NCBI GenBank assembly: GCA_029953675.1
Contig: JAMWBK010000006.1
Span: 1,736,001-1,800,000, forward strand
Length of the DNA: 64,000 bases
Source: Rhodosorus marinus CCMP1338
Lineage: Eukaryota > Plantae > Rhodophyta
Direction: 5' to 3'
Position numbers and translations under genes: made by a program. Within the stretch, counting starts at the first letter, position 1. The number at the start of each line of letters is the position of its first letter. Below the pieces are notes generated by a model. It was not told the origin of the DNA and made no database searches. It saw only the letters and a list, made by a program, of their open reading frames with translations. Below, one piece after another: positions 1 through 64,000 of this stretch.

Positions 1-180
1 TGCGACGAAGAACTGTGTGGTGTGCTCCGAAACTCGGATCTCTATGACGACCTGTTGCTAAGAGCGCATGTGGAATTCAGCCGTATCCATAAGCACTTCC
101 AGGATGCTGGTGTGAAACTACCCAAGACCGTGTTGGCAAGATTTCTTGTAGACCAGGGCCTGGGATGGAAGCACAGCTGA
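1..180 (+). CDS. 3' end of an unidentified protein-coding gene running in from the window edge
   Basis: Frame 1 is open from base 1 to TGA at 178-180 (CDEELCGVLRNSDLYDDLLLRAHVEFSRIHKHFQDAGVKLPKTVLARFLVDQGLGWKHS*), protein-like composition; no family recognised. Confidence 0.4.
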   Translation, partial: CDEELCGVLRNSDLYDDLLLRAHVEFSRIHKHFQDAGVKLPKTVLARFLVDQGLGWKHS

Positions 181-483
181 TCAGCTCGCAGGGGCTCAAA
201 CCTGAACAAAGGAGTGACTGAGAAAAGTTTACCATAATATCTAATTGACTGGAGCCTGCCCAATCAAGAGACTCCCGTTTTTTGGTGGGCTTTGTCGAGG
301 CATATTTGACGAGCTCCATCCTTCTTTCTAACAAAAAGTTGTAAAATTAATTGGCGAGAAGAAAAAGCAGAGCCCCAAGCAAACAATGCTGGCTGGTGGA
401 GCAACATGGCCTTAATAATTTTCAAGAAAATGCAGATCTTGGACTCCAACATGTGCACTGATCATCTTCCTCCGTCGCTCGTG

Positions 484-2374
484 TTAGTCACTAAGGTATT
501 TGAGTGTGTCTTTCGCCACCTGGATTCCGGACGAGATAGCACCGTTCACTGTTGGGGTTGATCGATGATCGCCGCACACAAAAACACCTCGTCCAACCTG
601 TGAAAAAGCCAAGCGTAGCCGTACGTCAAGACCAGCCCATCTGTGAAACAGCGCAGGGTTCCAGGTCGTGCATACCTCAACGCCCTTGCTCGCAGAGAAG
701 GGTACATTCTGGGCGGGCTGAGAATACGGAATCTTATACGTCCTCAAATGTGTCCACTGGTTCACGTAGTCAGAACCCCACCATTCAGACATGTGAGATT
801 TCACCAACCGTTCGAGCTCTGCGTCAGATCGATGTACGTCGTCGCCAATAACCGTGGTTGAAACGAGTGTCTTTCCTACAGGAGCATAATTCGCAGAGAC
901 AGAACTTGGGAAGCAAGTATTCCCAACAACTCCCGCAGAACGACCTTCTCCGTTGAGGAATAGGATGGGTTTCTGTCCAGAAGGCAAAACATGGCAAAAA
1001 CACATCAGCCCCTGAACCTGACAAAAACTCAGGTCGGAAGAACGTACAGAAATTGGGGGAGGTTGATCCGACGAAAAGTACAAATTGGCGCAACCACGTG
1101 GCTTTGATGACTCAATTCGATCTCCGAAGAGAGCTGATGCCGCTGGTGGATCAGCGGCCACGACAATAACCTTCGCTTCAATTCTCTGGCCATCCTCAGT
1201 CTCAACCGTTCCTCCACCGCTTTCATTCATGCTGATGGATTTCACCCCTGTGTTTAGCTGAATTTTGTCCCTCAAGGGACCCGCAACATGCTGCGTTACA
1301 GCCCCGATACCTTTGAGAGGATTGTTTTTCCAACATGCTTAATGCAGTGAGCCATAACTGCAGCTTTTCGACGGTCTTCGCGTTTCCAATTTACCTTTGG
1401 ACGGCAACGATGCCGGAGCAGACAAGAACATTCTGAAAACGTATTCAAACATCCTTGAAGATTGTTCCTCCAGTGGTGCGAGGAAGATGCCTTGATAGAA
1501 AGGAGTGAAAAAGCGATCAATCATGCTCGAGGTGAACCCTTCTCTGCGGAGATATTCAGCGGTCGTATATTCATCCCTTTTGAAGCCACAGATTTTCACA
1601 GAGAAAATAGTAAATGATGTTGCCAAGACCAAGGCCCGAATCATTTCATGTTTCGTTTTCTTCGCACGTTGTCCTACCTCTGCAGGATGCTGTCCAAAGG
1701 GAGATTGGCGATTTTGGTGCGAAGGAGGGCTACTCTTGCCTTGTCCATGAAGGTACCAACTGGTGATACCAATGATTCTGGAGTGTCCTGGATTCTTCGG
1801 AGAGGGTCCTAAACATTTTGATATAGATTCTCAGTAAGTATACGACCAACTGCTAGTGAAAACGTTGTCCCGTTGCCCACAAAGACGCGGTTTCGAGGAG
1901 CGAACGAACTGGACTTACTGAAACAAGATGGTGAGCTCCTTCGCAGTAAACGAGCGCCCCGGGGAGGAACGGCTTCAGATCTAGTTGCTCGTAGTCAAGG
2001 CTGTCGAGGTCAAACATGTTTAGATCAGCACTGACCGGTGAATTAATTTAAACAAAGCATCTTTGTCGAGTTGATATCAGAACTTACAGCTCTCCTTGCT
2101 GAGGATATCCCTCGATAAAAACCTGAAACCCTCGGTCTAGGATGTACCCATCAACAACATCCGATCTGATCCTGCCGCCCACATCATCCGACTTCTCCAG
2201 AATCGTCATGGACAAATCCGATCGACCCTCTGAAATCAGCTTGGCAGCAGCCAGCCCAGAAACTCCCGCACCAACGATCACGACATCTTCCCTCGACGCT
2301 GAACATTGAACCTTCCCACGACTGGGACCTGCAACGGTACCCACCCCAGGCATCCATCCAGCAAATCCAATCAT
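484..2374 (-). CDS. Flavin-containing amine oxidoreductase / phytoene dehydrogenase-like FAD protein, multi-exon, probable plastid transit peptide
   Basis: Dinucleotide-binding VVIVGAGVSGLAAA...LEKSDDVGGRIRSD...DRGFQV at the N-terminus, LDYEQLDLKPFLPGA in a spliced exon, C-terminal VCGDHRSTPTVNGAISSG; GT-AG introns join the ORF-track pieces; N-terminal MIGFAGWMPGVG...VQCSAS resembles a transit peptide. Confidence 0.85.
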
Positions 2375-3068
2375 CACGTCAACCCTGTCTTATTTCAATT
2401 TTCCCACCACATCACAGCCTTCTTCACTCTCCCAAATATCCTGACCAAAACAACAATTCTCACTCCCACGCACCCAACCACTCCCCGAAACCGCACTGCT
2501 TATCAACGACCGAACCTCCTCTCGATCTTCATCTCTCCCCAATCTCAACCAAACCCACCCTGAAACAAACAAATCAGAATTGATTTTTCTCTCATTCACC
2601 CCTTTTTTTACCTTAACATTCCCAAAGTCAACGGGACGTCCCAGAGTTGATGTTGGGCCTATAATTAGAATAATTTATGGTGTTGATGCGTAACTCTGGC
2701 AGCTCAACTACCCCTGTGTGCCGATTTTTCGTTGCTATTCTATTTTTATGTTTCTAGCGAAGACTACTTAAGGTAGGCTTGGGCTAGATGATATGTATAG
2801 GGGTGTTGCCACGACCAGATTGTAGATGACATACTTCATTTATTTGCCATAATTCAATAAAAGCTACACAAATACACCCGTTTCCGTGCGTGAAGTTCAC
2901 GTCAGCTAAAGAATATTATCTGTTAATTGGTTAGCATGTAAATATCTTTCTCTAATATCTTAAAAGACTGGTGTAAGTATGTCCAATTAAAAGACTAAGT
3001 ACGACATAATCCATGTATGATTGGATGTAAAGAGTAAGCTTTTTTTAATTTTTATCAATGTGTCGTTG

Positions 3069-3093
3069 TATATATATATATATATATATATAT
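3069..3093. repeat. (TA)n microsatellite
   Basis: Run of about 12 TA units directly visible. Confidence 0.9.
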
Positions 3094-3132
3094 TAATTTT
3101 TTGCCGGGGTTGGGGTTTGTCACTGACGGGCT

Positions 3133-4836
3133 TCAAAAGATAAACTCCTCGGTGTGAACTCGGGAGGCTTGGACTTTGAGCTGAGAAAGGAACTCACGAA
3201 CATCCCTTACAAACTTACCTGGCCCGCATATGTATGCTTGGTAGTCGTGATTTTCTAGTTTCAGCTTTGATTGTAGGAGTTCTCTTGTTATCCGTCCACG
3301 AACCACGCCGGGATTGATCGGTTCCTCTGGATCAGTCACGGTCGTGGTCAGTTTGAAGCTTCCGTTACTGAAATTTAGACTGGATAGCTCATCAGCAAAT
3401 GCGCGGTCCTTCTCGTGGCGCTCAGAGTGGATGAAGGTGACCTCGACGTCCGTTTCTCGAAGTGATCTCGCGATTGCCATCATCGGTGTGATACCGATGC
3501 CAGCGGAAATCAATATGACTTGTCTCGGCAACTCAGGGACTCCCGACAAGTAGGGAGAGAGCTCTCCACCCACTGCGATGAGCTGAACTTTCGGGTACCC
3601 CTCGGCCTCATGCAGATATGTAGATGCTTCTCCACCCGTCATGTGTTTCACAGTGATCTCCATCTTGTGATCGCCTGCGCTAGCCGTTGGCACGCTCGTT
3701 ATGGTCCAGGATCGCTGGAGCTCTTTCCCAGAAGGGAGCGTTAAAGTGAAAGTTGCGTACTGTCCCGGTGTATATGGAATCAATTGACTCCCCCACAACG
3801 TGAACCTTTTGGTCGTGCCTGACTCGTTCATGGCTTGGGAATCAACCAGAACCATTTCCATAGGAAACAGTCCCTTTCCCTGCATCGGAAGATCCTCACC
3901 GTGACCTCGCCCATGTGCTGGAATAACGTCTGAGTAGTCAATCATCTCCCACTTGTACGGGCTTGCACCGTGGTGAAGGACGAACTGCTTGACATGGAAT
4001 CGTATGAGACGCCCTGCCCCTTCGTATTCAGCGTTTTTCCATTCAAGAAACGCATCACCAACGACCTGAACCACATTTCCGGTACCTTCGAAGTCCACAA
4101 AAATCAACCCAGCACGAGAGCATAGCTCGAGATTTCCAAGCGTCAAAAACATTCCGTTTCCACCATACTCGGGAATCACAAGCTCCACTGCGGAGTTGAC
4201 GACGATGAATCCTGGGAACCCGCCTCTATGGCTGACGTCGCAGTGACCATTGGGGTTGAGGGTTCCCAAGAAAGTGGTGTTTGACTTCTCGATAGCCTCG
4301 ATGGCCTCCGCGGACAGACTCTTGCCACGCGTCACGGGCTTTTCCATACATTGCCTCTGCCCCACTATTCTTCGTCTCTGAATATATTTTGGACAACCAG
4401 GAATAGCTTCTGCCACGTCCAAAACATAATCCTTGTCCGGCGCATACGCTTCCAGGTTGCCATTGGCCCTATACCTTATCCTCTTTTCAAAGTCCATTAC
4501 TATTATCGCCATTCTACGATCCGAGCAGGTCCGAAAATTCGTTAAAATAGGATCTTCGGGAAGAAAAGATGTCTTTTCCCCTCTGAAAATCGCCGTATGT
4601 TCATCCGGAGCGTCAAGGAACCCCGCCGGTCCGGTGACCTCTGACACCCATGGGTAGCCATCCTCGTCCAGAGACAACGCATAAACAACCCTCTGTTCTC
4701 GGAATAATTCAAATCTTCCAACATCAATGCTGGTTCCGAGATGCAGCTGAAGCCTGTTAGCCACCGCCCGAGTCCCGTCCTTCCCCTGAGCGATACGCTC
4801 ACCCTCATGAAACAAATACAGATTTTCGCCACCCAT
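3133..4836 (-). CDS. Pyridoxamine-5'-phosphate-oxidase-like (split-barrel FMN-binding) domains fused to an FNR-type FAD/NAD(P)-binding reductase; intronless, copy 1
   Basis: FHEGE start motif, CPKYIQRR, DVSHRGGFPGF, PEYGGNGMFLTLGNLE, then PGQYA, RSWTITS, SAGIGITPMMAI, YICGPGKF. Likely start is ATG 4836 (MGGENLYLFHEGE), by comparison with the paralog. Confidence 0.85.
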   Translation of the reverse strand: MGGENLYLFHEGERIAQGKDGTRAVANRLQLHLGTSIDVGRFELFREQRVVYALSLDEDGYPWVSEVTGPAGFLDAPDEHTAIFRGEKTSFLPEDPILTNFRTCSDRRMAIIVMDFEKRIRYRANGNLEAYAPDKDYVLDVAEAIPGCPKYIQRRRIVGQRQCMEKPVTRGKSLSAEAIEAIEKSNTTFLGTLNPNGHCDVSHRGGFPGFIVVNSAVELVIPEYGGNGMFLTLGNLELCSRAGLIFVDFEGTGNVVQVVGDAFLEWKNAEYEGAGRLIRFHVKQFVLHHGASPYKWEMIDYSDVIPAHGRGHGEDLPMQGKGLFPMEMVLVDSQAMNESGTTKRFTLWGSQLIPYTPGQYATFTLTLPSGKELQRSWTITSVPTASAGDHKMEITVKHMTGGEASTYLHEAEGYPKVQLIAVGGELSPYLSGVPELPRQVILISAGIGITPMMAIARSLRETDVEVTFIHSERHEKDRAFADELSSLNFSNGSFKLTTTVTDPEEPINPGVVRGRITRELLQSKLKLENHDYQAYICGPGKFVRDVREFLSQLKVQASRVHTEEFIF

Positions 4837-5551
4837 CTTTACTATGAAATTGACCTCTACAGAGCCACACTGACACACACCTACAAGTGCATCCATTGGT
4901 ATCTTTATACATGCTCGTGTCTAGCAACGTAACGAAATACTGGTCGACATACATAGCTCCCAAAACGAGGCCCACACTTTCCTCTTGAATCAGGCTCGAA
5001 TGACTTTTGCACAAACCCAAAATAGAAAAAAACTATTTTCTAGTAGAAATTACGAAACTGTCAGGAGATGATTTGGATTGATTTGCAATCAATATCTCGC
5101 CCGGATCCGCACCGATGCGGGCAGAGCAAGTCAAGCATTGTTCCTGAAAACCCATTGCGGTCTTGCGGTGCCTTTGGGATGAAATTTTTGTCTGCTTTCT
5201 TACCCCCTTCAGTTTAATGGTTAACCCACCCAGTGCAGTCTGGCTTCGGATAAAACTTATCCCTTTTGTTTCGGACTGCCTTTACAGTGCTGGCCACACA
5301 TCCGATTCTAAAGCTATGCCAGAGGTCCGGCAGGCTCAGTCTGATCTGGGCTCGTTTTACACTGAATTACTGTGATCACAGTTTGTGGAAGGAAAAGATT
5401 TGCTCTAATTTTTAATGGCGAGTAGCGTTCGACGTCCTTTTCCATCTGGAGACTCTCTTTGCGCGCTGCGTATTAGAACCGCAAAAGCCCGTACTACGTG
5501 GATTTTCCGCGATTGTTTACGAGCTTAAATGTAATAGTTTTAGTTCTAGTT

Positions 5552-7246
5552 TTAGAAGTTGAAAGCCTCAGTATTCAGATTTTTTGAGGGAATTCCGATT
5601 TCTAGCAAAGCCTTTGACACTTCCACCATGAATCGGTCAGGACCACAAAGGTAGACTGTCCAGCTTGTAGGATCATCCCCAAGCTCGGGTTCGAGCAACT
5701 GCTTCGTAATTCTTCCTCTGACTCGATTGTCTATCAGTGTTTCTGTCGAGTCGGTCACAGTTCTAATTAGCCGCAAATGTTCGTCAGTTGACCCCCTCCT
5801 ATCTAATTCCCCACCAAACGGTCTATCCTTCTCATGACGTTCCGAATGAGTAAACACAACATCGGCATCGTTCCTAAAGGCTCTCAGTCCCCTAAGAATC
5901 GCCATCATGGGGGTTATCCCCACACCACCTGATAGCAGAGCGATTTTCTTGGGTACCTCGTCTTCGTCAATGAAAGGGCTCAAGTCACCCCCAATTCCGG
6001 TCAACGTGACTTCCATTCCAAGCTCAGCCTTATCATGGAGCCAGTTGGAAATAACACCGCCGGGCTTGCGTTTCACGCTAATCTCCATTGTCACATCCCC
6101 TCTCGTTGCGGAATTTGCGGTTTCTGACAACGTCCAAGTTCTGGTGAAGTCGCCCAGCTCCGCTACATGGAAATCGAAGCTAGCATACTGACCAGGCAGG
6201 AACTTAACTGGTCTTGGAGCAAGGAATCGAAACGTAGACACTGAATCGCTCTCCTTTACCACCTTAACCATTTTGACCTGCACCGGGAACGGCCCTGCTC
6301 GGTCCTCTGACTGATCGTGCCCAGCTATCGTGGGGTTGTAGTCTGAAACCGCATTTAGTTTCCATTCGTACGGTTCAGATCCAGTGTAGAGGCGAAACTT
6401 CTTAACTTTAAAGCGAATGGCTCTAGTGCTACCCTCCAACGTCTCCTGAGGGTCCCAGTCTGAGTGCGCCTCACCCACCACCTGCAGAATATTTCCGGAA
6501 CCCTCATAGTCGATAAACAACAACCCAGCATGATGATCAACCTCGAGGTTCCCGCTGGAATTGAACATGCCGTTCCCACGGTACTCTGGCCACATAATTT
6601 CCGAGCTGGAAGGAACTCTCACGAACCCAGGGTTTCCCCCACGTAGATTAATATCTGCTCCAGTCTCCGGATTTCTCGTTCCAAAGATTAGAGTGTCTGC
6701 CTTCTGAATCATTGCTATCGCTTCTTTGGGCAGCTCAACGCCCGCTATTGCCTCGCTACTGGAAGTGGCTCTTCTACCGACAATAGATCTCCTCTGAATA
6801 TACTTTGGACAATTCGGAAACGCCTCTGCCACTCTAACCGCTACCTTTCCATTTGAAGACTCTGTAGCAAGAAATCGTCCATTCGTGCGGTACCGCCTCC
6901 TCTTGTCGAAATCAATCGCAAGCACTCCTATCTGGGTGTCACTCTGCTCTTCGAAAATCTCCCTCACCGGGTCACCGCGCACTAGGTGATCATTACTGAC
7001 GTCTACCTGCAGCGTGGTGGGGTCGGGTGCCTGAAAAAAGCCTTTCTCGCCACTTGCCTCACTGACCCAGACGTCTCCGTCGCCATCCACTGCCGCTACG
7101 TACACCATGCGGAGGTCGCGAAAGAACTCATTCCTCCCAAATTCCAGATCTATTCTGTCGCTAATACCCCTCTTCAGCTCCTCAGCGACGCCACGAGTGC
7201 CCGCCTTCACCTGCACTGCGATCTCTCCTTCGTGAAACTCCACCAT
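5552..7246 (-). CDS. PNPOx-like + FNR-type reductase fusion flavoprotein; intronless, tandem copy 2
   Basis: MVEFHEGE, CPKYIQRR, NLRGGNPGF, PEYRGNGMFNSSGNLE, PGQYA, RTWTLS, SGGVGITPMMAI, HSERHEKDR, YLCGPDRF; colinear with 3133-4836. Confidence 0.88.
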   Translation of the reverse strand: MVEFHEGEIAVQVKAGTRGVAEELKRGISDRIDLEFGRNEFFRDLRMVYVAAVDGDGDVWVSEASGEKGFFQAPDPTTLQVDVSNDHLVRGDPVREIFEEQSDTQIGVLAIDFDKRRRYRTNGRFLATESSNGKVAVRVAEAFPNCPKYIQRRSIVGRRATSSSEAIAGVELPKEAIAMIQKADTLIFGTRNPETGADINLRGGNPGFVRVPSSSEIMWPEYRGNGMFNSSGNLEVDHHAGLLFIDYEGSGNILQVVGEAHSDWDPQETLEGSTRAIRFKVKKFRLYTGSEPYEWKLNAVSDYNPTIAGHDQSEDRAGPFPVQVKMVKVVKESDSVSTFRFLAPRPVKFLPGQYASFDFHVAELGDFTRTWTLSETANSATRGDVTMEISVKRKPGGVISNWLHDKAELGMEVTLTGIGGDLSPFIDEDEVPKKIALLSGGVGITPMMAILRGLRAFRNDADVVFTHSERHEKDRPFGGELDRRGSTDEHLRLIRTVTDSTETLIDNRVRGRITKQLLEPELGDDPTSWTVYLCGPDRFMVEVSKALLEIGIPSKNLNTEAFNF

Positions 7247-9130
7247 CTTTGCCAGAAGTGGGATAACTAGTTACAGAACATATATATTTTTTAACGATCT
7301 TAATTCACAACTTCAAGAAAATGTGAGTCTATTCTGATGTTCTCCTCCTTCGAATCCCGATGAGTATCCATTTCTGGTGCCTTCTTATACTCTCGCAGTA
7401 AGCACAATCCTAGGAACTTTTGCTTATTAATTCCTGTGCCCCTCCTCAACAACATCACTTCCCCCACTCCCCCTCCCTTTCATTTCTACGCAGAACAAAT
7501 AGAACATCCACCCAATTTATTAAAACCAAATGAGCTGCAACGAACAGAGAAGTCTAAATATTCATGAAACGGTTTTTTTTTACATATTTCAGTACTTTTG
7601 TCGAACTATTTTCTATTTCTCCTTTACTCTAAGTGTGGCTAAGTTCTTCTTCCACTGACAGTCTGTCCAAAACAATACTTGTTTTCTCGTAGTTTTTGTC
7701 ATGTTCCCCTCAGATACACAGTGAAGCTTAAAACGTAATGAAACGTACATTTCGGTAAAATACAGGATTTTTCGGCATCTTTTCATGGTTTGGATAATTC
7801 TAAGAGTCGTTCTTCTGATCAACTTCGGACAGCCTGTCATTTATTTTTGTTTATTTTAGGGAGTGTAACTTCGGCAGCACCAATGTTACTCCCAAAGTCT
7901 TTCGGGAACAAGTGTTTTCCGGCCAAAAGAGTCTTCGTCCGTTTTCGAATGAACGAAATATTTAATAAGAGTTTGTTTGGTATTAAAATTGTGCGTTTCG
8001 TCGGGCGCGTGAGGTGAAATAGATGGATATTGTATTACGAATATTTTTGAACTCAATTGCGCGACCTTTTTTTTTATTTGATTTGACTTTTTTTTAAGAT
8101 GGAGGTGCGGAGGGGGCAGATTTGTGTTGGAGAACTTTCTTTGCTTTGCTCGCAGAAGGTGCAACGTGATTAGACCTTATGTGGTACAGTGTGATCGACG
8201 AGTAGCGATTCAATTCCGCACAGCAACCACTGAAAAGCTGCTGTTCCTCCATGGACACACGAAATGGTAGGATCGATTCGGTCATTCCAGAAGTCCAGAT
8301 TCGGGACATGGATGCAAACCGCCTTGTTTTTTGGTTGTGTTGGGCCTGGAGCGGTACTCTGTGGTCCGCCTAATGCCAACCCAGGTGCACACTGGGGTCA
8401 ATTCTGTGAAAGGGTGCCAGTCCTCGGCAAGTACCACCTTCCCGGTTTCCACTGGCTAGTACTGATGGTCAGGGCTACGCCTGTCCCGAGCGCCCTCTCG
8501 GATGGTATTGGGTGTTTGGACGGACAGAATTCAAACATAATACCCTTGAAATATGGCTAAACTATCAGGTACAAAGAAAACGCGCCACTAGAACTCTGCT
8601 GCGCGTCGTCAAATACATTGCGCCGACTTCCCACACCACCCAAACCGCCAAGAAAGACCTAGACCCCGTCCGTGAACTTTTCTGCAAGAGGGCTACGGGA
8701 GACCTTCGCTGTGGCTTGGAGACGCGTCGTGTAGTTCTCTGATCCCATTGCGATCCCCTCCGAAGGCAGCATCCGGATGCACTTTTCAATAGGCAAATAT
8801 TTCATAAAATACAATAGGTACTAGCCAGTCGTGTACATTACCGCGAAAAAAAGAAGATCGATCGGAACTAGATGTATCCTAAAGTGTATCTGGCCAACTA
8901 TCGATGGTTGGGTTTGGTTTGAGTCGGAGCGTTCTGGTTGCGGTTTTTGATGATGCCGTAGGGACCAGGGAGTTGTACTGGAACCATGACAGAGACGGAG
9001 GGGGATTCTCAAGAAGTGAGGACCAGGAAGCTGGAAGAAAGCAGTGCGTAAATTTTGTTGTTTGGGCTGTTGTTTTCCTCGGTATTTCACTTGTTCCTCA
9101 GTTGGCCATCGCTAGGTTCTTTAGCGATCG

Positions 9131-10550
9131 ATGAGATTTAAAACGCGCCTGCGAGTGGGACGGATATCTGCCTTGCTACGTAAGATCGTGCATCCATCAG
9201 CTCTGGAGTTTCTGAGACGTTCTATAGCGTGTGAATTAGCCGTTAAAAGTTGGCCCCTGAGTTCCTTGTTTTTCAGGCGTGGTGCAGGCTTTGCAGAAGG
9301 TTGATCGCAGGTGTATCCTGCACCTCACTCCTCAGGAGGACGATCAGGTTAGGTTGATCCTGCTTCCAACAGCGCTGAGCTCGGTGGCTGCTTATGCAGC
9401 ATTACCAAAGGTACACTTTGGCTGAGTACAAGAAGCTTCAAGATAATCGTCTGTTTGTTAAGGGCACTGAGGCTCAGTGCCGTTTTGATGTCCACCTTCG
9501 TTTGCTAGTCTTATTGGTTCGATGGATACAGAATTGAGAGCCAAAGCGGAAACAACATCGGCGTGGAGGTTGACCTTCAAAATTTGGATAGAGCGTAAGG
9601 AAGAATATCATTGTGTAGCTTGCTCAGGGAGCTCCGTTTCACTTACAGCTTCGAAACCATTTGCTCAGGCTAAAATCTGCATCAGGAGGGGATGAGGTCG
9701 TGATAAAGTTGGCGAAGAAGGGTGTACCCGTGCTCACGTTTGACATCCGTACAGCGGTATGATAATGGCTCGAGCGAATCTCTGCGTCCACGTCGTCTAG
9801 GTACTAACTCGGTATTCGTGCCAGTAGCTTGGACCTATTCTGCAAGATCTTCCAGTTTCTATCATGTCAAGCACGCGCCTCGAGGAATGCCGAGAAGCAG
9901 ATAGTGCAACGTTGCCGGGAGTTGTTTTGCCGTCGCTCGCAAACCTCTGCTCTGTTGTGGAGAGATTGAAAGCTCTTGGAAACCTCGCGTCTATCAAGAC
10001 TGTAGTTGGAGAACGATCAAGCTTTTCTATTGAGGTATGTGCTCTGTGCGAGGGAGTTTGCCGTTGCGATGTGCCCAGATTCTACCTGACATGTGTACGT
10101 ATTCGAAACCCCTACCACTAGGCATCATCTGATGCGGCGAACCTTTCAGCCTCGTATGAAGGTATTGAGTCTGCACAACACAATAGACTAGTTTTCTCCG
10201 GACCTCTTATCAGCGATGGTGCGCTGACTATAGAGACTGTTGCGCAGGGCTGGAAGTAGATCCGTCTTCGAGCACGGGCGAAGACCGTGAGTCTAAAGTT
10301 GAGCTGGAGGTCAAAAACTTTGGCAAAGCACTTTTCGCGCATCAGATACTCCCTGATCAAGTACTATGTTGTAAGGCGCGCTCATCTTCTCAAGCGAGGC
10401 GCGAGTGAAAACTGACCGTTTGTATTCGTAGATCTGCTTAGGAACAACGTCCTCGTCAAAGTATCCGCGGAAGCAGTTCAGATCAACTACCACGTAAGTT
10501 CATGAACAAGTCTCCGTACATCTGCAGCCTCAAGCGCTTGCTGATTGAAA
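9131..10550 (+). CDS. HUS1: HUS1 checkpoint clamp (9-1-1) subunit, multi-exon; 3' end approximate
   Basis: Spliced translation MRFKTRL...RVVQALQKVDRRCILHLTP...RIESQSGNNIGVEVDLQNLDRA...VVIKLAKKGVPVLTFDIRT...LPSLANLCSVVERLKALG...VELEVKNFGKALFAHQILPD matches the HUS1 motif order; gtaag/cag junctions. Confidence 0.8.
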
Positions 10551-11099
10551 CGCGGAACCATGCATCTGTGAAACTCAGATTCCAGTTCTGGCGAGTTGAT
10601 AGGGTATGAGAAAGTCAGCATGGCAAAGGAAAATCCTGCAGCCGCTGCTGTTAGCAAGCATGGATGTAATGGGAGTGCGAGAGAACAGTGACGAGCCCAT
10701 TCCAGAATATTTAAAAACCCTCAAGAGAAGGTTGTGACTGACAAGCAGTGTCCGGATTCTTCCTGACCTCTCGGGACTAGTAAAAAGCTGTCCCAAAATC
10801 TCAAAAACTCTCGGTTACACGAATTCGCAACTGACAAGAATACAGAAACTTGGATTGTAGTTCGAACTGAACGAGGCTCCTATACGGATGATCGTTGCAG
10901 GCTGCTCGTCGAGTTCGCATTGGCAGCAGTCCTCTTCGCCTGCGAGTGCTGGTTCGGTCAATAAATTGATCGGAACTACCCCCTGCTTAGGGTTCGAAGT
11001 TGACATCAGTCAAGAATAACCACCAGCCAGCATTCGGGTCCTGCATGTGCTGTCGGGGTTATTGATACGGTTTCGTTTGTGAACCGTGAAGATCGTTTC

Positions 11100-12112
11100 A
11101 TGGAGAGACATCCTGTTCCAGGCATCTGTGGTTGGATTGCAGCCGTGAAAGGCACCTCCGCAGACAGAAGGAGGGCAACGATCTGTGGAATGTCAACTCG
11201 GCGGTTGTTCGTTGCTATACCTCTCGGCCCGGCGATCAAAGCGCACATAAAGAACGTCGGGACATCTATTGATGAAGGAATTTTAGCTCGGGAGGATCAT
11301 GTGAGGAAGATCTCTTCTCACTTGTTGAGTGTTGCCCATGCCTCTTAACCAGTTTCGGCTTGAACTTGTTTTGTCCACGGTAGGGACGAGGACGAATTCT
11401 GAAGTTCCTACACGAGAGTGACTTCCACATCACACTCAACTTTCTCGGGAACGTACCTCCCGAAAACGTCGATATCTTGTCGCGGGAACTCCCTCCTTGC
11501 TTGATGAAGATCAAACCCTTTCGTCTCCATCTGGATGTGCTTGGAACTTTTCCTGGTACGGCAAAGAACCGCTCTGCTCAGAGCGAAAGCTTGTTGCTCA
11601 AGTTTTGCTCAATGTCGTTTACAGAGAAGAACATGAACAGAACCCGTTTGTTCTGGATGGGGGTGGACGGTGACATGGAAGCACTAAACGATCTAGAAAC
11701 GAGGGTCACAGACATAGTCAATGAGCATGCGATCATTCCAGATCGCAAACCTCCAAAGCCACGGGAAACTTTCACTCCACACATAACGATTGCGAGAGTG
11801 GCTATGAACGCGCAAAGGAGGACCAGGGTCGCAGTATACGAAGAAGTTCATTCGTTTGAACAGACTAACCATGATTCGTAAGTGACCTGAAAACCTAATA
11901 ATTGCTTTCGAACTAGATATCACAGGGCACGTTCCTCAATATTGCGCTATTCTAATCACCGTGGTGCGATCGTTGCTGTTCCCGGGGAAAAAAAATTCAG
12001 ATTCCAAGTCAACGAGGTCGCAATCTTTGAGACAGTCACAAGCAGAAATGGTCCATCCTACGTACCAATCGTCACCGTCCCTCTCAATACCAACCACGCC
12101 CGCTCCTCATGA
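11100..12112 (+). CDS. 2H phosphoesterase, LigT/ThpR (RNA 2',3'-cyclic phosphodiesterase) type, spliced; start may be ATG 11100 (transit-like) or 11190
   Basis: RLFVAIPL N-terminus, two HxT motifs (FHITLNFLG; FTPHITIARV), RLFWMGV, C-terminal EVAIFETVTSRNGPSYVPI ending at TGA 12112. Confidence 0.85.
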
Positions 12113-12653
12113 TCTCCGAAACCCTTGATTCCGAACCAGAATGAAAATAATCATTGAGTGTTAATAAAAAAATTACAAAAACACAAGTCATATACACCAA
12201 TCAGTACACATAAACTTAACAAAATCCCCAATAGTATCTACAAAACACAAATCCTGTACACCAATAAATTCACAGGAGTTTAAGAAATCACCCAATAGTA
12301 TCCTTAATATTTGGCGGGAAATATATATATTCAAATGTAAGTATAATATTAATGGAGAAACGTTTGAATATAGGTATTGAATTTTTTTAAATACGATGAG
12401 GAGGTTGTGAATATCTTGATCTTGAAAGGAACTGGTTTGGATGAGTAGGGTTTTCTTGGGTAGGGGGCAGAAGAGGAAGGAGGCCGTGTAGGTAGAGGTT
12501 TGGCGTGTCGTTGAAGGTGGCTCTTTTCCATGATCTAAACGGTCATCAGTGAAGTTCAACATCTAGTACTTGTATTTTCCAGGATACACCTACGAATCTT
12601 TGTTTTTATAAGGCGTTTTGTCCTGGTTTTTCTCGCTGCGTGGGGCCGTTTTG

Positions 12654-13199
12654 ATGTCTGATTCTGATGAGGGAGATGTTGTTGTATTGAAGAAGAGGAG
12701 GACGCAGAAGGATGGCCTGGATACGGATGAGCCTTTTGATTTGTTGGCGGCTTTTGGCGAGGATAATATTCAGGGCGTTGATCTCAGTCATGAGGAGAGG
12801 GCTGTGCAGTTTATGAAGCGTTGCGGAGGTGCAGAGGTGCTTTGGAGGGCGACCATCGCCGCGAGAGAATCGGGGAGGACGATTGAGGGTGATGATTGTC
12901 TTAGAGGCAGGCAGGCTTGGAGAGAATCTAGTGCAGGACTAGATTTCAGATTCTCGTGCGTTCTTCATCAAATTACGTTCAACAACGTCCGAAAATACCT
13001 TAGTCACTCGACACTGTCGTTCTGTTTGCTGCTTTGTAGATATGACATCAACGATGACATAGATTCGAGTATTACGCCCGAATCTTTCCTCGGGAGCGCG
13101 GGTACATCAAAGGCGAGCTCACCCGCACCCCGCCAGTTCAGCAGAGGGAGAGGCAAACGATCCTTCCACGGCCGAGGCAGAAGAGGCCGCCGTGGCTGA
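12654..13199 (+). CDS. Hypothetical protein, acidic N-terminus and RG-rich C-terminus, probably one intron
   Basis: MSDSDEGDVVVLKKRR... open frame ending ...RGRGKRSFHGRGRRGRRG*; a hydrophobic mid-section looks like a read-through intron. Confidence 0.5.
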   Translation: MSDSDEGDVVVLKKRRTQKDGLDTDEPFDLLAAFGEDNIQGVDLSHEERAVQFMKRCGGAEVLWRATIAARESGRTIEGDDCLRGRQAWRESSAGLDFRFSCVLHQITFNNVRKYLSHSTLSFCLLLCRYDINDDIDSSITPESFLGSAGTSKASSPAPRQFSRGRGKRSFHGRGRRGRRG

Positions 13200-13841
13200 G
13201 AAAACGAGCGACCACGGACTAGCTACGCGTTTTTCAACCCCTCCCCGATCCAAGAGCAAGTCTATTATCAAAACAATTGCCAACGGAGAGGCAATTAGAA
13301 GAAGAAGATGGGAGGAAGGACGAGTACGTCGCCCTTCGTGGAACCGGGAAAAGAGACAACGGCTTTTACACCACAACAAGAGCATGATGCCCTAGCTGAA
13401 CAAACTTGAAGGCTAAAGGCTTTATTCCTTCAGCGAATAACAACCAACTCTACTCACTTCTAAGCATGACGCCAGTGTCCAACCCAGTAAATACTCTTTC
13501 TTAATTTTATCCAAAGTTGCGAGTTTGGATACTCGTTGACGGGATTCTGAAACTGATCCGCAAGTCGTACGGGAACAGAGTTAAAACTCGTAGACAAGAA
13601 ATAATGGAAATGCACATAGAAACTCCCCCTTCGCCTTCACGTCTCGATTGGAGTTCACCGCTTCTGAGTGAATAGTGCACGACCGCTGCACTATTCGCCG
13701 AGAATGTTGCTGAGCAGCTTAGTGGTGGTCGCCCGGGGGATCGTCGATAATAACTGTCTTGAAACCCTGCGTTTACGAAATAACTTGTGTGAGAACAACC
13801 GGGTGTTTCCGAATGTTTCAACCGGAGGAGAATAGTCCGGC

Positions 13842-14150
13842 TTATAAACCGGTTTCGGCTGGAAAATTGCTGAGAGTTTTCAGTTCGCTTTCACAGGCAA
13901 CTGAGACGAATATTAATAACATGCATAATCCAAAAAGGAAACAATTCAATGTGAGGTTGTCTCTTACAAGGTCGTAAAGCCCGGTGTCGTATAATCTCCA
14001 GCAAACAAAGAAGGACATAAACGCGCCAACACTTCGTGCAAGCATCATCTCTTTCCTGTGCGGCACGTATACCTCGAACCCACAATACGGCTTCCGAGGA
14101 TCCGCCATAAGCCTACGCCAAGGATAAGGATCGTCGCTTCCCCCTCCCAT
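13842..14150 (-). CDS. Small single-TM protein, possibly complex I accessory subunit NDUFB2-like; first exon 14150-13968, 3' end uncertain
   Basis: MGGGSDD...PYCGFEVYVPHRKEMMLARSVGAFMSFFVCWRLYDTG resembles plant NDUFB2 (MGGG...YKGVTVH..K.W...GKGL.A.MWFWILYR, recalled from memory); gtaag donor at 13967. Confidence 0.45.
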   Translation of the reverse strand: MGGGSDDPYPWRRLMADPRKPYCGFEVYVPHRKEMMLARSVGAFMSFFVCWRLYDTGLYDLVRDNLTLNCFLFGLCMLLIFVSVACESELKTLSNFPAETGL

Positions 14151-14379
14151 TTCTCGCTCGATTACCCCCAAAAAACTACCACACCAAAAAGAAAACAGGT
14201 AAAGACCCTCAATGCCTACCAGACTTTAACAACAACAGTGCCTACACTCAACTATCCCTCCCAACATGTTCCAAGTTCTGGATAGCTATACCCCAACGCC
14301 CCAAGCAAGTAGTCTGAGAGAATCCCCATACACCTCAACCAGCTCCCCTCCTCCTCCCACAGATCGAGCCTTCCCGCTT

Positions 14380-14995
14380 GGAACTAAAATTATTTAGCGG
14401 ATGTCCTAATAGCCCAAACAAGGTGTTCTAAAGTAAGATGATATAGCATTGCTCTAGGAGAAAGACGTCGTATTCTTGGGACGTCGAGCATGAAGTATGA
14501 CTACGAATTCACCCTTTAGTCTAGATGAAGGTCACTTCCTGACCTAGTCTGCCGATATAAATTAGACTTCACTGGAGAAGTAATTGAGTGGAAAAATAAA
14601 AAGGAAGCAGGAAAAGAATTATATGGTAGTCTGCTAAAGGGGTGAATTCTGTCGGCGCACGATCGCAAAAAATGGTAAATAGTACCGAGAGAGCGGGATT
14701 GAGCACTAATGTACCCCTTGGACAAGAGGTCAAGTTTATCCCCCATTTACTAGCCCGAAGAGTGCCTTCTAAAGTAATGTAAATTCAATCTATTCTAGAC
14801 CAAATACACTGTATTCTTGGGAGTTGTAGTTAAAACGTGGCTAAACATTTGCCTTTCAGTCTAGATGAGGGTCAAGAAGTGATCTATTCTTAGGGTATAA
14901 ATTAGGCTTCCTTTGAATAGTAAATGATAAGAGTGAGTAAGTTAAGAAGAGAAAATCAGTCAGAAATTTACGAGGGTTTGAGTCGAAAGGGGCGG
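14380..14995. repeat. Diverged direct duplication, two copies about 341 bp apart
   Basis: Shared anchors TAGCCC (14410/14751), TTCTAAAGTAA (14426/14767), GTATTCTTGGGA (14470/14811), AGTCTAGATGA (14518/14858), TATAAATTAG (~14555/~14896) at near-constant 340-341 bp offset. Confidence 0.75.
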
Positions 14996-16149
14996 CTCCT
15001 TTTTTGGCTGGAGAGGATTTCTCAATATTTTAATAGATTATCGATAGGGATAGTCAAGGACAATATGCTTTTGTCTTGTGTTTTTGGTTGAAGCTGCGCT
15101 GGACGTGATTCGTCAATTGTATTATTCAGTCATTGTGATTTTGGATTGGTTTATTGATTGATATGTGGAAGGGAGTTGTCCCGACCGCAACTAACTGTGC
15201 ATAACCCCAGAATAGGGTTGTCATGAAACGTCCGATAACAGAGCAAATTGGTATAGAATAACCGAAACAATTAAGGTACTTCTGTGAAGATCCACGAGAA
15301 GGCACTAACGACAATAGTAACGATAGTATCAATCCCCATGGAATGAATCACTTTAGTATCAAACACCATGCATGTATATATACTTGGTGCACTAGATCTG
15401 CCGACACTAGAAGCAGATCTTCCGCACAGAGAGTATGAGGGATGTTAGTGAACTGAAGGGCTTAGAGTTCACTGGGAGGCGGTAGAAAAGGGAGCGAAGA
15501 AAAGGGAATAGAATAGAAAACAGAGTCTCTTGGGGTTTGGTTGAGATGGCGGGTTTCATCCCTGCGTCTGATTTGGACTACCTTTGACATAGAGTCAGTG
15601 GGTTTCATCCCCGCGATCTACGTCATTGGAGACCTTTTAGAGTGGTTGTATCCCGCTCTAGGTCGAATACCGTGTTCAGGGGGTTTCTGAGGATATTAAG
15701 AATTACATTGATCAATGAGTCTACAATGCAAATCTTTGAAAAAAACCTGTCTGATTTGGGGTGTTTATTAGACATTTTTCACAAGAGTTTCATATTGAAG
15801 CGGGGTAATTGTTTGGTTTATTCAATACCACTGTGTACTAATGTTCGTACTAAGTTTATATCGGACGGAACGTGACAGACCGCACAAGAACATCAGGCTG
15901 GTGACTTGGCTCTCCAGGCATCTAGGACTTCGAACTAGGGACGAGGTAGTATGGTGTTCAGGCCTACATTTAAAATTGAGACTCTGTTTAAATAGAAACG
16001 TTATATATATATATATGTATAAGAATGCCGAAGCACTTCGACAGGGATGTGGTTTGTGAAAAAGTCATTCATTGTTTATTCAGAGACAAGAGCGAATTAC
16101 GTTTAAGCTGGGGAAGCTTGATGCTGATTGTCGGTCCTGTTGGTTCAGC

Positions 16150-16520
16150 TTTGGTATGCCAAATAAGAACAGCGATCCAACTAGAAACATACTCAAACCG
16201 ATGATCGATTTCAAATGAATAGGGATCTATAAGAACATAACAGTATCCGCTGGGCTGATAGTGATCTTTGGCATAAGGTAAGTATCCGATTCGGATTCAG
16301 TTCCGTTTTGTTAGAACGCAAACTGGTCAAGCAACTTTTCCGTTTTTGAGAGTTGAAATTTTAAGTTGTATAACTCGGTTCAGCGCGCGGTAGTCGACAC
16401 CAAGGCGGTTTAGTCGCCTATTTTCTAAGTAGGACAGGGGCTGCTCACTGACTCGCCGAGGGGGTCGTGAAACCCTTGTTATGAGGTCATCCAAATGCGC
16501 TCGGATCTCCTTCCCCTCTC
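16150..16520 (-). mobile_element. Decayed Ty3/gypsy LTR-retrotransposon reverse transcriptase fragment
   Basis: With frameshifts and stops the minus strand reads EIRAHLDDLI/NKGFTTPSASQ*AAPVLLRK/NRLGVDYRALNRV...KLLDQF...GY...HRFEYV...FG, matching the gypsy RT consensus (..LD.L...GFI.PS.SPWAAPVL.V.K...RL.VDYRALN...LLD.L...SGY.Q...FEY..MPFG). Confidence 0.8.
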
Positions 16521-16699
16521 CAAAGGAATGAGAGGTGAATCAGCAACGCAAGGCGATGCAAAAGTTTTGTTCTTTGTGGGTGCTCAATACCATCTAAACA
16601 CTATTTTTCAATCTTCCCTTACCCTAAAAAAAAGAAAAAAATCGACTTCCAGCCAATCACATAGGATCTATTGAAAATGCCAGTGCAGGGGTTACTTAG

Positions 16700-17245
16700 C
16701 ATTTCGATGACAGCACTCCGGGGTTTTGTGCGCCCGCTTCTAGATGAGCACCCTATTCCATATCCTTACTGCTCAAGCTTCAAATTTTGGAGCATTGAAG
16801 TACGCATGATTTTTGAGGAATCAAGCCATGCAAAGTGACACCAAGTGCGATGCGACGCGGTCACGTAGAATTTCTTGAGAAGAAAAAGCCAACACACATC
16901 GCCGGGTGAAGAGCTGACTACTAAACATCCCGATGACAGCATTCCATGGGTTTTGTGCAAGTTGCCTTTTGTATGAGCACCCTATTCCGTTTCCGAACTA
17001 CACGCTCAGAGCATTGAAGCACGTATGATTTCTGAGGAATCAAGAACACAATGCGCGACGCGGTCGCATAGAATTTCTTGAAAACGCGAACACACTCATC
17101 ATCCGGGTGACGTGAAAACTTGTTTTACCATATTCCAACTGCTGCTGAGGTTGCGTGGCGTGACTTGCTTTGCATGAGCACCCTTTTTCCTACTGCGCAC
17201 TCACCAGATTTTTGAGCATCAAAACATGCGGAATTTCTGTGGTGT
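16700..17245. repeat. Imperfect tandem repeat, ~226-bp unit, two full copies and a partial third
   Basis: GATGACAGCA at 16706 and 16932; ATGAGCACCC at 16744, 16973 and 17174; shared GAGCATTGAAG, GAGGAATCAAG, GCGACGCGGTC, TAGAATTTCTTGA, CCGGGTGA blocks. Confidence 0.9.
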
Positions 17246-18745
17246 CAGGCCCCGGAAAAGCGCGAATGGAAATTTAATTCAGAGCATTTTCCTTCGTTCT
17301 ATAAAACAACAACCAAATCCCTGTGGCAAGGGAAGGTAGAGCGGGGAGGTATTTCGCACTCTTGGTGGTTCGGTGGCTGGACATCTAATTGCTCACCGCA
17401 CATCAATGTACCCCACCACTCCCGTTCTCCATACCCCCCGGATCAATGAACCACATCTAATCGGCACAACCAACCAAAGGGAAAAATTCGTCGAAGTTCG
17501 AAAACAATTTCGAAAATTTGGGTTCAACAATAATCTGTGTAAGTACCCACTACTCAATAAAACCAAAAAAAAACAAGAAAGGACCTCTTCCGGTTCCAAA
17601 ATCGGACTAACTAATCATCGATCACCAACCTCATATAGGGGTTGGTCTGAAAACAGAAAACTTAGATCGTGTCAGACACCGACATCCGAATAATCCCCGT
17701 CTCAAGTGGATGATGGATGATGGATGATCGATCTGCTGCTCATCTTTTTCTTCAATTGCGAAATGGACCCTTTCTAAATCAGCCGTTATACAACCCCTAT
17801 GATTTAATATTTTAGATCAATCCTTCTAGCAACGTTTTGTTTTCACATTTCTATGTTGAGGAGAATAAGCATGTTAGTGGGGGGGAGGAAGGTCGGAGAA
17901 GGATGAGTCGCACACCGATCATCAGAAAAGGTACCTCGGTGTGTACTATGCTTATTGTGTTGGAACGTACATCGGCACGTACTAAGGTTGTATTGCGTTG
18001 GAACGCAAGTAGCCTTTTGAATTGCACCTAATCCAACCAGTTCCAACAATGAACCGATGTTGACTGACGGCCACAGAAAGACGGACAAGGAGTCCGCATG
18101 TCAATGGGGGGGGAAACGGCACCTACTGAACGCTCGAGCCTCGGTCTGATATTGAAAATCATCTTCCCCGGTCGGATTGCTGTCTAGCCTTCGTGGGTGT
18201 TTGCTGAAAGGCTCGGTGAGCGCATACTCGCCTCCAGCATTCGTATCTTGTAGAAATTGAGGGTTTAGTGGTTTTTATTTATAGCCACTACCCGATTGAA
18301 TTGATGCCAACTATTGTGGTCGTAAGCAGCCTAGTCCATTTGAGCGTACCTCCCCCCCGCGCACATTGTCAGGACTGTAGTCCAGTTGAGAGAGCCGGAG
18401 GAGTGAGCCCAATCACAGTAAATATTTACATAATTTATTATACTTTGAGAAAAAAGTATTGACGTTGGGTAATCTCCTCAAACTCGGTTGACAACTATCC
18501 TTTGTCAATCTCAATGTCTGACGGGGTGAATCCCACAATAAGTACTGAAGTACTTCTTGTCATGAAATCAATAAGTAATAAGTACTGTTCTCATGTTTGT
18601 TTTAAAGTGGTCAGGTCGTTCGGAACATAGCCTGGGGCGGAGGGCGAAGTGTGGCAAGGAAAGGTAGAACCGGGGAGATAGTGCACTTTTGGTGGTTTTG
18701 GGGGGATAGTGTTTGATAGCGAGGGTTTGGAAGTTCTAGAAAAAC

Positions 18746-19602
18746 ATGGACCTGGAGCATATTAAGAAGGAGCTTAACTTGCGTGACGATGAGGAGATCA
18801 TCGAGGCTGCGGAGCTTTCAGAATCTGTGGTCGGTTACTGGTTTTGGGGGGGGATGGGTTTCCTGTTCATAACTATTATTGGGATTCCGCTAATGTTGAT
18901 TTGGCCGTTTCTTGTATGTACTGTGGGCTCGACCTATAGAAGAACATATCTGGTGGTGCTAACCAACAGCGCCCTCATAATAAGAAAAGGACCCGTTTGC
19001 AGCAACTGCGTTCCACGCGTGGAGAAGAACATTTTTCTCGATAGAATCCAGGATCTGACGCTTGTTCAAGGTATTTGGCACAAGTAAGATACAAACGACT
19101 TCGCAAACCCGGCCGTTTCTATTTTTTAGTTGAGCTTTACTCGCTTTTTGTTTACAAAGAGCGAGCAACCCACAGGCTCTGAATCTCTTCTCTGACAACT
19201 ACCTTGAAATGCATTAGATGTTTTGACCTGTACCAGCTCAACGTTGAAACCGCTGGGAAAAGCACCGAAGGGCCCGAAGTAACCTTAACCGGCGTTATCA
19301 ATCCGCGAGAGTTCCGTGAGCATATTTTGAGGCAGCGAGAGATCTATATTGCTGCTGGGAAAGGTGGCGACGGGCTAGGAGCCGCGCGAAATGCTCCCAC
19401 AGCTCCCGCAAACGCAGTTGCCCCAGTACCCATCGCTGAGCCGTCCAATGCGGAGATCTCCGAATCTGTCGAGAAGACAAACACACTCCTTGCCGATATC
19501 AAGGACGTACTCGTGCAGATTGGTACCGATCTCAACAAGAACAATCAAGGACCTCCAGCAGATATCGAGCAGGGTGTCGAAGACGATATCCAAATCTCAT
19601 AA
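18746..19602 (+). CDS. Membrane protein with bacterial-type PH (bPH_2/DUF304, YdbS-like) domain, two exons
   Basis: Hydrophobic segment (WFWGGMGFLFITIIGIPLMLIWPFLV) then YLVVLTNSALIIRKG...EKNIFLDRIQDLTLVQG | ...DLYQLNVETAG...EVTLTGVINPREFREHIL, the typical bPH_2 pattern. Confidence 0.75.
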
Positions 19603-19660
19603 GCAAGCGTTTCTATTTCTACTCAGATAGTTATCTTCTGGTGGGACACACCAAAATAAA

Positions 19661-20734
19661 TCACTTCAGCTTGGCTCTCGTGATGTTCCTCAAAGCCCGC
19701 TTTCTTAGTTTTTCACGCATCTTCTTGAAATCAGCTTCCATCGGGTCCTCTGTATATTTGAACATCCCAAAGGCATTAAGCGTTGACAGCATAATCTTAG
19801 GAACTGGGGCGCGAACTGATATCATCTTGCCAGTAATGGATGGGAACTCAATCTCCCACGCGTGTAAATGCAACCGACACAGCGCATGAGTGCCCAGGAT
19901 TCCGGTTAAGCTTCCCTCATCGTTCGCGTCTGAGAACTTGTGGTCGCCGATTATTGGACAACCAAGCACCTGAGCGCAATGGGTTCGCAGCTGTCTCTTA
20001 CGCCCAGTCACCGGGATCATCTCGAGCCATGCTGCGGTCTTTCTTGCCAAGCCCAAGGTACGGTATTCAGTTATCGCGGGCTTTTCTTCAAGATACGATT
20101 GAATTCTCCCCTGGGCCTTTGCCGGATTGCCATGTACGATCGCCCAATACGTCTTCCTAATCCTGCTGCGGAGTTTCAACAATCTTGAGAAATACCGCGC
20201 TGCACCGATGTTACGGGCGAGAACCATAGCTCCTGTGCAGTCTTTGTCGAGGCGGTGCACAAGGCGTATAGCGTCTCTGTGCTCCCCTTGGAGACAAGCA
20301 TATTCTGTGAGTATGCTCCCTCCCCGATGTTTCCATCCTCCAGGTTGAGATTCGACTCCGGCAGGTTTATTAATGATGAAGAAGTCGTCGTCTTGGTACA
20401 AAATTGACTCTCTCACCCAGGTAGGCACTTTCGGGTAAATCAACTCCGGAGCGGCTTTTTCATCCTCATGAAACTCGAATTCGTACGGGACTAGGATTTT
20501 TTGCCCACCTCTTAACTTGGTCTTCATCTCCGTTTTTAAGCCAACCGATTCTACCTGGATCTGCCCAAGCCTTACCATTTCGGCCATGTTCCTATATGGC
20601 ATTGCTGGAAATCTCTTCCTCAGGAAATACAAAAGTCGAATGCCAGCGTCGGTGCCCGGAACCGTTAGCTTCTTGTATGAATAGGGCCTATCATAAACAT
20701 TAAGAAACCACGGAAAGACCTTTTTCATCGACAT
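19661..20734 (-). CDS. RluA-family RNA pseudouridine synthase (RluC/RluD-like, probably organellar), intronless
   Basis: ILYQDDDFFIINKPAG, catalytic RLVHRLDKDCTGAMVLAR, KTYWAIVHG, GRKRQLRTH...PIIGDHK, LHLHAWEIEFP. Confidence 0.93.
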   Translation of the reverse strand: MSMKKVFPWFLNVYDRPYSYKKLTVPGTDAGIRLLYFLRKRFPAMPYRNMAEMVRLGQIQVESVGLKTEMKTKLRGGQKILVPYEFEFHEDEKAAPELIYPKVPTWVRESILYQDDDFFIINKPAGVESQPGGWKHRGGSILTEYACLQGEHRDAIRLVHRLDKDCTGAMVLARNIGAARYFSRLLKLRSRIRKTYWAIVHGNPAKAQGRIQSYLEEKPAITEYRTLGLARKTAAWLEMIPVTGRKRQLRTHCAQVLGCPIIGDHKFSDANDEGSLTGILGTHALCRLHLHAWEIEFPSITGKMISVRAPVPKIMLSTLNAFGMFKYTEDPMEADFKKMREKLRKRALRNITRAKLK

Positions 20735-20805
20735 ATTAGTTGTACCGTTGCAGGCGCTTTACATCATCCTCTGAATTCCTTGACAAAACAACAAACAAAC
20801 ACACA

Positions 20806-21720
20806 ATGCAGCAACCTGTGACCGCCTTCGCAACGTCCCCCAGGCTGAAACGCTCCCAAAGGATACCCCCGAGGACGATGTTACAAAAGTTTCAACTTGC
20901 AACGCGACGGAAAGGATCAGGTCTGAGCTCCGGATGACAACCCCCTTGTTCCAATGATGGCCGCGCACGAGCAGCTTTCAGAACTAGTATTAAAAAGCGA
21001 AACAACGCGGAGCCTTTGTAGGTCTAATTGCTGTTGAGCAATCACTATCTGAAGACGGAGAAGCCAGTTGGGGAAGTGATTCCTTGGCATCGCCCACTAC
21101 CGATTGCCCGATGCTTTTCCGTAGAGCGCTCCTATAACACTTGAATGGTCTCTGTGCAGAGATGTTCTAGTTCCTGGAAAGAATTGGAAAGGATCCTGTC
21201 CACTCCCAAGGCTCTTAGAATCGTCTCATTTCGACACGGCCCACTGAACCTTCGGCGGGTACTGGTATGAGTGCGGAATGGAAGACGGAGCCTCTATTGT
21301 TGACCCGTCCTCTGAGCTAGTGGATGTACTGGGAGATGTTTGATCGGGTAGGACTTCACTCAGAGTGACGTACGCACGGCTTCTGCGCCGCGGCAAATGC
21401 TGCTCGTCACGTTCTGTTCATTGAAAGTTTCTTTTTGACTATAAAGCACGTTCGCCAGTTTTTTTCTAATGTTATAATTTGGAGGGAATATGCTAGCTCC
21501 CTTCACGAAGACGAGAGAAACAGACGAAAACACTTTGCGCGTACTTGACAGCCTGTGTAAGTGTTGCCAGATCTGTATTGGATCGAAAGACCCACGGCTT
21601 GAATTTCTGGAGCTATGGGTTTGTAAAGCAATGACAAAAACTCTGTGTTTGATTCTGCCGTTCACTTTGTGTCAGCCGAGTCCGCAGCCGCCACTCCCTT
21701 TCCGAGCCTTTCAATTTCAT
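20806..21720 (+). CDS. Hypothetical multi-exon gene, transit-peptide-like N-terminus
   Basis: MQQPVTAFATSPRLKRSQRIPPR... followed by several short open segments bounded by gt/ag; no family recognised, structure uncertain. Confidence 0.3.
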
Positions 21721-23100
21721 GAACAATCTCCTCAACTCCGGCAAGGAAATTGACCTTCATGTGGTAGTCGTCTCCAACCGTCAGGTCTGCAGAACACAAG
21801 GAAATTGGTCGTCGATCAGGAGGATGTTCCAAAACTAAACAGTAGGATGCTAAAGGATACAACTGGTTTGTCCTTTGATGAAAAACGGGGACTCACCCAA
21901 AATTCGTGTTCCTTCTCCATTGGTTGCAACACCCCCAGCTTGTTCGATGATGAAAGCGAGTGGAGCGCATTCGCACAGCAAGTGAGCATCTGGCTTCACC
22001 AGGGCACCCCCTAGTCGATTGAAACGCACAAAGTATGGCACTCAGTAAAGAAGGTCCTCCCGTGGAGCAGTTTCTGCCGTCAACGCCTTACCGTTCGGCA
22101 TCATTAAAGCAACGTTTCCAGCCATGCATCCGGTATGGTACATCTTCACATCATGGTTGGAATCGACGTAGTTCTTAACGCCCTTCCCGAGCGGCGTGTT
22201 AGAGGAAACAATCGTCCTCTTTCCGTACACGGCGGTCGATTTTTCTTTGATGGTAAGCCTCTGATCGGGCTGCAGAAAGTACTGCATCGCAACTGGATGC
22301 AGTACGAATGAGTACAATCCGTGACCCATGGTGTAGTACAAGACTGTGGAGGGCCCGTAGACAACGAATCCGGCTGCTACTTGATCGGAGGCCTTCTGCT
22401 TGAGGTCGATGTACTTGCCCGGGAGAGATGTGGACGACTTTCTCTTGTAAATGGAGAAGATCGTTCCGCATACGGGTTGGTCCACAGCCCTGGGGTCAGC
22501 GTCCAGAGCGGAAATGCAGACAACGTAACCTCCATGAGGTACTTCCTCCGGGAAAGTCAGCGGCTGCTCGCGGCTCTTCGCCAAAATAAGACAGGAATAA
22601 CCATCATGTGCCAGAGATCTGTACAAAAGTCTCGTTGCAAACTCTGATGTTATCTGTTGCGTTCCGACCTGCCCGTATCTAACCACACCCAAATTTCCAC
22701 ATAATCCGTAAGACTTCGCGCCGACCAGCCGAGGGAATAGCTTCCAGCAGGTGCTCTTACGTTATAGTTTCAGACCCCTCCGCGACAAAAGCCGAGATTG
22801 CGTGAGTTTGGGTAGCAATATCATCGAGAAGACGCACAATCTCTCCCGTATAATCGACAGGCGATGACATAAACGTCCTCCTTACATGCGACGGGAAAAC
22901 AGTCGCCGCCTTCGATACCTTCGAGGACAGATTTCCCCCGAGGGGAGACATTGGTGACTTGAGGTGAACGTCCCTTGCAAACAAAATGCGCACAGAAGGC
23001 CCTCGTCAGAAACCAAACTAGATCTTCCATAAGGAGAGCGGAGACAACAAAAACCCAAGGATCCGTCTTAGACTTACATCATACGGGGAGCCTCTATTTG
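21662..23100 (-). CDS. FBPase class 1-fold protein with degenerate active site (probable pseudoenzyme); multi-exon, 5' end approximate
   Basis: TGEIVRLLDDIATQTHAISAFV, GGYVVCISALDAD, GTIFSIYK, QVAAGFVVYGPSTVLYYTMGHG, HLLCECAPLAFIIEQAGGVATNG, C-terminal HMKVNFLAGVEEIV; the DPLDGS and SEE metal motifs are replaced. Confidence 0.85.
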
Positions 23101-25120
23101 ACCTGAACCAAAAAAACAACACCGCAACTCCTCTCTCTCCTCAGAAAACTTGCTTCTCAATCCTAGAAAGTCTTGTGCACCCAAAGCGATCCTCTTCAAG
23201 GTCCCCCTCCCACAACGATCAACGTAGCGGAAGCAAAAACAGGGTCTCTTCTCAAAGCCAGCGATATCGGTTAAAAGGTAAACTTCCAAAATTCATTCAC
23301 CACATGTGCTTCCAAGGCACACAAAGGCTTGGTAGGCAGATACTCTTCTACCAAAACAGGCACACAAGAGCGTGTGTATTCAAAGAAGCAGTTGACGGAA
23401 AGTAGTCATCTAGTGGTGTGACGACCAGTCATCTCACCAATCTATCCCGATCGTCTTCAACTAACAGAACGTCCTCTCCCAACTCTGGTCTTCATCCGCC
23501 ACAGAAAAGGAATCCATAAAAATAGAAAAAACCCATCTGGCTGGTTATTCTCACAAAATTAAAACTCAAAATTGGACACGTGGATGATTCAATGTGGATT
23601 GACACATATATCAAAAACTAAAGCTGACATTATTGGCCATCATCAATTATATCTTGCCTTTATTTCAGAAATACTTCGTTTCATTGGCCACAAGTTCTTG
23701 AATAATGTACAAGATACTGATGTTGATCATCATTAACCAATGATTTAACCTACGGGCTAACGTTGTCGAATATAATTCGTTAAAAGTCAACTGTGGTATA
23801 GACAAAAGAGGAATTATTTGCTAAAAACCAAGATCAGAAAGATTAAAAACTAGTTGTTTTATGAGCTTAAGAACTCGCACCTTCGATTTCCTACCCTTTT
23901 GTTTTGCTTAGTATCGCCGAACTCTTCTATTTCGTTCCATTTTGCTCTGAATCGTCTAAAACAAAGCTTTCAGCTTTTTTTTAAAGAAATTAGTCAGGCC
24001 TTCACATCCTACAGTTCTCAACCACAGGTCAATATTCCCCAACCGCGCCAAGGGTAAAAAAGAAATCCCCTATTGCGCACCATACAAAAATCACCGAAGT
24101 GTTCGTTAAATTTCTTATAATTGATAGTTCCCGACGACAGCAGATGCTTATCAACCGGTGGGAACACACATGAAAAACCCTTCATCATTCCACGAATATT
24201 TTCTCTCCCACCGAAGCAAGCCAGTTTTGCTACCCCTTCCACTTCAATCCCTTATACTCCCCCTTTTAAAGTAATAATTGATAAATAACGATTCCCGAAT
24301 TCGAACCTAGGGGGGTTCTCCCACAATTCCAGGGTTTTCACCATCCTCTGATTTTTAGTAATGTTTATCACGATATGCGTCCTAATTAACGCAATTTTTT
24401 GAACTATACGGGATATAGAAGTCCAACGGATTTTGTGGATGATGTGGGACGCACAAGGGTTTGTTGAGGCCGTCATTTGTTTTTTTTAATATTTTGCCGA
24501 AATCCTTCATTTTCGATGGTCTCGATCGATACTCGCTTTTTTTTACTTTTGTTTTTAAAGTTGAAGTTCTTTTTTTTTTGATTTTGCTTCGGCCATTTGG
24601 GACGTGGCAATTTCTTCCTTAGGGGGGTTAGGGAGAGAGGAGGAGGAAGTGGAAGCGGGGCTGGTGAAGGGGGTTTATTAAGAATGCCGGATTGACTTGA
24701 TTATTATTATTTTTATCTACTATTTTGGATTTTTGCGGTTGGGGAAGCGGGCGGAGATGGAGCGGAGGGCTTGGAATGGAGAGGTGAAAGACTCCAAAAT
24801 TGACCTTTTTTGTTGTGTGGGTGGGGTAGAGATCTGTGGATGGTGAATGAACGACAAAGGAACCAGAGATTTGTTTTGGCTGGATTTTTGGAGGGGTGAG
24901 GATTAAAAACTGGTCTGGTTGTGTGTTGAATTCTCTGATGAGGCGGCTAGATTTCTGCTGTCTTTTTTTTTTTTGGGGGGGGAAGGTTGCTAGTGGGTTC
25001 TGGGGTTGGGTAAGGTTCACTGTATTTCTAAGTGGTAACGGATGAGCGTGCGGATCGGGGAGGGGAGAGGGGAAGGTGGTGAGCTGGTGGTTTTTTTTCC
25101 CTTCGTGATTTGGTGTAGGT

Positions 25121-27491
25121 ATGGTGAAGAGGAGAAAGGGCAGTATCGTTGAGGAGGAAGCGACTGCAGATAAAAAGTCGAAAATGTGTTTGGGGAACTC
25201 GGAGTATAGTGTCGTTCGCGGCCCAGCAAGCGAGGGGGAGATCAAGTTCTACTTCCAGAAGGATGGCGCTGGCATCATCAACCCGCTCAACGACATTCCT
25301 TTGTTCGCTGACAAGGAGAAGGGAATTCTCAACATGGTTGTTGAGATCCCCAAGGAGACAAACGCAAAGCTTGAGCTCAAGACTGGAGATCCGCTTTCGC
25401 CTATAATCCAGGATGAAAAGAAGGGCAAGAAGCGCTATGTGCACAACGTGTTTCCGTACAAGGGCTACATCTGGAACTATGGATGCTTCCCGCAGACGTG
25501 GGAGAATCCCACCGAGGTTCACATGGAGACAGGAGCGCTGGGAGATGGCGATCCTCTGGATGTTTGCGAAATCGGGTCCGCGATTGCCTCCGTCGGCGAG
25601 GTGAAACAGGTAAAAGTCCTCGGTGTCCTCGGAATGATCGATGAAGGAGAAATGGATTGGAAAGTAATCGTTGTCGACGTTAACGACCCGCTTGCTCCGC
25701 TTCTGAATGATGTCGAAGATCTCAAGACGTATGTGTAGATTAGAACCCCATACGCCTTCCACCCTTTCGGGGCATGGAAGCTGAAATATCACGTTGCTTA
25801 TCTCGCAGGATGATGCCAGGTCTGCTTCATGCAACGTTCTCCTGGTTCCGAACCTACAAGATTCCGGATGGAAAGCCCATAAACGTTTTCGCTTTCAGGG
25901 AAAATGTGCAGTCGGCTGAATATGCCATGGACATTGTGAAGGAATGCCATACTTCCTGGCAAATGGTCCTTGACGGAAAGCTCAAGCATAAGAAAGTAAA
26001 CCCTGCGAACACCAGCCTGAAGAACTCTTTTACGATCACGTCCGAGCAAGCAGAGGTAGGTTTGCCCATGGCGATGGACGTCCGCGGAATGGGGCCCTAG
26101 TCTAACATGTTCGATCTCCGTGCTGCAGGAGATTCTAACTCAATCTGGCAACGATATGAATGGTTCTGCGCCTAGCCTCGGTGAACGCCAAAGTTCGCTT
26201 CTCGATTTGCGGACCGTTCCCCTGCCCGACTTCCAGGCTGATAACAAGGCACTTGCTGGAAAGCCGATGATGACCTTGAAGCGGTTCTGCATGGAAATGC
26301 AGAGAAGGTAGGAGTGACTCACTGTATCTGGTAGAATGGTCGTTTGTGAACTTGCTAACTTATAGTGGGACCTGAAATCCGCTTGCCCATTTAGGTTCCC
26401 GCATGGAAGTAACGACCTTTCGCTGTTGTTGACCGAACTAGGCGTTGCATTCAAGTGCATACGCTCATTCCTCCGAGACGCTCCGAATGCGGAGTTCTCT
26501 ACTCTCCTGGAATTCGCGAACACCCAGATGCATGCATCGCTCGCCGCGTCCGGTCTTTGTTGCATGATCTTCTCCTCTCAGTACAAGACGACAATGCCGA
26601 TTGAAGAGGGAAGCGACCAGGGCAACTACATCGTCGTGTTCAACCCACTCACAGGGGCGACGGGAGGAACGCTTGGAACGATCTTCTCGGTTTATTCCCG
26701 AAAGTCCACCGCCGGAAGCTCCGGAGACTCTTTTGATCTTCTATCAAGAACGGGATATGAGCAGGTGGCGGCCGGCTATTGTATTTATGCTTCGTACACC
26801 GCGTTTGTGCTATCGATGGGATACGGCACTCACATTTTCCTACTCGACAGCATATCTGGGCATTTCGTCATCTCTCAACAGCACGTGAAGATTCCCAAAA
26901 CTGGTCCTGTGTACAGCATCAACACTGCACAGCTGAGCAATGTAAGTTGATGATTTTGTGCGTACGGAAGCTTATTCCCTGCACGCCAGAGTAGAAGCTT
27001 ACGGGGTTCTGGCTCCTACGCTTGCTGATATGACTTTTTCAGGCAAACGAGCCCATTCGTAAATTCGTTGCGGAATGCGATGAGGAATCTAGCGGCAAAT
27101 TCTATCGATACGAGGACAATGTGGTCGCGAACTTCCATCGAGTGCTTACAAGTGGAGGAGTTATGATGAAGGCTGGTCCATCAGGCGAAGACCTTGCAAC
27201 CTTCCTGGGCATGGCCGCGCCGCTGGCCTACATTGCCCGTCAGGCCGGTGGCCGAGCAAGCGTCGGGAAGAGACCTGTCCTTGAGCTCAACTCATGGTAT
27301 GCAACCTCCTTCCTGGAAAAGCTACGCGTGCACATATCTGAACCCCTGCCTCGGTTTTTTTCAGGAACCTTGACATGGCCGTGCCGCTCTACATTGGGTC
27401 TGCGGATGACGTATCTAGAATCGAGGAACTCTTCGGGGAAACCAAGCTTGAAATCCTTGTTGATCCAGACAACCACCTCAGAGTGGAGTAA
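25121..27491 (+). CDS. Fusion of family I soluble inorganic pyrophosphatase (N-terminal) and a degenerate FBPase-fold domain (C-terminal); about 6 exons
   Basis: PPase: [48 protein letters not shown]. In-frame GT-AG junctions (after ...SEQAE and after ...MQRR, acceptor 26393-26394) lead into [81 protein letters not shown]; stop TAA 27489-27491. Confidence 0.85.
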
Positions 27492-27837
27492 GGAGTAGCC
27501 CTGCTGTGAGGCCGAACAATTTCTGTTTTAGTCATCTCCACCTAATCAAAGCCGCGGACAAAAGGCTTCATCATGATAACTTCTTCGTGTGGATTACATA
27601 GCACCGCACGGGGCTCAATGAGGAAGTGACAAGCATCTGGAGTGGTGCACGAGCAACAGGAAGTACTCAAGACTCCATTTGCTCACGATTGTGGTGTGCT
27701 GGAGAACAAGCAAAACTCGTTATTGACTCTTGAGTTGTTTTGAGCATTCGTCGTGCTCCGCATATACGGTTTTTCTAAAAGAGTAAACTTTTGTACAACA
27801 TAATTTGAAGATCGCTCCTAAGTGCCCTTTTGTTTTC

Positions 27838-28797
27838 CTAAACTTCAAAGGGGTTTGTTAGCTCGCCAAGGGAGGAAGGCTGATGCTGTTGATGCCAAAT
27901 GGTGTCGTAGTAGACTTTCTCAAGGCAAAGGCCACAGGCATCAGCAGCTTTTGGAACCTTGCGCCTATCCTTAAGTGCAAAAAGCTCATCAATGTCATCT
28001 AGGCTGTATCGCTTCGACGCCACTGCGAATGACATGCCCATAACATTGCGTAGCATCCGATGAAGCGCGCCGTCGAGGTCAAACTGTACACGAAATGCTC
28101 CTTGACCTTCATCGACAAGTTCGATTGAGCGAATACACTTGACGGGCTGAACCGCCGCCACCCCCTTATTCGCACGATTAGCAAAGGACGTGAAGTCATG
28201 CGTTCCAACAAACTTGTCAAGTGCCTCTGCAAGAAGGTTCAAGTCACATTTTTGCCATTGCAGGGCTCTCCGCTGCCGTTCCAACGGGTTTACAAAACGT
28301 CCAAGCTGAAAACTGTAAGAATAAACTTTGCCCCGCGAATCGAAAATCGCGTGGAAGGGGAGCGTAGACTCTTTGCCTGTTGGAGGTCGAGCCACTTCCA
28401 TATCAGTGACCCTGACATCCGCCGCAAGCATTCGATTTAGCGCGAACTGCACTCTGACAATTTGTTCTTCATCCTGAAACTCGTCGACGTCAAAATGCGC
28501 AACCTGGCCGAGAGCGTGCACCCCAGAGTCAGTTCTCGACGCCCCTACAACTTGAGTTGGCTTCTGAAACCTCGTCGAAACCGCCTCCTGCAGAACTCCT
28601 TGGACCGATCTCGCCCCTTTCCTCGTCTGCGCTTGCCACCCTTGAAAGTTCGTTCCATCGTACAGAACCTTCATCCGCAACCGACACTTGGCAGTTCCAT
28701 TTCCAGAAGTTCCGTTCCCAATTCCGCTCGCGCTACACACCCATCCCAGAACCTTGCTTCTAACAAAAGGTCCTGAACTCCTCTCAAATCGATCCAT
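27838..28797 (-). CDS. truA: tRNA pseudouridine(38-40) synthase, TruA family, intronless
   Basis: YDGTNFQGWQ, SVQGVLQ, catalytic GASRTDSGVHALGQVAHFD, FVGTHDFTSF, LHRMLRNVMG, ADACGLCLEKVYY. Confidence 0.93.
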   Translation of the reverse strand: MDRFERSSGPFVRSKVLGWVCSASGIGNGTSGNGTAKCRLRMKVLYDGTNFQGWQAQTRKGARSVQGVLQEAVSTRFQKPTQVVGASRTDSGVHALGQVAHFDVDEFQDEEQIVRVQFALNRMLAADVRVTDMEVARPPTGKESTLPFHAIFDSRGKVYSYSFQLGRFVNPLERQRRALQWQKCDLNLLAEALDKFVGTHDFTSFANRANKGVAAVQPVKCIRSIELVDEGQGAFRVQFDLDGALHRMLRNVMGMSFAVASKRYSLDDIDELFALKDRRKVPKAADACGLCLEKVYYDTIWHQQHQPSSLGELTNPFEV

Positions 28798-28869
28798 CGC
28801 CCCACCGCCCTACCTTCGGCCTCCGTCGGGAAGCCGCGCTCTCACAAACATCTTCGCTCTTAACTGGAA

Positions 28870-29900
28870 ATGTTAGCTCCATCCACTTCCCGCTCTCATC
28901 GCCGCAGTGGCGGTAAGTACGCTTTGTCGATGCCTTTGGACGCTTCAACAGATGAGAACCGGCAAAACCGTAGCAAACCTAGCGAGGCTGTTGACGGTCT
29001 GGATGACTTACTGTTCCGCCAAGACCCGTAGACCAGTACTAGTCCGGTGAGGAAGCATTCGTCATGGATGGCGATGAAGACGACATCGATCTTGAGTCGC
29101 GGCGTCGCCTGGTCCCCTCGGAGAAGTGGGATCCGTCCTGACTACAGCGGGATGGTGGGAGGAAACCGTCGCTGTATTTGCTCCAACACGGGAAGATGGC
29201 GCTGAAGGAGACCGGGCAGCAGAGTACGACGTTCTCATCAAGAGTAGAGACTTATGTTCGAGCTCGTCATCGAACTCACGTCGCTGGTGCTTCCTTCGGG
29301 CTCGTTGGTCGACTCCCTACGTCGACAAAACAGCTGCGGGCAAAACTAGCTGCAGAGCACAAAGCGCGGTCGCCATCGGGAAGCATCTTCACAGGCGCGC
29401 ATACGGCACACCTTTGCCCTGAACAAAATCGAGGATCCAACGTACTTCCGATCAAATCACGCGGAGCTACAGTAGTGCCATCGAAGCCATTAGCAAGCTT
29501 CACGATGCCAACGAAAACCCTAGCCAATATAGCGAAGCTGATGACAGTCTACTCAACCCCTAGGTGTGGATGACTGGCGCTTCCGCCCAGACCTGCCGCA
29601 AACTCAGTCATTCACAGCTCTCCCGAAGCTCTGTCGGAGAAAGATACGATGCTCAAAGCCCCAAGCTGAGCGTTCGTTACGCGTTGCTCGAAAGCTCAAG
29701 TTGGAGCAGTTCTGAGACCAACACAGCATCTCCGCGGGTCGTCTAGATTCTGGGTACTGGTCCAGCTGTGGATGACTGACTCTCCCGTCAAGACTTCACT
29801 GGAAAGGGTCAGTCATCCAGAGCTCTTTTCGAGGCCGCCGCAGAGACGAATAGGACAAAGAAGATCTCGTTCGGCCCTATTGATTGCTGGGTACTTGAAA
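28870..29900 (+). CDS. Hypothetical multi-exon gene; extent uncertain
   Basis: ATG 28870, strong gtaagt donor near 28914, cag acceptor near 28950, acidic segment (MDGDEDDIDLESRR); no family recognised. Confidence 0.3.
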
Positions 29901-29954
29901 AGGTCCATAGCCGTGCTCAAAACCTTCATCTCTGTGTGCGTCCGGAAGATTTTC

Positions 29955-30060
29955 ATTTCACTTCAGCAAGCTCGCCATGACAGAGCTTCGACAGTTCATT
30001 TCAATTAAGCAAGCTCGCTATGACAGAGCTCAGACAGTTCATTTCACCTCAGCAAGCTCG
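29955..30060. repeat. 43-bp tandem repeat, about 2.5 copies
   Basis: ATTTCA(C/A)(T/C)T(C/A)AGCAAGCTCG... units start at 29955, 29998 and 30041. Confidence 0.9.
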
Positions 30061-30669
30061 TTAGGCCAGCAAGGAAGTTTCAACTTGAGTGGAACGAAGC
30101 GTCGGTGACCAGTGCCTCATCGACTCGTGTTGAGGAGGATCGTCAGAATGGCCGAAAACGCGATCCAAGTTGATCCTAATATGCAATGGAACTTTGCTGA
30201 GTAGAGAGAGACTGCGTCCGATGGGATTGGAATTGAGATGCGAACGATGATAAGCTGCATCTAGCGAAGACTGAACAGGACGTTTTTCGAGTTGATCAGC
30301 ACGGATGTGAAGGGGCGTCTTGAGGTCTGCCGGAGTCGAGCTTCGTACTGACAACGAGGAGGTTACTTTTTAAGCTTTGGAGCTCTGGAAGAAGCGGAAT
30401 CCAGAGGGACTATGAGAAGAACTTGTAGCGATGTTGAGCGTAGGCTAGAACGGAGCAACTCTGGCGAGCTTGAAGGCTGCTCGAATTTTGACCTCAACGG
30501 AACATATGTTGCGACGGCATTAGCCATTTGTATGAGCGACTGGATGATGGGGGCTTAGTGTGTTGTTTTCGATTTAGTGGGTCTGATAGCAGGGTTCCAG
30601 TGAGCTTCTCGGAGCGATTATCAGGTATCAGGTAGACGCGGGTGTCTTGGGGACTTTGGACTAGCTGCC

Positions 30670-33600
30670 ATGTTCAGAAAAACTTTCAAGGTTCAGAAGA
30701 GCAATCCGATGCGGTCTACAGACCGAAAGAAGCTCCGCGGACTCGTCCTGAAGTTGTATCCTGCCGCGGAGCCTGAAATCGACAGAATGATTCCCATAGG
30801 TGATGTGGAAGTCCTGGTATTAAAGCTGAGTAACAAGGTAATGCGCAACTCTCACTGCCAGCCCAAAGAGCAAAAACCAGCAATGTTCTCTTTGTAATTT
30901 GCAATGACTCATTCCTCCTTCGCGCTTTTCCGCTTGATGATGACCAGTGCACGGTATGGTCCCTAAACGTTGAACAAGGGCAACCAGCTCAAGGAGGGCT
31001 CGATAAGTTCGGTCAACCCATGTTCTTTGCCGCTCAATACGAGGAAGATAAGCTCGTCTATCCAACAGTTTATTCCTTGTGGATTGAACCGAACATGATG
31101 CCTGTGATGTTCACCCACGTAGAGGTGCGCAAAAATTTGAAAACAGCGATCCCTGGTGCTTGGTCAGCTCAATCATCTAGGCCAGGCAAGCTTGGAAGGT
31201 TTGCCGCTCCTGAAACCAGCTCCTGATACGGGTTACCAATCCCAAACTTTATCCTACGCTTCGAGAAGGTGAGCAGGTACATTTTTGGTGGAGCAGACTT
31301 GATGATGGCAGGCGTCCTGAAGCGAAGGAATGGTACATTTGGTGGAATGAGCAAAGGCCAGCCCCGTTGTATTGTATCGGTTGAGAACCCCCTTCCTTAT
31401 GCAGTTGGGCCCTTGCTTCTGGGAGAGCAGGAAGCTGCTGCGAGAAAAGGAAAAGCGTGAGTACCGCACCGTCGCTTCCGTTGATTCTCCCTTCTGGTTA
31501 TTTGATGTGCTCACGTACATTTTTTTGAACGTCGTAACTACCCCGTGTTCAGCCTCAAAGTTTTGCATCATTACGGTGACTCGCTTTGGAGTTTTGGTGG
31601 AGGATCCAAACCGAATGAGGGCTTTGAGCTTTCATCCATTCGACCTTTCGAGATCGCAGTGAGCGCTGAGGACACCAAAGATGCAGGACGTGATCTGAAG
31701 GAAGCGGAAACCAAGGGGCAGCCAGTATTCTCAACCGACCAGGATCGCTCAGAGGGTGTTGGAGAGCTCGTCAATCAGGCTGAAGGTCTGAGCGTAGAAG
31801 ATCAGGCTGCGGGTACGACCGACTGCCCCCCCAGCAAAGTGCTCAGGGTTTAGAAATGCTCACGTTCATTGCGACCATAGATGGTGAAAATAGGTTTCCT
31901 GAGTATCGCCTAGACCCCGCGCAGGTGGATGAGGATCCGGATCGAGCTCTGCAATATGCGTTCGTTATAACGGTGGGGAAGTTGTACAGGGATGGGAAGT
32001 ACCCAGTTGCAGCGTCGTGGCTGTATGAAGAGTACATCAAGCACATAGCGCCGGATCTGGATTTAGCGAGGACCGGTTCTAAAAACTTTTCCCTCTTTCT
32101 GAGGGCAATGTCTAAGCGGCATTATTGCAAGGTAACCACCCTAAACCTACGCATTGTCACTTTCGGGTGCAACCCAAGGCTCACATTTCTCTGTGTCGGG
32201 CTTCCGTTCACAGACAAAGGAGGTTGAAGGTGAACTTCAGCTGGCGCTCGTGAGTCTGAAGAATGTAGATGCTCTTGGGAAACAACTAGCGGCGGTGGGA
32301 TCTGACAACGAGAGCACCTGTGAGGGAGCCCAAACGGACGGGATATCTGCCGAGGATATGGACGATCTGCTGGTACAAGTCTTCATGCAGGCTGTACGAG
32401 TCGGTCTTGATCCTGAAGAGGATGCCGAGAGGTTTCCAATGGAGTCGAGTGCCTTCTACTCAAAGGTGCTTGTCTCGTGCCAGCCTCACGATCTCCCGAT
32501 CGATGTGAAGAAGTCTTCGTTCAAGAAGCTGTCCGCCTTCCTCAAGTACCTTGCCAAAGAAAAGTATTGCAAACTAAAGGAGGCGAGAGGTAATTCGTAG
32601 CCCCAAACTCCCACTAGTTTGTCGCTATATGTCGTGCGGGATTCGCGGTTGACATCTTCTTCGCCGGTGACGGTCTGTCGACTGGACTACAGGACAGACC
32701 CTGATCTTGGGAGTGAACAGAGAGCACTCGGACATCAAGAATTACAAACCATACGAAATGGGTTCGCAAAGAAAGCGGACTGGATCCACCCCAGCGTCTG
32801 AGGCTTCTCCTCCTAAGCTAGAAACTATGCTCAAGCCTCATCAGCAACAGGCCAAGTTATTTAAGGACATGAGCTACAATCCACAGGGAGAATACTCGAA
32901 GAAGACAGCCTCGGAAGTTCTTGAAAGGTACGATCGTCAAGCTTGTTGGGGACTGCGGCGGCACCCTGCGCTTGGATTATCTAAATCCTGATCGGAGCCA
33001 TGATCTTGGGTTTGGACTGGCAAACAGATACGTTCAAGAGCGGAAGTTGGTCCTAGAGGACAATAGGGACCCTAGACTTCGAGTCATCGTTGTGGATGAC
33101 GTGCTCATGAGATCGTTATCTAAGCCTTCCGGTGATGAACCGGAACAAGTTGCTAGTGGTGGGCGCACAAGCTTCAGAACAATTCAGGAGCGGTTCCTGA
33201 GTCGTCTTGAGATTTACTATGCAGTTGAGGCCCCAGGCGGTGGAAGGAAAGTGAGGAAAGGTGAAGTGCCAAAGGTCAAGGTAAGTTTGCTTCAGAGGGC
33301 ATATCCAGGTTTCTTGTTCGACGCGATTATATTTTCCTCGTGTTCTGAAAAGAAGCTTGTTGACACGTATTGACGGGCTAGGTTACTTGCGAAGATCGGC
33401 AAGGAGGTCGAAAGCATGTGACGAAATGTCATGGGATTGAGCTTTATGGAGTGGATCCAAAAGTGCTGGCGACTAAATGTCAGGTAGCCTTTGCATGTAC
33501 AGCTAGTACCCACGCGATGCCTGGAAAGAACAACACAGCAGTGGAGGTATGAAGCGCACTCGAACTGTCCACATGTTCGGAATTTTCACCTCGGCTAGAA

Positions 33601-33736
33601 TCTCACACCCGAGCGCTTGTATTTCTTTTTTTTAACGTCGACTCAGGTACGTATCCAGGGTGACGTCTCCGGGAAATTAGAAGAGCTGCTAGTTAAGGAG
33701 TTTCATATTCCAAGGCATCGTATTGACTCTCGTTGA
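30670..33736 (+). CDS. EIF2D: Translation initiation/recycling factor eIF2D (ligatin), multi-exon
   Basis: MFRKTFKV...STDRKKLR, YPTVYSLW, GGADLMMAGV (PUA), HHYGDSLW, DVKKSSFKKLSAFL, C-terminal SUI1 segment GVDPKVLATKCQVAFACTAS...VRIQGDV...ending TGA 33734-33736. Confidence 0.9.
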
Positions 33737-34191
33737 GACGGGTTGATAGATGCCTCGGGAACTGAATTTTCCTGCTACATGTACAGAGGGAGGACTCGAG
33801 TCCTCCGATCGTTATCCAGGTGATACCCGACCAATAGTTTTGCTAGATGGGGAATGGACAAAGAAGAAACCGATTTCTGTACTGTTTCTCTCTGTCAGTA
33901 CATATAGGACACTTAACTTCCTAAAACCAAGTTCTCAGATACGTTGATTCCTTTAGGGCCATCAAGAACCGAGGTCCAAGCCGCCAAACCAAGAACCATG
34001 GAATTCCAAGTCTTTTGAGAACCTGGTTTCCAAAAGGCATTCTCGGTTGTGTTCAGAAACTCAGTTCGCAGTTAATCTCAGGGGTGTACGACGTCCCGGC
34101 ATTGGGTTGCTTCTTGCGGCTCAACCCTCGTTTCATCCATAGGAGGGCTCTCTTGGCTGTCAAAATACTTTCAGCGGCAGTTGTGGAACGC

Positions 34192-34600
34192 TCAGGCTGT
34201 CCTTCGCTTCTGTGTGCTGATATACAAGACTTAGCAGCGGCGAAATGCGATACGAACACAATAAACAAAACCACTGCGAGGTCAGCTGATCTTCTCGACG
34301 CGTGCAATGCTTCGTAAGGATAGCCATCACTGGATCCGATCGATCACCACAACGGAAACCTGAGGGGGGAGATGTAGCCATTTACTCACCATTATTACCA
34401 CGAATGAATGCATCTCCATACGTATTCTTCAACTCGGACGCGACATACTCTTCCGTCTGCTCGAGCGCAATGTTCATGTACCCATCCAAGCTCGCCAGGA
34501 TCCCACGATACTCAACTCCAGTATTCAACTTGACGATCACCGGCCTACCAAGAACCGCCTTGAGGAAATCCGAGGGAGAACTAGTGTTGCCAGACATCAT
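34192..34600 (-). CDS. LSM6: U6 snRNA-associated Sm-like protein LSm6, two exons
   Basis: PSDFLKAVLGRPVIVKLNTGVEYRGILASLDGYMNIALEQTEEY...YGDAFIRGNN | VLYISTQKRRTA*; gtgagt donor and taag acceptor. Confidence 0.93.
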
Positions 34601-35777
34601 AAAAGAGAAAAAGCAAACGCCGCAGACACGACTTGGAAAAGTATCCTATTCAACTCTTTGATTTTTCCAAAACCAAAAAAAAAAAAGAATGCGGCGTTCA
34701 ATCCAGATTAAATAGCCCGAACTTCTTCACCCTCAACGTGGTCACGAGAAGAAACAGCGTAGAAGAAGACTTGTACGATCGCTCCAAACAAGAAGACTCC
34801 CGATATTGTAAAAAAACTTCCCACAGGCTGCAAAGTCGTTGCTCGATTTTCCCAATTCGAAGGAGACCGCAAGAGTCCATGGTGATGAATACCAGCTACA
34901 CTAAGAAGGAAACGTTAACCGGATTGTTGCCGATGTGAATGCGGCTTCGACTTGTGGACGGCGTTCACCAACGAAGCAACGGGTTTGTTTTTCAAACAAG
35001 TCAGACCTACTGGAGAGCACGGTTTGGAAAGATAGCTAGTCCTGAAGCCAGCTGTTGAGTCCCGCCAGTAATCCACAAAATCGTGACTCCGACAATGCTA
35101 TTAATTGGAAGGCGATAAGGAAAGCTTGTCGAATGCCAGTAAGGGTGTGGACGGCTACGCTGCAAAGCAGGACGTTCGAACAGAGAATAACTTTTCCATG
35201 TCGTGGAAGAAGCAATCTCCGGGATCAGCTAATCATCTATGCATCGGCGCTGGGAAGGAATTTCGACTCTTCCACTGGCGCGGCCGATAACCTTTGAAGT
35301 AAGGACCTCCACTGAAAATGGGAGCAAGGACGTTCGGTAGAGCGGCTCTCATCAGTTTTTGAAACGTAGTTTTATACTCTGCTGGCGGCTATTTTTTTGA
35401 TGAGGAAATGCGATGGTCGTTTTCAATTTGGTTAGTGCTGAAGACCGTGAGTTGGGAGCTCAACTTCCCAACGGTTTTCGGGATAGTTGATGACCTTTTC
35501 AGTGGGTTGCTGCTTCTTGGGTACGGATTTTTAGCTTATGCCTTCTATGGCTGCTGACCTGAAAGAGCTACCAAATTCCTCGGGAAGCTGTGATCAACTA
35601 GCCACGTCCAGCAGCAGGGCTTCATCATTGGTCCTTCTTTGCACATGTGCAGTCCAATGGGTACCGATAGTGCTTCTGTCCTGAAGGACGCGCACACACT
35701 CCGTGAATCAGAGCCTCCTAAGGATCCGTGGAATCCCTGATCTACAATGGATGTAGTCATCAAGCCGGCGTTGACTA

Positions 35778-38095
35778 TCATTCGTAAACTTCGTTGTCTG
35801 CGGGGCCTTCCACGACACCACCGTAGCTTTCCTGAAAGCCTCTGCGCCTGCGTCTGCGTTGGGCGTAAACGAAAGTAGTGGCAGCCAGCGCAGCAACTCC
35901 AAGACTAGCAAACACGATGAGGACGATCCATCCTGCAGCAAGACCGCCACCGCCACCATTGTCGCCGCCATCGCCACCATTGTCGCCGCCGTCGCCACCA
36001 TTGTCGCCGCCATCGCCACCATTGTCGCCGCCATCGCCACCATTGTCGCCATCTGCAGGGTTTGGCTCCAAAGTGACGTCAGCAGAGTCCTGCGGCGCCA
36101 AAGAAGGATTAAAAGGAGAGAAGAGCCCCGTCGAACGGAAGAGAAAGAGTACAGTTCAAGATCAGATTCGTAAAGGCTCCTCAGAATTGCCAAACCGTAA
36201 CCCGTAGGGTGCAAAAGAAACGCACCGATGGTATGTCCATCAGAACGGTGAAAACTGCATCGTAGAATTCTTGACCCTCTAACTTCTCCACCATCGCATC
36301 CGCCTGTTCCTCCTCCACGTTTACAACGAAGGTGAGGTCAGTTTGTGAAGGGGTCTCCCGATCAGCCTGAAGGTTGATCTCCACATTGTCGGATTGCACA
36401 TCTAGGGCTTCCGTGACCGCCGGTATCAGATCCGAAACTTGTACATCTTCGACCTCAAACCGACTCACACCAGTAGCCTAGAGTTTATCGCACGTAGCCA
36501 GCGACTATGGGTCAGAGGTCAGAGCTGGACACTGGCGAAAAAGGTATCCTGTGTCTATGTACGCACCGTAAAACTTTTCGACGAGTAGGCAAATCCAGCG
36601 GCAGCTTCGGACGGGAGGTCCGGCACAGGACACTCCCCTGCAAAAGCCCCCTCTGCTATCTTCCTGTAGAATCTGAATTCCCGATTCTCAAATGCGCCAG
36701 GATGGAACAATTTGATCAAGTCGTACAAGATCAGGTTTGGTTCTACAACCCCCAACTCGAAAAAGTTGTTCGAGGTGCCTTGTTCCACCTTCACCCCCTC
36801 ACTGTACGTGTCAGCATCGTTCGCCCATGCATTCCCACATTGCATAGACTCGTAGCTCGGAACTTCAGGGTAGGAAGAAGATATCGTCGCGGAATCTGCA
36901 ACTTCATTGAGTGTATTGAATCTGGTCCCAAAACTTGAGATGTTTATCCAATAGTCCGCCGATGAAAAGTTTCCGCTCATCTCTTGCGCACTCAGACTCA
37001 GTGTCGCCGGGCTCTCAGCGTCCTGGATGCGGTAGTCGACGTTGGCGTCCGCAAGAAACTGACCAATATACGAGATACCGTTTGCCACGCTCCATGTTGT
37101 GCCAAACGGATAGTTCGTCATCGCCGACGGAACACGCTCGATCGTGACTGCCAACTCTTTTGCCGCATTGTACTCTGTGTCGATCGTGGAGAAGAGCTTA
37201 TTCGCCTCAGCAATCCGGTGCAGTAGAATTCCAAAGATCTTTACGTGCTCAGCTCGTCCGAGAGGGGTGGTCTCCTCAACCTCTTGAGAGAGCAGCGCAA
37301 CGGTGGTGATCTCCGCGTCCTCGGCTTGAGCGGTGGCCAGATTCTGTTCGAAGGAATCAAGTGAGAAAGTTGTGATGATCGATACTGGAGGTGTCTCTGG
37401 CAGCTGCGCCATTGGGAACACGAAAATAATTCTCAGTCAGTTCAATTTCTTAAGAGCTCCTCCGAGCTCCCCTGCCTCATGAAGATAACTTACAACTTCA
37501 GTATTGAATAGATCCTTGAAGTTATTGCTAAAATCCGCAGCCCCAACTTCTACGATATCTCCTTCATTGAAACGCGTCCACGCGTCGCTCGATGCAATAG
37601 TTGACATTAACGGCACGGCAGCTATGGAAGCCAAACCGTTGAATTCGGGGGTGCCTATCATTCCAACGACCACCGAGTCCCCGACAAATAGGCTCGCTGC
37701 TGGTACATAGATCACAGTCCGATCGTCGTCAACTCCAGCAGGTGCATCGCATCCGCACCGAACGAACCTATACTTGAAGGTGGTGTCTTCGCGCAATGAT
37801 TCCTCCTGTTGCCGTGCCATCAACATTACGGTGAGTTACAGTCAGTCCTATTTCATCCTGGTCATCGGATCTTAAGACCAAAACTCACATCCACATCTAC
37901 GTAAGTGTTCGAAAAGTCGATTTTCGGCAGTCGCTCAGCATATTTCGCCACCACCTTCTCTTCAAAGTAGTCAACTGTCGTGTCGCAGTTGTCCACGGGA
38001 TCCAAACATCCTTGCGGTGTCTGCGGATCCTCTTGAGCGAGGGCTCCGCTCGTCAAAACCAGCACGATCAAGAGCAGCAGGCGAAACGGACCCAT
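35778..38095 (-). CDS. Type I membrane protein with periplasmic-binding-protein fold, CBA1/BtuF-like (cobalamin or metal-chelate binding); multi-exon
   Basis: Signal peptide MGPFRLLLLIVLVLTSGALA, CDTTVDYFEEKV, YRFVRCG, ETTPLGRAEHVKIFG...AEANKLFSTIDTEY, NNFFELGVVEPNLILYDLIKLFHP...FRFYRKI; then an extra acidic domain, (GDNGGDG)n linker, TM GWIVLIVFASLGVAALAATTFVYA and an Arg-rich stop-transfer tail. Confidence 0.8.
35951..36053. repeat. 21-bp coding tandem repeat, about 5 copies (GDNGGDG linker on the minus strand)
   Basis: CGCCACCATTGTCGCCGCC(A/G)T repeated. Confidence 0.92.
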
Positions 38096-40073
38096 CTCGA
38101 AAGTTAGAAGAAAAAAGCTACAACCAGGACCCACGCGACACAAACAAAACAAAAGGCCAGTGCACAAAAAAACAACGCACTATCCTATTCGACCAACACC
38201 ATAGGAGAGAGCTCTCGTCAGCTTGCTCAACACCCCCCTCCATCCTCCGCTCTCTTACCCTGACTTTACTCAGACGCTTATATCCTCTGCAAGCTCTCTC
38301 CATCCCCCTTTGAGTTTCCTATCAAAAGGTGATCGATCATCGCCAATTTTCCAAAGCCAAGTAAAGAAAACCAAGCTCAAACTAACTACCAAACAAGATA
38401 CCAGGAAATACTATCCATCTATTTTGTATTATTTTACTTTTTCCTGGACCGAAGAAGTTGTATTGTTCCAAGATAAATTCTTCCAAAGTATATGAACTAT
38501 ATCGATAAGTAGGCCAATGTTCCACCGAACCAGACGGGGACCAAAAGATCGCATAGTGTGTTTTTTTAACCAATTTTCCAAGCGAAAAGCTCTGGATGCG
38601 ATCGGCAAAGAGAAACCTTGAAAACGTTTATTCGTTCAACCGTAGAAACGCTATGAAAAGGGTTTTTTGGAGCTGGCGAAGGATCTGTATGGTAATTTTA
38701 TGCCTAACAAAGGTTTTTTACTGTCTATATGGATGAAAGGGACAATGTTAAACAGAAGCCAACCTTCTGGGGCCTAGTTTCACTTCGGGACCAGGCCTTT
38801 GTATTTTTGACCAATGTTCCAAGGGAAACTCTGCAGGGGAAATATTTGAAATATTTATTGAAAAACACTATATAGAACAACGTTCCAAGCGGAAACGCTT
38901 GACCGGAGGAATCTTGAAATTATTAATGAAAAACAAAAAATATTTAAGGAGCTGTTGGGGACACCTGGAAGCAATATTTGATTTGGAACTTGGGAAGGGG
39001 ATCTATATTGGGTTTGTGTCTCCGGAGGTCTTTCACGGGCCTCACCGACAGCTAACAGCATATGTGGAGCATCGTGCTTAAACCAACTGGCGAGGTCAAG
39101 AACATAAAATCGGGGTGGTGGCCATAGCAAATGTGCGAAGAAAAGGTCAGCAAGCGTGCCTGTCCAGGTCCCACTGTAGAGAAACATCAGTTCATACTTT
39201 TTTTTAATCCCGACGGAAGGCCTTTCTCCAGATCCCCTCCCACCCCGCACAACGCACTCTCCTCGAACCCCGAACAAAACAACCAACATTCTCAATTTCT
39301 CGGTCACAGGTGGTTCTAGTTTATCATCGAATTGATCGGCCCTGGTCCTCTGGTCCAAAACAAGCGTAAACCCTAACATGAACTCCGGCTCATGTGAAAT
39401 AATGCCTTCACCCTCCCACGACCTCCAACCCCCTTCACACTTGGGACAAATACGGAAACCCGAAAAGAATCTGGTATCACTGTTCACCTTAACCAAAAAA
39501 AATTCCGCTTCCCGTTTATTATATACTGAAAACCATTTGTTCTCACGATACGATTGGTGGTGTTAGAATATTTGAATTCTCACCTCCCAACCACTTTTCG
39601 TTCCTTTACCGGTTCGTTGGTAAATGCAAGAAAATCCAGGGAATTCACTCCCTCCCCCCGTCGTTATTTCAGTGAAGAAATAACAAAATAATTACAATAT
39701 AGAGAATCGTTTTTACCATATTATTTAATACTTAAGTTGATATGGTCTTGAAATGTCTGTTTTTGGAGGGCTTAATATGATACATTCAATTGGTTGGGGG
39801 GTTGAAGTTCGATTTTTGGGGTTTTGTAGTATCTGTGTACAGTTTTTGGTTAACCGTCTTCAACTTCTCTTTTTTTTCAAGTTCAGAGGGGGTAATTGTG
39901 CACGTCTTGATTATCCGGATTTTTTTGTTGAGGAGTTGGGGAGTTTTGCTCCGACGGAATTACATGTGGTAAAATCGCGACGGAGGCGGTGGCTATGTGG
40001 TCACCCCAAGCTTGCTGATCTGATCGGATAATACGATGGTGGCTGGCAACTGGAGGTTTGGTAATATGCGTAG

Positions 40074-40760
40074 ATGAGTGAGTGTGGTTTCAGTCCGAGC
40101 ACGAGTCTAGAAATATTGAACGCAGAAACCACAAGAGCTCAGGATTTATCTCTCACTACAGCCGAACTATTGCCTCTAGTTCTCGCCCTTCGGCTTAGTG
40201 GCTGCATGTTTGAGGGGAATTGGGTTGTAAGAAATCAGAGAGATGGGAAATCCTCACGCAATGATCTGGATTGGGAGAGTTTGATCTGCAATAGTCCATG
40301 TCAATCTATGATGGTTATGTGTGTCACTCGTGTTTGCGCACTGAGGCCAGTTACGTTTCTTTTCTCGTCGTCAATAAGTATCTAATGAAAAGTTCTTCCT
40401 CCCGCCCGCTACGGCTACAGACACTCTGGCTACAGGGAGGAATTATCTCAGTCCAAGGAATATGCTGACACCATGCAAATTCAGTAAAATAGGGGGAACA
40501 TCTGTGGGTAAGCTTGCTGGCCGGAAGGCACTCGGAAATGTCATGACCACACGAAAGAGTATGCGGGCGCTCATCCCATGTTGAAGGAGTGCAGAATCAA
40601 TTGGGACAATCATCCCCGGACTGTCCTTCTCGCTGGCAGACTTGATCCTCTTCTTCAAAGGAAGCAATGAGATTAAGCTTTTGGGCTCATCAACCAATAT
40701 CGCCAGATACATTGCTTATGAACTGCGACTGTCAAGTTGCTACCAGGAAAACTGAAGCCA
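40074..40760 (+). CDS. Hypothetical multi-exon gene; both ends uncertain
   Basis: Exon 40421-40507 (TLATGRNYLSPRNMLTPCKFSKIGGTSV) splices in frame through gtaag...gcag (40508-40594) to (E)SIGTIIPGLSFSLADLILFFKGSNEIKLL; no family recognised. Confidence 0.3.
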
Positions 40761-41244
40761 GGCCAACATCCTTCAGTAAAGGAGTCCAGCCGTTTCCCCC
40801 ATCCTCGCCGCGGGGAACAGGGCGAGATATGCCTGCCTTCATTTTTCAGGTCACAAGCCTTTCGAAATGGGCGTGCTTGTGGCACCCCGAACAGTTCCGG
40901 TGCTTCAGATCCTATCTTCGCCAGGAGCCCCTTTTTCCTACCTTCTGCCACTGCCAGAATGACTAAGACTAGTTTTGAGTATCCCCAGATTAGAACATTT
41001 ACCTCGCCACTTCTTTACCGAGGTCCTCGTAAGGGTCACATTGGTACGGATAAGACAGTCAGTGAGCTTCCGACAGTCAACAGCCGAAGTTCACAACCGC
41101 ATCTGCGGGCTGAATCTGGATTTGACTGTCAGTTGTTTGAGAGGGTGAAGCAAGCACACAGCTAGAGTTGATCGATAAGTTATTGGGGAGGATGAAATCA
41201 CTGGATCGCTGTGTAGGCCAACTGGATCAATACTAGCTATCTAG

Positions 41245-42588
41245 ATGCTTGCGATTTGGGGGCTTGTTTCCGGCCTTGGCTTGCTGGCTCTGTGGCTTCG
41301 CCTGAGACTTTGGAGGCGGGGAGGGGCCTCCAGCTCCACGCGCGTTGGATTTTTGCACCCCAGCTGCGCCGAGGGAGGAGGGGGGGAAAGAGTTCTGTGG
41401 AGAGCTGTGTCAGCGCTTATCGCAGAACGAGGAGAAATTGTTGAAGTTATTGTCTTTGGCGGATCCGGCGAAGCAGATGACGTTAAACGAAAGGTTCAGA
41501 ATCAATTTGGTTTTGACATTGACCACCGTGTGCGTATCGTTCAACTTAGAACTGGATTTTGGACCAAGCCTTCCTACTTCCCAGCCTTCACCCTTCTCTT
41601 GCAGTCCCTAACCGGGATCATCGTAACTCTAGAGGCGCTGCTAACGATTCCCGTGGACGTCCTCATCGAAACTTCGGCCCATCCTTTTGCGCCATTCGCA
41701 GCATGGCTGCTTGATGTAAGGATTCTGAGCTACATTCACTACCCAACGATTTCATCGGAGATGCTGCGCACTGTTTCGGAAGGTCGAAAAGGAGTGAACA
41801 ACTCGTCCTTCGTGACCTCCTCAAGAACTGCAACGAAAATGAAGATTTTCTACTATAGATTGTTCGCGCGAATATACAGCCTTGCGGGGAGGCTGACTGA
41901 TGTTGTCCTTGCCAACTCCTCTTGGACTGGGCTGCACCTGAGGGAAATTTTCGGCAACAGAAGGGTAGTACACGTTGTTTACCCTCCATGCGAAGTTGGA
42001 GTGATTGAGGCTGGGGTTGCCGAACATCGAAACGAGGGCCAGATCATCTCCCTAGCCCAGTTCCGACCGGAAAAGAACCATGAGAAGCAGCTGGAGATGA
42101 TGAACATATTGGTGAATGAGAAACACTGCAGGGTGCGCCTAAAACTCATAGGGGGAGCGCGCAATCACGCAGATGAAGATAGAGCCGCGATGCTGCAGCA
42201 ACTCTCCGCCCAGTTGAAACTGAAAGACAATTGCGAATTCCACGTCAACGTACCCTATCAGGAGGTCAGAAGATACCTAGCTGAGACGGACATTGCCGTG
42301 CACACTATGTCAGACGAGCACTTTGGTATTAGCGTTGTCGAAATGATGGCCTCCGGCGCGATCATCATCGGCCACAACTCTGGTGGTGTCAGGGATATCA
42401 TTGAAAACGGTACAAGCGGCTTCTTAGCTGAGTCCTCGTCGGACTATGCAACAGTTGTGGAACGAGTGATTGCAATGAGAGCTGAGGAAAAGGCAAGAAT
42501 AAGAGAAGGCGCACGGAAACGAGCGCTGATGTTCTCTGATGATGTGTTTGATGCAGCATTCGTTAAGCATCTCATACCGCTCTTGTAA
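41245..42588 (+). CDS. ALG11: GDP-Man:Man3GlcNAc2-PP-Dol alpha-1,2-mannosyltransferase, intronless
   Basis: N-terminal TM, GFLHPSCAEGGGGERVLW, YIHYPTISSEML, ANSSWT, VVYPPC, SLAQFRPEKNH, HTMSDEHFGISVVEMMASG. Confidence 0.95.
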   Translation: MLAIWGLVSGLGLLALWLRLRLWRRGGASSSTRVGFLHPSCAEGGGGERVLWRAVSALIAERGEIVEVIVFGGSGEADDVKRKVQNQFGFDIDHRVRIVQLRTGFWTKPSYFPAFTLLLQSLTGIIVTLEALLTIPVDVLIETSAHPFAPFAAWLLDVRILSYIHYPTISSEMLRTVSEGRKGVNNSSFVTSSRTATKMKIFYYRLFARIYSLAGRLTDVVLANSSWTGLHLREIFGNRRVVHVVYPPCEVGVIEAGVAEHRNEGQIISLAQFRPEKNHEKQLEMMNILVNEKHCRVRLKLIGGARNHADEDRAAMLQQLSAQLKLKDNCEFHVNVPYQEVRRYLAETDIAVHTMSDEHFGISVVEMMASGAIIIGHNSGGVRDIIENGTSGFLAESSSDYATVVERVIAMRAEEKARIREGARKRALMFSDDVFDAAFVKHLIPLL

Positions 42589-42941
42589 ACTGCCCCACCT
42601 TTTGCGGTTTTCTCAGTTCTTGATGAAGCCCGTCCGGCAGATTAGCGCGACCGGGCTCCCGAAATACTTTGAAGGAAAAGCGCTTTTTAAGGTCAGGGTA
42701 AGCTTGATCATAAACGTATTTTATATATTTCCCCGCTTCTGGACATGGCTTTTATGTGCCGCGTCTACTGCAAGGAATCACACAACGCAAACCGATGGGC
42801 AGTCAGCGGTTCTCAGCTGACAGGGTTTGCGCTCGAATACCGCCCGCCTGTTCATAAAAAGCGGACCTTGGCTCGCCAAAACACCCCAGTGGAGACAAGA
42901 CGTTAAATATGTACTTATAGTAAGGATAGTAGCATCCGCAG

Positions 42942-43640
42942 CTACTCCATTTGCATTCTCGTTTCTTTCGCCTGCGCTTTCTCCGCAGCCTTGGCCTTGA
43001 CCAAACGCTTCTGGCGAACCACGGCGGGCTCGATGAGATCGATATTCTGCTCGAGCTCCCGAATAGCATCCTTCTTCTCCAGCGTGGCCTTGATGCGCAT
43101 GCGGTTCTTGAAAAACTGCTTTTCCCTCTTCGTCCGAATCTCCTGAACACGGTTCATGATCTTGAGCGTCTTGCTCATCAATTCTCTGTCGTATTTTGCC
43201 GCCGCGTTTCTCTGTCGCTCGAAGTCGAATGTAGAATCCTAAAAATTGATATTTTCGTCAGGACGGCTACGCACACAAGCAAGGGCTCTCTCTCCGAACA
43301 AGTGAGCACATGTGGCTAGAGCTTACCACAACCATTTCCTTCCCGCGGGCTTTTCGGAAAGCCTTTGTCCATTTCAACTTGCGTGGGTTGCGCCTCATTT
43401 CAAAATTCTTTCGGCATTTTGACCGGCAAAACCTGAAAATCTGCAAAAACCAGAGAACCAATATCTCCAAAATAAGAACAACGCTTTCATCCAATGCGAA
43501 AGTCTCTAAGCGCATCCCTGTCAACCCGGAAAGCGCCAGAGGACGAAAAACAAACTTACCCTCGCGTCGTTGCGAACGAAAACAGTACCATGGCCGGGGT
43601 ACACTGTACTCGAGCAAACGTAACACTTTTCTAACCTCAT
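42942..43640 (-). CDS. RLP24: Ribosome biogenesis protein RLP24 (RSL24D1), three exons
   Basis: [27 protein letters not shown] | [37 protein letters not shown] | [11 protein letters not shown]...[17 protein letters not shown]. Confidence 0.93.
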
Positions 43641-44027
43641 GATGACTCACGAGCCCCCTCCAAAACCTCTCAAATTCTACCTTTCTCTACAACAGATACC
43701 GAGCTGCCCGAACGAGCTGACCTCGAACGCAGGGCTTTCGTCGTTCGTCGTCTCTATTGCCTATCGAAACAAGCGCTCGGCAACAACGGCAGTTGTTTCC
43801 ATCAATCCACATAATGACTGACCAGCATAACTTTTTCCTTTTTAAATTTATTTTGACTGCATTTTAGCTCAATAAGGAATTTTAACGAATCTACTATAAC
43901 AATGATTGGAAGAAAGTGTGTAGTAAGATACTTAATAACCAATTATTAGCTTTGAAATGTTTACCCGTCGACGGCGGTGGTAGTAGGAATTTTCTTATAT
44001 TTTAAAGGAATGAAAAATAGGAGCGGT

Positions 44028-44041
44028 GATATATATATTCT
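44028..44041 (+). promoter_or_regulatory. TATA-like element about 25-30 nt upstream of the 5S gene
   Basis: GATATATATATTC at the expected position for plant/algal-type 5S promoters. Confidence 0.5.
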
Positions 44042-44062
44042 TAAGAGGTTGGCGCTGTTGTC

Positions 44063-44183
44063 AGATACGTTCATACCTCTCGAACATGCACCCGATCCTA
44101 TCTCAAATTCGGAAGTTAAGCTCGAACGGGCCTGGAGAGTACTGAGGTCAGGGATGACTCGGGAACGCCAGGTGACGTATCTT
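44063..44183 (+). rRNA. 5S rRNA gene, single copy in this window
   Basis: AGATACG...CGTATCT terminal helix; CATACC, GCACCCGATCC, CGGAAGTTAAGC (box A), AGTACTGAGGTCAGGGATGACTCGGGAA (IE/box C); about 120 nt. Confidence 0.95.
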
Positions 44184-44197
44184 TTGTATTTTTTTTT
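44182..44197 (+). terminator. RNA polymerase III oligo-T terminator
   Basis: T4 at 44182-44185 and T9 at 44189-44197 directly after the 5S 3' end. Confidence 0.85.
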
Positions 44198-45854
44198 GGT
44201 GTTTTCTGCATTTTTACGGAGGATGTGCCTGGAGTAAGAGGTAGACCACGGAGGATTCTGTTCATGGCCAAGAAAGGGATTGACTTCTCCTGTCACGCAG
44301 TTTTGCTCTCTCTGTCTCAACACATAGTGTGGACCTCAGTTTATACCTGATTCCTCTGAGCTCGCTGGGCTAGGAGCTCTGTGAGTTGTAAGCAATAGTT
44401 GGGGCGGTTCACCCGAGGGCACGCGAGGAGAACCTGATGAGGATCTTCTTATCGTCAGGATGAGTGAACCAATTCAACCGCTCTGTAGAGGCGGAATTCT
44501 TCGACACCGAAGCCGTCCTACTCTTGCATTGGGCTCTACAAAAGAAAAAAAAATGTATCGACGAGAGACATCTGATTACCAAACCCCTAGCGAAAATAAC
44601 GCAAACAATGCTTTCTAAGACGCCGTTCACAGATAGCAGCACCGAGCCGAGAAGTTCCAGAATGCCAAAGGGTCACGAAATCAAACGCCGTCTAGAATCC
44701 GGCCCACGAAAAGTTCAACGAATTCGTCCTCCGACCAAAAGAGCTGCTGTGTTCGTCTAAACATCCGAGAACGCAGGTCGTTGCATACTCTGAGACCGAA
44801 GGTAAAGCTACGCAGAAAAACAAAACAAAAGTGCCTAAGCCAGAACAGTGCTCCAGAGACAGCAATTTTCCCAGCCCTTCACGTGAAAACTACCCAAGAC
44901 GGACACTCCACACCCCACCCTCCTCCCGCATTGCCCTTCACAATTCGAAACCCCAATATCCCCAATTCCGGCTTGCTGTGTCCCAACCTAAGGAGAAACT
45001 TTTTTGCCACCTCATGTACACTCTTTTATGGGACCAAGGACAAAATATATCAAAAATTTGAATATTAGCTGAGGAGTATATCTCTTTGAAATCTACAAAT
45101 TACAAGCCAAGCGCTAGATCATGATATTTGGAAATATTTGGATATACCGCTTGCGCGGTGTCAGCACTGTCCAAAAGAATTTGTTTTTAATTTCCGCGTT
45201 CGTCAGTACAATGTTAATCTTTTAATGGGACATCCGTCTTCTGAGCAAGCTCCTACATGTGTAAAATCCAACCAAATCCGAGCTCAAGCTCCGGGTTGGC
45301 GTCCACCACGAATACCAAATCCAAGTGGTATTCATGGTGTCTTGGTGTTCTTTAGCGCAACAGTGTGGTTGCCATTACATAAGGGAATTAGATGCGCTCC
45401 ATACGGGTGGGAGCTCGTATCCTGATGTTTTGAAACTGTGTGAAGAGGGGAGTAGAGTACGTCTCCACCAGCGTGGGCGGTGCGCTTCGACATCTCCGGG
45501 GAAAAGTTCTTCGAGCAACAACTTCACACTTGAAAGGTCCATACGCCTGTAGGAGAGGAAGTGCGTGAGTTGGATTGTGAAAAACCCGTGGTGGGGCGCA
45601 TCCTTCATCGTGGGCTTACCAGAGAAACGGACCAAATGCTCCTCTGAAATCGGAAGCTGGGTACCATATGTTTTACAGCTATGCTCTGGTGCATGCATTG
45701 CCTAAACAAGATGGATAAGTATCATTTTCTAATAGACATTTTAGGACGAAAAGACTCGAGATAGAACTGATTTAAGGACGCGCAATGTTCCCGAGGTTGG
45801 AAACCTTCACGGATGCAAAAAAAACAACAAAAAAGGTTGGGAAATGTGTTGCCT

Positions 45855-46240
45855 GAGAAAGCCATGTAATACGCAAGAGTATTGCCACCTGCTACTCGAG
45901 CACCATTCGGCGAACACTAGCTGCAACCCATGCGAAGAAAGTATTGGCAGTGGGTGAGGTGGAATTTTCGAACAATCTGTGGGTACTTTTGCAGAGTTCT
46001 CGGAGACCAGCCTCAGGTGAACGTGGATCCTGGATTGTTGAATCCAGGGAAGGACTGGAACCTGTGATTCATCTCCCACGGGGACTCAATTGCGCTGAAA
46101 CGCGCTTCGTACCCAGACAAGATGACCAGGCCTTCGTGACCCCCAGGACGATGGCTTCTTTATCCGGTGTACCCACGAAAACGATGATTGTGGCCTTCGT
46201 CATGTATGGCGCCAAGCTGATGTTCAGAAAGCTCTTTTTA
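45855..46240 (+). pseudogene. Internally deleted, frameshifted fragment of the neighbouring carotenoid cleavage dioxygenase
   Basis: ANTS/THAKKVLAVGE matches TANTSIVYHAKNVLALGE; it joins directly to QVNVDPGLL/EGLEPVIHLPRGLNCAETRFVPR/QDDGFFIRCTHEND/FVMYGAKLM, which matches KVNVRAGLL...GLEAVIHLPPGLNCGEMRFVPR...EDDGFLIGYAHEND...FVAYDAKTM. Confidence 0.85.
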
Positions 46241-47047
46241 GCATCATCTCTGAAAGGGGGGTACAGCGTGCTTGCGGTGCATTGAGGGAACATATGTATA
46301 AACGATGTATACTGCTATACACCTTACAATACCACCCAAACGATTCTGATTAGTTGTACTCATCGTATATTCTCAGATAACTCGATAAGTGACTTGGGAA
46401 AAGCTTCCCACGTAAATATAGGGGTAATCGCCTCTATCAAAAATTCATTAATCAGGATAGTTGAAAGATATACTATTTGTCAATAAATGTCGTGAGTTCG
46501 GTATATAAACTATAATTTATAGGGAAAAACATTTCTCAGACTGGAACTTAACAAATTGTTTTAAAAAATCTATCCTTAAATATAGCGAGTGGAGAGTTGA
46601 GGAAGAGTGCGTTAGCTGCTTTTTTGGGTCCCAGGCGACTCTACGGGTAATTATATTTAATTTATTACGAAAAACATTATCCTGTTTTTGGAATGTTAAG
46701 TTTTGAAACAACAAATATTTGCAAAGTTCGGTCGTTTCCCAATAATTTATTAAGCAAACTATTCGTACTCTTGAGCAGGAAAACTGAAAATAATTAATAT
46801 TTGACCACAAATACCCTGGGTTCGGTAGTTTATTATTAATTTTCTTTCAAAAAAGCTTGTTTTGGAGTGGAACGAGGTGAGATTCGTTTGTGTGCCGTTG
46901 AAAATTGTTTTAGAGGACAGGGTGAAGTTGCATTGAACGGGGAAGAAGAGGGAGGATGAGGGAGGAAGAAGGGGTAGGTATGGTGCTCGGATGCACAGGC
47001 TTTGGGCGTGGGAATAGTAGTCTAGCTTTTCCTATTGGTGAACACCT

Positions 47048-48703
47048 ATGGCTGACTCTGTAGTTGATGGTGGTGCGGTGCCTGCACCTGGGATGTCTAT
47101 TGCTAATGCTCTGAACCATGCGTACATGAGAAGCATTGACTTTGTTTCCGGTACCCTGAACACTGCACTTGGCACTCTGGGAGGTGATAATCCGGATAAA
47201 AATATCTATTTGAAAGGGAGGTACGCACCGTTAACAAAACAATTTCATGAGATAGATTGCGAGCTCCTGGAAGGAGCGCTTCCGGAGTCGCTCAAGGGGG
47301 CGTACATGAGAAACGGGCCAAATGCTGCTTTAACACCGGAGGGCGGGTACCATCTGTTTGATGGAGATGGGATGGTGCATGCAGTTCGCTTCCGGGATGG
47401 GAAATTGTCATTCTCTAACAGATATGTGCGGACGAAAAGATTGGAGATGGAGCTCAGTCATGGACGACCCGTGTTCCTGAAGATCGGAGACTTTCATGGG
47501 GTGACAGGTCTTGGCAAGGTACTCCTAGCTCAAGCTTTGAGATACTTGAATATAGTGCCACCGCCTACTGGACTGTACCATACAGCGAACACAAGTATCG
47601 TATACCATGCGAAGAACGTACTAGCGCTTGGAGAGGGCGGAGCTCCGTACAATCTGCGAATGCTTTGCAATGGTATTGTTGAGACTCTGGGAGCAGTATC
47701 TACCAACATAGAAGGTTCCAAGTCCTTCACAGCGCATCCAAAGATCGACCCGGACAGTGATGAAATGGTGACTTTCGGTTACAACGTTGAAAACAAGCCG
47801 TACGTGAGAGTTGGGTTTGTGGATGCGGATGGTAACGCCGAGAAGACGATACTAGTTCATGGAGTTTCGCGGCCTGTGATGATCCACGACATGGCACTGA
47901 CGAAGAACTACGTATTCGTGTTCGACATGCCTTTGATTTTCGACCCGGCAGTGATGGTGAAGGAGAACAAACTGCCGTTTGCATTGCGTGAGGATATTCC
48001 AGGACGCTTTGGTTTGCTTAGAAGAGACGCCGTGGACGATAAGACGATGGAATGGTTCGAAGTACCTGGAGGCTTCTGGGTGTCCCACGAAGCTAATGCC
48101 TGGGAGGACGAAGAATCGAAGAAAGTTCACCTGGTTGCGATTAAGATTAGTGGATTTGACCTTGATAGCGTGTGGCAAGAGGAAGATAGGGAGAAACCTT
48201 ATCTAGCACACTGGAGCTTCGATCTCGAGAAGAAGGAGGTTACGCATCGGCGTCTTCTTTCAGACGAGGGTCAGGTTATGGAATTCCCTGTAATCAATCC
48301 GAGGTATAAAAGCAAAAAGGCCAAGTACGTGTGGGTTAACCTTGCCGAGCGGATGAATGATGACTACTACTTTGTGAGGATAGGGAAGGTAAACGTAAGA
48401 GCTGGCTTGCTGGACGCGGATGACGGATTGGAAGCGGTCATTCACCTTCCTCCGGGACTCAACTGTGGTGAAATGCGCTTCGTGCCCCGCCATGAAGATC
48501 CAAGCATGTGCGATGGCGAGGACGATGGGTTCTTGATCGGATACGCGCACGAAAATGATAATTCCGGTGCTTATTTTGTTGCGTATGACGCCAAAACAAT
48601 GTCTTCCAACATGCTGTGCAAATTCAGAATGCCAACGAGAATACCTTTCGGCTTTCATGGCTATCATATCAACGAGTCAGAATTTGTCAAGCAGCTCGCT
48701 TGA
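47048..48703 (+). CDS. Carotenoid cleavage dioxygenase (RPE65 family, CCD1-like), intronless
   Basis: GAYMRNGPN, YHLFDGDGMVH, four Fe-ligand His (FTAHPK, MIHDMA, VSHEAN, PFGFHG), GEMRFVPR...EDDGFLI. Confidence 0.94.
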   Translation: MADSVVDGGAVPAPGMSIANALNHAYMRSIDFVSGTLNTALGTLGGDNPDKNIYLKGRYAPLTKQFHEIDCELLEGALPESLKGAYMRNGPNAALTPEGGYHLFDGDGMVHAVRFRDGKLSFSNRYVRTKRLEMELSHGRPVFLKIGDFHGVTGLGKVLLAQALRYLNIVPPPTGLYHTANTSIVYHAKNVLALGEGGAPYNLRMLCNGIVETLGAVSTNIEGSKSFTAHPKIDPDSDEMVTFGYNVENKPYVRVGFVDADGNAEKTILVHGVSRPVMIHDMALTKNYVFVFDMPLIFDPAVMVKENKLPFALREDIPGRFGLLRRDAVDDKTMEWFEVPGGFWVSHEANAWEDEESKKVHLVAIKISGFDLDSVWQEEDREKPYLAHWSFDLEKKEVTHRRLLSDEGQVMEFPVINPRYKSKKAKYVWVNLAERMNDDYYFVRIGKVNVRAGLLDADDGLEAVIHLPPGLNCGEMRFVPRHEDPSMCDGEDDGFLIGYAHENDNSGAYFVAYDAKTMSSNMLCKFRMPTRIPFGFHGYHINESEFVKQLA

Positions 48704-49193
48704 ACAATGAACGTAAACATAGATCTTCTAATGCAAAAAATTCCCAATTCCTGTCGCTAGTCCTCCCTGCTCCTTGCTCCTCGACTCAGAGTCTAATCAA
48801 AGTTCCTTCCTTGGTGAGATGTCATCGGGAACGGAAACTAATTCGATGCTGAGCTTCCATGTGGTAGGCGGTAGACAAGAGGATGCAACGCAATGATACA
48901 GTTTCCTTTCAGAGCAAATTGTGTGTGTTGGACAGAAATCATTCGATCATAGGCGCTGGGATTCCAGAAGAAGATGAAGGCTATGTCGGTGAGAGGTCGA
49001 AGGGAGGATATTGGGATAAATGTGGAGCGGCCATGGCAAACCCCGGACTGAAATGCTGACTTGACTGTGGCAGAGTTTCTAGAGCCGCTTACGTGTTATG
49101 GGGTAGTGAAAGTGATTCGAATACAGTGATAAATGTTTAATTTACTTTGACATACATATCTTAAACAGTTATAATTATCGAAGAACCTGGAAA

Positions 49194-52100
49194 CTACCAA
49201 TGAGTGTATTCATCCAGGAAACGTCCGAGTTTAAACTCTGGCTTTCTAGCGGCTCTGCGAATGAGGTACTTGCGAATCTCGTCGTAGAACAACTCGAACA
49301 GCGCGAATGGAATTCCTGGCAGCCAATGTACAAACCGGATTGGTGCAGTTCCTATGATCGTTTGGATGAACGGCACGTACGCGATGATCACCGCCAGCAG
49401 AGTTTCGAGGACTAGGCCAAAGTTGAGGACCCAGTTCCACATGCCTTGCTGGAAGATGGATAGTGTCCTTGTCTTCGTGATCAGTAGATCGCCCCACTGC
49501 ACAATGATGATTGCGACGAAGTAGGCGGTCTGTGCATGCCTCAGGGTCTGAGTTTGCTGCTCGCTGGTCCAGAGTTCGAAACATCCGGAATCTCCAATGT
49601 TGTCATTCTGTTCTCCGGTGTTGATTCCTGTGTAGTAAACAGAGCCTTCGTTCACGGAGCTGTCAAAGCAGCTCAAGTCGTTCTTCAGAAGCTCGTTGTT
49701 CACTTCACAGGTGAATGCCATGCATGATGGTTGCTGCGTCAGGAAGCCCACAATCTTGAACATATTATTGAACTGCTCGTTAACAGGAGTGCCTGGTACG
49801 CTCGCCAGAAGACTGCTTGACTCCACAGTCCCTGGCGTGCTTGGCAATTCATCAAACACCGCAGTCGTCTGTTGGATAAATCCAGTCGGAGGCTGGCTGC
49901 TGAAAAACTGGCTGAAGTCGCTTTCGTTGTTGAACCAAACCCTCATATTTGCAGCCTGGTTAAAGGAACTCTTCTGCGCAATAAGCCATCTCTGGTCCTC
50001 TTGTACGGACGTTGCGAAGAAACTGTTCACGTCCAGGTTGTTTAGAGTACTGGGGCTCAGGCCATAGTCGTTGAATACGATGAAGTACGCAAACAATCCC
50101 GCTAGGGCCTGGATGACTCCAATCTGGAAGTAGGCGAACGAAATTAGCTTCCTGTTCACCAGTCGGTCCTTTCCGGCGCGGCGAGGCTTCCTCTTCATGA
50201 TATCGTTCTCTGGCTTCTCATAGGCGAGGGAGATCGCTGGCACCACATCTGTTCCAAGATCAATCAGGAGAATCAAGAAGACAGACAGCGGGATTGGAAT
50301 GCTGATTAGAATGAACAACAGGAACGGGATGAGCTCGGGAATGTTGGATGACAGCGTGTAGGAGATTGATTTCTTCAGGTTGTCGAAGATAAGCCTGCCC
50401 TCCTCTACGGCATTCACGATTGATGCAAAGTTGTCGTCGAGCAGGATCATGTCCGCAGCTTCCTTGGAAACATCTGATCCTGCAATACCCATAGCAACTC
50501 CAATGTTCGCCTGCTTCAGAGCCGGAGAGTCGTTCACGCCATCTCCTGTCACCGCGACGATCTTTCCCAGCCTCTGACAGTTCTCCACGATGATCAGCTT
50601 CTGTTGAGGCGACGTCCTAGCAAACACGATCTGCTCTTTCGCAAGAATGCGATCCCAGTCCTCCTCGTCTAGATCCTTAATAGCCCATCCAGGTACTACT
50701 ACAGCTTTTGCCTCGCTATCGTTAACTTCATCAACACTACATCCACGCTCAATCGCAATGTCCTCGACCGTCTGATCCTTAATGATATTCACGGACTTCG
50801 CAATAGCTTTGGCAGTTGCTGGATGGTCGCCAGTAACCATGATGACCTGAATACCTGCTTCCTGGCAGGTCTCAACTGCGTATGGAACGGACTCTCTAGG
50901 TGGATCCAGCAGAGAAACCAGTCCAACGAAGCACAGCTCGCCCTCCATGATCTCATCGAGGAAGTTTTCGCGTTCCGAATCAAATTCGTAGTCGGGACCG
51001 AACTTCTCCGGCAACATTCGCTCAGCGAAGCCAAGAACTCGTTCTCCATTTGACATCAAAACTCTCAGGTGGGCATCGATGGTTTCCTTGTCCTCAGCGT
51101 TCATGGGTACCACTCCTTCAGACTTGAGCATACGCGTGCATCGGCTAATTACTCGCTCTGGAGCACCCTTCATGAGCACACGGAACAAGCCGGACTCCTC
51201 GTCCTTGTTTACGGTCACCATGAACTTGTTCGCAGAGTTGAACGGAACACCAGACACCTGCGGGTTGTTTCTTCTGATGGGCATAACCGGTTCCAACTTC
51301 TCAGCAAACTTGAGAATACCAGCTTCTGAGGCGTCTCCGTTCACCTTTCTCTCGTCTATTGGTAGCTCAGGGTTCATTTCCATGTCAGCAGCATCGAAAA
51401 CAGCTTTGGCACAATTTGTGGCACCGTAGAAGAGCGTCTTGAAGGCAACGTTCTCAGTGTCAATATCAGATTCCGTTGTGCTTGTCTTCGCCGTATGCAT
51501 CTCCCCGTCATAAACCAGATGAAGAACCGTCATTCTGTTCTGAGTCAACGTTCCAGTTTTATCCGAGCAGATTGTAGTCGTCGAGCCCAACGTCTCCACG
51601 GACTCCAACTTCTTTACCAGTACATTTCGCTTCGCCATTCTCTTCGCCGTCAGGGTAAGTGACACCGTGACAGTCGCCAGCAGGCCTTCAGGAACGTTTG
51701 CAACAATGATTCCAATCGATCGCACAATGTTCTGGATGATATCAGATGACCGGAACAGTCCAAACACGAAGAATATTACTCCCAAAGAAATAGCTACCAC
51801 TGAGATCAGAATTACGAACGAATGGATTTCGATTTGCAAAGTCGTCTGCGAGTTTCCTGAGGAGGCGGCCAGACCGGCAATCCTTCCAAAGACAGTTTCG
51901 TCTCCCGTATTTACAACAATACCTTTCGCCGTTCCCTCGACAGCGAGTGTTCCGAAAAACGCCAGGTTCTTCGTCTCGAGGGGATTTGCATCGGTGCATT
52001 CAACCGTTCGAGCGAGAGGCTCCGACTCGCCAGTCAAGGAAGCCATTTCCACCTTCAGTTTACTGTTCTCAATGATTCGAATATCAGCTGGAATCTTGTC

Positions 52101-52721
52101 TCCAAGCTTAACCTCAACAACATCTCCAACCACCAACGACGATGCTTCAATTTCCACAACGTTCCCATCTCTGATGGCCAGCGCCTGTGGTGGAAGGAAA
52201 TTCTTGAACTTCTCAAGTGTCTTTTCTGAAGAGTGCTCCTGGAAGAAGGTGAACAGGGCTGTGAAGATGACGACGAAGTACAGCACGATTCCAAGGTACA
52301 AGTTGTCCGTATTCTCCGGTGTCAGAGCATATCCAATAAATGAAAGAATCGCCGCCACTTGCAAAATGATGGCGAAGAAGTTGGTGAACTGGAGCAGCAG
52401 CTTGATATACCACGGCGTGACTTTAGGTGGAGAGAGCTGGTTTGGGCCATCCTTCTCCAACCTCATCTTAGCCTCATCAGAGCTCAGTCCAGTTTCCACG
52501 TCTGTGCCAATTCTTTCGCAGAGCTCCTCAACCGTAACTTCATGCTGCCACATCTCCACCTCCTTCTTCAAGTTATCCTGTTCGTCATCCTGTCCCTTCT
52601 TCTTCTTCCGCTCTCTCCGACTCTTTCGATCCAGTTTTTCCTCAATCCGAGCCGAGGTCTCAGAGAAAGTGCGAACGATCTCCAGGTCAATAGCATCCTG
52701 CTGATTCTTGTCCGGATGCAT
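49194..52721 (-). CDS. ATP1A: P2C-type ATPase, Na+/K+-ATPase alpha subunit, intronless, with enlarged M7-M8 loop
   Basis: TGES, IVANVPEGLL, CSDKTGTLTQNRMTV, GDASE, PFNSANK, KGAPE, MVTGDH, FARTSPQQKLIIVE, TGDGVNDSPALK, SNIPEL, IDLGTD, QWGDLLITKTR, C-terminal aromatic end EYTHW. Confidence 0.95.
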   Translation of the reverse strand: MHPDKNQQDAIDLEIVRTFSETSARIEEKLDRKSRRERKKKKGQDDEQDNLKKEVEMWQHEVTVEELCERIGTDVETGLSSDEAKMRLEKDGPNQLSPPKVTPWYIKLLLQFTNFFAIILQVAAILSFIGYALTPENTDNLYLGIVLYFVVIFTALFTFFQEHSSEKTLEKFKNFLPPQALAIRDGNVVEIEASSLVVGDVVEVKLGDKIPADIRIIENSKLKVEMASLTGESEPLARTVECTDANPLETKNLAFFGTLAVEGTAKGIVVNTGDETVFGRIAGLAASSGNSQTTLQIEIHSFVILISVVAISLGVIFFVFGLFRSSDIIQNIVRSIGIIVANVPEGLLATVTVSLTLTAKRMAKRNVLVKKLESVETLGSTTTICSDKTGTLTQNRMTVLHLVYDGEMHTAKTSTTESDIDTENVAFKTLFYGATNCAKAVFDAADMEMNPELPIDERKVNGDASEAGILKFAEKLEPVMPIRRNNPQVSGVPFNSANKFMVTVNKDEESGLFRVLMKGAPERVISRCTRMLKSEGVVPMNAEDKETIDAHLRVLMSNGERVLGFAERMLPEKFGPDYEFDSERENFLDEIMEGELCFVGLVSLLDPPRESVPYAVETCQEAGIQVIMVTGDHPATAKAIAKSVNIIKDQTVEDIAIERGCSVDEVNDSEAKAVVVPGWAIKDLDEEDWDRILAKEQIVFARTSPQQKLIIVENCQRLGKIVAVTGDGVNDSPALKQANIGVAMGIAGSDVSKEAADMILLDDNFASIVNAVEEGRLIFDNLKKSISYTLSSNIPELIPFLLFILISIPIPLSVFLILLIDLGTDVVPAISLAYEKPENDIMKRKPRRAGKDRLVNRKLISFAYFQIGVIQALAGLFAYFIVFNDYGLSPSTLNNLDVNSFFATSVQEDQRWLIAQKSSFNQAANMRVWFNNESDFSQFFSSQPPTGFIQQTTAVFDELPSTPGTVESSSLLASVPGTPVNEQFNNMFKIVGFLTQQPSCMAFTCEVNNELLKNDLSCFDSSVNEGSVYYTGINTGEQNDNIGDSGCFELWTSEQQTQTLRHAQTAYFVAIIIVQWGDLLITKTRTLSIFQQGMWNWVLNFGLVLETLLAVIIAYVPFIQTIIGTAPIRFVHWLPGIPFALFELFYDEIRKYLIRRAARKPEFKLGRFLDEYTHW

Positions 52722-54312
52722 GCACTTCCAAAATTATAAAGAAATAAGAAACTTCAAACCCGCGAACCACAACCACTTACAATCGATCCAAATAATCCAA
52801 GTAGCCCCAAATCCAAAACACACTCACAAAAACTCAATCGCGTATACTTAGTTCAATATAGTGCTGCCATCGAAGTCCAACCCAACCATCACTAGTTTTA
52901 TACTCATCACCAGTAACCCCACTGAACCTTCAGCTTCGGTCAGAGCAAGTTCGATCTAGGCTGAGCAGCAATGTTCGTCATAAGCAGAAATGTCCCTAAG
53001 CAAAAAAATACGCTTCAAAATATTCTGTTATACAATTCTCTCAATCCAATCATGATCCCGAATGGATTTGATGCGCCGCGGATTGTTCCTTTCCAGAAAT
53101 CCATTGGAAGCATTGACAAACTTGGCTTACTATTATTGGATAAAACAGATATCTCCTGATATCAGGAAAAAATGGATTTTCATGATTAAGAGAAAAGCAA
53201 GTCTATATTTGGCCAAATACCCGTTCGTTAAATTCATTACAGGAAGTTTTGGACTGCCAAAGTTTCAAAAAAATTACCTCATTTGTATTAAATTCAATGT
53301 ACACGTATTTTTATTCCTGAGCAGGAACCCGCAAACTTGAGGGGGGGTGAGAAATCCAACAACTCCATCTAAAAAGGCTAATTATTTAGAAATTAATGGC
53401 TATTTTCAAAATATAGGAAAATATAACCCCTATCGATGTTTATTGTATTTTATTCAATTGTACAATCTTTTAGATTATAAATTAAAATTGTTAATAATTA
53501 AGAGAGATGCAAATTACTCGAATATGAAGAAAATTAGTACAATCTAAAAAACATGCTCAAATAATTATGGATAATTGGTTACTTGTCGAGGTGGAATTTC
53601 TCTTCAATACAGGAGTTGATGAAATTCTGTCAGCTGAATGGCTGATAGCAAATATTGAATGTATTTCATTTTAAGAATCCGTTTGACAATCCATCTAGAA
53701 TCCATTTGGATTTCATCGTTGTCAGCTCGCTCACGAACGCTCAACGCACGGAAGCGATCACCTGGATCCTCTTGGGTGTCAGATGCTGAGTAGACTGGGA
53801 GTAGAGCGACATCGGCATGATTAACTAGTGACGTGCTTATCGTTTTCTCTGGAGCCTTATTGCGTGTCGAAATGTTTAAATGCAATTCTGAAATAGGATC
53901 ACGTCGTCAGCCTGTGATACATGAAACATGGTGGGAAAGCGCATTCCCTTCTCTGTCTACCTCTGTAGAAGCGCACAGCTAGTAGCAGCTGGCGGGCCTG
54001 ACGGATAGGCCTTTGCTCTTCTTTGACATCTCGCAGATGTGGTGACAGTTGGCTCTGGACCATTGGTCTGGGATGTGCAACCATTGCGTTTGGAATTGAA
54101 TTCATGTCCAGGGACCGAGCCCCGGAATGGCTTGTTATGGTCTGCATGTGCGTTCTTTGAAGTTTCCAGAATATTCTTCGAGTTTCTATGCCTCTATGTG
54201 AGACTTGCCGTGATCGTTCTCGCTGCTTATATCAGTGGTCGTTAATCAGAGCTTTGTTGAGATCGTGGCATGGTACAGATCAAAAGTATAGTTGTTTAGG
54301 ATAGGTAGAAGA

Positions 54313-54651
54313 ATGAAGTTGTCACGGCCAAGGATAAGTTCTCCAATTCGAAGGAATGATGAAGGAAGGGTAGCTCTTTTCGGACTCACTGGCATGGAGT
54401 GGCTCAAGGTATGTTGTTTTTCACATGGATATTCTGTTTCGTTGGATGGGCAAACACGTGACGTGCGGCTAACGATGATATGTCTAAATCGCTCTCCCTC
54501 TTTTCCGCAGAGCATTGTCGCGCTGCTGCTTCTTTACGTCGTGCTAGCCGGATTTTTCACTGGAATGCTCTTTGCGGGTACTGGCATTAGGTCCGCTGGC
54601 GGAGTATTTGAGCGCCCTGGTACGGAATTCCCTTCGCAGATTCAGACCTGA
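54313..54651 (+). CDS. Miniature Na,K-ATPase beta-subunit-like peptide (~78 aa; exons 54313-54408 and 54511-54651); an additional 5' exon cannot be excluded
   Basis: GT-AG intron 54409-54510 with GCTAAC branch point and pyrimidine tract; spliced product MKLSRPRISSPIRRNDEGRVALFGLTGMEWLKSIVALLLLYVVLAGFFTGMLFAGTGIRSAGGVFERPGTEFPSQIQT*; gapless match to the beta-subunit [11 protein letters not shown]...[10 protein letters not shown] segment (human sequence recalled from memory). Confidence 0.7.
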   Translation: MKLSRPRISSPIRRNDEGRVALFGLTGMEWLKVCCFSHGYSVSLDGQTRDVRLTMICLNRSPSFPQSIVALLLLYVVLAGFFTGMLFAGTGIRSAGGVFERPGTEFPSQIQT

Positions 54652-56141
54652 GCAAGATTTCTTTAGTACCAAGCAAGATCGTGCGGGCTCTTGAGACCAG
54701 CAGTACGAAAAATGATATGTCTTTTCGAAAGCGTATATGGCTGCTTCAATGTAGCACATAATCTCCGGTTTCGGCCGTTTTTTGTCGTCGATCTCTTTTC
54801 TTGTTAATAGAAAGTAAACCAAAGGAATGCTTGTACAGTATAACGAGACTTCGGGAAATCAATGGGCTTTTGCCTGAGGGCCATAGACAAGTTTGGGTCC
54901 GAGCTAGGCGCTCGACATCAACTGAGTTCAGACGGCCAAGCTAACAAGCAGCTCACGATTGAATTGATATTGTTGTAGAGGGTAGTCAAAATATGATGTT
55001 TTAAGCCGCTAGAACCTCATAGTGATCCAACCAAACACTGTTACATAGCCATGGCTAGCTTAGTTGTCGAACATTCAGGGATGGATTTTGTTTTTGAAAG
55101 TTGCTCGATCCCAACTATGGCGTCACCGAAATTTTTGGATGTTGAAGAAGCGGCATCAAGCGGGTTAACTCAAGTAAGCGTATTAGTACAGACAATGGAA
55201 GCCTTAGATATTTAGATGGAGTACATGGGAGCTGAAGCTGGGAAACTACGCAAGCCCGGCTCATGATAGAGAGCAGGGCATAGGTGTACGTCTCTGTGGG
55301 AAGGTCTACTATGGCATACAGGCCATGGAGGCAACGATAAGTTGCTCAGTCAACGAGTGAACCTGATGGTGGCCACATCAGGCCGTCGCGTGAGAGACAG
55401 ATACCAGTCTCCCACAATCCACGGAGTATCCGGACTAGAGCTACCAGATCTCAGGGAGCTCAGGGAACTCAGGGACGCTCGCAACCTGTTGAAAAAAGTT
55501 TGATGCGCTTGAGCATCATCGAATTCTTTCCAAACCCTATGAAGGAGGCAGTGGTGAAAGTCTTTTACAATGGCCAGATGACCACTTGCGGAGCCAGTGA
55601 ACAGATACATCTGGAGCTCAAGGGCCTCTTGCATGTGAATCATAATCTGATACGTACCTACTTGTTTTATAACAAAATCTCAAAATTTAGATCGGGCCAA
55701 ATTTTTGATAGCAGCTTATCTTCAAACTCAACTGATTACAATATATTAAATAAGTTAATTGAATATTTAGCCTTCTAGAAATACTGTTTCAAAAAACTAT
55801 TTGATCAAAGCGTCCCGAGATTGTTAAAATTGGATATTGTTAATTTAATTTTCAAAATATTTTGTGATAGAAGGATATTTTGGATCTATATTCTGGTAGC
55901 AATACTTTCTAGTTTATGAATTCTATTGTGGGTAAGAGCTTTTTCCGTAAGTTTCTGGATTCGTCTTCAGAGAGGAGAAAGGGGAGGTTTGTGACATACA
56001 TAGACGTCCGGTGCTTCTTTGCTAGTGGTAGAGGATGGGAAGGTAGGAAGTAAGGTTAAGAGAATGAAATCTACTGGGAAGGAGGACGTGTGATTTAAAT
56101 CTTGGGTTTTGAAGGGAGAGTATTTAGGGAAGAAGCAAGAA

Positions 56142-57543
56142 ATGGCTTATGATCCGTATGGGTGCAGTTTGTATGTTGGGAATCTCGATGCGAGGGTTTG
56201 TACGGAGCTTTTAGAAGAGATATTCAACTTGGTAAGTAAAAAATTTCATCCTTGCTTGATTTAGGTTTTCGTCGTTTTCTGAAGTTTTTGGTGGCGTGAA
56301 ATGAGAGATAAAGGCGCGAGCTTGGTTGAGGAGATCTCGGCGCTTGGATCGAGCACTGAGTAGTCAGCTCATGTTATTTTTTTGTTTTCGATTCTCTTCG
56401 TGTGTTCAGGCTGGGGAGGTGAAGCTGTGCAAGGTTGTTGGGGATAAGAACACTGGACACAGCTTAGGATTCGGATTTGTTGATTTCGCAAATCGACAAA
56501 CGGCATCTTCGGCGCTGGAAAAGTTCAACGGTAGAATAGTGTATGGACAAGAGATAAGAGTTGACTGGGCCCACACGGGCACAGGAGCTGCGGGAAAGTT
56601 TATCAATCCGAACCAAGAGGATATTTCTGGTCACTACTGCCTTTTCATTGGAAATTTGAGTTCAGATGTAGAGGATCAAATGCTGTTTGATGCGTTTGCA
56701 GCATTTGGTTCCTGTTCTTCGGTGAGGTTTTTACCCTACATCTGAAACATTTGATGAATTTCGTCGTTGGACACTGAGAAGAAACCCTTTCCGTGCTTTG
56801 AACAGGCCAAAGTTTCCAGGGATCCCGAGACGCAGAGAGTTTCTGGGTATGGTTTCGTTTCTTTCAGAGAAAGGAAAGATGCTGAGAGTGCTATAGAGGG
56901 GCTCAATGGTCAGACTGTTGGGCAAAGACAAATTCGTGTGGACTGGGCGCGCACGAAAACGAATGCTGCAACACGAGCTGCTGCCATGGGGCTCCCAGAA
57001 CCTCCGAGAGGAGAAGACGGGAAAAGGGAACCCTTGGACTATGAAGCGATTCTTCGTCAAGCCGATCCCCAGAACATCACTGTCTACATATCTGGACTTC
57101 CATCTAATTGCGAGGAGCAATCTCTGATGGAGATCATGCGTGAATTTGGAACGGTGGAAGACCTCCGGATTCCCGAGTCGAGCCGCAACAGCGCCATGGA
57201 TAAGGCGTACGCTTTCGTCAAGTATCGGACCCACGAAGAAGCCGCTGGCGCCATTCATGCATGCCAAAGCAAGGAGTTCAATGGAAAGCCTATGAGTGTC
57301 ACCTGGGGTCGTGAAAGTATGAGATCCCGAGGTCCAAGACATCACCACAACAACTACCACCAGAACCCCAGTCCGTATGGAATGCAGCCGTTTCCAGGTC
57401 AGCCCGGCCCTGGTTTTGGACCCCCGCAGGGCGGTAACCCTTATGGACAGAACTACGGTTACCAAGGAGGATACAAACAAAACGCACCACCAAATCCCGT
57501 GCGTGGTTCTCCGCACTTTGCACCGCGGCAGGCTCCTTACTAG
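56142..57543 (+). CDS. Three-RRM oligouridylate-binding protein (TIA1/UBP1/Pub1 family), three exons
   Basis: SLYVGNLD | ...GFGFVDF...EIRVDWA...LFIGNLSSDVEDQMLFDAF | ...GYGFVSF...RQIRVDWARTK...ITVYISGL...YAFVKY...SVTWG; Gln/Pro/Gly/Tyr-rich tail. Confidence 0.9.
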
Positions 57544-58302
57544 CCCCGCGGCTTGCCGAGAACTAACTATAGGACGTGAACGGTTGTCACTCATCTCGGG
57601 CATTCAACTCTGGCTTTGACACTTCAATTGACTGTTTTCTGCTCTTTTAATATGTACATTTTTCTTTTTCCCGAGCCCAAAACAAAAGTTTGTGAAGGAC
57701 GAGAAAGAGAATCAATAAGCTGGTAAACCAAAAAAAAAACAAACTTATCTCTTTCATCTGTTTCAACAAAAACGTTGGCAATTGTCTCCTTGTAACTACG
57801 GGAGCTACGTTTGATACCACATTTAGCAGCATCAGGAACCAATAGATCCACGTGAGGTCACTACCAGACCATTTTGCAGGCATATGCGTCATCGTTCAAC
57901 TTTCAGCTCTAGTCCGAACCTCGAAGAAGACATGCCCCCGGGAAGGAGAAGCTTCATACCTCTTAATCAACCGAAACAGAGCACAAAAATTTCCAAACAA
58001 AATTTTCCTTCCGCCAATCCCCAACTAGCTCTCACCGCAACCGCCGTTTCTCATGCACATCGGGGCTCGGGAAGACGTCGATGACGGATCAGGTCACGTC
58101 TCTTGCGTACATACTCACTGATAACGCTATTTCAGTTCTTTTCTAGTAGTCGCAGCATACTCTGACGCTGATAGGAAGGCTCCAGTTTGTCCACACCCTT
58201 TGATCGGAATCGACTGTTGACGGGGGAGCTCGACGACTTCGTGGTGGAAAGGCAGTTCATGGGAAGTGGGAATCCGCCGGTCCTCGCAAGCTGCTCTCAT
58301 CC

Positions 58303-59550
58303 TTAAAAATTCAATTCTGGCTGGACCAGTACTCCAGAATCTTTGTAACCAAAGCTGCTTGCGAGCGTTGAATTGCCGTTCCTAAGAGCCTCTCCAACTG
58401 ACGTAACACCCCATCTATCCTGTGCGTAAGGATCCACGCCATGGTGAAAGAGTTCTAGTGCTATTTCCTCGTTGTTTTCAGCAGAAGCTAGGTGAAGGGC
58501 CGTCCTGCTATCGTAATTCTTCGAAGAAGGATCTACACCCTCCTGAATCAGTCTGCGGACGCTATCCAAGTCACCATCTCCAGCTGCGGATATGAGTTCG
58601 AATCCAGCAATCACGTGGGCCTGACGAAGACCTTGAATAATGTTTTCTCCAATCCCCGCTCCAAAATCGTGAAACGCTTGGACGACAAGATAACTCCCAG
58701 ATCCAAGAGCTTCTTGAACGGGACTGGATCCACGCCTATCGTAGCCGAATAGAAACACAAACAAAGAAGACATTATTTCAGAACAATTTTTTTTCTAGGG
58801 CTCCGAATGGGAGTCGACAGATGCAACTGCATACTCATCCTTGATCGTCATATCCGCTCCGGTTTGTAAAAGGTATCTGGCCACATCCTCCTGGTTTTCA
58901 GCGGCTGCAAGATGAAGAGCTGTTCTTCCTCCGTAGTTTCTGAAGTTGATGTCAGCTCCAGACGTGAGGCAGACCTGAACCATGTCCACGTTGCCTCTGG
59001 CGCTGTGCTCGATCATCTCGTTACTGACTTGCTCAGAACTCTTCACTGTAGTACCCCTATTGAGTCCTTCGTGCTCACCAGAACTTTCCTCGTCCTCTCT
59101 TGACTCCTTTACTGCGACCACAGTTACTGCCCCGCGTTTGAAGACTGCTAACGCAGGTTTCGACTGCTCCCGCTCGACCGAGGTGGCGGTGGCGGTGGCG
59201 GTGGCGGTGGCGGTGGCAGTGGCAGTGGCAGTGGCGGCGGCGGTGGTGGCGGTATTGGTGGTGGTGGCGGTGGTGGTGATGGCCGGTGTGGAGTTCTGCA
59301 ACTGCACTTCAATCGCATTTTTGACCTCCTGTTGGTTTGTCGCATTCAAGTTAAACTCCAGTGCTATCTCCTTCGACGTACTTGCGGGGGTGTCCTTTGA
59401 AGGATCAAAATTGAATTCAATCGCCGTCTTCTTGCCCTCGACAGGCACGTTCAACCTCAGCTTGATCATCTTTTCCAAAACGTCACCGGCCCAATCCTCC
59501 CCAAACGAGCCACCTTTGACTAAGAGTATTTGCGAAGTACTCTAAAAAAA
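58303..59550 (-). CDS. Ankyrin-repeat protein with a WNK/OSR1-CCT-like domain and an Ala/Thr-rich linker; upstream exons unresolved
   Basis: IKLRLNV...AIEFNFDPSKDTPASTSKEIALEFNL (CCT-like); ankyrin repeats NYGGRTALHLAAAENQEDVARYLL and NYDSRTALHLASAENNEEIALELF...DRWGVT. Confidence 0.7.
59181..59280. repeat. (GGTGGC)n / GGT-rich coding repeat (poly Ala-Thr on the minus strand)
   Basis: GGTGGC repeated about 6 times, then GCAGTG and GGT units. Confidence 0.85.
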
Positions 59551-61885
59551 CGCTGGCTTCCCCTATAAGAAAAGGACCTTCTTCAATCTAGCAAGACATG
59601 GAGAGGGATCGTCCTCGCAACGCCAAAACGCATCCGACGTCTTCAAGGATCTCTCTGTGAGTTAAACGTTTCTTTGACAAACGCCGAACGCAACGGGAGA
59701 GCCTCCCTTCTCAAAATCTACGACCAACAATGACCGACCTTGGCAAAATTAACTACACTACGACCCGCCTCCTTCCGCAAAGATCTGAGTACCAAGGCGC
59801 TCTTCAACGATAACTCTCCTCATCAAAAATCTTTCGTTCCGATACTACCACTCCCCAATACGCCCAAACCAGTACCTTAGCACTCACAAGCATGCACCCT
59901 CACAACTCCCCAAATGGATCATACTCCGAAGAAGAGCTGTACGCAAACCATCCACACCAAAGAACATCCAATACACTTCATAGACACCGAAGAAAACAAT
60001 AGATACTGAACCACGGCTCTGTAAAACAAGAGAAGGAAAACTCCTAGGGCCTTCTTCCCCAAAAGACTGAAGAAATCAAGGATGCCCTTTCTCCACAAGA
60101 AAACCAATAAGAAAATCACGACACCCCCTGGGGTTCCTTCCTCGAGATCGTAACGCTTAAATAAAGACCTCAAACCATCCAACAGATACGCGAACAAGAT
60201 TCACACACCACCAACAAACTGTTGGGCGAACTAGCACCTAGCCTTCACGTTGACCACGTCTCTCTTGACCTGGAAGGTTTCTCCTTATCAACAACCAAGC
60301 TCGTTTAACCCAACGACGAACGAACTCACACAACGCGCTAAGTCCTTATCCTTCGCAAGGAAGAGAAAAAAGAACGAAAACCGAAGCTAATAAGACAACA
60401 ATCAAATTTCTATCCACCGCCCCTATCCTCATCTTCTACCATCGTCACGGAGCACGTCTTGTCAAAAAGCTCACCACATCGATCCGCGATTCTCCGCAGC
60501 AAAGTAACGCAAACCAGTCTCGATGCTATGAATGGGTAGACTCACTCGGATAGTTTTATAGTTGCGATGAAAGAGAGCTCACCACGAGTTCGTTCACAAG
60601 GATATCCGTGTCAGGTCTTCGACTTGAACTTGATCTCGAACGCCCAAGAAACAGTCGATGAGAGCCTTTCGGCTGGCAACTATTTAGAAACTATTACCGG
60701 AGGGATTGCCGAGGAGTTCGGTAGGATTGTAGATTTCTCATCTTCAACACACCATCTCGCTTCAGAACCGTCGGGCTCTTCGGACAACTTCTTCACTGTT
60801 TTGGCTCTTTTCTTGGTATTTTGTTTTGTGGATTCTACCTTTCGAGGAAAACCCAGTTCGAATTATATAACGTCACAGAGCGGTGAGCAGCTAGGCCGGC
60901 CCATGGGGATTTCTGTTTAACGAGCACTTGATTGTGACAAACACGTCTCCTTCAGCGGTGTCTATCACTGTGTAACAGAACCTGTAGGATCTAGGCCCAA
61001 AAATTTTCACGACGGGCGGAAGAAAAAAAAAATTACAACTGAATAAGACCCCATTCCAAAGAGTCACGAGAAGTCACTTTCATCAAGTATCCCCGCAAAA
61101 ACCCGGACTTCCTACGTACTTAAGGATCAAAATAAATCTTGGCTTCTGAGGATCGAGTTCTTGGTCTAGTAATAGATAACCTCAGCGGAAATATCAGATC
61201 TATCTCCACCTTGACCAACACAAGATCGTGCAAACAGAAAAGACAAAAAAAAGGTATCCTCAACCTAAGCAACCCTACCCGGCCTCTGTCCCCCGAAAGG
61301 AAAATCAGTTAAGCTATTAAAGAAATAAATTCAATGCACCATTAAAATATTTTAAATTTATGATATTTGTAGAATAATAAATTAATTTATTTTGGAAAGT
61401 TGTAAAAGTTTTGTTAAACTGGTGAATATTATTTTATTATTATTATATTTTAAGAGGTATCGGATAAAACATTGTTAGTGGATAATGTTTAACAGTCTTA
61501 TCGAAGAAATTGGGTAGTTTGTTGATTGGGATGCCGAGGGTTTTGAGCTGCATCGTCGTTGACCGATGTGGTGGTATTGAACGTCTTTCTGGCAAGGGCT
61601 GGCTTACGATTTTCTTCTCTACAGACGAAGAGTGGATGTTTGTAGGTGTCCTTCGGCGTTAAGGCAGATGAGGAATAGGTTGACATTTGCTCCGAACTCG
61701 GTTCGTCATCTGGCATGCCTGGCTCCGTCGAGGTTTTGTTTCATCTTGAAGACCAGCAAGTATCACTTGAGAATCGCTTTCCTCAGTTACCTCCGATCGC
61801 TTTGGTCCCCCCGGTTTCCAATGGTTCTGGCGCTTCTGATTTTGTTTAGTTTGTAGTTTAGTATGATAGTATTGCCAGTATAATT

Positions 61886-64000
61886 CTAAGCCTGCATCGT
61901 GACTGGTCCTCGCACGGTCTGCTGCTGCCATGCGATCTGCGGGGTTTGAGTTGCCGGAGGCGCTCCTAGCATGGGTACACCACCTGTCTGCTGGGATTGC
62001 AGGCCATACATTAGAACGGATGCGTCTTCGTTGATCTCAGCCTCCCTCTCCTTACGGTCACGTTCCTCCAGTTCCTTTCTCGATGCGCTCTCCTCTTCGA
62101 GACGAACGAGTTTCGCGCCCACCTCGGCCATGTTCTGGACCATGTAAGGCATGGCAAAGTCCTTCGCCTGGTGTCTCCAGGAAAGCTCCAGGGCGGTTTC
62201 GGGCTTAAAGAATTCGTAACATCCGTACAGTAGTGCGGTGAAGCACTCTCTCCGCCTCTCTTTCAAAAACTGCTCAGCTAGCTGCTCAGCAAGCTCAACG
62301 TCCTTACTGACCTTAACCGCCTCAATACAGTCTATGTAAATCTTGTCCTTGGTGCTGATTTCCAAGGCCCGTTCCCATTTGCCCAGCTTTCGATATGCTT
62401 TGGTAGCGATTCGGCGCGCTTCCACAAGTCGGTGAGACTCGAGCGTCTTCGCCATGCCTGTAAGGTCAAAGTTGTCATAGCTATCAACTGAAGCGTCAAG
62501 TCCCGGAATGTCCTCTTCAGCCAACAAGACGCTGTTGACAGCCTCGTTTATCTCCCGAACGTTCGCGGCCTGCATCTTCAAGAGGTATCCCTTAACCATA
62601 GGCAACATCCCCAACTCCGTGAGATTTCCTCCCTTTCTCAGTATCGTAATTGCCCTCGTAGCGTCACATCGGTTTGCCAGCAGGAACATTAGGTCTAGCA
62701 GCAAAGTGGGATGCTCATCGATATAGAACTGGATTGCCTTGTACATCGTCTCCATTGATCCTACCCTTGAGACTGTGTCAGAGAACATATCAGGGTTAAA
62801 CGCATCTGGGGCATGGTCCATCATGACCCTAGCAGCGTTGTCAAACTCCTCGTATTGGAAGTACAAGTAGGTCGCTTCCAACCACAAGTAAGCCTCCTCG
62901 CACGCGGATACGAGTCGCGGGAGATGCGCCTTCTTCCACCACATCTTGACGTAGTCCTCGACCACTTCTTCCTTGTACTTGGTATAAAGCACACCGAGCT
63001 CGGTGAATAAACCTGTATGGGCTTTCTCGTGTACAAGCGCTGAGTCAAGAAGATCAATGACTTCTTCAAAGTAGCCTCGAGACTCGTAGAACGAGACGAC
63101 CTCCATCAGTTCGTTGGGATCTACGACAAGTGGAAGACCACAAATCTTTGCGAGTCTAAACTCCTTCGCCCGAACACAGCCGAAGCAGACAATCTTCCAT
63201 ATAGGCTGCCTGTTCGCCTTCTTCGCACACTCAACTGCCTCGTTGTATTCGCCAAGTTTGACGTAGACCTCAGCAAGGCGGGACCAGTTCTTCAGGATGA
63301 GGAAAAGTATCTTGGCACCAATCCAGATCTCCTCGTCATAGCATCGCTCGGCAACATCTTCAATGTTCGCTTCGTTTTTCCTTGACAAGAATTCTTCCAG
63401 TTCCATGTATTTGCGACACCGGCAGTATCCGTAGACGATCTCCGTATCAACCATCTTCAGATCATCCACCTTCCTTCGTGCTGCCAATAGGTATTTCACG
63501 ACAATACTGTACTCTTCATCCTTGGCGTGCTCAAGCGCAGCCGTAATGACCAGCGCGTATTGCGTTGGGTCCTTGGCCCTCATGAGGCACTTGACACCCT
63601 CCTCGATGACGCCACTTTCAAGCATGGACGTACCCAAAATCGTCCAGACCTCGGGGCGATCCACTTTTGCGGCGTACTCCGATGCCCGATCCCAGTCCTT
63701 GATATGCTTGATGAGGACCTCCATCGCCTCGTCCTCGCGATTGAACTTCTGAAAGATCGCGTATCCTTCTTCATACAGCTCCGCGTCGATGGCAATTTTC
63801 GCGACTTCACCTGCATCGAAGTTGTCAAGTCGATTGACGTACTCCATGACTCTGTCCTTCTCAGTCTTGATGGCAGTAAGTATGAGCAAATTCTGAAGGT
63901 TCTTATTGCGTTTGAACGCTGTACTGCTTGTGTCAACTACGAGCTTCTCAAGTAGCTGCATGAGAACCTCAGGTAGGTCCGCGGTCATGAAAGCCTTCAC
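61886..64000 (-). CDS. CHC: Clathrin heavy chain, C-terminal part (gene continues beyond the window)
   Basis: KAFMTADLP, LQNLLILTAIK, YVNRLDNFD, ALVHEKAHTGLFTELGVLYTKY, EEAYLWLEATYLYFQYEEFDNAA, FTALLYGCYEFFKPETALELSWRH...FAMPYMVQ. Confidence 0.97.
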   Translation of the reverse strand: MKAFMTADLPEVLMQLLEKLVVDTSSTAFKRNKNLQNLLILTAIKTEKDRVMEYVNRLDNFDAGEVAKIAIDAELYEEGYAIFQKFNREDEAMEVLIKHIKDWDRASEYAAKVDRPEVWTILGTSMLESGVIEEGVKCLMRAKDPTQYALVITAALEHAKDEEYSIVVKYLLAARRKVDDLKMVDTEIVYGYCRCRKYMELEEFLSRKNEANIEDVAERCYDEEIWIGAKILFLILKNWSRLAEVYVKLGEYNEAVECAKKANRQPIWKIVCFGCVRAKEFRLAKICGLPLVVDPNELMEVVSFYESRGYFEEVIDLLDSALVHEKAHTGLFTELGVLYTKYKEEVVEDYVKMWWKKAHLPRLVSACEEAYLWLEATYLYFQYEEFDNAARVMMDHAPDAFNPDMFSDTVSRVGSMETMYKAIQFYIDEHPTLLLDLMFLLANRCDATRAITILRKGGNLTELGMLPMVKGYLLKMQAANVREINEAVNSVLLAEEDIPGLDASVDSYDNFDLTGMAKTLESHRLVEARRIATKAYRKLGKWERALEISTKDKIYIDCIEAVKVSKDVELAEQLAEQFLKERRRECFTALLYGCYEFFKPETALELSWRHQAKDFAMPYMVQNMAEVGAKLVRLEEESASRKELEERDRKEREAEINEDASVLMYGLQSQQTGGVPMLGAPPATQTPQIAWQQQTVRGPVTMQA

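What the first reader, a model, noticed from the sequence alone, without database searches (positions are those of the whole stretch)
25121..27491. Active pyrophosphatase fused to a catalytically dead FBPase-fold domain
Seen: the PPase keeps [14 protein letters not shown] and the YKGYIWNYG motif. In-frame splicing continues into an FBPase fold where DPLDGS reads NPLTGA, SEE reads SSQ, the RLLYE glutamate region reads LATFLGM, and the dynamic loop (G..NVQGE.QKKLD) is missing. Established: these acidic residues bind the catalytic metals of class 1 FBPases. Inference: the pseudo-FBPase acts as a metabolite sensor or oligomerisation module coupling sugar-phosphate status to PPi hydrolysis.
Basis: partly seen in the sequence, partly recalled or inferred. 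Interest (0 to 1): 0.75.

Follow-up and report, generated by a model that had tools for sequence, protein, structure and literature searches.

The report
Pyrophosphatase fused to dead FBPase domain
This red-algal gene encodes an intact pyrophosphate-splitting enzyme joined to a sugar-phosphatase (FBPase) copy that has lost its catalytic residues; the fusion is strictly conserved in red algae, Rhodelphis and glaucophytes, so the dead half must do something, probably regulate or assemble the live half.

Summary
A six-exon gene on the + strand (25121-27491, five GT-AG introns) encodes a 653-aa protein. It matches a Rhodosorus marinus transcript-derived protein without gaps (27 substitutions), so it is one mRNA.

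- **PPase half:** residues 72-254 are a eukaryote-type Family I pyrophosphatase. All 14 active-site residues are intact.
- **FBPase-like half:** residues 333-634 keep the class 1 FBPase fold (Foldseek target TM 0.84-0.89). They have lost the mobile loop 52-72 and the residues E97, E98, D118, D121, Y264, K274 and R276. These losses occur in all 17 family members examined.
- **Selection:** the dead domain is about as conserved as the live one (mean pairwise identity 0.73 for each; the linker is 0.36).
- **Distribution:** the fusion occurs across Rhodophyta, in Rhodelphis and in two glaucophytes. A profile search of 1.84 billion proteins found no further member.
- **Prior knowledge:** databases already name it as a fusion. 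I found no paper on it.
poorly supported, because the 6-phosphate site is largely gone.
- **Favoured reading:** conserved interface and AMP-loop residues, plus an invariant basic-x-x-Ser motif in the disordered linker, point to an oligomerisation or regulatory module, possibly controlled by phosphorylation.

In passing: a second, stand-alone degenerate FBPase-like gene lies head-to-head 2 kb upstream.

The parts
25121..27491 (+). Whole coding region of the PPase/FBPase-like fusion gene. Exons: 25121-25728, 25809-26055, 26129-26307, 26395-26941, 27043-27296, 27365-27491 (stop included). Product 653 aa.
   Evidence: Splice sites and translation. Gapless match to transcript-derived P0001.
25334..25962 (+). 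Family I (eukaryote-type) inorganic pyrophosphatase domain, aa 72-254. It spans intron 1 (25729-25808).
   Evidence: Pfam PF00719 E = 2e-45. Yeast PPase PDB hits E = 1e-90. All 14 active-site residues kept. Foldseek target TM 0.80-0.83.
26047..26266 (+). Inter-domain linker, aa 283-331, spanning intron 2. Predicted disordered and poorly conserved except for one motif.
   Evidence: AF2 pLDDT below 50 for aa 294-329. Mean pairwise identity 0.36.
26195..26197 (+). Codon of Ser308 within R-Q-S-S-L-L-D-L. This is a candidate regulatory phosphorylation site (basic at -3, hydrophobic at +1 and +4).
   Evidence: In 41 red-algal sequences: Ser 41/41, R/K at -3 41/41, hydrophobic at -5 39/41, hydrophobic at +4 40/41. 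Absent in the two glaucophytes. That it is phosphorylated is an inference.
26270..27431 (+). FBPase-fold pseudoenzyme domain, aa 333-634. It spans introns 3, 4 and 5.
   Evidence: Pfam PF00316 E = 1e-29 and PF18913 E = 3e-21. PDB FBPases E about 1e-38. Foldseek target TM 0.84-0.89. Catalytic residues lost.
26573..26581 (+). S-S-Q in place of S96-E97-E98, the metal ligands and general base of class 1 FBPase.
   Evidence: Alignment to pig FBPase 1cnq, whose sequence was verified.
26642..26659 (+). N-P-L-T-G-A in place of D118-P-L-D121-G-S. A 4-residue deletion follows.
27193..27213 (+). L-A-T-F-L-G-M in place of K274-L-R276-L-L-Y-E280.
   Evidence: K274 to Leu is invariant in the 43-sequence alignment.
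21662..23082 (-). Neighbouring divergently transcribed gene. It encodes a stand-alone, separately degenerate FBPase-like protein of 347 aa. Exons: 23082-23078, 22973-22761, 22678-22092, 22010-21897, 21786-21662. It is context, not shown to be functionally linked.
   Evidence: tblastn hit. Gene model with 12 substitutions against P0249. Pfam. Red-algal family. Residue table.

Best explanation
**Shown.**
- The gene makes a single 653-aa polypeptide.
- Its N-terminal half is a catalytically competent eukaryote-type Family I soluble pyrophosphatase.
- Its C-terminal half is a class 1 FBPase fold that cannot bind the three catalytic metals and has lost the mobile catalytic loop.
- This pseudoenzyme domain is under purifying selection about as strong as that on the PPase.
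- The fusion, with the same losses, is shared by Rhodophyta, Rhodelphis and Glaucophyta, so the degeneration is ancient.

**Inferred.**
- The protein is cytosolic. The N-terminus is short and rich in acidic and basic residues, and no orthologue has a transit-peptide-like extension.
- It hydrolyses the PPi released by cytosolic nucleotide-sugar synthesis. In exactly these lineages that synthesis feeds cytosolic floridean starch.
- The FBPase-derived domain acts as a non-catalytic regulatory and oligomerisation module. It keeps FBPase-type subunit contacts (K42 equivalent invariant, remodelled 190-192 segment) and so assembles PPase units into a higher-order oligomer.
- Its strictly conserved but remodelled AMP-loop region ([12 protein letters not shown]113, the R-K-S loop) may still receive a phosphorylated or nucleotide ligand.
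- The disordered linker carries an invariant hydrophobic-x-R/K-x-x-S-x-x-x-hydrophobic motif. This fits an AMPK/SnRK1- or CDPK-type phosphosite and would give a second layer of control.
For: - **Gene model and single transcript:**
- **Domains:**
- **PPase active site:** 14 of 14 residues kept in 13 sequences. The domain shows 52% identity to yeast PPase over the 260 columns of the Foldseek alignment; the sequence match to yeast PPase chains has E = 1e-90.
- **FBPase sites lost** in all 17 fused members but kept in 9 canonical controls.
- **Fold retained:** AF2 pLDDT is mostly 85-95 in aa 333-634, and Foldseek target TM is 0.84-0.89.
- **Equal conservation of both domains** and a variable linker.
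- **Conserved positions:** 106 positions in the dead domain are at least 95% conserved. Of these, 46 are family-specific. They cluster in the H1-loop-H2/AMP-loop region, the 138-153 loop, positions 190-192, the filled-in former active site and the C-terminal lobe.
- **Linker motif statistics:**
- **Taxonomic spread:**
- **Exhaustive profile search:** no other lineage holds the family.
- **Background:** floridean starch is cytosolic in red algae and glaucophytes (PMC4919380).
Against: - No biochemical data exist for any member. Nine literature searches found nothing.
- The monomer model gives no confident inter-domain packing (pTM 0.53). No multimer prediction was possible, so oligomerisation is unproven.
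- Several AMP-contact residues are changed: G28 to N, K112 to N, and R140 to S or Y unless the alignment shifts by one residue. Nucleotide binding may therefore be lost.
- The linker motif is absent in glaucophytes, so it cannot be the ancestral reason for the fusion.
- Cytosolic location is inferred from the sequence only.
- The link to starch or UDP-glucose metabolism is a correlation of phyletic patterns, not a test.
Confidence: 0.6

Rival explanations
1. Docking or metabolon adaptor. The dead FBPase domain binds no small ligand. Instead it hetero-oligomerises with true FBPase subunits or with the stand-alone FBPase-like protein, or it binds FBPase partners such as aldolase. This would tether PPase to the cytosolic triose-phosphate to hexose-phosphate to UDP-glucose pathway.
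For: - The FBPase fold and the interface residue K42 are retained.
- Red algae hold a second non-catalytic FBPase-like family, encoded 2 kb away in this genome.
- Both FBPase and PPase make steps of the same cytosolic gluconeogenic route irreversible (established biochemistry).
Against: - The adjacency to the stand-alone gene is not kept in Rhodosorus marinus GCA_029953675.1. In Porphyridium and the Gracilariales the two genes lie on contigs of different length, so on different contigs.
- The two FBPase-like families are less similar to each other (about 29%) than each is to canonical FBPases.
- There are no interaction data.
Confidence: 0.22
2. The degenerate active site still binds fructose 1,6- or 2,6-bisphosphate or fructose 6-phosphate, and so couples sugar-phosphate levels to PPi hydrolysis.
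For: R243 is invariant, and Y244 and N212 (as N, D or S) are partly kept. The former active-site segment is conserved within the family.
Against: Across the family K274 is an invariant Leu, Y264 and Y215 are lost, R276 is lost, S123/S124/N125 are lost, a 4-residue deletion sits beside the 1-phosphate site, and loop 52-72 is deleted. The pocket looks filled with hydrophobic or small residues.
Confidence: 0.1
3. A true bifunctional enzyme. The C-terminal domain still hydrolyses a phosphate ester, using a different catalytic arrangement.
For: E280 is kept as Glu in florideophytes, Galdieria, glaucophytes and Rhodelphis. The domain is strongly conserved.
Against: E97, E98, D118, D121, D74 and loop residues N64 and D68 are absent in every member. 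E280 itself is M or V in Rhodosorus, Porphyridium purpureum and the Cyanidium group. No set of acidic ligands remains for even one metal site.
Confidence: 0.04
4. A gene-model artefact: two adjacent genes are wrongly joined.
For: Two database entries contain only the FBPase-like part (P0135 from MMETSP, P0136 from Cyanidiococcus).
Against: - Full-length fusion proteins derive from independent transcriptomes: Rhodosorus and Porphyridium-type MMETSP entries, an Agarophyton TSA entry, Cyanoptyche, and Rhodelphis Trinity. They also come from independent genome annotations.
- The window model equals P0001 without gaps.
- P0135 starts inside the linker and ends exactly at the exon 5 / intron 5 boundary (LELNSW). 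This looks like an incompletely spliced transcript.
Confidence: 0.01

Closest known systems
Eukaryotic Family I soluble inorganic pyrophosphatase (yeast IPP1, human PPA1)
   Same: The N-terminal half matches yeast PPase chains with E = 1e-90 and is 52% identical to yeast PPase over the 260 columns of the Foldseek alignment. It has the same fold and all 14 active-site residues.
   Different: It carries a C-terminal extension of about 370 residues (linker plus FBPase-like domain). No characterised Family I PPase known to me has such an extension (own knowledge).
Class 1 fructose-1,6-bisphosphatase (pig/human FBP1, plant and bacterial FBPases)
   Same: Both Pfam domains score above threshold. Foldseek target TM is 0.84-0.89 with about 30% identity. 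The core-fold residues and R243 are kept.
   Different: The metal ligands, the catalytic loop 52-72, and K274, R276 and Y264 are lost. It is fused behind a PPase. It forms a separate clade: family members score at least 279 bits against at most 178 bits for any canonical FBPase.
CBS-domain-containing Family II pyrophosphatases (nucleotide-regulated bacterial PPases)
   Same: The concept is the same: a PPase carrying an extra non-catalytic domain that could confer allosteric control. This is a functional analogy drawn from my own knowledge.
   Different: The catalytic fold is unrelated (DHH/DHHA2) and the regulatory fold is unrelated (CBS/DRTGG). Neither was found here by Pfam. Regulation is unproven here.
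ATP sulfurylase / APS kinase / pyrophosphatase fusion of oomycetes, diatoms and Emiliania
   Same: It is a Family I PPase domain fused to other enzymes, in that case to remove the PPi by-product of the pathway (PMC2705460).
   Different: There the partner domains are active enzymes that produce the PPi. Here the partner is a dead phosphatase that neither makes nor uses PPi.
Stand-alone red-algal FBPase-like proteins, databased as 'fructose-1,6-bisphosphatase class 1' (e.g. Porphyridium purpureum P0259, Chondrus crispus P0306, and window gene 21662-23082)
   Same: They have an FBPase fold with degenerate catalytic residues, are restricted to red algae among the named hits, and are uncharacterised.
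   Different: The pattern of loss is different: E97 to K/R, D118 to S, with D121 and E280 kept and R243 lost. They are not fused. They share only about 29% identity with the fused domain, and each family is closer to canonical FBPases than to the other.

Membership tests
Family I soluble inorganic pyrophosphatase (PF00719) | Profile match above the curated threshold | tested here: met
   154.7 bits against a cut-off of 23.5, full-length profile match 1-153.
Family I soluble inorganic pyrophosphatase (PF00719) | The 14 conserved active-site residues (yeast E48, K56, E58, R78, Y89, Y93, D115, D117, D120, D147, D152, K154, Y192, K193) | tested here: met
   All are present in the window protein (E75 ... 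K220) and in 11 orthologues.
Family I soluble inorganic pyrophosphatase (PF00719) | Signature D-x-D-x-x-D (PROSITE-type motif, recalled from memory) | tested here: met
   D142-G-D144-P-L-D147-V.
Family I soluble inorganic pyrophosphatase (PF00719) | PPase fold | tested here: met
   Foldseek against yeast and human PPase: target TM 0.80-0.83, rmsd about 3 A.
Family I soluble inorganic pyrophosphatase (PF00719) | Mg-dependent PPi hydrolysis | not testable with these tools
   Needs an enzyme assay.
Class 1 fructose-1,6-bisphosphatase (PF00316 + PF18913) | Profile matches above the curated thresholds, and the FBPase fold | tested here: met
   104 bits against 34.8 and 76 bits against 27. Target TM 0.84-0.89.
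Class 1 fructose-1,6-bisphosphatase (PF00316 + PF18913) | Metal-binding and catalytic acidic residues E97, E98, D118, D121, E280, D74 | tested here: not met
   In the window protein they read S, Q, N, T, M, L. All are lost in 17 of 17 fused members, except E280, which is kept in some. All are kept in 9 of 9 canonical controls.
Class 1 fructose-1,6-bisphosphatase (PF00316 + PF18913) | Mobile catalytic loop 52-72 with N64 and D68 | tested here: not met
   A 14-residue deletion in every fused member.
Class 1 fructose-1,6-bisphosphatase (PF00316 + PF18913) | Substrate phosphate-binding residues (S123, S124, N125, Y215, Y264, K274, R276; R243 from the neighbouring subunit) | tested here: not met
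   Only R243 is invariant. K274 is an invariant Leu, and the rest are lost or variable.
Class 1 fructose-1,6-bisphosphatase (PF00316 + PF18913) | AMP allosteric site (T27, G28, E29, T31, K112, Y113, R140) | tested here: inconclusive
   The positions read S, N, D, S, N, Y and S/Y. R447 would match R140 if the alignment shifts by one residue. The region is strictly conserved but altered.
Red-algal/glaucophyte PPase-FBPase-like fusion family (database entries, uncharacterised) | Domain order PPase, linker, degenerate FBPase, with high similarity over the full length | tested here: met
   The window protein is 96% identical to R. marinus P0001 over 100% of its length. It is 45-73% identical to Porphyridium, Galdieria, Cyanidium, Agarophyton, Cyanophora and Cyanoptyche proteins.
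CBS-PPase (regulated Family II PPase) | DHH/DHHA2 catalytic domains with a CBS insert | tested here: not met
   The Pfam scan found no such domains. This is an analogy only.

The most novel reading that the evidence does not exclude
This would be the first allosterically controlled Family I pyrophosphatase.

- An FBPase-derived receiver domain, dead for more than a billion years, would still use its remodelled AMP-loop pocket to sense an adenine nucleotide or another phosphometabolite.
- An SnRK1/AMPK-type kinase would phosphorylate the invariant linker serine (Ser308).
- Together these would gate cytosolic PPi removal, and with it the pull on UDP-glucose, floridoside and floridean-starch synthesis.
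- The fusion would also be a rare genomic character shared by Rhodophyta, Rhodelphis and Glaucophyta but not by green plants.
Probability: 0.2. Interest if true: 0.75.

Novelty: new variant of a known kind. Interest (0 to 1): 0.5.

Why it matters
**Regulation of PPi removal.** Soluble Family I PPases are usually treated as unregulated housekeeping enzymes. Cytosolic PPi removal sets the direction of nucleotide-sugar and polymer synthesis. A PPase welded for more than a billion years to a conserved pseudo-FBPase suggests that red algae and glaucophytes regulate or organise this step differently from plants, fungi and animals. These are exactly the two algal groups that make starch in the cytosol.

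**Pseudoenzyme evolution.** This is a clean natural example of a pseudoenzyme domain kept under strong selection.

**Phylogeny.** The fusion is a rare genomic character, present in Rhodophyta, Rhodelphis and Glaucophyta and absent from Viridiplantae in the libraries searched. It is relevant to deep Archaeplastida relationships.

**Annotation.** Database entries that call these proteins (and the stand-alone neighbour family) 'fructose-1,6-bisphosphatase' are probably wrong. They would inflate FBPase counts in metabolic reconstructions of red algae.

Tried and rejected
1. **Two separate genes or transcripts.** Rejected. Several independent transcriptome-derived full-length proteins exist, and the window model matches P0001 without gaps. 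The FBPase-only entry P0135 ends exactly at an exon/intron boundary and starts inside the linker, so it looks like an unspliced fragment. P0136 looks like a split gene model.
2. **Active FBPase.** Rejected on the residue table.
3. **Plastid targeting.** The N-terminal 26-residue extension is rich in K, R and E. Orthologues such as P0002 and Galdieria have no extension at all. I judged a transit peptide unlikely but ran no predictor.
4. **Conserved gene pair with the neighbouring FBPase-like gene.** Rejected. The other Rhodosorus genome has different neighbours, and in three other red algae the two genes lie on different contigs.
5. **Common origin of the two pseudo-FBPase families as one dead lineage.** Not supported. 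Each is closer to canonical FBPases than to the other. No proper phylogeny was made.
6. **Origin of the FBPase-like domain.** Bacterial FBPases score higher against it (about 170-187 bits) than pig FBPase does (130-142 bits). Long branches make this inconclusive, so I left it open.
7. **P0369.** This 766-aa library hit scored 294 bits but proved to be a tandem double FBPase, not a family member.
8. **Literature.** Nine full-text searches found no paper on the fusion or on FBPase pseudoenzymes. The only hit with a PPase fusion concerns the sulfate-assimilation enzyme of oomycetes.
9. **Inter-domain contact.** The monomer AF2 model has pTM 0.53 and a disordered linker. It gives no usable information on how the domains touch.
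Full report
**What is in the sequence.**
- The window is eukaryotic nuclear DNA, about 47% G+C, with short GT-AG introns. Its other genes are ordinary ones: clathrin heavy chain, a P-type ATPase, ALG11 and an RPE65-type oxygenase.
- On the + strand, six exons give an uninterrupted 1,962-nt reading frame. They are 25121-25728, 25809-26055, 26129-26307, 26395-26941, 27043-27296 and 27365-27491.
- All five introns (80, 73, 87, 101 and 68 nt) start with GT and end with AG. An in-frame TGA lies 15 nt upstream of the ATG.
- The 653-aa product has the same length as P0001, a protein derived from a Rhodosorus marinus MMETSP transcript. It aligns to P0001 without gaps and differs at 27 residues.
The refutation condition 'two separate transcripts' does not hold.

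**Domains.**
- Pfam finds Pyrophosphatase (aa 72-254, E = 2e-45), FBPase N-terminal domain (aa 333-506, E = 1e-29) and FBPase C-terminal domain (aa 511-634, E = 3e-21). All are well above the curated cut-offs.
- An AlphaFold2 model built on 43 family sequences has mean pLDDT 74.9. Blocks of the FBPase-like domain are mostly at 85-95, and the linker (aa 294-329) is disordered with pLDDT below 50.
- Foldseek against the PDB returns human and pig FBPases (target TM 0.84-0.89, about 30% identity). It also returns yeast and human PPases (target TM 0.80-0.83, about 50% identity).

**The PPase half is intact.**
- I aligned it to yeast PPase, taking the yeast sequence from the PDB alignment.
- All 14 active-site residues are present in the window protein and in 11 orthologues spanning red algae and glaucophytes. 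These are E48, K56, E58, R78, Y89, Y93, D115, D117, D120, D147, D152, K154, Y192 and K193.

**The FBPase half is dead, and was already dead in the common ancestor.**
- I used pig FBPase as the ruler. Nine canonical FBPases served as controls.
- The losses below hold for all 17 fused-family sequences:

| Pig FBPase feature | State in the fused family |
|---|---|
| Loop 52-72 (with N64, D68) | shortened by 14 residues |
| D74 | variable |
| E97 | S, T or A |
| E98 | variable |
| D118 | N, T or S |
| D121 | T, V, C, L, I, M or A |
| After position 124 | 4-residue deletion |
| S123, S124, N125 | lost |
| Y264 | K, L, M or A |
| K274 | Leu, invariant |
| R276 | variable |
| E280 | Glu in florideophytes, Galdieria, glaucophytes and Rhodelphis; M or V in Rhodosorus, Porphyridium purpureum and the Cyanidium group |

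- The variability of E280 shows it is no longer constrained as a metal ligand.
- All nine canonical controls keep every one of these residues (position 215 is N in most of the bacterial controls).
- No set of ligands remains for even one of the three catalytic metals.

**The dead domain is nonetheless under strong constraint.**
- In the 43-sequence alignment, mean pairwise identity is 0.73 for the PPase region and 0.73 for the FBPase-like region. It is 0.36 for the linker and 0.26 for the N-terminus.
- 106 positions of the FBPase-like domain are at least 95% conserved. Sixty are shared with canonical FBPases and represent the fold core; they include K42, Y113, R243 and H253.
- The other 46 are family-specific. 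They cluster in five places:
  - helix H1, the loop and helix H2, which is the AMP-binding loop of FBPase (here [11 protein letters not shown]);
  - the 138-153 loop (R-K-S..G..G-D..D-L-L.R);
  - positions 190-192 (S-G-H in place of I-G-E);
  - the filled-in former active site (G-P...L...A-A-P);
  - the C-terminal lobe.
- From my own knowledge of pig FBPase, K42 and E192 lie at the C1-C4 subunit interface, and residues 27-31, 112-113 and 140 bind AMP.
- The pattern therefore points to retained subunit contacts and a remodelled but constrained allosteric-site region, rather than a retained sugar-phosphate pocket.

**Distribution.**
- Proteins with all three Pfam domains come from these organisms:
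  - Rhodophyta: Rhodosorus, Porphyridium, Galdieria, Cyanidium and Cyanidiococcus, Agarophyton, Gracilaria, and many unnamed metagenomic or Logan contigs;
  - the non-photosynthetic red-algal sister Rhodelphis limneticus;
  - the glaucophytes Cyanophora paradoxa and Cyanoptyche gloeocystis.
- After these, the hit list drops to ordinary PPases of fungi and animals.
- A profile of the FBPase-like domain was searched against 1.84 billion representative proteins. It recovered only the red-algal representative (560 bits), Rhodelphis (350 bits) and fragments. The next hits were canonical FBPases at 215 bits or less.
- The family is thus confined to Rhodophyta, Rhodelphis and Glaucophyta in these libraries. 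No green-plant member was seen.

**A conserved motif in the linker.**
- The linker is otherwise variable and predicted disordered.
- All 41 red-algal sequences carry a serine (Ser308 here, nt 26195-26197) with these neighbours:
  - R or K at -3 in 41 of 41;
  - a hydrophobic residue at -5 in 39 of 41;
  - a hydrophobic residue at +1 in 41 of 41 and at +4 in 40 of 41;
  - then I-P-P-P-E-F.
- The typical form is L-G-R-S-N-S-W-L-D-M. The window reads [10 protein letters not shown].
- This fits the AMPK/SnRK1/CDPK-type substrate consensus (own knowledge). Phosphorylation is an inference.
- The two glaucophytes lack the motif.

**How it most likely works.**
- Shown: one polypeptide, a competent PPase, a non-catalytic FBPase fold under purifying selection, ancient origin.
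- Inferred, location: the protein is cytosolic, because no orthologue has a transit-peptide-like extension.
- Inferred, role of the C-terminal domain: it serves as an oligomerisation and regulatory module for the PPase, possibly with a ligand at the former AMP site. In red algae, phosphorylation of the linker may add control.
- Inferred, metabolic context: red algae and glaucophytes make floridean starch in the cytosol (PMC4919380), whereas green plants make starch in plastids. The phyletic pattern of the fusion matches that difference. A cytosolic PPase that pulls nucleotide-sugar formation is a reasonable context. This is a correlation only.
- I put 0.6 on this overall reading. Within it, the 'active PPase plus dead but functional FBPase-like domain' part is about 0.9.

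**Rivals.**
- A pure docking role, through hetero-oligomers with real FBPase or with the stand-alone FBPase-like protein: 0.22.
It is weakened by the loss of K274, Y264, Y215, R276 and S123-N125.
- Residual phosphatase activity: 0.04.
- Gene-model artefact: 0.01.

**Comparison with what is known.**
- The N-terminal half passes every sequence and structure test for a Family I PPase.
- The C-terminal half is a structural member of the class 1 FBPase superfamily but fails the defining catalytic features. It should not be filed as an FBPase.
- The nearest functional analogy is the CBS-domain Family II PPases, which are regulated by nucleotides (own knowledge), but the folds are unrelated.
- Another PPase fusion is the ATP sulfurylase / APS kinase / PPase protein of oomycetes and diatoms (PMC2705460). 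It joins active enzymes of one pathway, unlike this case.

**Novelty.**
- The architecture is not new to databases. NCBI names a Gracilaria domingensis protein 'inorganic pyrophosphatase fused with fructose-1 6-bisphosphatase'. JGI names one 'fructose-1,6-bisphosphatase/inorganic pyrophosphatase'.
- Nine full-text searches found no paper that describes the fusion, its pseudoenzyme nature or its function. The searchable library is incomplete, however.
- I rate it a new variant of a known kind, with interest 0.5. It is real, ancient and testable, but visible in public annotation, and its mechanism is unproven.

**Noticed next door.**
- About 2 kb upstream, on the opposite strand, lies a five-exon gene (23082-21662). 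It encodes a 347-aa stand-alone FBPase-like protein that differs from R. marinus P0249 at 12 residues.
- It belongs to a second red-algal family, databased as 'fructose-1,6-bisphosphatase class 1' in Porphyridium, Chondrus and the Gracilariales.
- Its pattern of degeneration is different: E97 to K or R, D118 to S, S123 to D, the 6-phosphate site lost, D121 and E280 kept.
- The two families are each closer to canonical FBPases than to each other.
- Their adjacency is not conserved in another Rhodosorus genome.

Noticed in passing
window 21662-23082 (- strand): A second, stand-alone FBPase-like gene lies head-to-head with the fusion gene; the two start codons are 2,038 bp apart. It has five exons, including a 5-nt first coding exon (ATGAT), and encodes 347 aa. 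Its family occurs in many red algae and is databased as 'fructose-1,6-bisphosphatase class 1'. Its catalytic residues are degenerate in a different way: E97 to K/R, D118 to S, R243/Y264/K274/R276 lost, D121 and E280 kept. It is probably another pseudoenzyme or has altered chemistry.
   Followed up: partly
window 25121-25183 (aa 1-21 of the fusion protein): The N-terminus reads [21 protein letters not shown], which resembles a bipartite nuclear localisation signal. Porphyridium-type orthologues (P0028, P0030) also start with basic patches, while P0002 and Galdieria have no such extension. Nuclear targeting was not tested.
   Followed up: no
P0001 and P0002; locus L001: Two entries both named Rhodosorus marinus differ strongly. 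The window protein is 96% identical to the MMETSP one but only about 70% identical to the one from genome GCA_029953675.1, and the flanking genes differ. The name probably covers deeply divergent lineages.
   Followed up: partly
P0135 (MMETSP) against window 27296/27297: A 312-aa 'complete' ORF from a related alga holds only the FBPase-like part. It starts inside the linker and ends exactly at the exon 5 / intron 5 boundary (…LELNSW). It is most simply an incompletely spliced transcript, not a separate gene.
   Followed up: partly
window 19661-20734 (-) and 27838-28797 (-): Two different pseudouridine synthase genes flank the two FBPase-like genes: an RluA-type (PF00849) and a TruA-type (PF01416). 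This is probably coincidence.
   Followed up: no
window 3133-4896 (-) and 5552-7246 (-): Two adjacent same-strand ORFs both carry an oxidoreductase NAD-binding domain. One also has a PNPOx-like domain and the other an FAD_binding_6 domain. They may be a tandem pair of flavoprotein reductases.
   Followed up: no
window 36555-37421 (-): This ORF has a weak match to the bacterial periplasmic binding protein family PF01497 (E = 2.4e-07). That is unusual for a eukaryotic nuclear gene. It could be an organelle-targeted or horizontally acquired gene.
   Followed up: no
window 24560-25100: The upstream region of the fusion gene, shared with the divergent neighbour, is strongly G-rich on the + strand. 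It has long T and G runs and GGAGG/GGGAG repeats.
   Followed up: no
P0369: A 766-aa protein in the representative library consists of two tandem FBPase units behind a transit-peptide-like leader. The first unit has a shortened 52-72 loop and an altered E97/E98 region. Its organism is unknown and it is unrelated to the fusion family.
   Followed up: no

Follow-up and report, generated by a model that had tools for sequence, protein, structure and literature searches.

The alpha subunit of the P2C ATPase of Rhodosorus marinus carries an additional domain in its M7-M8 exoplasmic loop, at the very position where the animal alpha holds SYGQ, the established docking motif for the beta ectodomain. 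Inserts in this loop are already known in algal pumps and the Rhodosorus insert belongs to that class. Judged from the sequences that could be aligned, it is a rare conserved module of restricted lineage. We somewhat favour the reading that it forms a disulfide-braced cap built into the M7-M8 loop of alpha, a cis analogue of the beta ectodomain.

The alpha gene and the position of the insert

The window is the whole stretch of 64,000 nucleotides that was analysed. The alpha gene and its M7-M8 loop are found at the following positions.

49194..52721, minus strand: P2C (Na+/K+-ATPase alpha-type) gene, 1175 aa, a single exon with no stop, identified by its open reading frame and by Pfam and PDB matches
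49572..50033, minus strand: content of the M7-M8 exoplasmic loop, from PSTLNNL to WTSEQQ (aa 897-1050)
49920..49928, minus strand: NES sequon, the sole one in the loop (aa 932-934)

An identical 1175-aa single-exon gene call for alpha is present on NCBI contig JAMWBK010000006.1. The protein contains the Pfam domains Cation_ATPase_N, E1-E2_ATPase, Cation_ATPase, Hydrolase and Cation_ATPase_C, all above cut-off, and the catalytic motifs of P-type ATPases (CSDKTGTLT, LTGESEP and VTGDGVNDSPAL) can be read both in the protein itself and in its alignment. When compared to the PDB with phmmer, the best matches were Na,K-ATPase alpha chains, with about 1000 bits; the score was about 900 bits with H,K-ATPase, and about 370 and at most 380 bits with Ca-ATPases (SERCA, SPCA and bacterial). 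By these scores, alpha is nearer to the alpha subunits of Na,K- and H,K-ATPases than to any other P2 subfamily. The cation-site motifs VPEGLL (M4), YTLSSNIPE (M5) and VQWGDL (M8) align with those of animal alpha, and the M6 motif IDLGTDVVPAISLAYE (IDLGTDVVPA) is kept in the alignment with the animal sequence; the assignment of individual residues to the Na+/K+ sites we take to be that of established structures. The likeness to animal alpha includes all the Pfam domains, a well conserved M7 and about 1000 bits over the full length except the insert. A Lys-rich N-terminus is also common to both, whereas the Rhodosorus protein ends in ..EYTHW and the animal protein in ..ETYY. Alpha looks like a functional Na+/K+-ATPase alpha subunit with a putative exchange activity. 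We know of no canonical beta for the Rhodosorus lineage.

Between PSTLNNL (aa 890-896) and WTSEQQ (aa 1051-1056) there are 154 aa, and the match to human alpha-3 (8d3u_A) is split by phmmer in two parts, query 31-899 with chain 7-879 and query 1046-1156 with chain 891-1001. As the equivalent stretch of human alpha-3 is 19 aa long, the net insertion amounts to about 135 aa, which is the size given in an earlier note on this DNA. The Cys of the loop are at positions 1000, 1005, 1018 and 1047, and the motif DSGCFELWT occupies aa 1044-1052. The animal SYGQQW has become GCFELW, and, within the exoplasmic M7-M8 loop, the insert takes the SYGQ position; the earlier note had described both the site and the loss of the motif correctly. 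From the topology of P2C ATPases, the insert would be exposed on the exoplasmic side.

The insert is coding and results neither from chance nor from an annotation effect, because the frame is open (its two alternatives in this segment are interrupted by 7 and 8 stops), GC3 is the same in the insert (0.61) and in the rest of the gene (0.60; GC is 0.45 in a nearby intron), the gene is called as a single exon in the deposited annotation, and a 1195-aa transcript product of Bangiopsis (MMETSP/EukProt) bears the same insert. The gene calls of R. marinus come from an annotation trained on RNA-seq. As the genome has a mean of about three introns per gene, an overlooked in-frame intron could be envisaged, as could an artefact of assembly or annotation; both were rejected on the open frame, the GC3 parity, the single-exon call and a conservation of the protein sequence, its indels being multiples of three, among 14 sequences, some of them transcript-derived, and we give this explanation practically no weight.

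Conservation and predicted fold of the insert

An exhaustive HMMER profile search of 1.84 billion representative proteins gave 15 proteins matching the insert, and 14 of them were taken into the loop alignment. This search superseded a word-index search for homologues, based on the loop alignment, that had returned 2 proteins. All 14 aligned loops sit between M7 and M8 sequences of P2C ATPases; the three shortest matches (107-156 aa) resemble fragments. Three parts can be distinguished in the insert, delimited by the 14-loop alignment and the AF2 model.

49851..50009, minus strand: conserved N-terminal half (aa 905-957)
49779..49850, minus strand: Pro/Ser/Thr-rich linker (aa 958-981), a gapped region of the alignment
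49572..49778, minus strand: four-Cys module (aa 982-1050)

The N-terminal half contains the invariant W914, which belongs to a QRW motif corresponding to DRW in animals, and the motifs WF..(x)F..FF and PGF..Q..F. The linker varies in length among homologues, with an identity of 8-35%. The four-Cys module is the best-conserved portion and consists, in this order, of the helix QFNNMFKIVGFL, a P.C..F(S/T)C hairpin, ND..CF and GCFELW. Exactly four Cys, in invariant columns (C1000, C1005, C1018 and C1047), are found in each of the 14 loops, in which W914 and other residues, including several aromatics, are also invariant. The four Cys and the NES sequon to which the earlier note had drawn attention are both present; the Cys are invariant whereas the sequon is unconserved, being absent in 4 of the 14 loops and found in differing places in the rest.

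One relative, with no more than 32% identity in the catalytic core, retains 33% in the insert, which speaks for the conservation of the insert. The catalytic core is much better conserved than the insert. The lower identity of the insert, together with its variable low-complexity linker and its unconserved sequon, would be expected of a tolerated, mostly neutral expansion of a surface loop devoid of specific function. However, four Cys and several aromatics remain invariant in 14 lineages with cores down to 32% identity, and a compact fold is confidently predicted, and we consider a neutral expansion improbable.

This fold was obtained by AF2 from a shallow alignment of 14 sequences and is of the alpha+beta type (mean pLDDT 81.9, pTM 0.78). 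The pLDDT is 88-94 for loop residues 30-70, 62-80 in the linker and 90-95 in the four-Cys module, the low-confidence stretch being limited to the variable linker. A larger model of M5-M10, for which the alignment of 19 sequences was shallower, gave low confidence for the N-terminal half of the insert. Two disulfides probably brace the domain. Foldseek with the insert model found no match in the PDB (best E 4.3, TM 0.14) or in BFVD. Combined, the open frame, the conservation of 14 loops and the confident AF2 fold indicate that the segment is neither an intron nor a disordered and unconserved stretch, the first two of the outcomes that the earlier note had named as speaking against its proposal.

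The insert, the beta subunit and the adjacent mini-beta gene

The beta ectodomain spans about 240 aa, folds as an Ig-like sandwich and has six Cys engaged in three disulfides, and in Na+/K+-ATPase the ectodomain of the beta subunit (PF00287) docks where the insert stands in Rhodosorus alpha. In contrast, the insert contains four Cys, and its predicted fold is of the alpha+beta type. Using phmmer against the PDB and hmmscan against Pfam (including PF00287), no beta match was detected for the insert at E up to 10. Similarly, no beta chain was listed when the confident insert model was compared to the PDB with Foldseek, and the likeness to the beta ectodomain that the earlier note had proposed to look for in this way was not found (TM at most 0.14 in the PDB). 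These results bear on the idea that the insert is a beta ectodomain, or a fragment of it, fused into alpha and homologous to animal beta. In favour of such a homology, algal inserts were credited with a "high similarity" to animal beta (PMC7911474) and a mini-beta gene lacking an ectodomain lies next to alpha. However, the similarity was not reproduced for the Rhodosorus insert by phmmer, hmmscan or Foldseek and the Cys content, size and fold differ; homology to the ectodomain is very improbable and was rejected. Because the insert is unlike beta in sequence and fold, the "lid in cis" of the earlier note should be regarded as an analogue and not as a transplanted beta domain, and the case for a replacement of beta comes solely from the position of the insert.

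In P2C ATPases of chlorophytes and red algae, extracellular M7-M8 inserts have been considered as stand-ins for beta, an idea put forward without experimental support (PMC7911474); the long 7-8 loops that the earlier note mentioned for algal Na+-ATPases are in print. The same paper credits Pedersen 2012 for the beta-equivalent idea; this statement was not found in the part of the text of Pedersen 2012 (PMC3355532) that was available. The Rhodosorus insert shares with these algal inserts the insertion site, the approximate size (100-150 aa) and the proposed beta-equivalent role; the insertion in alpha brings the loop to 154 aa, against 19 in human alpha-3, and is conserved in 14 sequences. Inserts of the four-Cys type are detectably related to just about 15 protein clusters and do not align with the eight-Cys insert that other P2C ATPases (P0006, P0007 and P0021) carry at this site. 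The presence of this second, unrelated insert suggests that the M7-M8 site gains ecto-domains repeatedly. Another algal P2C ATPase, HANA of Heterosigma akashiwo, studied by Shono et al. in 2001, reportedly has an M7-M8 insert as well.

The mini-beta gene encodes 78 aa, is divergent from alpha and is located 1.6 kb upstream of it.

54313..54408, plus strand: exon 1 of mini-beta NDN08_000784, from the NCBI gene call, which for the gene covers 8071..8409 of locus L004
54511..54651, plus strand: exon 2 of the same gene, with a GT..AG intron read from the sequence

Exon 1 encodes a basic N-terminus and the juxtamembrane motif LFGLTGMEWLK; exon 2 encodes the membrane helix SIVALLLLYVVLAGFFTGMLFAG followed by a 22-aa tail and a stop codon, with no ectodomain. 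The spliced protein is identical to the NCBI entry. A Pfam search on the unspliced ORFs beside alpha gave no match, and a beta-like match was seen once the GT..AG intron had been removed. This sole Pfam match is to PF00287, with an E of 0.032 and 13.8 bits, below the cut-off of 23.3, and aligns aa 21-53 with profile positions 22-54. The top PDB match is Artemia beta2 (E 0.0035), and beta chains in register account for 4 of 7 matches. The protein scored 80 in a shuffle test, compared to 24 +/- 4.8 for shuffled sequences, none of 3000 shuffles reaching 80. The likeness concerns the N-terminal juxtamembrane motif and the membrane helix of beta (G.TG..W.K ... Y..LAGFF.GML); the 22-aa tail contrasts with the glycosylated ectodomain of about 240 aa. 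The "mini-beta next door" of the earlier note is an annotated gene with a specific but sub-threshold match to the N-terminus and helix of beta. It may supply the membrane-anchor part of beta, a weaker link than the rest.

By tblastn and motif scans, no mini-beta was detected above noise beside alpha in seven loci of insert-bearing relatives, covering 4-20 kb each, so that the co-occurrence of long loop and mini-beta that the earlier note had proposed to test was not observed at these loci. A protein homologue search with mini-beta, which is insensitive for a 78-aa split gene, found only mini-beta itself. The sole match of an insensitive metagenome scan was rejected as spurious, as it runs antisense within a bacterial glycosyltransferase-like ORF.

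Proposed role of the insert

Both halves of the ancestral loop, ..QRW.. and ..DS....WT.EQ.., persist as a stalk, and the domain emerges from it at the point where animal alpha shows SYGQ to the beta ectodomain. As a cis analogue of that ectodomain, the insert would, firstly, fold in the ER lumen, probably with two disulfides. Secondly, it would cap and stiffen the M7-M8 loop. Thirdly, it would take over in cis the structural and quality-control tasks of the beta ectodomain, which acts in trans in animals, and it might additionally tune the extracellular ion gate as that ectodomain does.

The insert might also be an extracellular domain whose role is independent of beta, such as a tether to cell wall or mucilage, a sensor of redox, pH or ions, or a module binding some partner, accommodated by the only exoplasmic loop in which alpha tolerates insertions. 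Its predicted fold, which resembles neither that of beta nor any solved or viral structure, and its far lower conservation than that of the catalytic core would agree with such a role, and the non-homologous eight-Cys insert at the same site fits a merely permissive site. However, the site is exactly that of the beta-docking motif, which has been lost, and non-animal P2C ATPases, which lack a canonical beta, still need a stable M7-M8 hairpin (PMC7911474). Moreover, the stalk-proximal GCFELW, with the invariant C1047, is the most conserved part, which points to a structural role in the loop itself. A beta-independent role, whichever of these examples is considered, seems to us rather unlikely.

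The functions of beta might be split in Rhodosorus over two genes sharing the 1.6-kb divergent promoter region: the 78-aa protein, as a true homologue of the N-terminus and helix of beta, would pair with M7/M10 in trans and the non-homologous four-Cys domain of alpha would replace the ectodomain in cis. We put this forward tentatively, as a possible arrangement. If true, the membrane anchor of beta would be older than animals, or have been transferred, and the ectodomain would be a replaceable module, gained independently and in different ways in each lineage.

The reason why Na+/K+- and H+/K+-ATPases require beta, whereas close relatives do not, is unsettled. An alpha with its own folded cap would offer a natural test of whether the ectodomain contributes to ER exit, to a stable M7-M8 hairpin or to K+ gating, and the possible gene for a beta-like membrane helix beside alpha adds to its value as a test case. 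Furthermore, an alpha with a built-in cap could be expressed partner-free in plants or yeast. In Chlamydomonas and rice, a red-algal alpha alone resulted in better Na+ efflux and salt tolerance (PMC12066774); this partner-free effect of the Pyropia proteins, compared here as red-algal alphas, fits a largely self-sufficient alpha.

The alpha gene and the sequence added to its M7-M8 loop

The Na+/K+-ATPase alpha-type (P2C) gene, termed alpha, and its M7-M8 loop are located as follows.

49194..52721, (-): alpha P-type ATPase gene, an uninterrupted ORF of 1175 aa
49572..50033, (-): M7-M8 loop content between PSTLNNL and WTSEQQ, 154 aa, placed by exact ORF mapping

Alpha carries the complete Pfam domain set of a cation-transporting P-type ATPase, the P-type motifs DKTGT, TGES and TGDGVND, and the cation-site membrane motifs VPEGLL, YTLSSNIPE, IDLGTDVVPAISLAYE and VQWGDL. 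Na+/K+-ATPase alpha chains of solved structure score ~1000 bits against it, H+/K+-ATPases ~900 and Ca2+-ATPases <=380. Its C-terminus (window 49197..49211) reads ..DEYTHW, whereas animal pumps end in ..ETYY, whose terminal tyrosines tune Na+ affinity; relatives end in ..TYW. The window is stylonematophycean red-algal nuclear DNA. The NCBI contig JAMWBK010000006.1 holds a gene call identical to alpha (1175 aa, single exon), the product of the neighbouring gene mini-beta is named as Rhodosorus marinus, and the assembly, GCA_029953675.1, is cited in PMC10250338, where the genome of R. marinus CCMP1338 is described.

PSTLNNL occupies aa 890-896 of alpha and WTSEQQ aa 1051-1056. When aligned by HMMER to human alpha-3, aa 31-899 correspond to residues 7-879 and aa 1046-1156 to residues 891-1001, so that the animal interval is 19 aa and the net insertion ~135 aa, in agreement with the 154 against about 19 aa of the earlier note. 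Relative to the animal loop, both ancestral ends are kept (..EDQRWLIAQ.. and ..DSGCFELWTSEQQT..) and the added sequence lies between them. The four Cys (1000, 1005, 1018 and 1047) and the NES sequon (a single one, aa 932-934) were also correctly described, as was the replacement of the animal SYGQ: SGCFE stands at that site and the beta-docking motif is gone. The insert is real biology.

The insert is coding sequence. Its frame is open while the remaining two carry 7 and 8 stops, and its GC3 (0.61) matches that of the rest of the gene (0.60), a nearby genuine intron having a GC of 0.45. R. marinus genes have ~3 introns on average in an annotation trained on RNA-seq (PMC10250338), and in that annotation alpha is called single-exon. 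Furthermore, a homologous insert is present in P0019, a 1195-aa protein from the Bangiopsis sp. CCMP1999 transcriptome. Against these four observations, the chance that an intron, which the earlier note named as a refuting case, or an artefact explains the insert is negligible.

A rare four-Cys family and other inserts at the same site

An HMMER search of 1.84 billion representative proteins with a profile of the loop (E <= 0.001) returned only 15 matches, one being alpha itself; the shortest three (107-156 aa) are fragment-like. Thirteen of the 15 could be aligned over the loop, and 12 of these were combined with P0002 and P0004, two related proteins from the first search, into an alignment of 14 loops, each flanked by M7 and M8 of a P2C ATPase; the thirteenth is likewise represented in it, apart from the cluster-mates of P0029. 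The four Cys columns show no variation, nor do W914 and several further positions, and the Cys count is exactly four in 14/14 loops; the sequon is not conserved. The insert comprises three parts.

aa ~905-957 of alpha: conserved N-terminal half
aa ~958-981: linker of variable length
aa ~982-1050: four-Cys module

Full-length relatives share 27-39% identity with alpha over the insert and 48-70% over the catalytic core. In the very divergent P0033, the insert keeps 33% identity despite a core at 32%, so that the domain must be old within the clade and under constraint. Neutral expansion of the loop is an improbable account of it. By the same comparisons, the loops define a rare four-Cys family. 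The gene for P0033 (1251..4973 of the related locus L008), a divergent paralogue or orthologue with VGDGGND in place of TGDGVND, retains the four-Cys insert; its product may pump with a changed chemistry or no longer pump at all.

Long inserts at this site have precedents. The Na+-ATPase of Heterosigma akashiwo, studied by Shono et al. in 2001, reportedly has a long hydrophilic M7-M8 insert. A conserved extracellular M7-M8 insert of some algal Na+/K+-ATPases has been proposed, without experimental support, as the equivalent of animal beta, to which "high similarity" was asserted (PMC7911474). The class of insert and the beta-equivalent idea are thus already published, and the long algal loops mentioned in the earlier note are borne out. 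Four other P2C ATPases (P0006, P0007, P0021 and P0024) have an M7-M8 loop of ~200 aa ending in GAFYWWNG, with eight Cys in P0006. This type could not be aligned with the four-Cys type and looks, from its sequence, independently acquired. The eight-Cys insert of P0006, P0007 and P0021 lies at the same site and is non-homologous to the four-Cys type, so ecto-domains were gained there more than once. An ecto-domain with an unrelated role, lodged at a permissive site, is the main rival to a beta-replacing role of the Rhodosorus insert, and we judge it unlikely.

Predicted fold and possible role of the insert

With AF2 on 19 rows, mostly insert-less, the four-Cys half was modelled well (pLDDT 77-89) and the N-terminal half poorly. 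The loop alone, modelled from the 14 insert-bearing sequences, reached a mean pLDDT of 81.9 and a pTM of 0.78, the linker being the sole part below ~70; disorder is thus not predicted. The predicted secondary structure is mixed (five strands, one 14-residue helix and short helices), and WLIAQ and CFELW, the two segments of the stalk, each form a strand in the model. The Foldseek comparison with the beta ectodomain suggested in the earlier note, run against 350,542 PDB chains, gave a best E of 4.3 (TM 0.14) with no beta-subunit chain listed. The model had no match in BFVD and the sequence none in the PDB; in Pfam, the single match was a sub-threshold DUF. Combined, these results describe a confidently predicted fold without known counterpart. 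With no beta match in Foldseek, PDB or Pfam, a transplanted beta ectodomain is ruled out and homology to beta is very unlikely; the similarity asserted for algal inserts (PMC7911474) was not reproduced for the Rhodosorus insert.

The M7-M8 hairpin of alpha is tipped by a conserved, Cys-bearing domain, folded by prediction, and the beta-docking motif is lost. In animal pumps, the assembly of beta on this loop makes the M7-M8 pair stable and lets the pump leave the ER. From P2C topology and that work, the domain would be exoplasmic, braced by two disulfides and a cap in cis for what beta gives in trans; it might, in addition, influence the outer ion pathway. We lean slightly towards such a cap replacing the role of beta. 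The exoplasmic lid of the earlier note thus retains its site and the lost docking motif, but no likeness to the beta ectodomain. In Chlamydomonas and rice, Pyropia alpha genes expressed alone enhanced both the efflux of Na+ and the tolerance of salt (PMC12066774), which would fit an alpha independent of a large partner.

The beta-anchor-like neighbour and a nearby gene remnant

Mini-beta lies 1.6 kb upstream of alpha in divergent orientation in the deposited annotation.

54313..54408 and 54511..54651, (+): exons of mini-beta (NDN08_000784), 78 aa, deposited annotation, GT..AG intron

The stretch between the two start codons (52722..54300, 1.6 kb) is AT-rich (GC ~0.42), has no convincing ORF and presumably serves the two genes as a common bidirectional promoter region.

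Mini-beta has a basic N-terminus, a single membrane helix and a 22-aa tail, and it lacks an ectodomain, as had been claimed; its match to beta is sub-threshold in Pfam, where the spliced product hits only the Na/K-ATPase beta family PF00287 (E 0.032, below the curated cut-off; residues 21-53 on profile positions 22-54). Its top PDB match is Artemia beta2 (E 0.0035), followed by three further beta chains in the same register. The ungapped BLOSUM62 score with the Artemia segment is 80, compared to 24 +/- 4.8 for shuffles preserving each segment's composition (0/3000 reach 80). The motifs G.[TS]G..W and LAG[FILVM]F.G occur once each in the six frames of the window, both within mini-beta. Homology to the beta anchor is, on these sequence grounds, likely but unproven. 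Three results speak against a conserved partnership with alpha. No mini-beta adjoins alpha in seven loci, each of 4-20 kb, from relatives that bear the insert; the protein collection yielded no homologue; and a lone metagenome match was spurious. These searches are weak for a split gene of 78 aa, and transcriptome pipelines usually discard products this short, so that co-occurrence is not refuted by them.

A beta-anchor-like gene adjoining alpha is documented and, if the homology is real, it would encode a beta-like protein outside animals. The interesting possibility, which we hold only tentatively, is a beta divided between an anchor in mini-beta and a cap in the alpha insert. New here are the four-Cys family, its predicted fold without counterpart, the refutation of beta homology for the Rhodosorus insert and the beta-anchor-like neighbour.

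Elsewhere in the window, a degraded second copy of a carotenoid-cleavage oxygenase (RPE65 family; 45446..46222, (+)) lies just upstream of the intact gene (47048..48703). The copy aligns with aa 28-206 at 36% identity and with aa 454-518 at 42%, lacks the middle and is probably a tandem-duplicate pseudogene.

Follow-up and report, generated by a model that had tools for sequence, protein, structure and literature searches.

The mini-beta locus

The stretch of DNA analysed here, referred to as the window, comprises 64,000 nucleotides of contig JAMWBK010000006.1 from the red alga Rhodosorus marinus (assembly GCA_029953675.1), and contains two genes that are arranged head-to-head. The first, which we refer to as mini-beta, is located at window positions 54313-54651 on the forward strand; it begins with an ATG codon at 54313, ends with a TGA codon at 54651 and consists of two exons that encode a single-pass protein of 78 residues. 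The second is transcribed in the opposite direction and encodes the alpha subunit of a P2C-type pump. A preliminary description of the locus had placed a divergent alpha gene ~1.6 kb from mini-beta, and the two start codons are indeed separated by 1,591 bp. The features of both genes are listed in Table 1. No regulatory element was identified in the intergenic region (52722-54129).

The mini-beta intron has GT-AG borders (GTATGT...CAG) and contains a branch-like GGCTAAC site that is located ~38 nt before its 3' splice site and is followed by a pyrimidine tract. Its length of 102 nt is normal here, as the introns in a neighbouring RRM gene are 84 and 178 nt long under the most plausible of its 18 possible GT-AG solutions. 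The length of the mini-beta intron is divisible by three and no stop codon interrupts it, such that the unspliced frame is also open (112 residues). Splicing is well supported because the deposited NCBI model, NDN08_000784 (a hypothetical protein), is identical to the 78-residue spliced product, an RNA-derived ORF (P0153) is joined at the predicted junction, insertions at this site are absent from relatives of the protein, and a Pfam match is obtained for the spliced product and not for the 112-residue read-through, which matches no family. P0153 is an ORF from the MMETSP transcriptome of a sister strain of R. marinus, and 68 of 78 residues are identical to the window peptide. It joins exactly at the predicted K32/S33 junction (...GMEWLK/SLVALL...), is devoid of the 34 residues that the intron would encode, and keeps an intact frame with a stop codon at the same position. 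In the family alignment described below, an insertion at the K32/S33 junction is found in 0 of 27 relatives. These data uphold the preliminary description, which had predicted a 102-bp intron and a ~78-residue product with one transmembrane (TM) helix from the DNA alone, and had named a transcript joined at 54408/54511 as the check to be made; P0153 is joined at that point.

P0153 also carries a 60-residue N-terminal extension, which the DNA preceding the ATG encodes only if two reading frames are combined, and stop codons occur in this part of the window; therefore, at least ~180 nt located 5' of the ATG are transcribed and non-coding (5' UTR). The mini-beta gene is genuine, spliced and expressed, and encodes a short membrane protein whose N-terminus is predicted to be inside.

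Table 1. Features of the mini-beta locus and of the adjoining alpha gene, in window coordinates.
Feature	Position	Strand	Basis or content
Mini-beta exon 1, residues 1-32	54313..54408	+	Basic cytoplasmic tail (predicted), G-x-T-x-x-E-W juxtamembrane motif, start of TM helix; identical in NDN08_000784; family conservation
Mini-beta intron, 102 nt, GT-AG, in frame, stop-free	54409..54510	+	P0153 junction; insertion-free relatives
Mini-beta exon 2, residues 33-78 and stop codon	54511..54651	+	Remainder of TM helix (Y41, LAG, F48), invariant R59, R-P-G, short extracellular tail (predicted)
Putative beta-homologous core, ~residues 19-54, split by the intron	54367..54576	+	Aligns to beta residues ~21-55 (PF00287, PDB beta chains)
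Mini-beta 5' UTR, transcribed, minimum extent	54130..54312	+	Frame-split extension of P0153; stop codons in window
Divergent intergenic region, presumed promoters of both genes	52722..54129	.	Presumed; no annotated genes
P2C-type (Na+/K+-ATPase-like) alpha subunit, single exon, 1175 residues	49194..52721	-	Pfam domains; similarity to animal alpha1-3 structures
Alpha M7-M8 loop insert, ~147 residues (residues ~899-1046)	49584..50027	-	Alignment gap relative to animal alphas; Cys conservation; AF2 model

Mini-beta belongs to a family of small red-algal proteins

Using the window peptide as the query, a phmmer search of 1.84 billion representative proteins recovered 27 relatives at E<=1e-3 (best 1.1e-14); a word-index homologue search with the single peptide matched only itself. 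Nearly all of the relatives are 71-121 residues long (47-121 residues with read-through artefacts set aside), and some of the database entries of 83-152 residues are evidently intron read-throughs. The members with a named source originate from Porphyra umbilicalis, Pyropia vietnamensis, Porphyridium purpureum, Compsopogon caeruleus, Chondrus crispus and Rhodella violacea, as well as from R. marinus itself, which contains a second paralog. All of these sources are red algae, representing six classes, so the conserved orthologs that the preliminary description had proposed to look for do exist in red algae. Several members derive from MMETSP transcriptomes of several species. Gene structure varies within the family, as the Chondrus gene contains a ~100-nt intron at a position that differs from that of the window gene, and no intron interrupts the Porphyridium gene or the second R. 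marinus copy. All but one of the members are annotated as hypothetical, unnamed or uncharacterised, the exception being the R. marinus paralog, which UniRef labels 'Copper transporter', and no prior description of the family was found in the literature. The mini-beta family, whose members are roughly 70-120 residues long and occur across red algae, is thus previously undescribed. The family HMM also gave a weak match at 33422-33484 of the window; we consider it noise, as no helix follows it.

The alignment of the family yields the consensus ..P..NP...R.DG.....GLT..EW.....AL..LY..LAGFF..LL.IA.AIR.....F.RPG. and a conserved core composed of G24, T26, E29, W30, Y41, F48, R59 and R67-P68-G69, in which E29 and R59 are invariant and W30 and F48 are nearly so. 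The preliminary description had given weight to a lysine following the tryptophan and to a GxxxG motif within the helix; this detail does not carry over to the family, as Lys32 and the second glycine of the motif are peculiar to the window copy. Along the helix, the conserved residues L37, Y41, L44, F48, L51/52 and A55 form a stripe, an arrangement compatible with helix-helix packing that does not by itself specify the partner.

Mini-beta proteins resemble the membrane anchor of the beta subunit

The beta subunits of P2C pumps (ATP1B1-3 and ATP4B; PF00287) are type II single-pass proteins, with an ectodomain of ~240 residues that is glycosylated and contains three disulfides. When the window peptide was scanned against Pfam (24,736 models), PF00287 was the sole match (E 0.032), with residues 21-53 aligning to profile positions 22-54; the score of 13.8 bits is below the gathering cut-off of 23.3. 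Among 177,635 PDB sequences, the best match to the peptide was Artemia Na,K-ATPase beta-2 (14 of 32 residues identical without gaps, E 0.0035), and beta subunits accounted for four of the seven matches. An ungapped alignment to residues 24-52 of the human beta-1 (ATP1B1) sequence contains 11 identities in 29 positions, a recount that agrees with the number given in the preliminary description. Judged from this single peptide, the beta signal is borderline.

The same searches were performed with the family as the query. A profile constructed from the 28 family sequences returned 15 PDB matches (E<=10), every one of which is a Na,K-ATPase beta subunit, and a trimmed version of the profile returned 21 matches, 20 of which are Na,K beta-1, -2 or -3 or gastric H,K beta (best E 1.7e-6, 30.5 bits). 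A control profile made from the reversed sequences matched five unrelated proteins and no beta subunits (best E 0.034). When the members were scanned against Pfam one by one, PF00287 was matched by 20 of the 28 and any other family by at most two; the 17 PF00287 matches that were inspected individually all lie within profile positions ~16-74, and 16 of them end by position 61. One member, P0136, which the window peptide retrieves at E 2e-5 (phmmer, 1.84e9 proteins), scores 24.7 bits against PF00287 and exceeds its gathering cut-off. The kinship with PF00287 suggested by the preliminary description is therefore significant and specific at the level of the family, whereas the window peptide alone remains under the cut-off, with PF00287 as its only Pfam match.

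The resemblance extends beyond the hydrophobic segment, as a polar juxtamembrane stretch also aligns (K-E-F-x-G-R-T-G-x-S-W in animals versus K-E-F-x-G-L-T-x-x-E-W in the algae), followed by a tyrosine and L-A-G-x-F within the helix. These elements correspond to features shared with beta subunits in general, in which the juxtamembrane motif reads E-F-x-G-x-T-G-x-x-W and the TM tyrosine and L-A-G-x-F are conserved; in mini-beta the motif reads G-L-T-x-x-E-W. There are also differences: Ser31 of beta-1 is replaced by the invariant glutamate, an invariant arginine is added just past the helix, and only one of the two TM tyrosines of beta-1, both of which contact alpha in animals, is conserved in the mini-beta family. 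As judged by these comparisons, the resemblance to the N-terminal and TM segment of beta is real, and it becomes statistically solid when the red-algal family is used as the profile.

A similarity of this kind could be convergent or fortuitous, in which case mini-beta would be an unrelated small membrane protein, such as a subunit of another complex, that lies beside an alpha gene by coincidence. The beta match spans only ~35 residues that are mostly hydrophobic helix, the individual scores are mostly under the Pfam threshold, linkage to an alpha gene occurs at a single locus, and Foldseek with the model of the peptide does not discriminate a single helix. We consider such an origin quite improbable, as the forward profile finds almost exclusively beta subunits among the 177,635 PDB sequences and its reversed counterpart finds none, the similarity takes in the polar juxtamembrane motif (K/E-F-x-G-x-T-G-x-x-W) and not hydrophobic residues alone, all 17 individually inspected matches keep one register from the N-terminus, and P0136 exceeds the curated cut-off. 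The adjacency of a P2C alpha gene, which is an independent observation and has an estimated chance of ~1e-3 (see below), also argues against coincidence.

Absence of the ectodomain

Mini-beta contains nothing equivalent to the glycosylated, disulfide-containing ectodomain of ~240 residues. As the preliminary description had recognized, a stop codon takes the place of the ectodomain; it falls ~20 residues past the helix. Stop codons occur throughout all three frames downstream (54652-56141), such that no coding potential is present past the mini-beta stop, and neither ectodomain exons nor ectodomain-like coding remnants were found 3' of the gene. Some relatives have a longer segment of 25-45 residues after the helix that contains two to four cysteines.

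Since coding ends at a point where an animal beta subunit runs on for ~240 residues, the gene could in principle be a pseudogene or annotation artefact, the decaying remnant of a full-length beta gene with no present function. We strongly disfavour this interpretation and regard it as very improbable. Similar short lengths and the same invariant residues are maintained in six red-algal classes, transcripts are present in several species, and the sister-strain orthologue (68/78 identical) retains an uninterrupted frame that ends at the same position; the lack of ectodomain-like coding sequence 3' of the gene likewise speaks against decay. Mini-beta is not a canonical beta subunit, as it has no ectodomain and adjoins an alpha that is devoid of the SYGQ docking motif (see below), but its anchor sequence and predicted topology agree with those of beta.

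Predicted topology and structure

The segment on the N-terminal side of the helix carries a net charge of +2.25, as compared to -0.18 on the C-terminal side, and 22 of the 28 members show this bias toward a more positive N-terminal flank. Several relatives have two or four cysteines in a C-terminal tail of 25-45 residues, which suggests that the tail is located in an oxidising, extracellular environment. In the AF2 model of the peptide, residues 27-61 form one long helix that is preceded by a small hairpin, with block-mean pLDDT values of 94-99 over residues 31-60. The peptide is therefore predicted to be a type II protein like beta, with a cytoplasmic N-terminal tail of similar length, one TM helix and the C-terminus outside.

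The neighbouring alpha subunit contains a large M7-M8 insert

The 1175-residue alpha encoded next to mini-beta has a full set of P-type domains (Pfam), matches animal alpha1-3 structures with E=0 and shares 54% identity with animal Na,K-ATPase alphas. Its red-algal orthologues include the Pyropia yezoensis Na+-ATPase, and R. marinus contains a total of two P2C alphas and two mini-beta paralogs. In the extracellular M7-M8 loop, this alpha contains an insert of ~147 residues relative to animal alphas. The insert precedes the beta-docking site, where the animal sequence DSYGQQWTYEQRK is replaced by DSGCFELWTSEQQ, and alignment to animal alphas reveals that the SYGQ beta-docking motif is absent. 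A published survey reports SYGQ only from choanoflagellates and animals (PMC9609216).

The M7-M8 insert is common to dozens of red-algal alphas of 1150-1195 residues, and in 44 sequences it contains three invariant cysteines and one that is conserved in >=90%. An algal insert at this position was reportedly first noted for the Heterosigma Na+-ATPase. AF2 models the insert as a compact alpha/beta domain (pLDDT 90.8, pTM 0.87), and a comparison of this model to PDB folds produced no significant match and no beta chain (best E 2.7). The idea that the insert is a transplanted beta ectodomain is thus unsupported, as a confident model resembles neither a beta chain nor any other PDB fold significantly. 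Because the fold of the insert is unlike that of the beta ectodomain, describing it as an 'ectodomain in cis' is a functional analogy and not a statement of homology. The insert has already been proposed to be the beta equivalent of algal pumps, without experimental support (PMC7911474). That proposal concerns the same pumps and the same question, and the insert is present in the alpha described here; it places the entire beta function within alpha and invokes no separate subunit, whereas at this locus a separate homologue of the beta anchor appears to be encoded as well.

Linkage of mini-beta and alpha genes

Mini-beta is the immediate divergent neighbour of one of the two P2C alpha genes in R. 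marinus. In the flanks examined around four further red-algal alpha genes, one of them the R. marinus paralog, no mini-beta is present (tblastn, motif regex and six-frame search with the family HMM), and at four other mini-beta members, which include the second R. marinus copy, Porphyridium and Chondrus, no alpha is present within +-10 kb or on the whole of a shorter contig. Linkage to P2C genes, which the preliminary description had named as a point to check, is therefore not seen at these loci. We estimate the probability of the adjacency by chance at ~1e-3, for a genome of at least ~7,900 genes (judged from locus tags) that contains two of the peptides and two alphas. The arrangement is unlikely to have arisen by chance, yet it is one single observation. 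Mini-beta may be co-regulated with the alpha or be its partner, but the case for this is weakened by the lack of linkage at the other loci.

A proposed role for mini-beta

The explanation that we favour is that the family shares ancestry with the TM helix of beta and with the cytoplasmic juxtamembrane stretch on its N-terminal side, without the large glycosylated ectodomain, and that mini-beta is a modulatory P2C subunit that packs on M7/M10 of an alpha whose insert caps its own loop in cis. Taken as a whole, with binding included, we regard this explanation as moderately probable. By analogy to the beta helix in animal pumps, the mini-beta helix probably occupies the M7/M10 groove of the red-algal alpha, where it would pack through the conserved stripe L37-Y41-L44-F48-L51/52-A55, so that the conserved basic tail, together with the G-x-T-x-x-E-W motif, would lie at the cytoplasmic face of the membrane. 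The ~147-residue, disulfide-containing insert of alpha would cap or stabilise the M7-M8 loop in cis and thereby replace the job of the beta ectodomain. As a consequence, the C-terminal membrane hairpins of alpha would be stabilised, and/or its cation affinity (E1/E2 balance) would be tuned. That mini-beta binds alpha, the site at which it does so and its effect on the pump are features that we infer.

Mini-beta is expected to be modulatory as opposed to strictly essential. The red-algal alphas PyKPA1 and PhNKA2 work alone in rice, Chlamydomonas, yeast and E. coli, and heterologous hosts gain Na+ efflux and salt tolerance from alpha alone (PMC12066774, PMC7911474). Since no partner has to be co-expressed for these alphas to work, it is unlikely that mini-beta serves as a strictly obligatory chaperone in the manner of beta. 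A published Y2H screen for PhNKA2 partners employed a nuclear system and reported only soluble proteins.

The chaperone role of beta in animals is mediated by its ectodomain (Na,K-ATPase biogenesis), which is precisely the part that is missing from mini-beta. It can therefore be argued that mini-beta, while a true homologue of the beta anchor, is an optional micropeptide regulator (FXYD-like or sarcolipin/phospholamban-like) that would adjust the ion affinity or turnover of the pump in certain conditions, for example of salinity, and that is not needed for assembly or trafficking of alpha. The evidence for beta homology is the same for this alternative as for the favoured explanation, the sole difference between the two being how far the pump depends on the subunit; the Na+ efflux and salt tolerance obtained with alpha alone are in keeping with it, and the presence of two mini-betas and two alphas in R. 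marinus leaves room for isoform-specific tuning. We nonetheless think it rather unlikely, as strong conservation over six red-algal classes suggests a core role and not a conditional one.

Comparison to other small partners of P-type ATPases

If mini-beta is an anchor-only relative of beta, it would differ from beta subunits in ending ~20 residues after the helix, in occurring in red algae and not in Holozoa, and in being paired with an alpha that has no SYGQ motif and a loop insert of its own. The location of its gene next to that of a P2C alpha counts among the resemblances. FXYD (gamma) proteins are comparable in that they are small, single-pass accessory proteins of P2C pumps, and mini-beta is, by analogy, probably also a modulator. 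FXYD proteins are type I (N-terminus outside), contain the FXYD motif and bind near M9, whereas mini-beta has the opposite predicted orientation and no FXYD motif, and none of the 28 members matches the Pfam FXYD family. Sarcolipin, phospholamban and related SERCA micropeptides, as well as KdpF of the Kdp-ATPase, are likewise short peptides with a single helix that accompany P-type ATPases and modulate or stabilise them. They bind different grooves in different pump subfamilies, and no sequence relationship of mini-beta to sarcolipin, phospholamban or KdpF was detected in the Pfam and PDB searches.

Evolutionary implications

The origin of beta has been placed in Holozoa (PMC9609216), algal P2C pumps are described as lacking a typical beta (PMC7911474), and the accessory subunits of P2C pumps named in a 2023 review are limited to the glycosylated beta and FXYD (PMC10654040). 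The preliminary description had stated that beta is generally regarded as animal-specific; the published origin is broader, Holozoa, but its proposal of a beta-like subunit outside Metazoa is retained for the protein itself, and the family lies outside Holozoa as well. On the strength of sequence, a beta-like protein is placed outside Holozoa, and part of a partnership that is supposed to belong to the animal lineage could be far more ancient, or could have been acquired by transfer.

Two histories can be drawn from this. In one, the P2C alpha/beta architecture predates animals, the original beta was an anchor-only peptide on M7/M10, and the need for an ectodomain was solved twice independently: red algae would have kept the peptide and grown an ectodomain within the M7-M8 loop of alpha, whereas holozoans would have grown theirs on beta. 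We put this forward tentatively and on balance find it doubtful. In its mirror image, an ancient holozoan alpha and beta pair may have been transferred into red algae, after which beta was truncated. The data do not separate an ancestral mini-beta from truncation after an ancient transfer.

A conserved red-algal homologue of the beta anchor makes the timing and mode of origin of the two-subunit pump an issue once more. It also offers a natural 'minimal beta' in which the roles of the TM helix can be separated from those of the ectodomain, and it draws attention to what the insert in the alpha loop might be compensating for. More generally, proteins of <100 residues, which are routinely discarded by transcriptome ORF callers, can conceal subunits of well-studied machines. 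Red-algal pumps have been moved into plants and algae for salt tolerance, always without mini-beta; if mini-beta stabilises or tunes the pump, its co-expression could change the salt-tolerance outcome.

The alpha gene and its neighborhood

The P2C-type Na+/K+-ATPase-like alpha subunit, which is encoded head-to-head with the mini-beta gene, carries an insert in its M7-M8 loop that is predicted with high confidence to form a compact alpha/beta domain (pLDDT 90.8, pTM 0.87) containing four conserved cysteines. A likeness of this insert to the beta-subunit ectodomain was considered and rejected, as a Foldseek comparison of the predicted model with the PDB returned no significant match (best E 2.7, TM <= 0.2). 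Judged from the model, the insert may represent an undescribed fold. Elsewhere in the window, the carotenoid oxygenase and clathrin heavy chain genes are unremarkable housekeeping neighbors that show no obvious connection to the pump. In the 355-aa gene, a simple DNA repeat encodes a long stretch of low-complexity Thr/Ala sequence (...TTTATTTNTATTAAATATATATATATATATATS...).

Coordinates of features in the window and at fetched family loci (L0xx)
Feature	Location	Strand	Remark
RPE65-family carotenoid oxygenase	47048-48703	plus	directly downstream of alpha gene
Alpha M7-M8 loop insert	49584-50027	minus	residues ~899-1046
Mini-beta 5' UTR	54130-54312		
355-aa gene	58303-59469	minus	no Pfam match on record
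Clathrin heavy chain	61886-64000	minus	at window end
NDN08_001278, second R. marinus family member	L013 10001-10231, contig JAMWBK010000005.1		76 aa; intronless
Annotated Chondrus crispus family gene	L014 10001-10349		

Gene models and C-terminal tails of the mini-beta family

Comparison of the mini-beta 5' UTR between two R. marinus strains reveals good conservation of the DNA without conservation of the reading frame. The frame is open by chance in the MMETSP strain, producing a spurious 138-aa UniProt ORF (A0A7S0G0E9). Within the wider red-algal family, five entries of 83-152 aa (P0132, P0138, P0139, P0146 and P0148) diverge directly after '...IRNxxDF', and two of them regain family sequence at '...PGS/T'. 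An intron of ~100 nt lies at this divergence point in the annotated C. crispus gene, and on sequence grounds the five entries look like intron read-through mispredictions. The position of the intron varies by lineage, and two copies are intronless. The second R. marinus member is unlinked to both alpha genes of this species. Its UniRef name, 'Copper transporter', looks like a misannotation, as its sole Pfam signal is PF00287, the Na,K-/H,K-ATPase beta-subunit family.

In a subgroup of family proteins (P0128, P0144, P0155 and P0156 (L009-L011), and P0133-P0136), the C-terminal tail is longer, at 25-45 residues, and carries two or four cysteines, as exemplified by the pattern CLPGDFGC...C...C. 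Judging by these cysteines, the tails are probably small disulfide-bonded ecto-tails, which would make 'ectodomain-less' a matter of degree across the mini-beta family.
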